NCBI GenBank assembly: GCA_964016885.1 | Contig: OZ024750.1 | Coordinates: 53,630,001 to 53,694,000 of the forward strand | Source of the DNA: Eledone cirrhosa | Taxonomy: Eukaryota | Direction: 5' to 3' | DNA: 64,000 bases | In this document: positions 1 through 64,000 of the stretch, in pieces | Layout of the letters: each line of letters opens with the position of its first letter | Numbering within the stretch: the stretch's first letter is position 1 | Notes under the pieces: generated by a model | Seen by the model: only the letters and a program-made list of their open reading frames with translations | What the model was told of the DNA's origin: nothing | Databases searched by the model: none | Made by a program: the position numbers and the translations under genes

Positions 1-410
1 AGTAATGACACTGATGACTTAGTATGTTAAGGTGTGGCAGCACCTGTCTTGGTAATGACACTGATGACTTAGTATGTTAAGGTGTGGCAGCACCTGTCTT
101 GGTAATGACACTGATGACTTAGTATGTTAAGGTGTGGCAGCACCTGTCTCAGTAATGACACTGATGACTTAGTATGTTAAGGTGTGGCAGCACCTGTCTT
201 GGTAATGACACTGATGACTTAGTATGTTAAGGTGTGGCAGCACCTGTCTCAGTAACGACACTGATGACTTAGTATGTTAAGGTGTGGCAGCACCTGTCTT
301 GGTAATGACACTGATGACTTAGTATGTTAAGGTGTGGCAGCACCTGTCTTGGTAATGATACTGATGACTTAGTATGTTAAGGTGTGGCAGCACCTGTCTT
401 GGTAATGACA
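1..410. repeat. 50-bp minisatellite, about 8 copies, runs off the window start
   Basis: Unit GTAATGACACTGATGACTTAGTATGTTAAGGTGTGGCAGCACCTGTCTTG recurs with period 50. Confidence 0.95.
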
Positions 411-917
411 CTTCTACACATTCTCTCGAAATAAATACTAACTTTTAAATTGGGAAATTTGTTTATAAATTTAAATAATTGTTTCTACTTTTGGCACAAG
501 GCCAGCAATTTTGCCAGTGTATTACTGGTACTTTATTTTATTGACCCCGTAAGGATGAAAGGCAAAGTTAACCTCAGCGGGATTTGAACTCAGAATGGTA
601 TTATACATTAAATAATAGCTGGTTAACAAACTCACACAACACCCACACACACATACATGCCCACACATGTGCATACACACACATACACACAACACACACA
701 CACACACACACACATACATGCCCACACATGTGCATACACACACATACACACAACACACACACATACATGCCCATACATGTGCATACACACACACACAACT
801 TAACACATACATATCTACATACACACAATACAACACACTGAGGCAACATTTATTCAAACAAAATATACTCACACGCACATCTTTTGTATCATTATATCCC
901 TATTTGTGGAAATAATG

Positions 918-1093
918 GATTGGCAGTAGACCGTCGGACACCATGCTTTGCAGCATAGAGTTATGACCCTTTATTTTCTGAGTTCAAATCCCGCTGAGGT
1001 TAGCTTTACCTTTCATCCTTACGGGGTTGATAAAATAAAGCACCAGTAATGCGCTGGGGTAATTGATGACCTTGTACCAAAAGCAGAAACAAT
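918..1093 (+). mobile_element. tRNA-derived SINE, the most abundant family here. Other copies at about 470-595(-), 12375-12560, 13128-13310, 13617-13800, 19825-19992, 24020-24200, 25422-25620 and 31510-31790
   Basis: A-box-like TTGGCAGTATCGG, B-box GAGTTCAAATCC, conserved core GCCTTTCATCCTTACGGGGTCGATAAAATAAAGTACCAG and shared 3' end CCTTGTGCCAAAAGTAGAAACAATT. Confidence 0.85.
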
Positions 1094-1531
1094 TATATCC
1101 CTGTTTGTATTTAAGATAATATTCACACTGAAAATAAAACACACAATGATGAGGATGGTGATGACAATAATAATAATTTCTAATTTCATTAATATTGGTT
1201 TCTAATAATATAACTCGAATGTGTAAAATAAAAACTGAAACAATACTTATAATAATAGGGGCTCTGGGAATGATAAAGAAAAACACAGACAAATACATAA
1301 CCAATGCTCACTACCTCCCAAATAACCGACAGTGAATACATAATTTTTGCTAGCGACCTTAATGGTCATGTTGGACAAAATTGTGATGGTTCACTTTTAT
1401 TTTCATTCTCCAACTGTCACTCATTCTATTTATCATTTGATAGCCTCGTACTTCCTCACTATCTTGTTTTTGTGATAGCAAATAAATACATGTTGTCAAT
1501 TATTATATATGTGTATTGTATTATATTGCAG

Positions 1532-1609
1532 GACGGGCTTGATGTAATGGTGAATGTGCCAAAGAAAGCTAATGATGCAATGCATTTAAGCATGTTAGAA
1601 GGTTTAGAG
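1532..1609 (+). CDS. trio: Trio/Kalirin RhoGEF exon: end of DH1 and DH-PH linker (DGLDVMVNVPKKANDAMHLSMLEGLE)
   Basis: ttgcAG acceptor and GTaagt donor, 78 nt, phase 0/0. The peptide matches the Trio/Kalirin motif DGLEVMLSVPKRANDAMHLSMLEG. Confidence 0.95.
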
Positions 1610-2516
1610 GTAAGTCTTTCTTCCTTTTTGCTTACCTCTGCATCTATATCCTGATATCATCTCTGCTTTATTTCCATTGACAATGAAAAGCTATTGTGTA
1701 TACTCACTGATCTTGTGGACTATAACATATGTAAGCCCTCACAATAAAGGACAACTAAACAACAGAAAGGCCTATAGCTCTGACATGGCTAATACAACAA
1801 CAACTTTGACAGGACTGACATAACAATAGCTCTGTTAGATTAACAGAACAAGGAGGAAGTAAAAGAATTAAGTGATATACATATATTCATATACACATAC
1901 ATACATACAATATATATATAAGATAAAAAAGCACCCAGGTCACCCTGTTAGGTAGTCGTTCTGGTGCCATGACAAAAAGCACACAGTCCACTCTGTAAAG
2001 TTGTAGTGGTGGTGCCATGAGAAAAGCTCCATATACAGACTGTAATATGGTTGGCGTTAAGGACATCCAGTCCCCCAAAAAATCTGCTTGGGCATGATGT
2101 AGTCACCTCACCTGGCTTGGTTAGTCATATAACGTGACAACCCATCTAATCCATGCAAACATGGAAAATAGATGTTAAATGGTGTTGATGCTGACACATT
2201 GTACACATGTATACACCACAGCCTTTTTGTCTTCCTCCTCTGCTAATCTCTCTCATCAGCTATGACCACTATGACTAGACCCAGAGGAAGATGGGGTTTG
2301 GGGTTTAAAATGCACAAGACTTGCTGTTTGTCTGAAAGGTGCTCCTATGACTCCATCAGGAGTTACAGGTCCAATAATGTAATATAATACAGCCTGTCTA
2401 ATAAGTCTATGCCATCAATTAGATACTGACTTGCTAACCCTTTTTAGCAGGAAAAATGGATGTTAAATGATGTACTCAATGTTGTTTTTTATATTTTGCC
2501 CAATATTTCTTTGCAG

Positions 2517-2699
2517 GATAATTTAGAAGCGTTAGGTGAAGTACTTTTACAAGATAACTTTACAGTTTGGGAACCAAAGAACTTGATTAAGAAAGGAAGA
2601 GAAAGACGTATCTTTTTATTTGAGATGTGTCTGGTGTTTGCTAAAGAGATTAAAGACAGTAATGGAAAATCAAAATATATGTATAAAAGCAAGTTACTT
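2517..2699 (+). CDS. trio: Trio/Kalirin exon: N-terminal part of PH1 (DNLEALGEVLLQDNFTVWEPKNLIKKGRERRIFLFEMCLVFAKEIKDSNGKSKYMYKSKLL)
   Basis: ttgcAG / GTaagt, 183 nt, phase 0/0. Strong similarity to the Trio PH1 motif KGRERHLFLFE...KYLYKSKL. Confidence 0.96.
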
Positions 2700-4090
2700 G
2701 TAAGTATATTTCTATTTTATAATATTTTGCTTTTATTACAGGGGAAAGAAGACAAATAATGAATTGTAAGAGATAAATGGGAATAGAGTTAGTGATGAAT
2801 GTTGTGAATGTTGGGAAGAGAAATAGAATGAGAAGGTTGGATCATGTGTTGAGGAAGGATAAAAGTGACTGGGTGACAGGAGTGATAGAAATGAATATGG
2901 AAGGAAGTAGAGGAAAGGGGAAGACCAAGAAAGACATATCTAAAGATAATGGAGGAGGAATTGATGAGGGAATGATGTAGAGCATAGGGCAAAATGTAGT
3001 TATCTTGTTTTGGGGCCCTGCAAGTTTAACTCTCACTTTAACTGGGAAAATGGCCTTAAAATGTGTTGTTGCCTGACTTTCTTACAATACAATAAAGAAG
3101 ATGGTGAATTAGTGGAGTTTTTAGGATGTTGAATTTAATGCTTCTCTGCTTGTTCAGGCTTTCTATTTTCTGAGTTCAAATCCCACCAAGATGAATTAGC
3201 CTTTCATCCTTGCAGGGTCAATAAATGAAGTATTAGTTGGATAAGATGTCTTGCCATATCTGATATGGTTCTGTCTATCCTAGGTTCAAATACTGCCAGC
3301 ATTTATGATTGGCAGATAGTATCAACAATGAAAAGACCAAAAGAAATGTAGTTTCCTGAGTCAAATTTAATGATTGACTCCTTTCCTTTATTTATTTTCT
3401 TACAATAAAGTGGTGTGTTGTTTGAATCTGTAGCATATCAAATAGAATAGCTTGTGCTATTTGTTACAACTCTCTGCTTTTTTTAGTTTAAATTCAGTTG
3501 AGATCAATTTGGTTTCCATCCTTGAGGGATTGATAAAGTATTGGTCCAGGAGCAGTGGATTTTATTATTTTTGAAATAATTTGAAAACTATTAGCAGTCT
3601 TTCATTTGAAATATAGTAATGAAAGGTTAAGATGGTTGGGTGTGATATGGTATGGTCTTCTGGCTACTATTTCTAGCAGATTAAGCAACCATATAGTCTC
3701 CCTTGTTTGGCTGGTATGTTAAATGTCATACTTGAATGTCTGGTGGCATTCTGTGTGTGAGGTGGGGGTTGACCTACATTGAACTGATATGATTTATGAG
3801 AGAAAGATGATCATGTCAGCCACTGCTAGAGAAGCAGTTGTTATATATAGCATGTATACGTGTGAACGAAAGTATCAATATGCATGTGTATATATATGTA
3901 TCAAATCATACCTCTCTGTGTGTATGTATATATATATATATTTACACCTGTAAGAAATGTTACTCCGCGAGTGTTGATGACACTTTAAGAAGCATCTTCA
4001 CCATTTAATGTCTGTTATTCCATATATATATATACATATACACACATATTCTCTCTCACACACACACACATACATATGTGTGTGTGTATG

Positions 4091-4133
<43 letters not shown>

Positions 4134-4483
4134 ATATATCATCATCATCATACGTCTATCTTCCACGCTAGCATGGGTTAGACGGGAATTGTCCCTCTTG
4201 AGGTAAGATTGGTCGGGTGACCGTGTCTCACTTGTATAGGACTGTCTGGCAGGTTTTCTATGGTTGGATGCCCTTCCTAACACCATATATATATATATAT
4301 ATATACACACACATACATAGACCTACATGTGGATGTTACTCCAGCAGACGACTCTAACTCTTCTACTTTAACAAAGTTAACTTTTCATGGAAATCAACAT
4401 TCTTCCACATAGGCAATGAAACAAATAACATGTTTCTCATTGTTATTTTCATATTAACATAATGTTACATGGGGGTAACACAT

Positions 4484-4670
4484 CATATTAATGTAATGCT
4501 ACATGGGGCAACATATTAATGTAATGCTTCATGGGGCTACATATTAATGTAATGCTACATGGGGCAACATATTAATGTAATGCTTCATGGAGCTACATAT
4601 TAATGTAATGCTACATGGGGCAACATATTAATGTAATGCTACATGTGGCAACATATTAATGTAATGCTAT
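4484..4670. repeat. About 27-bp minisatellite
   Basis: CATATTAATGTAATGCTACATGGGG(C)AA repeated about 7 times. Confidence 0.9.
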
Positions 4671-4896
4671 ATCACATAGAGCAACACATTCTCTTTGCCT
4701 CTAACATGTATACGAATGTTTTTTTCAGTATTACACAAACACACACACCACACATTCCCACACACGCATACTTACACACAACCACACACTCATTCATGCT
4801 CATACACACACATTCATGCACACATAACCACACAGGCATTCATGCATATGTGTACATACACAATCATGTATGCACACGCGTTAGTAGAAAAGATAT

Positions 4897-6145
4897 AATA
4901 TATAACAACACTACATCTCTAGTCAGTGTATATATAACAACACTACATCTCTAGTTGGTGTATATATAACAACACTACATCTCTAGTTGGTGTATATACA
5001 ACTCTACATCTCTAGTTGGTGTATATATAACCACTCTACACCTCTAGTTGGTGTATATATAACAACTCTACACCTCTAGTTGGTGTATATATAACCACTC
5101 TACATCTCTAGTTGGTGTATATATAACCACTCTACATCTCTAGTTGGTGTATATATAACAACACTACATCTCTAGTTGGTGTATATATAACCACTTTACA
5201 TCTCTAGTTGGTGTATATATAACAACACTACATCTCTAGTTGGTGTATATGCAACTCTACATCTCTAGTTGGTGTATATATAACCACTCTACACCTCTAG
5301 TTGGTGTATATATAACCACTCTACACCTCTAGTTGGTGTATATATAACCACTCTACATCTCTAGTTGGTGTATATATAACCACTCTACACCTCTAGTTGG
5401 TGTATATATAACCACTCTACACCTCTAGTTGGTGTATATATAACCACTCTACATCTCTAGTTGGTGTATATATAACAACACTACATCTCTAGTTGGTGTA
5501 TATATAACAACTCTACATCTCTAGTTGGTGTATATATAACAACACTACATCTCTAGTTGGTGTATATATAACAACACTACATCTCTAATTGGTGTATATA
5601 TAACCACTCTACATCTCTAGTTGGTGTATATATAACAACACTACATCTCTAGTTGGTGTATATATAACAACACTACATCTCTAATTGGTGTATATATAAC
5701 AACTCTACATCTCTAGTTGGTATATATATAACCACTCTACACCTCTAGTTGGTGTATATATAACAACACTAAATCTCTAGTTGGTGTATATATAACACTA
5801 CATCTCTAGTTGGTGTATATATAACAACACTTCATCTCTAGTTGATGTATATATAACAACACTACATCTCTAGTTAGTGTATATATAACAACACTACACC
5901 TCTAGTTAGTGTATATATAACAACACTTCATCTCTAGTTGGTGTATATATAACAACACTACATCTCTAGTTGGTGTATATATAACAACACTACATCTCTA
6001 GTTGGTGTATATATAACAACACTACATCTCTAGTTGGTGTATATATAACAACACTACATCTCTAGTTAGTGTATATATAACAACACTACATCTCTAGTTG
6101 GTGTATATATAACAACACTACATCTCTAGTTAGTGTATATATAAC
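4897..6145. repeat. 32-bp minisatellite, about 39 copies
   Basis: Unit TATATATAACAACACTACATCTCTAGTTGGTG. Confidence 0.95.
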
Positions 6146-6222
6146 ATATAGACATATATATATATTGTTGTTAGCAATATGGTAGCTAAAGGGTTAAATT
6201 AATTTTATTGTGTATTTTATAG

Positions 6223-6324
6223 ATTTCAGAAATTAATATAACTGAACATATAGAAGGTGATGAATGTAAGTTTGCACTTTGGACAGGAAGAGCACCAATT
6301 TCCGATTACAGAATAATTTTGAAG
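6223..6324 (+). CDS. trio: Trio/Kalirin exon: middle of PH1 (ISEINITEHIEGDECKFALWTGRAPISDYRIILK)
   Basis: ttatAG / GTatgt, 102 nt, phase 0/0. Matches Trio TSELGVTEHVEGDPCKFALWVGRTP. Not in the ORF track; translated by hand. Confidence 0.95.
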
Positions 6325-6477
6325 GTATGTATATTTTAATAGATCAAACTCCAAGTTAGTCTTTATGTTAATCAAATAATGGTAATATCATAAACTAATG
6401 AAGCATGGGAGATAGAAATTTCAAAGCATGTTTTTGTTATTGCACAAAGAACACTGATTCCTGAATTATAATAAGAA

Positions 6478-6850
6478 GTGGCTGAAATGGGGCTCCTCCG
6501 AAGGGTCTTTGGTGTAATGGCACTCTATAAAGTGTGTATCTCTGAGATGCGAGAGTCACTCCAGGTAGAGCTGCTACTTCTACATATTAAGAGATCACAG
6601 CTCCTATATTATATGTAGTTAGATTGTCTCACAAAAGAATTACTGAACAGATTTTACAGACAAAATCAACCAGCAAGAGAGCCAGAGGGAGACCCTGAAT
6701 AAAATGGTTGGATAATATTCATGAGCTCTACTAGTCTCACTTGGGGATCCAGCCAAATCAATTGGAGATGGTTGTTTCTGACAGGACCCACTTGAAGGTG
6801 TGTTCGAGGACGCTGCCCCACAACCCTCTCAGGGATAAGTGGGCAAAGAA
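6478..6850 (+). mobile_element. 3' fragment of a second RTE-clade LINE family. Related copies at about 12070-12370(-) and 57105-57680(-)
   Basis: Degenerate AEMGxLRRVFGV...ESLQVEPLLLxIERSQLR...GHVVRM...RPRGRP thumb-region translation, with a (GAA)n tail. Confidence 0.75.
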
Positions 6851-7434
6851 GAAGTGAATAAATACCACAGGTGGTTATCTACATTTTTCTGCCTAAGATG
6901 TTATTAACTATATCATATAATGTGTCATGCTTCTTTGTTTGATAGCAAAAACATATTTTGAAATAGCATTGTTAATTTTTACTTGAATAATTTTCTGGCA
7001 GAGTATCAGATGCTTTGTGCTATTTGTTTTGGCTCTCTATGGTCTGAGTTCAAATCCTGTCCATGTCAACTTTGTCTTTCACCATTTTGGGATTAATAAA
7101 GGATCAGTCCAAGACAGTGAATTGGGAGAAATGCTGGAAGGCTGGAGAAGATGTGTTGCAGTATATCTGTCTCAGTTCTGTGTGTTCAAATCCCACCTCC
7201 TATCATCAAAAAGAAAACAAAAAACAGCAGAGATGGTGAAGAGCTTGAAAAAGACCTTAACTCTTTCGCTACCATATCTCTACCATATCTCATGTTTTCC
7301 ACATTATTTTCAAAATAATTTAGTAATATAACTTTCCAATTAAGTTGTTGTTTAGAATATAACTTTAAAACATTTGTTACATACAATTACGATATAAGAT
7401 TTTCAGATAAATATATAGATTTTAAAATAGTTTT

Positions 7435-9140
7435 GTATCATAGAACTAGGGGTAGTTTTAGCTGGTTTGGTATAATAGAACTAGGAGTAGTTTTAGGTGG
7501 TTTGGTATCATAGAACTAGGGGTAGTTTTAGGTGGTTTGGTATCATAGAACTAGGGATAGTTTTAGGTGGTTTGGTATAGAACTAGGAGTAGTTTTAGGT
7601 GGTTTGGTATCATAGAACTAGGGGTAGTTTTAGGTGGTTTGGTATCATAGAACTAGGGGTAGTTTTAGGTGGTTTGGTATCATAGAACTAGGGGTAGTTT
7701 TAGGTGGTTTGGTATAATAGAACTAGGAGTAGTTTTAGGTGGTTTGGTATCATAGAACTAGGGGTAGTTTTAGCTGGTTTGGTATCATAGAACTAGGGAT
7801 AGTTTTAGGTGGTTTGGTATAATAGAACAAGGAGTAGTTTTAGGTGGTTTGGTATAATAGAACTAGGAGTAGTTTTAGGTGGTTTGGTATAATAGAACTG
7901 GGAGTAGTTTTAGGTGGTTTGGTATAGAACTAGGAGTAGTTTTAGGTGGTTTGGTATCATAGAACTAGGGGTAGTTTTAGGTGGTTTGGTATCATAGAAC
8001 TAGGGATAGTTTTAGGTGGTTTGGTATAATAGAACTAGGAGTAGTTTTAGGTGGTTTGGTATCATAGAACTAGGAGTAGTTTTAGGTGGTTTGGTATCAT
8101 AGAACTAGGAGTAGTTTTAGGTGGTTTGGTATAATAGAACTAGGAGTAGTTTTAGGTGGTTTGGTATCATAGAACTAGGAGTAGTTTTAGGTGGTTTAGT
8201 ATCATAGAACTAGGAGTAGTTTTAGGTGGTTTGGTATCATAGAACTAGGAGTAGTTTTAGGTGGTTTGGTATCATAGAACTAGGGATAGTTTTAGGTGGT
8301 TTGGTATAATAGAACTAGGGGTAGTTTTAGGTGGTTTGGTATAATAGAACTAGGGGTAGTTTTAGGTGGTTTGGTATAATAGAACAAGGAGTAGTTTTAG
8401 GTGGTTTGGTATCATAGAACTAGGGATAGTTTTAGGTGGTTTGGTATCATAGAACTAGGGGTAGTTTTAGGTGGTTTGGTATCATAGAACTAGGGGTAGT
8501 TTTAGGTGGTTTGGTATAATAGAACTAGGAGTAGTTTTAGGTGGTTTGGTATCACAGAACTAGGGATAGTTTTAGGTGGTTTGGTATCATAGAACTAGGG
8601 GTAGTTTTAGGTGGTTTGGTATAATAGAACTAGGAGTAGTTTTAGGTGGTTTGGTATCATAGAACTAGGGGTAGTTTTAGGTGGTTTGGTATCATAGAAC
8701 TAGGGGTAGTTTTAGGTGGTTTGTATCATAGAACTAGGGGTAGTTTTAGGTGGTTTGGTATCATAGAACTAGGGGTAGTTTTAGGTGGTTTGGTATCATA
8801 GAACTAGGGGTAGTTTTAGGTGGTTTGGTATAATAGAACTAGTAGTAGTTTTAGGTGGTTTGGTATCATAGAACTAGGGGTAGTTTTAGGTGGTTTGGTA
8901 TCATAGAACTAGGGGTAGTTTTAGGTGGTTTGGTATCATAGAACTAGGGGTAGTTTTAGGTGGTTTGGTATCATAGAACTAGGAGTAGTTTTAGGTGGTT
9001 TGGTATAATAGAACTAGGGGTAGTTTTAGGTGGTTTGGTATCATAGAACTAGGGGTAGTTTTAGGTGGTTTGGTATCATAGAACTAGGAGTAGTTTTAGG
9101 TGGTTTGGTATAATAGAACTAGGGGTAGTTTTAGGTGGTT
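7435..9140. repeat. 35-bp satellite, about 49 copies, derived from a MITE end
   Basis: Unit TATCATAGAACTAGGGGTAGTTTTAGGTGGTTTGG. Confidence 0.95.
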
Positions 9141-9620
9141 AAACAAAATCCTAGGTATATCAGTTACTTTCACCCCATCTGACAGGAGGAAATACAAAAG
9201 GTCATTTATGTCCCATGCACTCTTTTTTCTTCCAATTTGCCTTCAATTGTGTAATTTAAAAATATATATTTCTATCAAATGTTTAATTATTGATTATTGT
9301 TTCTTAATTGCAATTTCAATATAAATATATAAAGTTGCTTTCATGTGTGTGTACATGTATCTTTGTGCTTATGTATGTATATATGCTTGTCTGTGTTTAT
9401 GTGTAGTTGCGTATCTGTGTTTGCATGTGTATTCATATACGTATATGTTTGTGTGTATCTGTGCGTGTTTCTTGGTGCATATTCATCTTTGTTTACGTAT
9501 GTCTTTAAGTGTGTGTGCTTGTGTGAAAGAATCCATTGACCTTGTTAAAACCGTTCGACTTGAGAAGATGTTAAGTGAAAGTTCATTTGAGGCTCTATCT
9601 TCCCTCCATGGTCATTGTAG

Positions 9621-9766
9621 GCATCGTCACTGGATACAAAACAACAATGGGTGAAGAAGATGAGAGAGTTAATCCAAGAACGTCTTGTCTATATGCACTC
9701 GGCCTTGAAGGAGCCTCTCACGAAGTCTGTAGCGGCACCAAAGATGTTTATCAACAGAACAAGTCG
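9621..9766 (+). CDS. trio: Trio/Kalirin exon: PH1 C-terminal helix (ASSLDTKQQWVKKMRELIQERLVYMHSALKEPLTKSVAAPKMFINRTS-R)
   Basis: ttgtAG / GTaagt, 146 nt, phase 0/2. Matches Trio ASSIENKQDWIKHIREVIQER...ALKEP. Confidence 0.93.
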
Positions 9767-10289
9767 GTAAGTTTACACATTTATTCTTTTAGTCATTGAA
9801 GACTGCGACCAAGCTGGGCACTGCCTCCAACAGATGTAGTCGAGTATATCAACCCCAGTACTTGTTTTTCTTCAAGTCTGCTATTTAGGTTATCACTCTC
9901 TGGTTGTCAAACTGCTAAGTTACAAGGCATTAACAAACACAGTCATTCACACACATCATTATCATTTTACATCTACTTACTATGGTGGCATGGGTTAAAC
10001 AGATCATCATGATCTGAGACAAGATATGATTGAAAAACCACATTTTACACATATATTCCGTATGAGTATATGTATATTTTATCATTTTTTTAAATTTACA
10101 GGGAAATTCATATTTTCTGGTATGTTTAAATGCCTCCATATTAGATATGGTGCAGTCTTGGTTACACACTCTGTCCATGGGTACTCCTATATGTCAACAA
10201 CCTGATTCTCTTAGCTGATTCTATGACAGATTTAGAAAAGAAATTTCCAACATAGAGGCACAACTTGGAAATAAAAGGCATAGTGAACA

Positions 10290-11030
10290 GAAAAGAAAAC
10301 AGGGCTCTGACCCCTCTGTATGCAGGAAAGGAGTAAGTAGAAACTCAATCCGGTGTCTCAAATGCAAACTGTAGGTACACAATAGGTATAGTGGGAAATG
10401 AAGCAGGCTAGCAAAAAACACAGACTTCATACGTGGACATTGCACAGGGGCAGTAAGTAAAGACCCTCAGGAAGCAAGCTCCTTTAAATGCACAGAGGAC
10501 CCTATAGAAATAGTTGATAGCTTCAGCAGCCGAGGTGGGTGTGCAGAAAGTACAGTTGCCAGAGTAAGAATAGGATGGAAAAAGTTCAGGGAGCTACTGC
10601 CGTTACTAACTAAAAACGGTCTCTCACTGAAGGTAAAAGCTAAGCTGTATGGTGCTTGTGTGTGCATAGAAATGCTACATGGAAATGAAACATGGGCTCT
10701 GTGTGCCAAGGGTCTATGGACATTGGAAAGAAATGAAGCCAGCATAATCAGATGGAGGTGTAACAGTAGTGTATGTGAACGGTAAAATGTAAATGAAATG
10801 AGAGTGAAACTGGACATAAGAGGGATCAAATGATGTGTGCAAGAGAGAAGATTGTGGTGATATGGAGATGTGATGCACATGAAGGACGCCAGCTGTATAA
10901 AAAGGTGCAGGGCACTAGAGGTTGTAGGATGCCCTGAAAGAGGAAGACGTGGGATGAAACGATAAAAGATGACCTGGCTCAGCTGAACCTCCCAATGGAG
11001 ATGACACAGGACCAAGACCTCCCTCATAAT
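10290..11030 (+). mobile_element. Degenerate RTE LINE 3' fragment
   Basis: Remnants of CRKGVSRNS..., GWKKFRELLPLL, HGNETWAL and RRLWxYG, with stops and frameshifts. Confidence 0.8.
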
Positions 11031-11906
11031 AAGTCCACTTGGCGCTATAATAGAAGACACTTGCCCAAAGTGCCACACAGTGGGACTGAACCCCAAACCA
11101 CATGACTGTAGAGCAAACTTCTTAACCACACAGTTATGCCTGAGTCACATGTTTACAATGGAGATTTTAGGTGAGGTAGATTGGGGTTGTATACCATGAC
11201 AGAGACCTACCTCAACACAACTGGCAGTGAACAGGGTTCATACTAACCATGTGACTGGGGTACCAAGCTGCTCACTAACCTACCTACTACATCACTGCTG
11301 ACAGCAGGGTACATAGAATGTCATAGTTACTGGGGTACCTACTTACCACATCACAGATTACAGTAAACAGGGTACATATCTTCCATGCATTTCTAGGGCA
11401 TATTCAAACCTGGCAGATCCATCTCCAGGTCAGAATACAACAGATTTCTTTCAGAGAAGGATAGTGAGAGTGAGAGAATGAAAATGAGAAAAAGATATAA
11501 AGGATGAATCGACCCCAGGACTTGAGTGGTACTTCTATATTGACCTTGGTAGGATTTGAACACTGAGAAGAGAGAGCCGAAACTAATACCGCAAAGCATT
11601 CTATACAATGTTCTAATGACTCTGTCTGCCTTATACAAACTGGAAAATCTGTTTTCATATATTAATAGTTTGCATAAGAGATTGACTCTTGGATTAAGGA
11701 TAAGAATGATATTTTAATAACTTATTTCTAGAATATAATTATGTAAATATTCAAATGACAAACAGGATTAAATGTATAACTTTGGAGCAATAACTATCTC
11801 TTGGAACAGGTTTCAAGTTAGAACCCAGGACCTTGTGATTTGAAAGCGAACTTATTTTAGCAACAATGTGTGTATGTTTGTATGTGAATTTTAAAGAGTT
11901 ACAGGC

Positions 11907-11941
<35 letters not shown>

Positions 11942-12701
11942 TGGCATATGATGGTTGATTTATATCCATGTATAGGATACAGTTATATATTGATATTGTA
12001 TACAGTTGGGTAGTTCAACAGGTTTATTAACCTTTGTTACTCTCATTGATGTTTGCTTATTGTTAAGTTCTTCTTCTCCTACTTGTATGAGTCCTGGAGA
12101 CAGAGTCCTCAAGCATATTTTCCAGCAAGTTCTGTCAAATGCAACCATCTCCAATTGCTCCAGCTGGACCCCAAAGTGAGACCAACCGAGCTCATGGATG
12201 TTATCCTATCATCTTGCTCAGGGTCTACCACTGTTTCTCTTGCCGGGGGGTTTTTTGCCTGTAAAATCTGTCCAGTGATTCTTTCCTGGGACATTCTAAC
12301 CACATGTCCGTAATATCGGACCTTTGATCTCTCAATTCGGAGAAGTAGCATCTCTACCTGGAGAGACTCCAATATTGGTAGTGTTGGACAAAATGTTTTG
12401 CGGTATTTAGTTAGGACTTTCTATGTTCTGAGTTCAAATCCTGCCACAGCCAACTTTACCTTTCATCCGGGTTCGATAAAGTACCAGTAAAGTACTGGGC
12501 TTTATTTAATCAATTTACCTTTCTCCAAACATTACTCACCTTGTGCCAATGTTAGAAACAACTATATTTCTCTGCAACAATGTATACTATGTTACAAACA
12601 CCATTTTTTTTTTTTAATGTCCAAAATTATTTGAAAATCCTATACAGTGTCTTTTATGATAAATATGGTAATGAAATGGTAAATATGTAATGTTTTGTCA
12701 G

Positions 12702-12831
12702 GGATATGGAAAGTGACACAGCATCTTTAGATGAAGTCCACATTGAACGTCGCGCTAGTCTTGTGTCAGTGAACTCCAACACCACCACTGCCACAACGGA
12801 CAGTAGCAGTAGCAGTGGCAGCAGCAACAGA
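12702..12831 (+). CDS. trio: Trio/Kalirin exon: Ser/Thr-rich linker before SH3 (R-DMESDTASLDEVHIERRASLVSVNSNTTTATTDSSSSSGSSNR)
   Basis: tgtcAG / GTaagt, 130 nt, phase 2/0. It completes the split codon CG|G from the previous exon, and its position corresponds to the vertebrate R-DGEDLDS...DSDK exon. Confidence 0.85.
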
Positions 12832-13494
12832 GTAAGTCAATAATATATTACTCCTGTGTGAATGGTCCTGCTTTGAGTGTGTGCCTGTAGTATTGTAGGA
12901 AGACAACTGGGAAAGGGAGCTTGCCCTAGCAGTCAGGGTATTCTCCATGAGTAACCGTCAGTGGTCTCCCCCCTATTGCAGATTTCCATATTTTTGTCAC
13001 ATTTTTTGTTTTTGTTCCCTTTTGGGGGTTTTTTTCTCACAGAAACCCATATTTGTACTGTCCTTAATGTATTTTTTTGTAAATCCTTTTGTGGTTAATA
13101 AAGAAAGAGCATTATTATTATTGGCCTTGGTGGATTGACAGTATCGGTAGAGAGTCGGACGCCATGCTTTAACGCATAGAGTTACGCCTCTTTATGATCT
13201 GAGTTCAAATCCCGCCGAAGTTTGCCTTTCATCCTTACGGGGTTGATGAAGTAAAGTACCAGTAATACACTGGGATAATTGCTGACCTTGTGCCAAAAGT
13301 AGAAACAATTATCATTACCACCACTACTACTACGACTATCATTACTACCATTATTATTACTACTACTACTATTAGTATTTTTTTTAAAATCTATTTCTTC
13401 ATTGATCTATTATTGCTTGACTGATTCATTGCTATAGATATTTGGGGTGGAAATTGTTCAATAGATTCAGTCTAAATATAGATAATTCTAACAG

Positions 13495-14110
13495 AGATTA
13501 TATAACATTATATAAACCTATATAACATTATATAAACCTATATAACATTATATAAACCTATATAACATTATATAAATCTATTTAACATTATATCATCTAT
13601 ATATCATTATATCAGTGGATTGGCAGTATCGGTAGAGGGTCGGACGCCATGCTTTCCAGCATAGTTACGTCCCTTTACGATCTGAGTTCAAATCCCGCCG
13701 AGGTTAACTTTGCCTTTCATCCTTACGGGATCGATAAAATAAAGTACCAGTAATGCACTGGGTAATTGCTGGCCTTGTGCCTAAAGTAGAAACAATTATA
13801 TAAATCTATATAACATATCATCTACATATCATTATATAAATCTATATAACATTATATCATCTACATATCATTATATAAATCTATTTAACATTATATCATC
13901 TATATATCATTATGTAAATATATATAACATATCATATATATATATCATTATATAAATCTATATAACATTATATCATTATGTAAATCTATTTAACATTATA
14001 TCATATATATATATCATTATATAAATCTATATAACATTATATCATCTACATATCATTATATAAATCTATTTAACATTATATCATTAGATAAATCTATTTA
14101 TCATTATATA
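13495..14110. repeat. AT-rich minisatellite of about 20 bp, interrupted by a SINE
   Basis: TATAACATTATATAAA(C/T)CTA variants on both sides of the SINE at 13617-13800. Confidence 0.85.
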
Positions 14111-14697
14111 ATTTTCAATATCAGTATATAAAAAAAAACAATTGTAGATTTGATATGAAAAAAAAAAAATTGTAAATGCAAAAACAGAAAATTTATCAAA
14201 ATTGTTTCATTTTTATTGTTTTTTTTTTAAATTTTATTGTTGGTTTGTTTTGTGTTGTTTCTGTTATTATTGTTGTTATTGTTGTAAATGACCTGTTTAT
14301 GATCATTACTAAGAAAATATTCTTTCAGCTCATCTGTTGAACAGAGCCACTACCATATGTTTTATAATATATCACTTACATACACGTTTCTTATTGATAG
14401 ACTTAAAGTACTCAATACAGAAGTAGAGTTTAAATATTCATTTAGTGAGCCTTGTTATTGTGGAGTTTCACCTGCATACTCACACGATCGACAGAGTGTG
14501 CAGGTGAAACTTAGGAGTATCAAGGCTTAGCCATATTATCATTGTTCTAACATCCATTTTCCCTACTCGCAAGGGATGAGCAGGTCTCATTATGTCGTTG
14601 AGCAAGACACTTTATTTCACATTGCTCCTTCTACTTGGAGTTGCGACTGATGGAGAGTATTAGCAATTGGAAAGACCAACAGAGTCAATCGACTGTT

Positions 14698-15772
<1,075 letters not shown>

Positions 15773-15817
15773 AATGATATTAAATAAATGGAAACTATAT
15801 TTATAAAACCATATTTA

Positions 15818-17673
15818 TTCTATTATATATATTTCAAGGGTACCAAAAATGTTGGTACGCTATCATCAGATGAAATACAAAATGTTTTATAAATATTTGA
15901 CATGACCAAGGATGATATACCTTAACGGTTCAAGTTATTCCTGGAAAGTGAAAGGAAGAGAGGAGAAAAGTCAGATATTTAAAATTATTAATATGAATAT
16001 GCAAATGATGCTTATATTAAAGGGCTGAAATAATGTTATTTTAGACGGTATGGAAAATTTAAATATTTATGATAAGGAAAGAAGAGAAAGAGAAAAGAAT
16101 AACGTTAATTTTGGGGAAAAGATTTTTGTTACCTATATTATGAGTTATAAAATTATATGAAGAATTATGGTTGTAAGTATTTTTATCTTATTACATTAGG
16201 ATAGGTTATATGTATATAAATATCTCTATGTATATTAATAATTTGTGTATGCATTGATTGTTTATATAAACAAATATGAGTTACGAAGGATGTTGAAAAT
16301 TTTATTTTCAAGTTGTGAGATTAGAATAATTTGTGGATTTAAAAATTTTCAACATTGAGAATGTTTTCAGAATATTGTTAATTTAACGAAGCTATATAAA
16401 TTATCAAACTAAAATTGTTAAAGAAGAAAGAAAAAGGAAAAGGAAGACCACTTGAACGTTAGACATTTGTCTATATTTATATGGAGAATTATTTATCTTA
16501 TTATAATAATATATAAATATCTATATATGTATTTTAATAATAGCATATGTGTTTTTTTTTAACGATAGTTTCTTTATAATATGAGTTACGAGGGATGTTG
16601 ATTTTATGTAAATAAATAGGTAATTACAATTTATAATATTTCGTTTCTGAATTTGTTTAGCAAGATTCTTTATCTGAAATCGTGTGTTGAAACCGATATT
16701 GTTATACTTTGGGAGGGTCATGTTGCCAATAAGAAACACACGCACCAGTTGCTTTCACTTCAATTTATTATATATTTATAAATTTATAAATTTACAAATC
16801 TACAAACTTATAAATTTTTGGTTGGTTGGTTGGTTCCACAACCAGATAGTTGTTTATATATATAGTCATAGTCCTTTCGTCACACACTCTGTGACCTCTT
16901 CAGTGACTGGGGATTCCTTTCTTCTCTTCGTTTCTGTGCCTTTTCTTTCTTCTATCCTACGCCATTTTGTTTCTGTGTGAGTGTTGTGTGCTCAGTTTGC
17001 GCATGTGCCACATCCGGGTGTCTGTGTGTGTTTGTGTTCATTTTTCTATTTGTTTATTTATTTATTTATTTATTGTTGGTTGGTTGTTTGTTCTATGTGT
17101 GTGTGTGTTTTCATTTTTTCCTCTGTGTGTTTTCATTTTGTGTGTGTTTTCAATTGTAAGTTGGTTGTGGAACCAACCAACCAACCAGAAATTTATAAGT
17201 TTGTAGATTTGTAAATTTATAAATTTATAAATATATAATAAATTGAAGTGAAAGCAACTGGTGCGTGTGTTTCTTATTGGCAACATGACCCTCCCAAAGT
17301 ATAACAATACAATTTATAATGTTAAATAGGTAATTACAATTTATAATGTTAAATAGGTAATTACAATTTATGATGTTAAATAACTCCAATTTTTTTATTA
17401 ATCGCTAGTGTGGGATTAATTATTTATTCTAAAGAATTAACGTTATTCTTTTCTCTTTCTCTTCTTTCCTTATCATAAATATTTAAATTTTCCATACCGT
17501 CTAAAATAACATTTTTTCAGCCCTTTAATATAAGCATCATTTGCATATTCATATTAATAATTTTAAATATCTGACTTTTCTCCTCTCTTCCCTTCACTTT
17601 CCAGGGATAACTTGAACCGTTAAGGTGTATCATCCATCCTTGGTTATGTCAAATATTTATAAAACATTTTGTA
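15818..17673. mobile_element. Nested inverted-repeat structure made of Penelope-like element remnants
   Basis: Outer IR at about 15875-16110 / 17434-17673 and inner IR at about 16697-16843 / 17161-17309. Hammerhead motifs at 15818-15877(-) and 16864-16908(-). Confidence 0.7.
16864..16908 (-). ncRNA. Minimal type I hammerhead ribozyme motif (Penelope-type)
   Basis: Minus strand reads AGUCA-CUGAAGA-G-GUCACA-gagug-UGUGAC-GAAA-GGAC-UA|UGACU: 5-bp stem I, 6-bp stem II, minimal stem III, CUA cleavage triplet. Confidence 0.75.
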
Positions 17674-17674
17674 T

Positions 17675-17880
17675 GTGGTAAGAGAATTGGATTCGCAATC
17701 GTGAGGTTGTGAGTTCAATCCCGCACCGGGCGATGCGTTATGTCCTTGAGCAAGACACTTTATTTCACGTTGCTCCTTCTACCTGGAGTTGCGACCGATA
17801 GAGAGTATTAGCAATTAGAAAGACCCATGGAAACATTGTTTCCTCGGTCTGATTTGACGAAAGTCGATCGACTGACGATA
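17675..17880 (+). mobile_element. tRNA-derived CORE-type SINE. Other copies at about 14575-14700, 26245-26510, 37565-37680 and 39320-39430(-)
   Basis: B-box GAGTTCAATCCC followed by CORE-like TGTCCTTGAGCAAGACACTTTATTTCAC. Confidence 0.75.
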
Positions 17881-17881
17881 T

Positions 17882-17945
<64 letters not shown>

Positions 17946-18569
17946 ATATGTATATATATACTTATTAAATTTATCTGTTGATAAGCTCCAAGCCTCGTGG
18001 ATGAATCCACAAAAGGGGAGCGAAACTGCCGGTAGTCGGGACTGGAGGAATTTTGGTAAAGTTTATATGCATTTATTCTTCCAACTTATATTTCAGACCT
18101 AACTCCGTTAAGTTGATTATTTGTCTAGGCAAAAGGGATTTGTCTAGGCAAAAGGCTAAAAGGAATGACTAGATACATTTTATCTGACTGTCCCTCTCGG
18201 AAGATAGTCTGTATCATTTGTCTATTATTTCTTCATAGTTACATGTTAAACTTATAGCCTCATTTAAATGATTATTTATGTGGTTGATTTCTACAGACTA
18301 GGGAGAGGAAAGACTATATATTTTATCTAATAATTCTTCAAACTTACAATTTTATATATACACACATATATATATATGTGTGTGTGTATGTATGTAGAGA
18401 GAGAGAGAGAGAGAGAGAGATGTGTGTCTGTTCACTGCAGTTGTTTCTATATCAGCCATGCAGAATATCATACATCCTTTATTTCCATTGTATTGTAACG
18501 TACGTCTACACCATTTTTTGGGGCGAAAATGGCATAGACATTACAATACAAAGAGAGGAAACATAATAA

Positions 18570-18613
18570 TACCACTGATGATGTCACACGTGTGTGATGA
18601 AAGAACTTTGATA
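18570..18613 (+). ncRNA. Minimal hammerhead motif, near-intact, heading a Penelope-type pLTR fragment at about 18570-18785 (related copy at 42410-42598)
   Basis: UACCA-CUGAUGA-U-GUCACAC-gu-GUGUGAU-GAAA-GAAC-UU|UGAUA, with one mismatch in stem I. Confidence 0.6.
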
Positions 18614-20499
18614 GACTATATATATATATTTATTTTTTATATCTGTATTTTTAACCATTGGTCAATCAATTACCAGATAAATTAACTATGGAGATATAAA
18701 AGATACAGAAGCGAAAACCAAACCAAACAAGGAGTGTGTTCTATTATTATTTCTGGCAATAATATAACAATATGACCCTCCCTAAGTCGAACAATATATA
18801 TATATATATACACAAACATCTTGTATACATAGTTGATCTCTTGGACTTTTACAAAGCTCTGAGAGGATGGCAACATCTTTTTTCGTCTTAAAGAGACTTC
18901 ACCCTATTTATGAGCATCTCCACACATGATCACACTACTCTTTATATATATATATATATGTGTATGTGTGTATATATATATCATCATTATCATTGCCATC
19001 AATTTTCCATACCTGCATTATCTGATGGGCTGTCATTTTATGAGGCTAACAGGTCATGTGACCACATCTTATATGTTCTGTTTTGGGTTTGGATGCTACT
19101 CCTAGTACCAATCATCTGGTTTTTGTAGAAGCCGTTCTTCTACCTTACAGTGTGGACTAGTTGTTTTTTGTCATGGTACCAGCACAACCTCTTTACAATG
19201 TGTATGTATGTCATAACTTAGTGCTTGAACAGAAAAGACATATTGATAGAATTAGTACAAGACTTGAAAATAAAAAAAAATAAAATAAGTACTAAAATCA
19301 ATATGATCTACTAAAAACTAATCCCTTTAAGTGAGCGCACCAGCATGCCCACAATCTAGTGACTGAAACCATTACAGAATTTAAAAAATCATTAGGAAAA
19401 TTAGTTGAGAATCAATAAAAAGATAATAAAGTATTAATAATGGTGATTATTATTAATAATAAAGTATTATTACTGGGAAGTTCTCTTCCGATGGAAAATT
19501 ATTGAGATTTTACAATGAAATTAGTGGTTTTAACCTAAATAGTCAATATCAGCTATATCTCCTTATAATATATAACCAGCAATTTCTCTGTCTGTCCGAC
19601 AGTGGAAACACGTGCGCACGTGGTTGTATCTCTCTCTCTCTCCACCTATCCCTCTCTTTTAGTCTGTCTGTTTCTCTCACTCTCACTCTTTGTAACACAC
19701 TAACATTCCTCCCCTCTATCGCTGTGACAAATGGGGAGATGGAAGAGGAGGAGGAGGAGGAGGAGTCACTTCGTCACTTCACCTCTGCCTTTCTCTCCCC
19801 TCTCACTCCCTCATTACGTACGACATTAGAGTCGGACACCATGCTTCATAGCATGGAGTTACGTCCCTTTACGGTCTGAGTTCAAATACCGCCGAGGTTA
19901 ACTTTGCCTTTCATCCTCATGGGGTCGATAAAATAAAGTACCAGTAATGTACTGGATAATTGCTGGCCTTGTGCCAAAAGTAGAAACAATTATTAGAAAC
20001 ATTGCTTCATTTTTACATATCTAAGCATTAGTAAAATAACTAATAATTTCAAAAGTAATTTTTCAATTCCAATTGTTATGAACAGCAAAACATTAATAAT
20101 AATTTTGTTCTAAGAAATATATATACATTTCTGTGTGTGTAATATATATATATATACATATACACACACAGAAATATATATACATTTCTGTGTGTGTAAT
20201 ATATATATATATATATATACACACACAGAAATATATGGGCATTTCTCTGTTTGTCTGTCTGTCTGTCTGTCCTTCCCTAAAACTCAAATGTAGGTGCTAC
20301 AGAAATATTACCTTCCCCTTCTTTCTCCACTTTGGTACTACCAAGAGAAACACTGTCCTGTCGCTATAGAAACATTACCTTCCCCTCTCCACTGACTTTG
20401 GTCACTGAGGCCGAGGGAATCGCTGGTTGCTATAGAGACACCTTGCACAAGCCAGAAGTAACCAGTTTGAGGCGGTTCTGACTTGACACCATGCCAAGG

Positions 20500-20763
20500 A
20501 CCATTTGAAGATATATTTCCATCGTTATATCATAACGTTTATATTTCCGTCACTAATCTCTTTTTCTCCTTTTTCGTTTTAACATATATTTATTTCAAAG
20601 ATTTCACCGTATAGATAACATATATATTTATACATGCATAAAAGACACACGAGAGACGGTGAACATGTGTTGCTGAAAACATTTCTCATCCAAATCTCAA
20701 CAATATCAGTATATACACTAGATTTGCTAGCAGAAAACCGCCCACTGGGTGGTTTTCTGCTAG
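20500..20763 (+). mobile_element. Helitron-like non-autonomous element A, 3' part. Inverted copy at about 23475-24005 and another fragment at about 58860-59075
   Basis: Ends in the hairpin CTAGCAGAAAACCGCCC-actg-GGTGGTTTTCTGCTAG with a terminal CTAG. Sequence is shared with the other copies. Confidence 0.55.
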
Positions 20764-22274
20764 TCTAATATATATTTGTGAAATGGGCGGTGGTTGAAAT
20801 TCAAATGTGCACGGTTAAATGGTAGTAGACGTGGTCGGACTGACATGAAAATTTACACACCTATGTAAAAAGTGCCAAGGAAGCAAATAGACGAGGTTTC
20901 AAATCTCTAACTTGAAAAATGTGGTCCCTGGGGCCCCAAAACTATTCGGTGAGTTATTTCCCCCTGTTCTAATACTTTTGTCTTATTTACAATTTCATCA
21001 ATGTTCTTTCGCTGTTAACATACCGTACCAATAATTTGAAAAATATTATTGAAAGTTTATTATAAAGAAGCAGTTTCAGGAAAAAGTGTAAACTATCATA
21101 CAAACCTTCATAATATGCATTTTTAAACTTGCATATCATCGACATTGCTATTTCGCTGTTAATAAACTATCATCCTTCTACATTTAACGATCATACAGTA
21201 CCGTTTTATGAAATCGATTCTGCAGTACGGTCACTGTTTTCCATCAAAAGAAATAATACTTGGTGATACTTGGTTTTAGTGTCATAAATTATCATCATTG
21301 ACATTCAATTATTAGCTCCACCCACTACACGATACGTCACAAAGGTAAATGTTTCGAAAAAATTTTAAACTGTATATTGCAACAATATATTGTTTAAAGA
21401 AATTTTTTTTCTGTTGTTAAAAACTGTAAATCTGTTTTTAAAAAAATGTATTTCGCAGCAATTTTTTTTCTGTTAAAAACTAAATAAATATTCATGTAAA
21501 AATGAAGCATAGTGTTTCGGTTAAATACATTTTTTTTAACAGATTTACAATTTTAAACAACAGAAAAAAAATTTCTTTAAACAATATATTGTTGCGATAT
21601 ACAGTTTAACATTTTTTAGAAACATTTACCTTAGTGACGTATCGTGTTTAAAAAAAAAAATGTATTTCGCAGCAATTTTTTTTCTGTTAAAAACTGTAAA
21701 TAAATATTTATTTTGTTCAAAAAATAAATCAAAAATCTAATTTTCTCTTTCTAAAAATTCAATGTTTTTTCGTGCAAAAATGAAGCATGTAAGAAAATGA
21801 ACATGTAAAAATCAAGCAGCAGCAGCTGATGACGTGTCATGACGTATCGTGTAGTGGGTGGAGCTAATAATTGAATGTCGATGATGATAATTTAGGACAC
21901 TAAAACCAAGTATCGCGAAACCCTTAAATTGCGAAGAAGGGACGCATGTTTTTATTTTAATTCTAATACATGTTAACCACCACTAACAGTAAGTAGTATT
22001 TTTCAAATTGCATATCATCGACATTGCTATTTCGCTGTTAATAAACAACGCTTTTCACGTCGCTCCACTCCTCATTGTACGCCGTCCAGCCCCTCCACTC
22101 CTCATTGTACGCCATCCAGCCCCTCCACTCCTCATTGTACGCCGTCCAGCCCCAAGTGCATATTTCTTTTTTTTTTTCCTGAAACTGCTTCTTTATAATA
22201 AACTTTCAATAATATTTTTCAAATTATTAACTTAATAAAAAGTGGCCCCGGGTGCAACCGGGCTCAGCTGCTAG
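20764..22274 (+). mobile_element. Helitron-like non-autonomous element B
   Basis: 5' TC at 20764. The 3' end has a GC hairpin CCCGG-gtgcaa-CCGGG just upstream of the terminal CTAG, followed by T. No TIRs or TSD. Confidence 0.65.
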
Positions 22275-22299
22275 TAGTATATAAAAGAAAGATGTTTGT

Positions 22300-22790
22300 T
22301 GGTTGTGGTGGTTATAATGGTGGAGGTGTTGGTAGTAGTGGAGGTTATAATGGTGGAGGTGTTGGTAGTAGTGGTGGTTATAATGGTGGAGGTGTTGGTA
22401 GTAGTAGTGGTGGTTATAATGGTGGAGGTGTTGGTAGTAGTAGTGGTTATAATGGTGGAGGTGTTGGTAGTAGTAGTAGTGGTGGTTATAATGGTGGAGG
22501 TGTTGGTAGTAGTAGTGGTTATAATGGTGGAGGTGTTGGTAGTAGTAGTGGTGGTTATAATGGTGGAGATGTTGGTAGTAGTAGTGGTGGTTATAATGGT
22601 GGAGGTGGTGGTGGTGGTGGTGGTTATAATGGTGGAGGTGTTGGTAGTAGTGGAGGTTATAATAGTGGTGGTTATAATGGTGGAGGTGTTGGTAGTAGTA
22701 GTGGAGGTTATAATGGTGGAGGTGTTGGTAGTGGTGGAGGTTATAATGATGGAGGTGTCGGTAGTACTAGTGGTGGTTGATGTGATGGTA
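22300..22790. repeat. (GGT/AGT)-based compound micro/minisatellite
   Basis: Units like GGTTATAATGGTGGAGGTGTTGGTAGTAGT. Confidence 0.9.
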
Positions 22791-22864
22791 GTGGTAACAG
22801 CAGTGGTTATCCCCCTCTTTAATTTGTTTTCCTTTTCTTTCTTTAAAAACTCCCATAAATTGCT

Positions 22865-23270
22865 CATATTTCTAGCTGAGCCTCTCATATTTCTGGCTGA
22901 GCCTATCCCATATTTTTGGCTGAGCCTATCTCATATTTCTGGCTGAGCTTATCCCATATTTTTGGCTGAGCCTATCTCATATTTCTGGCTGAGCCTCTCT
23001 CATATTTTCGATTGAGCCTCTCTCATATTTTTGGTTGAGCCTCTCTCATATTTTTGGTTGATCCTCTCTCATATTTTTTGTTGAGCCTATCACATATTTC
23101 TGGCTGAGCCTCTCCATATTTTTCTCATATTTTTGGTTGAGCCTATCCCATATTTCTGGCTGAGCCTGTCTCATATTTTTGGTTGAGCCTCTCTCATATA
23201 TCTGGTTGAGCCTCTCTCATATTTCTGGTTGAGACTCTCTCATATTTTTGGCTGAGCCTCTTTCATATTT
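22865..23270. repeat. Minisatellite of about 21-23 bp
   Basis: GCTGAGCCTCTCTCATATTT(T/C)TG variants. Confidence 0.9.
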
Positions 23271-24401
23271 CCATTTTTATTGGACACCTGTGTCTATGTG
23301 TCATTAAAAACATTACCTCTTTTTCTCACAATATTATGCAATTATTGATTGTTATCATTGTTATAGTTGTTAGATGGTATTGATCCTGTGGCTGGTATAA
23401 GTACCCCCCCCCCCTCACAACCCATGACCTAAGATGAGAACCATTTTTGTTTTTCTCTTATCATTCTTATTGTTACCAGCAGAAAACCACCCTTTGCGCA
23501 GTTTCCTGCTGGTATGTCTAGTGTACATATTGATATTATATGCATATAGATATGATATGTTGAATGAAAAGTAAATTGAGAATATGCACAGAAATTGAAG
23601 AGAGACTGTGTTACACTCTCTTCTGTAATCAGTAAACTGATCCATGATACATTTGAAAAAGACGATATTATATATAACATTACGGTGAAATGTTATGAAA
23701 ACAGAAAAGAAGAAAATGAGATTAGTGATGGAAATATAAACGTTAAAATATAACAATGGAAATATAGTGTACGGCAAAGTATGATATAACGAACGCTAAC
23801 AGAAAAGTTAACATTTGAAAATTTTAAAAGAAGTGAAATTTTGAAATAAGCAATACATTATATATAAGATTATTTATGTTTAATCAAGAGCTACAAAATT
23901 TAGTATATAAATTACATAATATTCATTCATAATTTATTCAAAGTAATCCAATTTATTTTAATAACGGGATAAAAAAATAAAGAAGACATAGTCTCACAGT
24001 TCTCCAATCATTATTATTATAAAATAAAGTACCAGTAATGCACTGGGTAATTGCTGGCCTTGTGCCTAAAGTAGAAACAATTATTATTATTATTCCCGTC
24101 GAGGTTAACTTTGCCTTTCATCCTTACCGGGTCGATAAAATAAAGTACCAGTAATGCACTGGGGTAATTGCTGGCCTTGTGCCAAAAGTAGAAACAATCA
24201 TTATTATTGTGGTGGAGTTCTCAGTCTTGGTTAGGATCATTGTTAAAGGAAACGGTCTTTCTCTTTGGTGATGTCCTTTCTATTTGATGTAAACCCCACT
24301 CGGTGTTGTTTTTGTTCTTGTATTCCCCCCCCCCCCCCACACACAATGTCTTGGGCCCTTGTGGCCAATAAAATAAATCACTATTATTATTATTTTTATT
24401 A

Positions 24402-25423
24402 TTGTTCATTATAGTCCTCCAAGCCATACCAGAGGAGTTTAAGACTGGCTGTCCATGGGAACTTCTCTATGCTGACAATCTGGTTCTTATAGCAGAATCA
24501 GTACAGGAGCTAGAGAATACATTCTGGCTATGGAAGCAAGAGGACTGAGAGTGAGCCTAGCTAAGACAAAAGTGTTGATGAGTAGAAAAGAGGACAAAAC
24601 TCTGATTCCGTCAGGGAAATGGCCATGTTCGATATGCAGAAAAGGAACTGCCATAAATTCTATAAAATGCACACATGCAGATCCTAGGTACACAAGAGAT
24701 GTAGCGGGATAGCAGGCAAACTAACAGGAGAAATCCATATGCAGTAGATGTACAGGGAAATTAGACAGTAGAAGTCGCATTGATAGACACGTTTTTTCAA
24801 ATGCAGGCGGGTGCTATAGAAGTGGTGGATAGCTTCCGGTACCTAGGAGATCAGATTAGCATGGGAGGGGGGTGTTCCGAGGCCATAGTATCTAGAATAA
24901 GGACGGGTTGGAAGAAGTTTAGGGAGCTGCTGACGAAGAAGGGTTTCTCCCTGTGTATGAAAGGCCGGTTATATGATGCCTGTGTGAGGAGCGCGATGCT
25001 GCATGGTAGTGAGACATGGGCAGCAACTGCAGAGGATATGCGACGGCTGGAGAGAAATGAGGCAAGCAGGCTCCGTTGGATGTGCAGTGTCAATGTGCGT
25101 GAACGACCCAGCATAAATGTGTTGAGAGAGAAACTGTGTCTGAGAGGGATAGAATGTAGTGTACGGGAGAGGAGACTGAGGTGGTATGGACATGTGATGC
25201 GCATGGAGGATGACCGATGGGTGAAGAAATGCCAGGAAATGACAGTTGAAGGAAAACGTGGCAGAGGTAGACCACGAAAAACATGGGTGGAGGTGGTGAG
25301 AGCAGACCTCAGATTGCGGTGGAGATGACGAAGGACCGTGACAAGTGGAGAGATGCTGTGCTGAATAAGACCCATCCCACCCTTGCAAGCAGGGAAAAGT
25401 GCACGTAAAATGATGATGATGAT
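24402..25423 (+). mobile_element. 5'-truncated RTE LINE, same subfamily as 47304-49256
   Basis: CPWELLYADN, GKWPCSICRK, FRYLGDQI, HGSETW and RRLRWYGHVMRM motifs, with an (ATG)n tail. Confidence 0.92.
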
Positions 25424-27649
25424 TGGCAGTATCGGTAAAGAGTCGGACAACATGCTTCATGGCCTAGAGTTATGGCCCTTTATATTCTGAGTTCAAATCC
25501 CGCTGATGTTTTGATCCTTACAGGGTCGAAAAATAAAGTACCAGTAATGCCCTTGGGTTGATTTAATCAACTTTCCCTCCCCCCAAATTGTTGGCCTTGT
25601 GCCTAAATCAGAAATCATTATTATTATATATAAATGGCCTACTTTCCAGTGATTACTGACTGCTTTTCTGGAACTCTCTCGCTCTCTTGGGTCAGTAATA
25701 GATTTTGTAGTAAAGTAGAGGAAATTAGTTATTATTAGCATATAGGACACACTGAATTACAGTATTTCCTTGTTTCTCTTGGTCCCTGCGTTCTCAGTTC
25801 AAATCCCTCCAGGGCCAACTATGCCTTTTTATCCGTTCAAGTAAATACAGAATCCATCTAGAAGTGTTTGATTGGTGGAATTGTTAAAGATTTGGACAAG
25901 ATGCTTTGTGGTGTCTTATCCAGCTCAGTTCTAGATTCAAATCCTGTCTTTGTTTTGCCAGGAGATACAATCAGCAATGGAAAAACCAAGAGAAATAGTT
26001 TCTTTGGTTCTATCAGAGAATCAACTTTCACCCTTCCTTACTGCTAGCCATCACTCTCTTTCCCCCTCCTTGACATCTATTAGCACCACCAAGGTATCCA
26101 TCATTTATCACCCATCTTTCTGGCTATCACATCCCATTACTCATTCTAATTTAGTTTCTTTACACTAACAGCCAGCATTTAACAATTACTCTCTCTTCTC
26201 CTCTCTGTTTTTAAAGGATATGTAAAATATAAATGTGTAAGGCTTATTGGTTAGGGTATTTGGCTGACAATAATGAGGTCATATGTTTGATTCCTAGTGG
26301 TGTATTGTGTCCTTAAACAAGATATTTCATTTCATGTTGTTCCAGTCCACTCAACTGGCAAAAATGAGTAGCTGTAATTTGAAAGGCCAGCCTTCTCACA
26401 TTCTGTGTCACACTGAACTACATTAAGAGTATATGTCTCTGTGAAATGCTCAGTCACTTACAGGTTAATTTCTTGAGCTGATTGTTCTGTTGATTGAATC
26501 AACTGGAACTGACAGAAAGCATATATCTAATGTATCTGTGTATATCTGATATATTTGGAGAGATGTTAAAAGCCCTGACTATGAACAACAATCACACCAT
26601 TTCATATTTTGCTTATCTATGAAAGATCTAATGTTTGTGTTGTTCATGTATATCATTAGAATGGTTTAATGTATATGAACAGTACCCCACCTTAAAACAG
26701 ATGGTGTAAGGAAGATAGCCAACAAACCTCTCCTAGAATACATCATTTTAATTGCAGTTCTATTTGAATCATTTATTCGCCACATCCCACACTCACAGAC
26801 ATGGCTGTACAGTTAAGGAGTTTACTTTTCAACAACATCGTTTCTGATTCAGTCCCACTGTGTGGCATTAAAGACTTGAGTTGACTAATGCTTTGTGAAT
26901 GAAAGTTGGTAGATGGAAACATATATATGTGCATATGTTTGTATTTGTATGTCCAGTAACTTAGCAGTTCAACTAAAAGAAGTCAATAAAATTAGCACCA
27001 GACTGAAACCAGTAAAACAATTGAAGAATAAAAGGTCAAGCTGATTTGTTTTGGGTTAAATAGAAAAAATTATTGATTTCCTTTTCTACTGTTTCTGAGT
27101 TCCATCCAGACACAATGGGAATCTTTCTCTCTAAATACACAACACCAGCAGTCTTCCCAGCACACCTTGTGGATCTTCTTCACCCAATGTCTGTGTCTCC
27201 TACCTGGTGTGATATAGCCACTGTTGGTTGTGTGCTTGAGGTCAGCTTTACATTCACAACTAGTTTAAATGAGAGCCCCTATGATGGATCACTGGATCTG
27301 CCAGAAATAGCAGCCTAATCAACCTGAAATGACAGCCTGTAAAAGGAAGGAGTCATTAAGTCTGTCTACTCTGAATGATATAACAAGAGTTAGGTGTGAG
27401 CTTGACGTTGACATAACTTCAAAGGGAAACTATATTAGAACTCTGAATCTGACTGAAATAGCAGCCAAATCTCACTAAGACCCTTAACCTAGCATCATCT
27501 AAAAGGAAGGACACATAGTTATATGATTATACTCATAAGATATTCAGTGTTTAAAGGAAAAGGAACAAAAAACAGAGGTGGAGTGGTTTCTGTTGGAACA
27601 GCATTGATTATATAAGTCTGCTTGGGTGATCATGACTGGCTAAACATCA

Positions 27650-28448
27650 ACAACATCACTACCATCAGCACCACCACCACCAACACCACCACCAACACCA
27701 ACACTACCACCACCACCAACACCACCACCAACACTACCACCACCACCACCAACACTACCACTACCAACACCACCACCAATACCACTACCAACACCACCAC
27801 CAACACCACCAACTCTACCACCACCACTACCACCAGCAACACCACTACGACCACCAACACTTCCACCAACACCACCACCACCAACAACAACACCACCACC
27901 ACCACTACCAACACCACCACCACCACCAATAACACCATCACCACCACCAACACCACCACTACCACCACCACCAACACCACCACCACCACCAATAACACCA
28001 TCACCACCAACACCACCACTACCACCACCACCAACAACACCACCACCACCAATAACACCATTACCACCATCACCACCAACACCACCAATACCACCACCAC
28101 CAACAACAACACCACCAATACCACCACCACCAACAACAACACCACCAACACCACCACCACCAACACCACCACTACCACCACCACCAACACCACCACCAGC
28201 ACCACCACCACCACCAACAACACCACCACCACCACCAACAACACCATCACCACCAACACCACCAACAACACCACCACCACCACCAACAACACCATCACCA
28301 CCAACACCACCAACAACAACACCACCACCAACAACACCACCACCACCACCAATAACACCATCACCACCAACACCACCAACAACAACACCACCACCACCAA
28401 CAACACCATCACCACCAACAACAACACCACCACCACCAATAACACCAT
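27650..28448. repeat. (ACC)n/(AAC)n trinucleotide array
   Basis: Direct inspection. Confidence 0.95.
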
Positions 28449-28639
28449 ATCCTTTGTTCTCTGTTATCTCCCTTGTTTGGTTCTGATATATTCAGTCTGG
28501 CAATAGAAATTCAGTGTTACTGTTGTTGTTCCTGGATAGCATCAACAGAAATGTCAGTAGTGGTGGTAGTAGTAGTAGTAGCAGTAGTAGTAGCAGCAGT
28601 AGTAGCAACAGCAGTAGTTGTAGCGGTAGTAGTAGTAGT

Positions 28640-30283
28640 CAAGTAACAGTGTAGTTAGTAAGGCAATTAAGGATATGAAAACTGGGAAAGCAGCCGGTCT
28701 GTCAGGAATAGTTGCTTAGATGCTGAAAGCATCTGGGTCAGTTGGACACACCATGACGACATGTATTGTTATCCAGGTAATACTAGATGGCGTCATACCA
28801 TATGCCCTCTTCCTTGTGAGACAGTTACGGGAAAAGTACCTAGGTAAAAGTAAGCCTCTCTACCTAGCATTTATTGATCTGGAGAAAGCTTTCAACAGCG
28901 TGCCCCATGACATAATTTGGTGGGCTCTTAGAAAACTAGGAGTAGATGAGTGGCTTGTGAAGGCTGTACAAGACATGTATAGAGGAGCACTCAGCAAAAT
29001 CAGGATTAACAATGACTATAGCAAGGAATTTAGTGTACAAGTGGGCATTTGCCAGGGCTCTGTTCTTAACCCTCTCTTGTTATTGTTTTGCAGGCTATAA
29101 CAGAAGAGTTTAAGACTGGCTGCCAATGGGAACTTCTGTTCACGGATGATCTTACACTCATTGCTGAATTTAGCCATGTATAGAGGAGCAGTCAGCAAAG
29201 TTAGGGTTAGCAATGACTATAGCGATGAATTTAGCATACAGGTCGGTGTCCACCAGGGCTCTGTTCTTAGCCCTCTCCTGTTCATCATAGTTCTGCAGGC
29301 AATAACGGAGGAGTTTAAGACCGGATGCCCATGGAAACTCCTATATGCAGATGATCTTGCACTTATAGCAGAATCTATGGTGGAACTAAAGAAATTCCAA
29401 ACATGGAAGCAGGGCCTAGAAACAAGGGGTCTTAAAGTCAACCTGACAAAGACTAAGGTTCTTGTAAGTAGAGGAGAAAATAGAACCCAGATCCCCTCAG
29501 GGAAATGGCCTTGTTCAGTAAGTAGAAAAGGCATTGATAGAAACTCCATCCCCTGCCCTATATGCAAACTGTGGGTACACAAGAGATGTAGTGGGATCTC
29601 AGGAAGTTTAGCTAAGAATGTAGGCTTTACATGAAGCAGTTGCACTGGAATATTAAGCAGCAAACAAGTACTATCAAATTCTCTGTAGAAACAGTAGACA
29701 GCTTCTGCTACTTAGGTGACCAAAATAGCAACAGTGGTGGGTGTTCTGAAAGTACAGTAGCCAGAGTAAGAATGGGATGGAAGAAGTTCAGTTAGCTACT
29801 ACCACCGCTGGCTACAAAAGGCTTCTCCCTCAGAATGAAAGGCAGACTGTATGATGCGTGCGTACATACAGCTATATTGCATGGTAGTAAGACTTGGGCG
29901 CTGTGTGCAGAAGACTTGTGTAGATTGGAAAGAAATGAAGCCTGCATGCTCCGATAGATGTGTAATTGTAATATACGAGAACAGCAAAGCATAAATGATC
30001 AAATGTTGTGTGCAGGAGTATGTTGTTGCATTGGTATGGACATGTGTTGCGTATGAAGGATGACAGTTGGCATGAGGTGATAAAAGCCAACCTTGTCCAA
30101 TTGCACCTCTCAAATGCAATGATACAGGACCGGGATCTCTGGCAATACACAGTAATACAGAAACCCAACTTCCCACGTGCACAAACTGAAGCATTTATAC
30201 AGTATGCCCCACACCAACCCCCTCCCATACACACACCCCATGCTAGCGTGGAAAATGGACTTAAAGACAGAGGTGATGATGAT
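28640..30283 (+). mobile_element. Degenerate RTE LINE with internal deletions and a duplicated RT segment. An extra 3'UTR piece lies at about 30340-30548
   Basis: FIDLEKAFN, QGSVLSPLLF, LLYADDL and WPCSVS motifs, with a (GAT)n tail. Confidence 0.9.
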
Positions 30284-30700
30284 ATGTGCATATATACACA
30301 AATATGTATGTATAGACCATGTGTGTATATATGTATATAGCATCCAACCCACACTGTAAAGTAGACGAGTAAAAGACACGGCAAAAAGCTCCCAGCCCAC
30401 ACTGTCAATAAGGTTGGCGTTAAGAAGGGCATCCAGCTGTAGAAAACCAGCCAGAAACACCTCTATATGAGCGAGACACGGTCACCTCACCTAACTTACC
30501 TCTAAATGGAACCTGTATAACCATGGAAGATGTTAATCGATGATGATATATATATATGTTAAATGATGATAATAAGGATAATATATGTTTATGTGTGTGG
30601 ATGTTATATTTCAATGCTATGTTGTACTATAGAAAATGCATATAAGACAGCTGTAAACACCTTGTCTATATATACAATATTTTCATGAATAGGAAGTATA

Positions 30701-30750
30701 ATCAGCCAGACTAGTTTCAACCCTGTGTTAAGATTTCATCAGTGACTAAC
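30701..30750 (-). ncRNA. Minimal type I hammerhead ribozyme motif with all core nucleotides present
   Basis: Minus strand reads GUUAGUCA-CUGAUGA-AAUCUU-aacac-AGGGUU-GAAA-CUAG-UC|UGGCUGAU: 8-bp stem I with G-U pairs, 6-bp stem II, palindromic stem III ACUAGU, GUC cleavage site. Confidence 0.8.
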
Positions 30751-30857
30751 ACCCGCTTGCAACACAAACCACCAAATCCTGTCACTCCACTCTGTCTTCA
30801 GCTACAACAGTCCTCACCCTTCATTATTCCTTGCCTCTTCAACTAATATATTTCTTT

Positions 30858-30891
30858 ATGTAGTAGTAGTAGCAACAGCAGTAGTAGTAGT

Positions 30892-30923
<32 letters not shown>

Positions 30924-31002
30924 CTGTAGCAGCAGTAACAGTAGTAGTAGTAGCAGCAGTAGCAGTAGTAGTAGCAGTAACAGTAGTAGTAGTAGTAGTA
31001 GT

Positions 31003-31057
<55 letters not shown>

Positions 31058-31420
31058 TGTATGTATTGTTCTAGGTAAACTGCAAATGTCAAAATATGAC
31101 ATCTGAAGGCAAGCAAAGATCATCTCAGAAAAACCCTGGTGTTGTGGTGGTGGTGTTGTGGAGGTGTTGTGGAGGTGTTGTGGTGGTAGTAGTGTTGTGG
31201 TGGTGTTGTGGTGGTAGTGGTGTGGTGGTGGTGGTGGTGTTGTGGTAGTGGTGTTGTGCTGGTAGTGGTGTGGTGGTGGTGTTGTAGTGGTGGTGGTAGT
31301 GTTGTGGTGGTGGTGGTGGTAGTGAGGGTGTGTTGGCAGTGGTGTTGTGGTGTTGCTATTGTTGGTGGTGTTGTTGTAGTGGTTGTTGTGGTGGTGGTAG
31401 TGGTGGTGGTGTTGTTGTGA
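30858..31420. repeat. (AGT/AGC)n and (GGT/TGT)n microsatellites
   Basis: Direct inspection. Confidence 0.9.
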
Positions 31421-32260
31421 TGGTCAGACTTTTACTGAAACCTGTATAGTTTTCTAGACCGACCAGTAGTTTCCAAACATATTTTGTTACAGAATCAGGC
31501 TAGTTAATCTGGTAGAGCACTGGACATTTGTTGAATGACTTAGCCATTCTCAGTTCAAATTCCACCAAGTTTAACTAAGAATGACTTAGTCATTCTCAGT
31601 TCAAATTCCACCAAGTTTAACTAAGAATGACTTAGCCATTCTCAGTTCAAATTCCACCAAGTTTAACTATACCTTTCATCCTTTTGTGGTCAGTAAACTA
31701 TAGTACCAGTCAAGTATCTAGATCAATATAATTGACTTTCCCTTCTACCAAATAATTTCTGGTCTTGTGTCAAAATTAGACACCATTTTGGTAGATAATT
31801 ACTGTGAGTCTGTCCTACCTATATAGCACACCTCCATCTCTATTCTACTTAATGAGACCTTCACCTCCATTCTACTTAACACCTTCACCGCCATCCTACT
31901 TAATGACACCTTTGCATCTATCGTACCTATATAGCACACCTCCATCCTTTACATACCTGTTGCTTTCTGTACTAATTAGAACACACCTTTTCATAATCTT
32001 GTCATCTCCAACACCTACTCTTCCTGGAAATTGAAACCCAGAGAGCTAAGTTAGCCTCATGAACGTTGGTTGGTGGTTTAGAATCCTGTTAGGTGTCTTC
32101 ACTGATGAAAACTTGCCAAATTTACCTGGTGACTTGATTACAAGTGTGTTAGAATAGACATCTTTATCTATTGTCTCTGTGTGGGTGTCTCTGTACCTGT
32201 CAACATGTGTGTGTGTGAATCCCTGTCTGTGTATGGATGCCTGTGTGTGTGAGTACGCAG

Positions 32261-32320
32261 GTGCAGGGTGTGAAGGCGAGGGGCAGGTCTAAGGGCCCAA
32301 TACTATGGTTCTATGTGTAG
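32261..32320 (+). CDS. Candidate alternative terminal exon of the Trio/Kalirin gene (VQGVKARGRSKGPILWFYV*)
   Basis: cgcAG acceptor, phase 0 compatible with the donor after 12831, 19 codons then TAG, ends in hydrophobic F-Y-V. The polypyrimidine tract is weak. Confidence 0.45.
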   Translation: MQGVKARGRSKGPILWFYV

Positions 32321-32494
32321 CCCCCCCCCCCTACTGCATTTGCTTTGTCTGAGGGACTATGATTCTTATGGCAACCCTAGCAATACCAGGTATCGGCATA
32401 CTGGTTGGGGGGGCGGGGTCCCACTGGGTCTAGGGGCGCAGTACTGCGGTTGTGTATATAGGGGCCTTAGTGTATTGCTTTGCCCAGAGGTCCT

Positions 32495-34925
<2,431 letters not shown>

Positions 34926-35958
34926 TGTTGCTTTTCTTTTGCCATCATAGTGACAGTTGACATCACCATCATCACCAAGATGTTGTTGTGGTTGTAGTAG
35001 TGAAAAAAAAACAACCTTCCAACCAGAATGTAGTGGAATACTTGTTATAACTTTAGTGTCTTTAGTCTGTCACATACTCTCACATATTTTGCTTTTCTTT
35101 CCTCCTCCTCCTCCTCCTCCTCCTTATCCCCCCTCCTGTCTTCATGTTGTTGTGATAGTAAGTAGTAAGAGAGTTTTACTGTATGTAGACGTGGTATTTA
35201 TCCATTTAATTCTATTCCTTCTCTCTATAATATTTAACATATCTTTACTCCAGACCATCATCTTCAACATCTTCACACTAGTAAGTAAATAATCATTTGT
35301 CCCATTATAGGAGAAATATCTGTCTTTCTCTCTCTATTTGACATATCTTAACTTCATCTTGCTCTCATCTTCATTTTCCTCATTTCCTCCTCATCATATT
35401 CTTGATGCTAGTAAATCTTTATCTGTCCTATTAGAAAGAGAGATGCCTGTCTTTCTTTGGTCTCTCTCTGTCTGACATCTCCTTACATCATCTTACTTCT
35501 CCTCCTCATCTCCACCACTTCAGTAAATCTCCATTTGTCCCATCAGAGATGTATGTCTGTCTTTAACACATTCCTATTGATTATATTTTATTGACTTTGT
35601 CAATAATGTTTACTTCATCTGCTTTGCTTTCCTCTGTTAGCAACAAACTGATTGATTTGTGAGCACCCTCATCATTGTCAGCTGCTAAAATATTATTATT
35701 ATTTAACAAAAGGTAAATAAAACTTTCTCAAGACAAAGAAAGAAAAAGATGAGCTTAAAAATAAAAAGTGGAAGAGAGAGAGTTCTTTACAGATGCACTT
35801 TGGAACGAGATAAAATGTTATTGTGTTCTTGTTGAGTTATATCACTCGGCAAACAACTTTTGGTATCAGACTACACTGGAATCTATCACCAGATTGGATA
35901 TTTTATTGATTTTTTCCCCCCTCATTCCAAAACAGGATGACTGTTTAATATTTTGGGC

Positions 35959-36048
35959 ATGTTGCTTTTCCGTTTATTACATTGGAAACAAAAAATCCGA
36001 GATAAAAGACGCTCGGAGAGCTATGATGGTACTACTAGTGATGTTGTG
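35959..36048 (+). CDS. Candidate alternative start exon of a Trio/Kalirin isoform lacking GEF1 (MLLFRLLHWKQKIRDKRRSESYDGTTSDVV)
   Basis: ATG in ggcATG context, 30 codons, GTG|GTatgt donor in phase 0, located in non-repetitive sequence. Confidence 0.55.
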
Positions 36049-38009
36049 GTATGTTTCTTTTATATATTTTCAATAATGAAATATATTTGCATTCATCAAT
36101 TAACACTAATTTAATCATTAACAATGCTGTATATACTTGTATATAAGTTGGACCTGTTTTAAAGCTATTTACTAGAGCAAGGGTTGACTTCATAGTAATC
36201 GTAGGGTCCTTTTTTGTCAAACTTTTACAGACACATACTTTTCCACTAATGTTTGAATTTTCCCTTTTATTATTATATTTCTAATGAAAATGATCAAGAA
36301 TTTTAAGGAATTTAGTAATACAACTTTCTTATTTTTTATGAGGCATTTGAAACATAAAGGTTTTACATAAAATTATGAGTGAAGGTTTTTAGATAAATAA
36401 AATAAACAGCTTTGTATTGTAGAAATAGGGGTGGTTTTAGACAGTTTGGCATCAAAAGGGTTCATTAATGCTAAATGTGAACATGTATGTATGTATACAT
36501 GCATGCAAGTTACACTTTTTTCCATGAAAATACAACTACTATTTTAAAGTTATTTTTCTTGTTAGAACAGGAATTAACTTTGCATGCACCATGATAGGTT
36601 TCATACTCATAATAGGGTCCTTTTTTAGGCAAAGCTTTACAGTGGGATGCCCTTCCTGGTGCTACCCTATTTAGCTGACATGAAAAATATAATGTGGAAG
36701 ACTGTGACTTAGTGGGCTTACGAAACCTTCATTCAAAATATATGGTTCATTGTAAATGTATGTCAAATAAAGAAGTGACTTATACAAGTACATATATACC
36801 TTAAACAAAGACAAGGTTAACCCTTTTAGTGTGAAACCACCTGAAACTACCCCTAGTTCCACTATGTCTGTTTCAAAGTGTTTATGTTTATCTAATAACC
36901 TATCATAATTTTATGTAAGAACTTTTGTTAAGTTGCGTTCCAAGCACTAGATTAATAATGCAAAAGTCATATTACTAAATCACTCCAAGTTTGATTATTT
37001 TCATATTTATTTGTAAATGAGAGTCATCTTGTGTAACCCTTTCCATCCCAAACTCTGTGAAACTACTGTAGGTTCTATGATACAAAGCAGTTTATTTTAA
37101 ACCTTCCATCATAATCTTATATAAAAAACATTTAAGTTATGCTCCAAATACCAGCTTCATTATGAGGTTAGTTATATTATTAAATCTGTCCAAATTCTTT
37201 ATTATTTTTGAAAATATTTAAAAATCACAGTCTGATTCTGTCATTAGAAATATGGTAATGAAAGAGTTAATGAAAAAGTTTTTACTTAATTTTGTGTGAA
37301 TGTTTTAAACTTTAGAAAGTATAATTTTCTCAACAATGTTGTAGTTAAAATTTACTACACCACTACCAGCACTATCATAATCATCATCTAAATTGTGTGA
37401 AGTTCCCAGTATTGAAATTGCAAGCCTGTTTTCTTATTATTCTCAGAATTGACTGATTTTCATTAAAACTTTTGGATAAACACCACAGGCCCATAACATG
37501 TATAGTCTGTAGGTCATTATTTAAATTGTGGTCAGTTTACCTATTATTCTTCAAGTCAGTAAAACAGCTTGACCTAGTGGTTAGGATATTGAGCTGATGA
37601 ATAAGGCCATGGGTTGATTCCTGGTCTAGGTGACACATTGTGTTTTTGAGCAAGATACTTCATTTCACATTGCCTTTTATGACATGACTGGAATGTCTAT
37701 CATTAAAACACCTGAGAAACCTTTTATGAGATGAAACCTACACATCTGTGAGCTGTAAATTTATTCTTTTTTCATTAAGAACCAGTGAAGTACTTAATGG
37801 TGTCAATAAAATTAACATTACCCTGCTTCCTAAAATTGTGTGGATCTCTGCCTATATAGGACACAATACTGGGTGTTTGCTATTTGGAATGTTACCAGGT
37901 ATTCACAAACTTCTCTGCCAGTCATGTGACCACTGGAAGTTACACTTTGTTTTTCTATAAAGAACCAGTGCTGGTGAAAGGAGTCCATGTTGTTGAGCAA
38001 ACTCTAAAC

Positions 38010-38155
38010 AACTAGAATTAACTGGTTGGTCTACTAGTTATAACTAGAATTAACTGGTTGGTCTACTAGTTATAACTAGAATTAACTGGTTGGTCTACTA
38101 GTTATAACTAGAATTAACTGGTTGGTCTATTAGTTATAACTAGAATTAACTGGTT
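38010..38155. repeat. Minisatellite of about 33 bp, about 4.5 copies
   Basis: ACTAGAATTAACTGGTTGGTCTACTAGTTATA repeated. Confidence 0.9.
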
Positions 38156-38964
38156 CTGACAGAGCTTCTGAGACCTAATCTTTTTATATTTTTTACTGGT
38201 TTCATTCATTAGACTACTGCAATACAGCATATTGAAGGAATTTAGTCAACTATATCAAACAGTAACTATTTTTTCAATCTGGTTTTTATTTTATAAATCC
38301 CTTTTTGTCAAAGTTACAGGAGATAAACAAATACTGACATGATCTCTCTCTCTCACACACACCCACCCACACAGTTTCCTTCTACTGGATTTCACTTGGA
38401 GAGATTTAATTGATCATATTAACCCTGGTATTTATCTTTTCAAATCTAGTACATATTTTGTCTTTTTTTCAAAAGCACTAAGCTACACAGCATAAACAGG
38501 CAGAAACACACGCACATGTGCACAGAAGACATTTGTCAACCCAACGCTATTGTGGAATGGAACTCAAAACCATGTGGTTACAAAGGGAAATCTTGAACAC
38601 AGCTATGCCTGCGCCTAATTTCTGGATAACTTCCAGAAATTCTTGGTCTGGTAGTGTTGAAATAGGGGAATGAGTAGGAAAATTGTTGATTTGAGATGAA
38701 GTCTCCTGGCATAGTCCTGTTTTCATCTGGACATGATTGGCATGGTCCTGTTTTCATCTGGACATGATTGGCATGGCCCTGCTTTCATCTGGACATAATT
38801 GAGATGTGTTCAGTGACAAAACCATTCGATGCTGATTTGTAAAGGTTTGTCAATGTTTAGGCCTGGACATGGCTATGTGATTAAGGAGTTTATTTTACAA
38901 CCATGTGATTTCAAGTTCAATTTCACTTTGTGACACCTTGAATAAGTGTCTGCTACAAGTTTAA

Positions 38965-39169
38965 CCCTTTTCTTACCATATTTCTAATGAAAGACACTGT
39001 TTAATTTTAAAAATAATCAAGAGTTTGGAAATTGGAACATAGCTTAACAAAGGTCCTCACATAAAATAATGATGGAAGGTTTTTATTTCGATAAATATTA
39101 ACACTTTAAAAAAATCAGTGCTGCAGCATAGAACTAAGGGCTGTTTCAGGCAGTTTGCTATAAAAAGGG
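38965..39169 (+). mobile_element. TTAA-flanked MITE with piggyBac-like ends. Related copies at about 36260-36465, 36817-37020(-), 37034-37270(-) and 7257-7470
   Basis: TTAA|CCCTTTT...AAAAGGG|TTAA, about 205 bp, noncoding. Confidence 0.75.
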
Positions 39170-39934
39170 TTAATAATGAAAAAGACATTTAAATTACTGA
39201 ATCTCCAATTTTTTTGTTATTTTAAAAATTATTTGAAAATCATAGAGATAGTGTTGTGTAGGTTGCATCTTATAAAAGGTTTATCAGGTGTTTTAACGTT
39301 AGACATTCCAGTCCTGTCAGGAAAAGCAATGTGAAATGAAGTATCTTGCCCAAAATCACAATGTGACACCCAGACCAGGAATCAAAACCATGGCCTTATG
39401 ATCGTGAGGTCAATATCCTAACCACTAGGCTATACTATTTTACTATACTACTATGAGGAATGTTGGACAAGTATCTTGCATTCAACTATAGCTTCAGGTC
39501 GACAAATGCCTTGTCAGCAAAATTTGGTAGACAGAAACGACAGAAGCCCATCCTGTGTGTATGGGGGGGGGGGGGGTATGCGTTTCAGAATAAATATGTA
39601 TTTTTATATATATGTGTGTGCTTCAAAATATATATGCATGTCTATATATTTATATATATATGTGTGCGTGTGTGTGTTTATATTTCAAAATATATATGTG
39701 TATATATTTATGTGTGTGTGTTTGTCCTCTTACCTAGTGGTTCAACATAAGAAATTGATAAAATACACTTTTGACTTTAAAAAAAAATATGGTTAGAGTT
39801 TAATAGGTGAAATTCGACAAAGAATAATATGAAGAAGGAGAAAACACAAATTTACTTATCTCATCTGATAATTTTAGAATCTCTCTTACACCCTCACAAT
39901 TATTTGCTGATCCTATGATTATGAAGGAGAAACT

Positions 39935-41845
39935 CCTGAGTAACAGAGATACAAACTGTTCCACATTGCAAGGCAGTCTGTGTGAATCATGATGTTGGGG
40001 GAAAATGTTAGAAATGACACTGGTGTATTTAGTACCACTGATGCTCAAAAGAAAGAGGCCTGGAAATGTTACCTTGGGTGTCTGATGAATATGGAGAATG
40101 AATGGGAGGAAGAGAGACTACCCCCAACCTACCCAACAGAAGGGCCAGCCAATGAATGGGAGGAAGAGAAACTACCCCCCAACCTACCCAACAAGGGCCA
40201 GCCAATGAATGGGAAGAAGAGAAACTACCCCCAACCTACCCAACAGAAGGGCCAGCCAATGAATGGGGGAAGAGAAACTACTCCCAACCTACCCAACAAG
40301 GGCCAGCCAATGAATGGGAAGAGAAACTACCCCCAACCTACCCAACAGAAGGGCCAGCCAATGAAGTTGACAGTTAAAGAGGCAATCAAAGAAATGAAGA
40401 ATGGTAAAGCTGAGGAACCATCAGAGATAGCTGCTGTGATACTAAAAACATTGGTAGAGGTAGGAGTCAAGCTAGTAACCTACATAGTCAATCAGATAAT
40501 ACAGGATGGAGTTATACCCAATGACTGATGCAGCAGTATAATTGTAAATTGCTACAAAGATAAAGGTGACACCCTAGAAAGGAGCAACTATAGAAGAATA
40601 GAACTAATGGAACAAGTTATGAAAGTGACGGAAAGCGTTATAATACAACTAATTAGAGAAAGAGTCAAATTAGTTAAGGTGCAGTTTGGTTCCATGCCTA
40701 CTTATTAGTGAGGTAACTACAAGAGAAGTTCCTAGCCAAGAATAAGCTACTATATTTAGCTTTTGTTGATCTAGAGAAGGCCTTTAAAAGAGTACCTCAA
40801 TCTATTATCTGGTGGTCCTTAAGGAAATTAGGTGTAGAAGAGTGGTAGGAGCAGTGCAAGTCATGTACAGAGGAGTTAGTAAAGTGAGGGTAGGAAATGA
40901 GTTTAGTGAGGAATTCAAGGTACAGGAGTTCATGAAGGTCCGATTCTTAGCCCACTATTATTCATTATATTTCTCCAAGCTATAACAGAGGAGTTTAAGA
41001 CTGGCTGCTCATGGGAATTTCTCTATGCAGATGATCTGGTCCTTATAGTTGAATCCATTAAAGAAGTAGAAAATAAGTTCCGACTATGGAAACAGAATTT
41101 AGAATCAAAAGACCTGAGAGTAAACTTAGCCAAAACTAAAGTGCTAGTGACAGAAAATAGGACCCTGCTCAATATGTAAACATAAACTCCATACGATGGA
41201 CACAGTGTAAATCTTGGGTGCACAAGAGATGTGGGATAACGAGTAAGCCAACAGGAAGGGAAGATTTTGTTTGTAGAGGATGCACAGGAGTAACCGAGGG
41301 TAAGAAAGCCAGTGATTTAAACCTATTCCAGTCAGAGGAAAGACCCATAAAAGTGGTTGATAGCTTCTGCTATCTAGGCAATGTAATTAGCAATGTAGAG
41401 GAGTGCTCTGAGAGCATAAGGATAGAATGGGAAAAGTTGAGAGAGCTCCTCCCACTGTTGACCACAAATGGTTTCTTCCTACATTCAAAAGGACAATTGT
41501 ATGACGCCTGTGTACGAAGTACGGTGCTGTACGGTAGTGAAATATGGGTTGTGACTGCAGAGGACGTGTAGACTGGGGAGAAATGAAGCAACCGTGTGCA
41601 GAATAGAAGACTGTTGGTATGGACATGGACAATGGCTGTTGGGTGAAGAAATGCCAGTGGAAGGATGTCACAGTAGAAGTAGTCCAGGAAAGACCTAGAC
41701 AAATGTTGTAAGAGATGACCTCAAATCATTGAGACTCACAGAGGAGATGACAAAGGATCACAACGAGTGGAGTAATGCCATGCTGAGAAGGACCCACCAA
41801 TCCATCCAAGCATGGAAAAATGGAGTAAAAACAATGAGGATGATT
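39935..41845 (+). mobile_element. Old degenerate RTE LINE with an internal tandem expansion of about 55 bp (40097-40362)
   Basis: KEAWKCY, AIKEMKNGKA, FVDLEKAF and YADDL motifs, with many stops and frameshifts. Confidence 0.9.
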
Positions 41846-41854
41846 ATAAAATAT

Positions 41855-42410
41855 AATCATCATCATCATCATCATCTTCGTTTAACGTCCATATTCCACG
41901 CTCGCATGGGTTTGGACGGGAGTTTTCCCACTTGAGGCAAGAGTGGTTGTCTTGCTCGCATAGGACTGTCTGGCGGGTTTTCTACGGCTGGATGCCCTTC
42001 CTAACACCAACCACATTTACAGTGTGTACTGGGAGGTTTTTACCGTGTTACCTACACAGCCACATTATAGCGTGGACTGTGTGTTTTTTTTGTCGTGACA
42101 CCTACACGACCTCATTTGTTTCGGGCTGGATGTTGCGGTACCAACATAACTTTACATTGAAAGGGGTGGTGTGGATGGGTTGGATGGGGTGGGGGTAGTG
42201 GGACGGGGGTGTATTTTGTTAGAGGTGCCTACTGACTATGGTAGGATTCACTTTGTACTTAGGTAAGGCGGGTCTTCTCTATTACTGTGTAGTGCCAAAG
42301 ATCTCGGTCCAGTGACATTGTCTTGTGAGGTCGGAATTTATCAAGTCGTCCCAGGTTTTTCTGGGTCTGCCTACTCTGTGGCTACCGTCTATTTTTATTG
42401 CCCTGCACTT
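41855..42410 (-). mobile_element. RTE LINE 3' end/UTR fragment
   Basis: Near-identical to the 3' end of the copy at 50818-51360, with a (GAT)n tail. Confidence 0.88.
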
Positions 42411-44018
42411 TGATAGACTATATATATATATATTTATATCTGTATTTTTAACCGTTGGTCAATCAATGATAAATATTGATTGCCAACTAAATTAACTATC
42501 AAGATATAATAGATACAGAAGCGAAAACCAACCCAAACCAAACAGTGAGTGTGTTCTGTTATTATTTCTGGCAATATTATAACAATATGACCCTCCCCAT
42601 ATATATATATATATATATAAGGAAAAAAGATGAAATCGAAAATACAACTGGAGTCTTTTTTTATAAAAATATCTATTTATTTGGTTCCTTTTCCAGTTTC
42701 ACATCTGAGAATGTGAGAAAAACCACAAACCCTCCATCTCAATTCTACTTTTGAAAAGCAGAAGAACTGCGAAACCGGAAAAGGAACCAAATAAATATAT
42801 ATTTTTATAAAAAAAGACTCCAGTTGTATTTTCGATTTCATCTTTTTTCCTTATACTTTCACTCGTTTTTTTTTACTTTTTGTAAAAAAACCTTACTTTC
42901 TAATATATATATATATATATATATATGTGTATACCATTTATATTAGGCTGTTTACCAATGGGTTAAACTGTTAGTTCAGCTTGGTAAACAATGATAGAAC
43001 AAAATAATTAAAGCACTCAACGTTATGCAAGTCATCCATCGTAGATGAGGTATCCAGAGGCTGGTGCAGGAATGGAGTAAAATATTCATTAAAACAACAG
43101 AAGGCTGGACTGGAAAATTTAGTTTGGAATTTAAATTCCATGAAATCACTATACATATTTCGATGGCCTAGCTGTATCATCCGATTATGATGCAAGACAG
43201 GATGATCTCGTCAGGCAACATCTACAGAATTACTTAACAGGATTACGTTGAACCAAAACAGAATGGATGATAGGGAAAAGAAATAAAAAATTGAAAATTG
43301 AAGTTCGAAAATTGGTTTCGGGGGACTGCCTGCCAAAAAACTGTTGTATTGGTAGGAGGCAGTCCCTGAATGCTAGTGAGGCTGATGCGTGTGGTGGAGG
43401 AGGTAGGGCAATCAAGTGATGACATGGGGAGCGTAGCTATAATGATATTGCCTAGCAAAGGGGTTGAGACAACATACTAACAATTATAAGGTTGCATTAA
43501 TAATAAAAAGACTTATCGGAAATCATAGTGTTTACTGTAACTTGTTAAATAAAGGCAGTTATTTGTTTTGTATCTCCAATGGCCCGGATTTATGAAAGTA
43601 TATTAAGTGGTTGTTTAACTCCTTCACGTACATGTGTATATGTACTTTTGCTTTGGGGACTAAAATTGGTGTGGTTTATTTTCGACTGGTCCGGTTGTCA
43701 AGTGTATCACTGTGAAGTCCAAAGTAAATAGGTTACAATTAAAATAAACAAAAAATAAAAATTAAAACTGCAGCTTTTATTGAATCTAGGGAGTCATTGA
43801 ATATTATATAATATATTATATATATAATGTACTATCTGATGTAGTATATTATATATATAATGTACTATCTGGTGTAATATAGTATATATATAATGTACTA
43901 TGTGGTGTAGTATAGTATATATATAATGTACTATGTGGTGTAGTATAGTATATATATAATGTACTATGTGGTGTAGTATAGTATATATATAATGTACTAT
44001 GTGGTGTAAAATAGTATA

Positions 44019-46370
44019 TGTGGTTAGAAAAAGCTATCTCACTTACCGCTTTTCATAGGCGCGGCTAAATCCCATGGCTGATTTCTCCTCTTCCACGTGC
44101 GTCCAACTCGTTAACACCCGGGAGCTGCCAAAACTAGCGTCCACACCGTTCCTGGTCACTACTATAGAGAGACCGATCTGCTGGCCCTTCTGGTCGAGCA
44201 CTCTTCTGGTCAAGCACTCTTCCGGTCGAGCATTCCCCAGCTTCCAGCCACCGCATGCCACACCATACCCACATGCGCCCCCTGATCTCAAGGATCAATT
44301 TCCCCCTCATCCTTCTGCATATGAAAGTCTGCTGTCCAGGTTGGTGGTTTGCGACTCCTTTGCGATCTCCACAGTATTGGGGCGGCACTTTGAGTTTCCG
44401 ATTCCTCAGAGTCCGTTGACACAGTGATTCTACGGACATCCAGGACATGACGTGGTACTCCGTCCACGGACACATTGTTCTGGGAATTTACGGCCGTCAC
44501 CGTTCCTCTTCCCCATTGAGATGTGCAACGTGCATCTGGGGGCTTATCCCAGACTTTTTCGCCCACCTGCACAACTGCATTCTCTCTCCCCACTGGCCGT
44601 TGTGGTGGCGTGCACGGGTGCCGCCACTCGTATCTGAATACTGCTCTGTGTGGCACCGATTCTTCAACCTGTCCCACCCGAGGGGACATGTACCAGAACA
44701 CTGCCTCCATTGGTGAGATACGGCCCCGCTCCGCCATAGCCTTGATCGTCCGGTGGTGTTGCTCCACAATTCCATTCCCGCTCGGCCTGTGCGCTACTCT
44801 GAAGAAACGGTCCACCTTCCATCCATCAAGCATCTCCCTCAGCGCCTCCGAGCGGAATGCTGCGCTGTTGCCCATCAGTAGTTCGTCCACAGGGCCCCGC
44901 TCCAAGAACACCTCTCTCAATGTCCGCATGATTTCCTCGGCTGTTCCAGTCTTCATCTCCCTCCATATCGCCATCCGTCCTGGTCCACAGTCGACCATCG
45001 AGAGGTACGTTCCCTGCCGGTAGTGCATTACATCCACTGCCAATCGCTTCCAGTCGCGATCATCCGGGAAGCTTCCCGTTTCGTGCACACCCGGGGCGGG
45101 ATCAATGGACTGACATCGGACGCAGCCTATAACCACCCTTTGAACACTGTGTCTGTTAACGTCCGAGTCGATTCTCCTGGCTAGGAGCAGGGTCCTATCC
45201 ACTCCCATGTTGTTCATGTCATGCAACCCTTTCAGATCCGACTCGGTCAGCCGACACACGGCAGCTATCTCATCTTCTACCTCCTCCGGCGCTTCCATCC
45301 AGGCTTTCTTCACCCTGGTTAAGACGTCCGCCCTATTTTTCTCTGAGGGCACGAAAACTACGCTCAGCCTCAGGTCGAACTCGGTGGCCAGGTTTCCTAA
45401 AGTTCCCAGGCGGCGCTTTATCAGTATCTCCGCTGCCCCTCTCGTTCGCACTCTCTTCTCACTGGTGAGCACTGATCTCACCCATCCAAGTATCTCCAAC
45501 GTGACACCCAGCGCTATGCTGCTGGCATCGCATCATATGGTCCCGCTCTGCGATTTGGGTACATACCAGCGTCCTCGCACTGGGTCGTCGGCCTTCACCC
45601 TCCCCACGACCTCCTGCATCATGGCCACCGTCCTCTCTCCCACTCTGTCACTCCAAGTCACTCCGCCGCGAAAATGTCAACACGTTCACCGTTCCATCTA
45701 ATTCTTGCCAGCTTAGCAAAAGTGGCTAACGGTCCCTCTGCAAACGCTTCCATCATGCGCCTCTCAATCTTTTGCACATCCCTTTGGCTGTGTTCATCCA
45801 ACTCAAGGAAGAGAACCAATGTGTCCCCCTCGACGTACAGTGCCATGAGACCAGCCACATCTTCTATCTTCTGTAAGCTTGTGACCAGCCGGACTTTTCG
45901 CAGCCAAGTGACATCGCCTTCACCGGTAAATGCCCTAATCGCTTCGCTCGTTCGTAGTCTTGTCGCCATATCCTAATTTGTCTTGCGGTACATAATAAAA
46001 AAAAAACAACAGACTTCTCTCTGTTTTTCCAGTAGCTTTGTTTTCGAGAAAGTTTTTTTTTTTTTCAATCAGATCTCAGTTTCCAATGCCGAAATAGCTT
46101 GTGGTTAGAAAAAGCTATCTCACTTACCGCTCTTCATAGGCGCCGCTAAATCCCATGGCTGGTTTCTCCTCTTCCACGTGCGTCCAACTCGTTAACACCC
46201 GGGAGCTGCCAAAACTCGCGTCCACACCGTTCCTGGTCACCACTAAGGAGAGACCGATCTGCTGGCCCTTCCGGTCGAGCACCCTTCTGGCCAAGCACCC
46301 TTCCGGTCAAGCACTCTTCCGGTCGAGCACTCCCCAGCTTCCGGCCACCGCACACCACATCATACCCACA
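44019..46370 (-). mobile_element. Internally deleted Gypsy/Ty3 LTR retrotransposon
   Basis: TG...CA LTRs at 44019-44273 and 46100-46370, 5-bp TSD GTATA, purine-rich PPT next to the 3' LTR. Retains the gag N-terminus (45658-45969), an RNase H remnant (DASSIALG) and integrase (44288-45499). Protease and RT are missing. Confidence 0.92.
44288..45499 (-). pseudogene. Gypsy integrase, probably inactive
   Basis: CVRCQ Zn-finger part, LAVDV, LLMGNSAAF (second catalytic D appears to be G) and SGNGIVEQHHRTIK. Confidence 0.85.
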
Positions 46371-47252
46371 GTATATATATAATGTATTATCTGATGTAGT
46401 ATAGCACATATATAATGTACTATCTGGTGTAGTATAGTATTTATATAATGTACTATCTGATGTAGTATAGTATTTATATAATGTACTATCTGATGTAGTA
46501 TAGTATATATATAATGTACTATCTGATGTAGTATAGTATTTATATAATGTACTATCTGATGTAGTATAGTATATATATGATGTACTATCTGGTGTAGTAT
46601 AGTATATATATATAATGTACTATCTGATGTAGTATAGTATATATATAATGTACTATCTGGTGTAGTATAGTATATATATGATGTACTATCTGATGTAGTA
46701 TAGTATATATATAATGTACTATCTGATGTAGTATAGTATTTATATAATGTACTATCTGATGTAGTATAGTATTTATATAATGTACTATCTGATGTAGTAT
46801 AGAATATATATAATGTACTATCTGATGTAGTATAGTATATATATAATGTACTATCTGGTGTAGTATAGTATATATATGATGTACTATCTGGTGTAGTATA
46901 GTATATATATATAATGTACTATCTGATGTAGTATAGTATATATATAATGTACTATCTGGTGTAGTATAGTATATATATGATGTACTATCTGGTGTAGTAT
47001 AGTATATATATGATGTACTATCTGGTGTAGTATAGTATATATATGATGTACTATCTGGTGTAGTATAGTATATATATGATGTACTATCTGGTGTATTATA
47101 GTATATATATAATCCCATGCAAACCCATGCAAGCGTGGAACATGGACGTTAAACGATGATGATGATGATAATGTACTATGTGGTGTATGCACACTAATCA
47201 TCTTCAGACGGTTTTCTGCTAGCATATGTAGTGTGCATATTGGTATTATACG

Positions 47253-47290
<38 letters not shown>

Positions 47291-47303
47291 TATATATAGA
47301 TAT

Positions 47304-49253
47304 ATCATCATCATCATCATTTTACGTCCGCTCTTCCCTGCTTGTAAGGGTGGGACGGGTCTTATTCAGCACAGCATCTCTCCACTTGTCACGGTCCTTC
47401 GTCATCTCCACCGTGAGCTTCAGCGATCTGAGGTCTGTTCCCACCACCTCGGCCCATGTTTTTCGTGGTCTACCTCTACCACGTCTTCCTTCAACTGTCA
47501 TTTCCTAGCACTTCTTCACCCATCGGTCATCCTCCATGCGCATCACATGTCCATACCACCTCAGTCTCCTCTCCCATACACTACATTCTATCCCTCTCAG
47601 ACACAGTTTCTCTCTCAACACATTCATGCTGGGTCATTCACGCACATTTGCACTGCACATTTAACGGAGCATGCTTGCCTGATTTCTCTCCAGCCATCGC
47701 ATATCCTCTGCAGTTGCTGCCCATGTCTCACTACCATGCAGCATCGCGCTCCTCACACATGCATGATATAACCGACCTTTCGTACGCAGGGAGAAACCCT
47801 TCTTCGTCAGCAGAGGAAGCAACTCCCTAAACTTCTTCCAACCCGTCCTTATTCTAGATACTATGGTCTTGGAACATCCCCCCTCCCATGCTAATCTGAT
47901 TTCCTAGGTATCGGAAGTTATCCACCACTTCTATAGCACCTGCCTGCATTTGAAAAATGTGTCTATCAATGCGACTTCTACTGTCTAATTTCCCTTTACA
48001 TCTACTGCATACGTATTTCTCCCTAACTGTTAGTTTGCCTGCTATCCCGCTACATCTCTTGTGTATCCAGGATCTGCATTGTGTGCATTTTATAGAATTT
48101 ATGCCAGTTCTTTTTCTGCATATCGAACATGGCCATTTCCCTGACGGAATCAGAGTTTTGTCCTCTTTTCTACTCATCAACACTTTTGTCTTAGCTAGGT
48201 TCACTCTCAGTCCTCTTGCTTCCAACTGCTGTTTCCATAGCCAGAATTTATTCTCTAGCTCCTCTATTGATTCTGCTATAAGAACCAGATCGTCAGCATA
48301 GAGAAGTTCCCATGGACAGCCAGTCTTAAACTCCTCTGGTCTGGCTTGGAGGACTATAATGAACAAGAGCGGGCTGAGGGCTGAACCTTCTTGTACTCCT
48401 ACTTGTATCTGGAATTCCTCACTGAAATCCATTCCTACCCTGACCTTACTGACAGTACCTCTGTACAAAGTTTGCACTGTCCTCAGAAGCCATTCCTCAA
48501 CACCTACTTTCCTTACGGACCACCAGATGACAGATCGGGGTACCCTATCAAAGGCCTTCTCTAGGTCAACAAAGGCAAAATATAGTGGCTTATTTTTCTC
48601 TAAGAACCTCACTTGCAATTGTCTCACCAAGAAGAGGGCATTTGTTGTACTCTTCCCAGGCACAAAACCAAACTGCATCTCATCTAGTTTGACCCTTTCT
48701 CTAATTAGTTGTGCTAATATCCTTTCTGCCACTTTCATAACCTGATCCATCAGTTTTATACCCCTATAATTGCTCCTCTCCAGAGCATCCCCTTTACCTT
48801 TGTAGCAATTTATGAGAGTACTGCTGCACCAGTCTTTGGGTATGACACCAACATACATAGCCTGATTGATGATGCATGCAACCAGTTTAGTGCCTACGGC
48901 CCCTGATGCCTTCAGCATCTCAGCAACTATTCCCGATGGTCCAGCAGCCTTACCATTTTTCATTTCCTTAATCGCCTCTTGGACCCTATATTCATCAATC
49001 TCAATAGCTGGTCCCTCTGTCGGATCTACTGAGGGTAATTTCTCTCTCTCCTATTCGTTTTCAACATTCATCAGTCTCTCATAATGACATTTCCAGGCCT
49101 CCTTTTTCTGATCATTTGTGACACTAAGTACACCGGCATCATTCCGGACACATTTATCTCCAACAACATCCTGATTTGCATTGACACACTGCCTTGCAAT
49201 GTGGAACACCATACGTCTCTGATCTTCCCGTCGCAGAACATTGGCAAATCTCC

Positions 49254-49256
<3 letters not shown>
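47304..49256 (-). mobile_element. 5'-truncated RTE LINE with RT ORF at 47854-48963
   Basis: RT motifs NYRGIKLM, QFGFVPGKST, FVDLEKAFDRVP and YADDL. (GAT)n tail; flanked by (TA)n. Confidence 0.95.
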
Positions 49257-49316
<60 letters not shown>

Positions 49317-49395
49317 GATATATATATATAGAGAGAGAGATAGAGATATATATATAGATATATATATATATAGAGAGAGATAGAGATAGATATAT

Positions 49396-50326
49396 CCTCC
49401 CTTTATTAGCCACAGGGGGACAAATATAAAGGGAGAAGTTTACATACAATAAAAACGTGTAAAATATTATAACAAATGCAATTTAAAAATTAATCGATTT
49501 TCCCCAATAGAGGGAGACATTACATATGGGTAACACATGCCCCCGAAAAAAAAAATGTGCAACCCTCATCTCCAGGAGTACGAAGAGTTTGTACTCCCTT
49601 CCTCTCCTCCTCTTTTTCCTCAACATACAGGCTGATATAGAGAGATGGCCCATTCACTCGGGCCATTCTCGCCACTTTCACCCACCTTTCATAAAACTTG
49701 CTGGGGTACAACACCTCTCTCTCCATCCTGATTCTTCTTCCAAAGTGGTATTTGAAAAAAAGAATCAGTTGTTCGCCGGAGAGAAAGGTGTCTGACCTCA
49801 GCCCTTCCAACCTTGTCCACCATACAACATCTTTCGCCATAGCTATCACACAAAGGAAAAGCGCCTCTCCTTCGTTTTTGAAGGAGGGTGGCGGTTTGAT
49901 CATGAAAATGGACTCGGTGGTCAACTGGATTGGTCCCACCCGCGACAATAGTCGTTCCACATAGCCCCACAGGTCGGTGACGCCCGGGCAGTGTATGAAT
50001 GCGTGCGCGGCGGTTTCTTCGTCTCGCACGCACCTCGGACAGATCTTTTTTGCAGGGTCCCTGCCCGAGCGCCCATGTCTGTAGAGCTTGTCTCGAACTG
50101 GTAGAGCTCCTCGGTAGCACTGCCAGGCCAGGGACTTTTGGAAGTTGTCCATCGGTCCCGGGCGGAAGGTCCTACCGAACCGACTGGCCAGTTCATCTTC
50201 CTCTACGCCCAGAATTTCACCGAGCACGTCGTCGCAATTGCTGTGGATCAACCCTCTATAGAATGACGAAGTGGAGCCTCCACTGATCGCCGGGTCCGCC
50301 TGCCAGAGGGCTGTGAGCGCCTGAGC
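49396..50326 (-). mobile_element. Tx1/L1-clade LINE 3' fragment
   Basis: CCHC finger CPRCVRDEETAAHAFIHC and a 3'UTR with AATAAA. (TA)n on both sides. Homologous to 54058-56673. Confidence 0.9.
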
Positions 50327-50719
50327 TATATATATATATATATATAGATATATAGATATATAGATATATATATAGATATATATATAGATATATATAGTAA
50401 TAATAATAAAATCCAAAGAGGGCTCGATAAGGAAAATATATATCAAATATATAAGAACCGTAGAGCAAATATTTATTAAAATAACAGATTAAAGTTTAAG
50501 CAAAGAATCGCTGCTGTCACCCTTAACGGGATCTTCTGAAACTAACAAAGTCAATCTGTAAACGCAGAACTGGATATTTCAAAAAACGTTGCAACCGGAG
50601 GAAGACAGGAAGACGATACTTTGGTTCGTCAGGAGTTTTAGGTATGTTTTCCTGCTTGGTACGGGTATTGAAAGCAGCGATTCTTTGCTTAAACTTTAAT
50701 CTGTTATTTTAATAAATAT

Positions 50720-50760
<41 letters not shown>

Positions 50761-50817
50761 TATACATATATATAGATATAGATATATAGATATATAGATA
50801 TAGATATATAGATATAT

Positions 50818-53800
50818 ATCATCATCATCATCATCATCATTTAACGTCCCTGTTCCACGCATGGGTTTGGACGGGGGTTTTCCCACTTGAGGCAAGAGTG
50901 GTTGTCTTGCTCGCATAGGACTGTCTGGCGGGTTTTCTACAGCTGGATGCCCTTCCTAACACTAACCGCATTTACAGTGTGGGACTGGGAGGTTTTTACC
51001 GTGTTGCCTACACGGTCACATTACAGCGTGGACTGTGTGTTTTTTTGTCGTGACACCTACACGATCTCGTTTGTTTCGGCCTGGATGTTGTGGCACCAAC
51101 ATAACTTTGCATTGAAGGGGGCGGTGTGGATGGGGTGGGACGGTGGTGTATTTTGTTAGAGATGCCTACTGACTAGTAGGTTTTACTTTGTATTTAGGTA
51201 AGGCGTGTCTTCTCTGTTACTGAGTACCGCCAAAGGTCTCGGTCCAGTGACATTGTCTTGGAGAGGTGTAAGTGTGTGAGGTCGGAATTTATCAGCTCGT
51301 CCCAGGTTTTCCTGGGTCTGCCTAGTCCGTGGCTACCATCTATCTTTATTGCCCTGCACTTTTGTTATACAGCTGTCGTCTTTCATGCGCATCACGTGAC
51401 CATACCAACGTAGCCTTCTCTCGAGTAAACAACATCTGATCCCTCTTATTTCTAATCTTTTCCTTAGTTCGTTTATGCTTTGCCGTTCACGTATATTACT
51501 ATTACACATCCAGCGGAGCATGCAAGCTTCGTTCCTCTCTAGTCTGCGTATATCCTCTGCACACAATGCCCAGGTCTCACTGCCATGCAACATTGCTGTT
51601 CGTATGCAGGCATCATACAACCTGCCTTTCATTTTTAGGGAGAACCCTTTAGCGGCTAATAGTGGTATAAGCTCTCTGAACTTTTTCCTCCATCCAGTTC
51701 TGACTCTAGCTACTGTACTTTCAGAGCACCCTCCCCCACTGCTGATTTTGTCACCCAGGTAACGGAAGCTGTCCACTATTTCTATAGAACCCTCTGCGCA
51801 ATTGAAAGAGTTAGTGTTTTGTGGGCACTTGCTGCTACTTATTGCACCAGAGCACCGGCCACATGTAAAATCTGTGTTCTTAGTTAGCTTACCTGTGATG
51901 CCACTACATCTTTTATGCACCCATACTTTGCATTTGGGACATAAACTGGAGTTTCTACCTACGCCTTTCCTACACACTGAGCATGGCCATTTCCCGGAGG
52001 GGACCGGCGCCTTATTTTCTTTCCTACAAACTAGAACTTTAGTCTTAGCCAGGTTAATTTTAAGGCCTTTTGATTCTAGGCCGTGCTTCCATGTTTGGAA
52101 TTTCGTCTCTAGCTCGGCCATTGATTCAGCTATGAGCGTTAGATCATCTGTGTATAGGAGTTCCCATGGGCAGCCGGTCTTGAACTCCTCTGTTATAGCC
52201 TGAAGGGCAATAATAAATAGTAGGGGGCTAAGAACAGAGCCCTGATGGACACCAACTTTTACGCTAAACTCTTCACTATATTCGTTGTTAATTCTAACCT
52301 TGCTGACTGTTTCTTTATACATGGCTTGTATGGCTCTCACAAGCCATTCGTCAACACCTAGTTTTCTAAGAGCCCACCAGATAATGGAACGGGGGACTCT
52401 GTCGAAGGCTTTCTCCAAGTCGACAAAAGCTAAGTATAGGGGTTTACTTTTAGCTAGGTACTTCTCCTGTAGTTGTCGTACAATGAAAAGAGCGTCTGTG
52501 GTACTTTTGCCTGACACAAACCCGAACTGCATTTCATCTAGATCAATTCTCTCTCTGATTAGTTGCGCTATTACTTTTTCCGTGACCTTCATGACCTAGT
52601 CGATTAATTTAATGCCTCTATAGTTACTCCTATCTAGGGTGTCTCCTTTACCCTTGTAACAGTTAACGATGATGCTGCTACGCCAGTCCTTCGGAACAAC
52701 CCCATTCTGTATGGCTTGGTTTACTATCCGGGTGACCATGGTGTGTCCCACCGTACCGGAGGCTTTCAGCATCTCAGCAACTATTTCCGAAGGCCCAGCT
52801 GCCTTACCCATCTTCATATCTTTGATTGCCTTACTTATTATACTACCTTCGACTAACACTGCTGGTCCCTCTATTGGATCGATGTGGGGGAGACTGTCTT
52901 TCTCCCATTTATTCTCCTCATTTAGTAGCCTTTCATAGTGACACTTCCAAGCTACCTTCTTATCAGTGTCAGTAATGGCAAGTACGCCATCATCGTTAAG
53001 TACACACTTCTCCCCGACAATATCACGGTTTTCCTTGACACATTGCCTAGCAATCCTTAACACCTTACGTTTTTGGTCCTCGCGTTGTAGAACATGCTTG
53101 AACTTTCTTTCCTCTGCTTCCCTTCTTGCGAAGTACACTTGTCTCCTAGTTTCCCTCCTGGCCACTTGATAGTCTTCTCTACTTCCCCCATCCCGCCATA
53201 CTTTCCAAGCCTGCTTTTTGGCCTTGATTGACCCCTCCACCTTACTGTTCCACCACCATGTTACTCTCCTCCTGCCTACAGACCTGCTCCAGCCACAGAC
53301 TTCGTCTGCTGCCATCAGCAGGTTTGCTTTCAGGAATTCCCACTGTTCCTCTACCTTGTACGACTCTAATTGCTCTTCCTTACTGTCGAAAGCATCAAGT
53401 AATATGCTTTGAAATTTATTTCTGGCTGTGGGATCCTTTAGCTTCCATATTTTTCTCCTGAGGATAGTCCTCTTCTGCTGACTATGAGGTCGCTAATTAT
53501 CAGTCTATGTTGGGAGGTGCATTCTTCATGGGGGAGGGATTTAGTGTTTACAACAGACACTCTGTCACGTCTTCTGGTAAGGATATAATCTACCTGGCTG
53601 GTATGTTCTCCTGATCTGTAGGTGATCAAGTGATTGTCTCGTTTTTTGAAGTTAGTGTTACAGATAGTTAGGTTGTTTGCATCACAGAATTCCAGTATTC
53701 TGGAGCCTTCCTCGTTTCTAGTACCAAACCAATAGCCTCCGTGGATTCCGTCATAGCCGTCACAATGTTGTCCAACGTGACCATTTAGGTCGCCAGCAAT

Positions 53801-53955
53801 AATTATATAGTTACTGTCGGTTATTTGGGAGGTAGTGAGCATCAGTGTCTCATAGAATCTGTCTTTTATAGCGCCAGGCAGTCCGGATTGGGGCGCGTAT
53901 GCAGATATTACTGTCACAGTAGTTCTGTTTAGGACAAGTCTTATTTTAATTATTC
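50818..53955 (-). mobile_element. Near-full-length RTE LINE (APE endonuclease + RT) with a frameshift and stop
   Basis: APE motifs ISAYAPQ, IAGDLNGHVG, SQVDYIL and SQHRL (53438-53917), RT at 51333-52592, 3'UTR and (GAT)n tail. Confidence 0.96.
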
Positions 53956-54057
53956 TATATATATATATAGATATATATATATATATATAGATATATATAT
54001 ATATATAGATAGATAGATATATATATATAGAGAGAGAGATATATATAGATAGATATA

Positions 54058-56673
54058 TTTCTTTTATTTGCCACTAGGGCATCAAAAGTGGGACAAGTAC
54101 AAAGGGGGGAGTTTACACAAAAAGGCGTCCTCAATAAGGAGGAGGCAATAACAAAATATAAAAATAAAATAAGATATAACAAAAAATAAAATTTTTAACA
54201 AAATCCTCAATAGAGAGGAGGCGCCTTGGGGGGTCGCACACACCCCCGAAAAAAGTGTGCAACCCTTCTCCTCAGGAGCACAGAGAAGGGGTGCTCCCTT
54301 GGTCTTTCATCTTCCTCACCTATAGTCTGATGTAGAGTGAAGGCCCATTCACACGGGCCATTCTCGCCACTTTCACCCATCTTTCATAGAAACGGCTGGG
54401 GTGCAGCACCTCTCTCTCCATCCTGATCCTTCTTCCGAAATGATATCGGAAGAAACGGACCAGTTGTTGGCCAGAGAGAAAGGTGCCTGACCTCAGTCCT
54501 TTCAGACGCGTCCACCATACAACCTCTTTCGCCATGGCTATTACGCACAGAAACACCGCCTCTGCTTCATCTTTGAAGGGGGGAGGCGGCTTGATCATTA
54601 CAATAGACTCGGTGGTCAACCGGATCGGTTCCACCCTTGACAGCAGTTGTTCGACATAGCCCCACAGATCGGCTACGCCCGAGCAGTGTACCAATGCGTG
54701 TGCAACGGTTTCTTCGTCGCACACGCATCTGGGACAGATCTTTTTGGCGGGGTCCCTACCCGGGCGCCCGTGTCTGTAGAGCCTTTCTCGAACGGGTAAA
54801 GCCCCTCGGTAGCACTGCCAGGCCAGGGACTTCTGGAAGTTGTCCATAGGTCCCGGGCTGAATGTCCTACCGAACAGGCTGGCCAGTTCGTCCTCCTCCA
54901 TGTCTAGGGCTTCTCCGAGGGCGTCGTCGCACCTGCTGCGTACCAGCCCTCTATAGAATGTTGCGGTGGAGTCTCCACTGATAACCGGATCCGCCTGCCA
55001 GAGGGCGGTGAGCGCCTGGGCACACTCAGTGTGCCAGGCGCCCAGTTTTCTCGGTCTTTGCTTGACCCAGGATTGTAGCTCGGTGAGTGAGACGAGTCTG
55101 GGAAAGGTTCGCCTCACAAACGAGGCCCACACCGGTTGTCCGGTGAGGAATACGTAGAGGTGCCGTAGCCTTAATGCGTGTTTACGCATCATTAGCCACG
55201 GCATCCCCAGCCCTCCTTTCGAAGGGTGTTGACAGCAGATGGATCTCCTCACCATAGGAGCCCGCCTCTCCCAAAGGAATTGGAAGAGCGCGCGCTCCAT
55301 CTTGGTGAGGGTTTCCCTTGGGCAGGGCACTACGGTCAGGCGGTAGTAGATGACGGACGCTATGTAGGTGTTCGCCACCTCCGCCCGACCTTTCAGGGAT
55401 AGTTTGCAACTGGCCCACTTCTGGGTCAGTGCAAACACCCTGTTCGTAACCTCCGCCCAGTTTTTCTCCACCTGGAGGTCCGGTCCGAACCAGACCCCGA
55501 GCAACTTCACCGGGCCCTCCGTCCAGCGTCCGACGACGCCATCGGAGGGCATCGGTCTGCCCCTCCACGTGCCGAGTTGCAAACCGATCGACTTGTCCCG
55601 GTTCAGCTTAGCCCCTGTGAACTTTTCGTACTCCTCCAGTAAGGTGCCGACCGCCTCGATTTCGGAGGCCGTCGACACCATTACTGTCACGTCATCGGCG
55701 TAGGCCGACACCGCTTTCCGCAATCCCGGTTCCAAAGGGATGCCCTGCAACAACTCCAACTTCCGCAGTAGTGGCTCGAGAGTCAACACATACAGAAGGG
55801 AGGAGAGAGGGCACCCCTGTCGGATGGACCGCGCGATTTTGAACGGCTCCGAGAGGTAGCCGTTCACCTTGACCCTAGAGCAGATGCGGCTGCTGTGCAT
55901 AGCAGTGATCCAGCCCCTGAAAACGGGTCCGAAGCCTGCCGCCGCTAGCACCGCATCCAGGTAACCATGGTCGACCCTATCGAACGCCTTAGATTGATCC
56001 AAGTTGATCAGAGCCCCACCAAAGCCGGGTTCGTTCCCAACCCTCTCTATGATGTATCGCATGAGGTGGAGGTTGTCATGGATGGACCTGGACGGGATAG
56101 CGCATGTCTGCGCATCTCCCACCAGGTTGCCCATGACAAGCGCCAACCTCTTTGCTAGCACCTTGGCCAAAATCTGTAACTCTGTATTTAGCAGAGTTAT
56201 GGGCCTGAAGTTACTTATTTCGTCCCCCTTGTTCTCGTCCTTCCTCACTAGCGTGACTACGCCCTTGGTCACAGTACAGGGAATTCTCCCATTCTGTTGC
56301 CAGTTGCAGTAGACCGCCTCGAGGAGATCGGGGAACAAGTCCGGCATAGCTAGATATAATTCGTAAGGAAGACCATCGAGACCCGGGGATTTGCGTTTGC
56401 CGCATTGGCTCAGCACGTCCTCTATCTCAGCGGCCGAAATCGGCTCCTCGCAGGACTTCGCCTCCCTGTCCGAGAGGCGCGGCAGGCCGTCGAGGTATGG
56501 ACCGAAGTCCACGTTCCCAACCGGCTCCCCGCCCCTCCCGAACAGTCGGGCAAAGTGCCTTTGAAAGGCCTCACACATCTGCTTAGGCTCAAGAATCGCC
56601 CGTCCATCCAGGTCTCGCAAAGACCGGATGGTGGATTTAGTTCCACTGTTGGCCTCTGTCACGCGGGCCCAGC
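54058..56673 (-). mobile_element. 5'-truncated Tx1/L1-clade LINE with an open ORF2 (RT + CCHC) to the stop at 54320
   Basis: KSPGLDGLP, NFRPITLLN, LDQSKAFDRVDH, IRQGCPLS, AYADDV and CPRC...HALVHC. About 780 codons without a stop. Confidence 0.95.
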
Positions 56674-57899
56674 TAACAGATATATATAGATAGATAGATA
56701 GATAGATAGATATAGATATATATATATAGATATGAACAAGTAAGACCCCGACGGCTGAGCTCAAGCCGTTTCGACCTTGACGGCTTGAGCTCAGCCGTCG
56801 GGGTCTTACTTGTTCCTATTACCCACTCTACTACCCTAAGTATTGAGTACTTTGGTGCGTTATGGTCCACCTGGTTCCTTACCACATTTCCTTCGTTATA
56901 TATATAGATATATAGATATATATATATATATATATATATAGATATATAGATATATATATAGATATATAGATATATATATAGAGAGAGATATATATATAGA
57001 TAGATATATAGATAGATATATAGATATATATATATAGAGATATATATATATATATATATATAGAGATATATGTAAATTGAAAAGAAAATGGCAATATCTT
57101 CTTCTTCGCCCACTTATTTCTGAGAGGGTCTTGGGAGCAGAGTCCTTCTCAAACACTCTTTCCAGTTAGTCTGTCAGAAGCAAACATCTCTATCTGACCC
57201 AGCTGGATCCCAATGTGTGACCAGTCAAGCTCATGGATGTTATCCAACTATTTTGCTCGGGGTCTACCTCTGGGTCTGTTGCTGGTTGGTTTTGCCTGTA
57301 AAATCTGTCCAGTGATTCTTTCCTGAGACATTCTAACGACATAGTATCAGAGCTGTGATTACTCAATCCAGGGAAGTAGCGGCTCTACCAGGAGTGACTC
57401 TCTGATCTCTGTGTTATGCCCTTTATCGAGTAGTGTTACTCCAAAGACCCTTCGGAGGAACCCCATTTCTGCCGCTTGTATTTACAATTGTATTCTTTCG
57501 GTCATTACCCAAGATTCATGATCCTCGGTAAGAGTTGGCAGGAATACCAGGAAGACAGCGAGTTTGACTTTTACACCTACCGCCCTTCTTCTGATTGCTG
57601 AGGCTGGCACATTACTGCATCAGCTTTTGCACATCCTTGCACTTAATTCCATCACTCATGAACTTCTCCAGCTGCATCAGTAGAACTCCATTCACATGTA
57701 TATAAATTTGAGGGACTTCTGTCCACCCGTCCGTCACACAACGTGTATGTGTGTTTGTGTGAATCTGTGTGTGTAAAAGGAAGGAAAGCGATACACACAT
57801 ATATGTCTAACTTAAAAACAGTTACACACACACACGTGTCTCTAATTTAGGAATGCCGATAAACTAACGCGCGCACACATACACACACTGTTCTATTAC

Positions 57900-58480
57900 C
57901 ACTCAAGAGCCTTGCCCCAAGCAAACATCCCCTCAATTTTGGAACTGTCTGGGTTGTCCAGAATTGATGGGAAAAGACTTGACGATCTTACTCTGTGTTC
58001 CTGGTCAAGAGGCAGATGCCTTACCTGGGACGTCATAGTTAGTGACTCTTTTGCTTCTTCCCACATTCTGGATGCAGCAGTAAGGGCGAGAGCTACAGCA
58101 TCCGCAGCTGAATGGAACAAAATCCTAAAATACCATCTTCCGTCAGCTAACTACATTATCCAGCCTGTGGCGTTCGAGACGTTTGGGGGAGTCAGGCTAC
58201 TGACAGCGAGATTCTTATCTTCACTGGCGGCTCGCCAAACAGAGGTAACTGGTGATGCTTGTGAGAGCACTTGGTTGTTCCAGCACCTCAGCCTCGCCAT
58301 CACCCCAGATAGCGCTGCACGTGTGCTGGCTTGCCTCAAAAATTATTAAAGAGGTTTCCTTTCCTTTGTATATATTATATTTGTTTTGTGTTTTCGTTCT
58401 GTAACCATTATATTAAATTTTTATACAAATGAGTTTTAAAAAAATAAGAGTTAAACTGTGTTGTTAATAAATAAATAAAA
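57900..58480 (+). mobile_element. CRE-clade non-LTR retrotransposon 3' fragment (restriction-like endonuclease)
   Basis: ExxGLxRxDGKRxDxxT...WDV...AExxKxxKY...PVAFETFG...FQxLSLA, the typical CRE RLE signature. Ends in (TAAA)n. Confidence 0.8.
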
Positions 58481-59130
58481 AGTTGTACTTCATTTTACTC
58501 TTGAACGCTGCTATCATAACTGTCACTAACTGTATGTGTGTGTTTGTGTAAATGTATGTGTGAATGTGTGTTTGTGTAAATGTATATGTGTGAATGTATG
58601 TATGTGTTTGTGTGAATGTATGTCCATGAGCGTGTATTTTTGTAAAGTTGTGCTTGCGTGATTATAGTTATATACTCATACATATAGATGTATATATATG
58701 CACATACACACACGCACACACATACGCGTCAGTGTGTTGAAAAAAATCCTAATCTCTTCATCTATCTCTTTCACTCTCTCTCTCTATATATATCTCACAT
58801 AATCACTCTATCTCTCTCATCACACACTCTCTCTTTCTATATATATGGTAGTTGAAGTGGTGGTGGTAACGATATACCGCAAGTGTAGAAATTTGAAACT
58901 TTTAAAAGAAGTCAATTTTAAATAACCAATAAAATTATTTATATTTAATCAAGAGTTACGAAATTTAGCACATTAATTATGTAATATTTATTCATTATTT
59001 ATTCAAAGTAACCAAATGTATTTTACTAACGGGATTAAAAGAAGTAAATCCGATGCTGTCCCGCACTCCTCCCTTTATTACACATATATATAATGTACTA
59101 TGTGGTGTAGTACAATATATATATATATAT

Positions 59131-59768
59131 ATTCTTTGATCTTCTGGTCTTGGCAGAAGTTTTTCTCATCGGAGAAAAACCACAGCATGTCTGGCTCCAG
59201 TGGGTGTTTAAACTTGATCAGCTTCTTTGCGTGCTTCAGTCGCTTTTCTTGCATCGCCTTTGACAGAAATTGTCCTTTCCTCATCTTGTATGAAACGTAG
59301 CGAATGTCTTCATGTACCACCAGCCTAATGAGCTTTACATCCACGCCTTTCTCCCTTGCAATGGCACGCATCGACTTGCCAGGTTCATTGTTGATGATAT
59401 CTGAACTTTAGCAACAAACTCGGGCGATCTGAAGGCGTCAGATCGTTGATCATGTTTTCCTCTCTGATGTTGCTTCGTAGTCGAATCCTGAATCTTCCAA
59501 TTCCTTTCTGACCTTTTCCACCATTCTCTTGTTGACGCTGAGAAAGTCTAAAATTTCCTTATTTGTCCTCCCGGCGCGGACTCCAAGAAGAACTCCGTGT
59601 CTCTTCCACAAATTTGGAGGTTCAAAATTATTCATAATCAATTATTCTGAAAATAAATAATGGAAATGTAGTCACTGTTTTTATAAAGACAAGAGTGACA
59701 ATGGAAGCAAAAGAAATTTGCATAAAATTAGCAGTTGAAAATTGCGAACAAATATCGTCCAGACCCTG
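59131..59768 (-). mobile_element. Tc1/mariner-superfamily transposon, 5' half
   Basis: TA|CAGGGT terminus at 59768-59770. HTH region and WFFSDEKNF (first catalytic D). Truncated at (TA)n. Confidence 0.88.
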
Positions 59769-60584
59769 TATATATATATATATATATTATGTGTGTGTGT
59801 GTATGTGCGTGCATAGAAATATCTGCAGGTGTTAAAAGGAATACAGTGGTCAATCAAGAAAAGAACTGATATATTCTATATATTTATGTTCAAACACGGA
59901 ACAAAAGTGCTACCTAAACTCATATAAGCACCTGAAGATTAGGTGACAATTTTCATACATCTTGGTCAATATTGTTTCTTGAAACCTTAGGTAGCATTTT
60001 TTTCCATGTATGAACATAAATAAATAATTTATATATAGTTTTTTTCTTCTTTTCTACCACTGCCCCCTCACCTCTGTGTTTTTCTATTTCGTAATTAATT
60101 TCTCTTTTATTTTCTGATGAAGGACTAGCACCTAAAACATTAAGACTCTGCTCCTACTATATCAAACACAAAACTAAAATATTTCTTCATTGTGCTGTGT
60201 TGTTTGCTTTGTTATTTCTGTTTGCCTTCTGCATATATATATATTATAGATATATGGGATAACAAGTTATCGTTTTAGGTAATCCAGTTAGAGATTGTGA
60301 GTACTCTGTACTGTGGATAGTTTAACGTACGGCTTTGTTTGACTCAACAAGAGGCTTCCTTAGTTAGGCGGCGAGTTTGCGAGAATTCCCATGTAGTCAT
60401 TCTTGGAGTAATAGTAGTGAAAGAGTATTCCGATGATTTGATCAGAGACACACACTGTATTTAAGGTCAAGTGGCGCAATTTCGAGTGATTAGTGGCCTT
60501 TAGACTCACCTGATCAATGAAACAATTGTTAATACTGTAAATAAAACCCTTTTTGTTCAGCCGACCATGTTATATATATATATA

Positions 60585-61976
60585 TGTTAGGATTAGCAAT
60601 GAGTATAGCGAGGAATTTAACGTACAGGTTGGGGTCCACCAGGGCTCTGTTCTTAGCCCTCTCCTGTTCATCATAGTCCTGCAGGCAATAACAGAGGAGT
60701 TTAAGACCGGATGCCCATGGGAACTCCTGTATGCTGATGACCTCGCACTTATAGCTGAATCCATGGTAGAACTAGAGAAGAAATTCCAAACTTGGAAGCA
60801 GGGACTAGAAAGAAAGGGTCTCAAAGTCAACATGACAAAGACTAAGGTCCTTGTAAGTAGACGAGAAAACAGAACCCAGATCCCCTCAGGGAAATGGCCT
60901 TGCTCAGTATGTAGGAAAGGTGTAGGTAGGAACTCCATTCTCTGCCCCAAATGCAAACAATGGGTACACAAGAGATGTAGCGGGATCTCAGGAAGCTTAA
61001 TTAAGAATGTAGGCTTCACATGCAGCAGCTGTACTGGGACAGCAAGCAGCCACAGGAAACAAGTACCACCAATCTCTGGGAGGGCTCTGTAGAGACAGTA
61101 GACAGCTTCTGCTACCTAGGTGACCGAATTAGCAGCGGAGATGGGTGTTCAGAAAGTACAATAACTAGGGTAAGAACGGGATGGAAGAAGTTCAGGGAAC
61201 TGCTAGCTGCAAAAGGCTTCTCCCTCAAAATGAAAGGTAGATTGTATGATGCGTGTATCCGAACAGCAATATTACATGGTAGTGAGACCTGGGCGCTGAA
61301 GGTGGAAGATTTGCGTAGATTAGAGAGAAACGAAGCCTGCATGCTCCGATGGATGTGTAATAGTAATATATGCGAACAACAAAGCATAAATGAATTGAGA
61401 GAGAGACTGAGCATAAGAGAAATCAAATGCTGTGTGCAGGAGAGGCGATTGTGTTGGTATGGACATGTGATGCGTATGAAGGATGACAGCTGCATAAAAA
61501 GGTGCAGAGCACTAAAAGTCAATGGAAACCGCGGAGTGGGGAGACCCAAAAAGACCTGGGATGAGGTGATAAAAGCCAACCTTACCCAATTACACCTCTC
61601 AAAGGCGATGACACACGACCGTGACCTCTGGCGTCACGCAGTAATACAGAGTAGCCGTCCTCCCATGGGTACAAGCTGAAGCATATAGACATTATGCCCC
61701 CACACCCTCCCACTGCAAGGTGGTCGTGGAGGTGCCACGGCAAAAAAGCACCCAGCCCACACTGTAAAGTGGACGTGTAGGCGCCACGAAAAAGCACCCA
61801 GCACTCACTGTAAATGAGGTTGGTGTTAGGAAGGGCATCCAGCTGTAGAAATCAAGCCAAATCAGTTCCTGTATGAGCAAGGCATGGTCAGCCGACCAGA
61901 CACTGCCCACAACAGGACAACCCGTCTAACCCATGCTAGCGTGGAAGAACGGACGTAAAACGGTGATGATGATGAT
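60585..61976 (+). mobile_element. 5'-truncated RTE LINE
   Basis: QGSVLSPLLF, YADDL, intact C4HC3 insert and RRLCWYGHVMRM, then 3'UTR and (GAT)n tail. Confidence 0.94.
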
Positions 61977-62857
61977 ATAATATATATATATATAAGATCT
62001 GCGAGTTTCTCACCACATTGCTTTACTGGTTTCTGTCACTAGGCTGTGGCCATACTTGGCCATCACCAAGCCTTATCAATCTCAGTGCTTATTTTTTATT
62101 TCAAATCTGATACATATTTTGTGGAACATAAACATCTGAACACACACCTCTGGGCTATTATTTACCAATTTTCACTGACAAGGCATTTGTTAAGCCTAAA
62201 TTATAGTAGAAAATACTTGTCCAAGTTGTTACTATCTTGTAAGGTGGTTGGTGAGGTCATCCAAGTGAGGACTCCTCAGCTGTGTGACACTCTCCTTAGT
62301 GCTGCTGTCACAATAACATCCAGTGTACAGGGAGATGCTGTGAACAGTAGTACTGGTGGTGGTTGTTGTGATAGTGATGAAGGTGGCAGTTGCTGTCATA
62401 AGGATGGGATACATATTTGGTGAATTTCTTTTCTCACTTTTGAGGAGGAGCACAGATGTTTTCTTCAACAAAATATTTCTTGAAAAACTCAACACAGTGT
62501 ATGTGTGTATATCTTAGTGAATGTGTTTTTATGAGTTTGTCTGTGTCTTTGTACATGTTTGTGTATGTGTTTGTGTATATATGTGTGTATGTGTATGTGT
62601 ATATGTGTGTGTGTTCTTCACTGTAAAATGTTAACTGTGTAATCTTTTCACAAATTGGCTTCTGTGTTGGCTTTATCAACAAGTTCATTCTTTCAATGAT
62701 GATAATGATGGTGGTGGCAGCGAAGGTGGTGGTGGTGGTGGTGGTGGCAGCGAAGGTGGTGGTGGTGGTCACTCTCAACACAGCCACTCTTGTCATATTT
62801 TTTTTATTTTTTGTTCTTTAGATACTAAATACCACTAGATGTTTGGAAATCAAGATT

Positions 62858-62888
<31 letters not shown>

Positions 62889-63024
62889 CACACAGACCAA
62901 CACAGACCAACACAGACACACAGACATGCCCATGTGCATACCATGGTAAATGGTATTTGTATATTGCTGGCAGATCATCTTCATCACCATTGGTACCATT
63001 AGTATCACCAAGTGTCATCAGCAA

Positions 63025-63465
63025 TAATCATCACCATTATCATTACCATCACCATCACCATCATCATTACCACCATCATCACCATCACCATCATCATTAC
63101 CACCACCATCACCATCATTACCACCACCATCACCATCATTATAATATTTAGTAATTTTGCTTTACACTCTGAATTGAAGTCCCACAGTAGCCATCTGGTT
63201 TGGTTTTATCCTTGAGGGAGTCAGAAGGTTAAGTAGCAGTCAAGTTCCGAGGTAGATCTATCTCAGTTAAATGTGTTATTACAACACTCAAACATACACA
63301 CATGCACATGATTGCACACACTGCACACATACATCTATATACTGCACCTTCACACATACACACTGCACACACTGCACACATACACCTATATACTGCACCT
63401 TCACACATACACACTGCACACATACACCTATATACTGCACCTTTACACATACACACTGCACACAA
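63025..63465. repeat. (CAT/CAC)n microsatellite and CA-rich minisatellite
   Basis: Direct inspection. Confidence 0.85.
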
Positions 63466-64000
63466 TTTCAATAAGAATGTCTTCCTATTTTTGCCATTGA
63501 GTAGTGGTAAGTTAAATGCAACCGAGCTGCCATTTCCAATGTTATACCAATGTGATCATTATCCACTAATTACTCATCTTCTTCATTTAACTATCAAATA
63601 CTTATACAAGACATTTAAAAGCCTGTCATACATGCTCTAAACTGGCTCTATAAAACAAAACCACCTATTTTAAAGTGTTTCTCTTTAAATGTAAGCCTTG
63701 CAATATAGTGAGTGAATAGTAATAATATAATAACATATTAATATTCGGTTTAAACAGTCTCATAAGACTGCATATGGTAGATGTCACCCTTTTGTTCCAG
63801 CAGTAGCTGAGAAAAAACAATTAATTGTTTTGGGGTGTCTTTTTGTTTAGATTGTGTATTGTCCTCACTTGCTACCTGCTCCTAATGATATCATATCATT
63901 ATTCACATGTAGGTATCCCCAGCCTTAAAAGTGAAAACAATCTCAATCTGATAAGTCCTTGGCCTAGTTTAAGCCATTTTTTTCTTGTCTTTCTCTCTCT

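Follow-up and report, generated by a model that had tools for sequence, protein, structure and literature searches.

Proteins of the Trio/Kalirin type couple a Rac-activating and a Rho-activating module, and the choice of start and end exons sets which of these modules animals make. Vertebrate KALRN has an internal start exon that carries its own N-terminal peptide, and Steven et al. (2005) reportedly described the exon layout of the UNC-73 isoforms that contain RhoGEF-2 only. The locus analysed here raises the question of whether a cephalopod gene of this type can also be started from within. A first-pass annotation, made from the letters of a 64,000-base stretch of DNA (hereafter the window), had proposed that a short open reading frame lying in an intron ahead of the SH3 exon is the coding part of an internal first exon. 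The evidence presented below suggests, with a probability that we put at about one half, that this 73-kb intron contains a transcribed internal first exon which is spliced to the SH3 exon and allows translation to start at ATG 35959. The candidate is probably an internal first exon similar to those of Kalirin Duet and UNC-73.

The host gene and its 73-kb intron

The window contained exons for the GEF1 PH domain and the linker of a cephalopod gene of the Trio/Kalirin type, all on the + strand. Pfam was searched with 355 of the 1116 open reading frames found on both strands, namely the + strand stop-to-stop frames of at least 30 aa with an entropy of at least 3.6. Among these 355 frames, the sole Trio-type match was a SOS1/NGEF-like PH domain (PF22697, E 1.1e-15) at 2448-2756; the remaining matches were reverse-transcriptase and PHD fragments, and no SH3 or RhoGEF match was found within the window. 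The PH exon was 95% identical to the cephalopod Kalirin/Trio proteins P0003 and P0004, the second of which is named Kalirin/Triple functional domain protein in its source. Using both proteins as tblastn queries, five consecutive collinear exons were recovered in the window (Table 1). The last of them ended in phase 0 at 12831 (...AAC AGA/GTAAGT).

The SH3 exon was located outside the window, at G000:C10:53716191-53716446, which is equivalent to window positions 86191-86446 (the window spans 53630001-53694000). It lay downstream of the GEF1 exons on the same strand, showed 84% identity over 69 aa and started in phase 0 (cag/TGT TCT GCA, encoding CSSDVTVV...). Searching the window with the SH3 region by tblastn returned low-complexity matches only, and the 22 kb between the end of the window and the SH3 exon contained no Trio coding piece. 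The intron between the linker and SH3 exons is therefore approximately 73 kb long and in phase 0 at both ends. The candidate exon is found 23 kb into this intron, on the coding strand, and its donor precedes the SH3 exon by approximately 50 kb. The GEF1 PH exon, the five collinear exons and the SH3 exon downstream identified the host as a Trio/Kalirin/UNC-73 gene; the placement of the candidate in a Trio/Kalirin intron before the SH3 exon, which had been proposed from the letters, was borne out by the Pfam search, the tblastn search and the location of the SH3 exon.

Table 1. Positions in the window of the host gene exons and of the elements of the candidate exon.
Feature	Position	Strand	Basis and remarks
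Canonical exon, end of DH1	1526..1609	+	tblastn and splice sites; start coordinate approximate
Canonical exon, start of PH1 (SOS1/NGEF-like PH, E 1.1e-15)	2517..2699	+	Pfam, identity to P0003/P0004, tblastn
Canonical exon, middle of PH1	6223..6324	+	tblastn, splice sites; donor AAG/GTATGT
Canonical exon, end of PH1 and start of linker	9621..9766	+	tblastn, splice sites
Canonical linker exon (RDMESD...SSSGSSNR), last before the 73-kb intron	12702..12831	+	tblastn with P0003/P0004; ends in phase 0
Upstream, probably untranslated, part of the candidate exon	35174..35958	+	X4 contigs at depth 3-5; single copy; ten upstream ATGs
Last upstream mini-ORF, ATG ACT GTT TAA	35937..35948	+	A at -3; ends 11 bases before ATG 35959
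TGA in the frame of ATG 35959	35938..35940	+	direct reading; ORF 35941-36114
Predicted coding part of internal first exon, ATG and 29 codons, ending in phase 0	35959..36048	+	direct reading; X4 record 27 without mismatch
Splice donor GTATGT	36049..36054	+	match of X4 record 27 stops at 36048, followed by 30 letters from outside the aligned stretch

Several other features were observed in the same intron. At the position of an exon previously proposed at 32261 (window 32256-32320), a phase-0 frame following cgcag/GTG ran for 19 codons (VQGVKARGRSKGPILWFYV) to a TAG at approximately 32318. This may be a terminal exon resembling that of Kalirin-7, and the first-pass annotation suggested that it might pair with the candidate as a switch between Rac-GEF and Rho-GEF transcripts. 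Reverse-transcriptase and RT-PHD fragments (Pfam RVT_1 and PHD) were present on the + strand at 28720-29631, 40910-41176 and 60541-61089, and a 414-aa open frame on the minus strand (44288-45532) appeared retroelement-like by eye. Long tri- and dinucleotide tracts occupied 27616-28506, 30839-31431, 32366-33746, 33818-34548 and 34786-34925; tracts of this kind (for example TGG x127 and AT x70) yielded, on both strands, frames that lack stop codons and reach 417 aa, which are artefacts for ORF finders. Two near-perfect minisatellites were detected at 38010-38155 (a 32-base unit repeated 4.6 times at 99%) and 38707-38801 (a 31-base unit repeated 3.1 times at 93%). The segments 36850-37340 and 37626-37740 corresponded to very high-copy repeats with many internal joints, their summed word depth reaching approximately 300,000 in the public sequencing runs X1-X3 and approximately 17,000 in run X4 (these runs are introduced below). 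They probably represent a family of short interspersed elements, abundant in the RNA-like run X4 as well.

Reading frame and predicted peptide of the candidate exon

The elements listed by the first-pass annotation were all present in the DNA. An ATG at 35959-35961 opened 30 codons reading MLLFRLLHWKQKIRDKRRSESYDGTTSDVV, the coding part ended at 36048, and a GTATGT donor followed directly after codon 30; a T/C-rich tract (35910-35935) ending with a CAG (35933-35935) was found upstream. Because the TGA at 35938-35940 closes the frame upstream, translation in the frame of the SH3 exon could start no earlier than ATG 35959. The ATG followed 18 bases after this TGA, and the frame then stayed open to the donor, reaching it in exactly the phase required by the SH3 exon. 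The phase match claimed for the candidate was therefore confirmed: the candidate and the canonical exon ending at 12831 both end in phase 0 and the SH3 exon accepts this phase, so that the open frame could continue into the SH3 exon. The GT at 36049 suits a donor on the + strand; reading the same letters on the minus strand would need a non-canonical AC acceptor.

The frequency of this arrangement was estimated by counting every ATG followed by at least 30 open codons and an in-frame GTRAGT or GTATGT, on both strands of the window. The pattern occurred 13 times on the + strand (four true Trio exons, four transposon ORFs and five others including the candidate) and 11 times on the minus strand. 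Taken alone, the ORF-plus-donor pattern is thus at chance level and not beyond it.

The peptide encoded by the 30 codons had been described as hydrophobic then basic, with an RRxS kinase site and a possible amphipathic membrane anchor. The hydrophobic-then-basic composition was confirmed. The kinase site was not found as a literal RRxS; the site is KRRS, with the serine at position 19, and fits [KR][KR]xS. An amphipathic helix at the N-terminus was rejected: the helical hydrophobic moment of the first 18 residues was 0.16, a value reached by 4123 of 5000 shuffled sequences.

Protein searches provided no relative of the peptide. Comparing the 40-aa stretch encoded by 35941-36060 with proteins of 71-2000 aa returned two candidates, neither of which was scored, and no match. 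Among 1.84 billion representatives scanned, the single match was P0074 (E 1.2e-4), a repeat protein unrelated to Trio. When longer proteins were searched with the SH3 exon, six proteins were recovered, with no octopus Trio among them and none having a comparable start exon, a blank that says little. Two annelid gene models, P0072 and P0073, start a short distance ahead of the SH3 exon, in an unrelated sequence ending ...Q/VPSTDVWV; they were not retained as true internal starts, as their form suggests that gene predictors had read through the intron. A limited literature search found no print account of cephalopod Trio isoforms.

A contig break at the predicted donor

Four public sequencing runs of one study contained the locus: X1, X2 and X3 from sample S1, and X4 from sample S2. 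None of the four is recorded as RNA. Runs X1-X3 each held all the sampled words of 35850-36150 (share 1.00), whilst X4, a run of 88 million letters, held a share of 0.60. A run holding only the portion 35850-36048 is predicted to contain 169 of 271 words (0.62), and the independent index check therefore agreed with a sequence that stops at the donor. The segments 35170-35800 and 35800-36200 are each single copy in the 3.0-Gb genome, so the X4 contigs found over 35174-36048 come from this locus.

Contigs of the four runs were aligned on 35130-38000 only (2871 positions). On single-copy DNA, three X4 contigs with a depth of 3-5 covered 35174-35416, 35492-35686 and 35723-36048. The last of these, record 27, is 356 letters long with a depth of 5; its letters 31-356 matched 35723-36048 without a mismatch, and the remaining 30 letters matched nothing in the aligned stretch. 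The match therefore broke exactly at 36048, the base before GTATGT, in agreement with the donor predicted at 36049. According to the description of Logan contigs in PMC12424806, every 31-mer of an accession is distinct and words seen once are discarded; linked contigs hence overlap by 30 letters (k=31). A run of exactly 30 foreign letters (k-1) indicates that the joined target is common to another path, and is thus shared or repeated. A contig leaving a unique exon for a shared one would stop 30 letters in, as would be expected if the SH3 exon were reached both from 12831 and from 36048. The junction at 36048 contains no GATC and is therefore not a Hi-C ligation. Collectively, these observations indicate that the donor at 36048/36049 was probably used in X4, one run of one study, which looks like RNA and whose library type is not recorded.

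The contigs also defined the extent of the exon. Record 27 runs unbroken from 35723, which sets a minimum of 326 bases for the exon; with the further contigs reaching 35174, it is probably approximately 875 bases long, with a start at 35174 or farther upstream. At their upstream ends the X4 contigs carried no foreign letters, and nothing therefore indicates a splice from further upstream. Transcription would start near or upstream of 35174, bearing in mind that the aligned stretch began at 35130 and that contigs cannot show a 5′ end. Within the presumed leader, three loosely similar units of approximately 120 bases (...agtaaat...tttgtccc...ctgtctttct...) could be seen by eye at 35280-35580; they were not reported by Tandem Repeats Finder, and the genome contains this stretch once.

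The main competing explanation accepts a transcribed exon with a used donor, yet considers it non-productive: it could belong to an intronic long non-coding RNA, serve as a non-coding or regulatory 5′ exon, or be spliced to a partner other than the SH3 exon, and the 30-codon frame would then be incidental. Ten ATGs are found in 35174-35958, the last of them, at 35937, having a good context with an A at -3 and lying 22 bases upstream of ATG 35959. The ten upstream ATGs argue for a weak, damped translation from ATG 35959. The ORFs that they open are short, however (1-28 codons), and all stop before 35959, so that ATG 35959 may be reached by leaky scanning or reinitiation. The chance frequency of the ORF-plus-donor pattern, the absence of a relative of the 30-residue peptide in the protein searches, the low depth of X4 (3-5) and the fact that the acceptor joined to 36048 was not seen would all suit a non-productive exon. 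Against this explanation stand the frame that runs from the TGA at 35938 through the ATG 18 bases on to the donor, in the phase of the SH3 exon, and the exactly 30 foreign letters, which imply that the joined exon has another splice partner in X4 and would suit the SH3 exon of this gene. We regard a non-productive exon as rather unlikely, although it is the alternative to be taken most seriously.

Another explanation dispenses with splicing altogether: the open frame would be a chance ORF in an intron, and X4 would be DNA of another individual with a repeat insertion or a rearrangement at 36048/36049. In its favour, the run is of unrecorded library type and comes from another sample (S2), transposons are abundant throughout the intron, and a contig assembled at k=31 would likewise stop 30 letters into a repeat if a transposon had inserted homozygously at this position. 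The depth of the repeats nevertheless points to RNA. The ratio between repeat and single-copy depth was approximately 4,000 in X4 (16,774 versus ~4) and approximately 30,000 in X1 (297,609 versus ~10); given the ratio of X1, the single-copy depth of X4 as DNA would be approximately 0.6 rather than the observed 3-5, and the removal of words seen once from Logan contigs (PMC12424806) also counts against a DNA origin. X4 is probably an RNA run. The break, moreover, fell on one position stated beforehand among 2871, in DNA where donor-like motifs number just 81 in 64,000 bases. Finally, X4 coverage extended over 875 bases ahead of the donor and was lacking from the single-copy bins after it, which total 1.1 kb: its depth was 0 in 36474-36665, 36954-37049, 37338-37625 and 37818-38000, where X1-X3 had approximately 5-20. 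Holes in coverage are not evidence by themselves, since some records were dropped from the depth tables, and X1-X3 had depth 0 in several bins of 35130-36185 despite holding all sampled words of 35850-36150. We consider a rearranged DNA template improbable.

The T/C-rich tract and CAG at 35910-35935, proposed as an acceptor for a 5′UTR exon, were not supported in this role, as record 27 starts matching at 35723 and crosses 35935 without interruption. A cassette exon entered at this CAG and inserted between the linker and SH3 exons was rejected as very improbable, for the same reason and for two more: coming from the phase-0 linker exon, a frame entering at 35936 leaves in phase 2 (113 bases, not a multiple of 3) and loses the SH3 frame, and the frame that leaves in phase 0 contains the TGA at 35938-35940.

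Predicted product and comparison with known internal starts

If the exon is an internal first exon of a short Trio/Kalirin form, the donor at 36048 would likely join the SH3 exon 50 kb downstream, an acceptor suggested by its phase and by the form of the contig break. Translation would begin at ATG 35959 despite the ten short upstream ORFs. The predicted product would be devoid of Sec14, the spectrin repeats and Rac-GEF1, and would retain the SH3 domain, the Rho-GEF2 domain and anything downstream, behind a new N-terminus made of the 30-residue hydrophobic-then-basic peptide.

A broader proposition can be put forward tentatively. Within the very large intron that separates GEF1 from SH3 in their single Trio/Kalirin gene, octopods may have acquired an internal promoter and first exon of their own; the resulting SH3-RhoGEF2 form would have an N-terminus that is hydrophobic, polybasic and specific to the lineage and that carries a basophilic kinase site. 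Such a form would be an independent invention, convergent with the split between Rac-GEF and Rho-GEF transcripts in vertebrate Kalirin (Duet) and nematode UNC-73. We hold this to be possible and somewhat doubtful. If a cephalopod form without GEF1 is made, the split between Rac and Rho modules extends to molluscs with large nervous systems, and the unique 5′ exon provides a handle on Rho-only signalling through probes, knock-down or promoter-driven reporters. The analysis also indicates that public assemblies can be used to check a start exon proposed from sequence letters alone, by looking for a contig break at the predicted donor. The understanding of the Trio/Kalirin family as a whole is left unchanged by the candidate exon.

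Internal starts that drop GEF1 are already known from mammals and worms. According to PMC11630257, human KALRN DUET has several intragenic start sites, which remove everything through GEF1, and the GTEx models discussed there place at least some of them after exon 45. The Duet promoter of mouse Kalrn, described in PMC3541206, is an intragenic precedent. The same article presents UNC-73 as the single invertebrate Trio/Kalirin orthologue and cites work in C. elegans in which UNC-73 splice variants resembling Kal Duet 9 act in muscle and neurotransmission.

The octopus candidate resembles Kalirin Duet in being internal, and it lies in the intron after the GEF1 linker exon. Human DUET has several starts, and because the GTEx models place at least some of these after exon 45, any orthology between the octopus intron and a vertebrate one is putative. 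The likeness to the UNC-73 isoforms that contain RhoGEF-2 only is one of description, in that the octopus exon would give a short GEF2-type form. Without claiming common descent, we propose by analogy, and on present evidence, that the octopus exon would work like the internal starts of Kalirin Duet and UNC-73.
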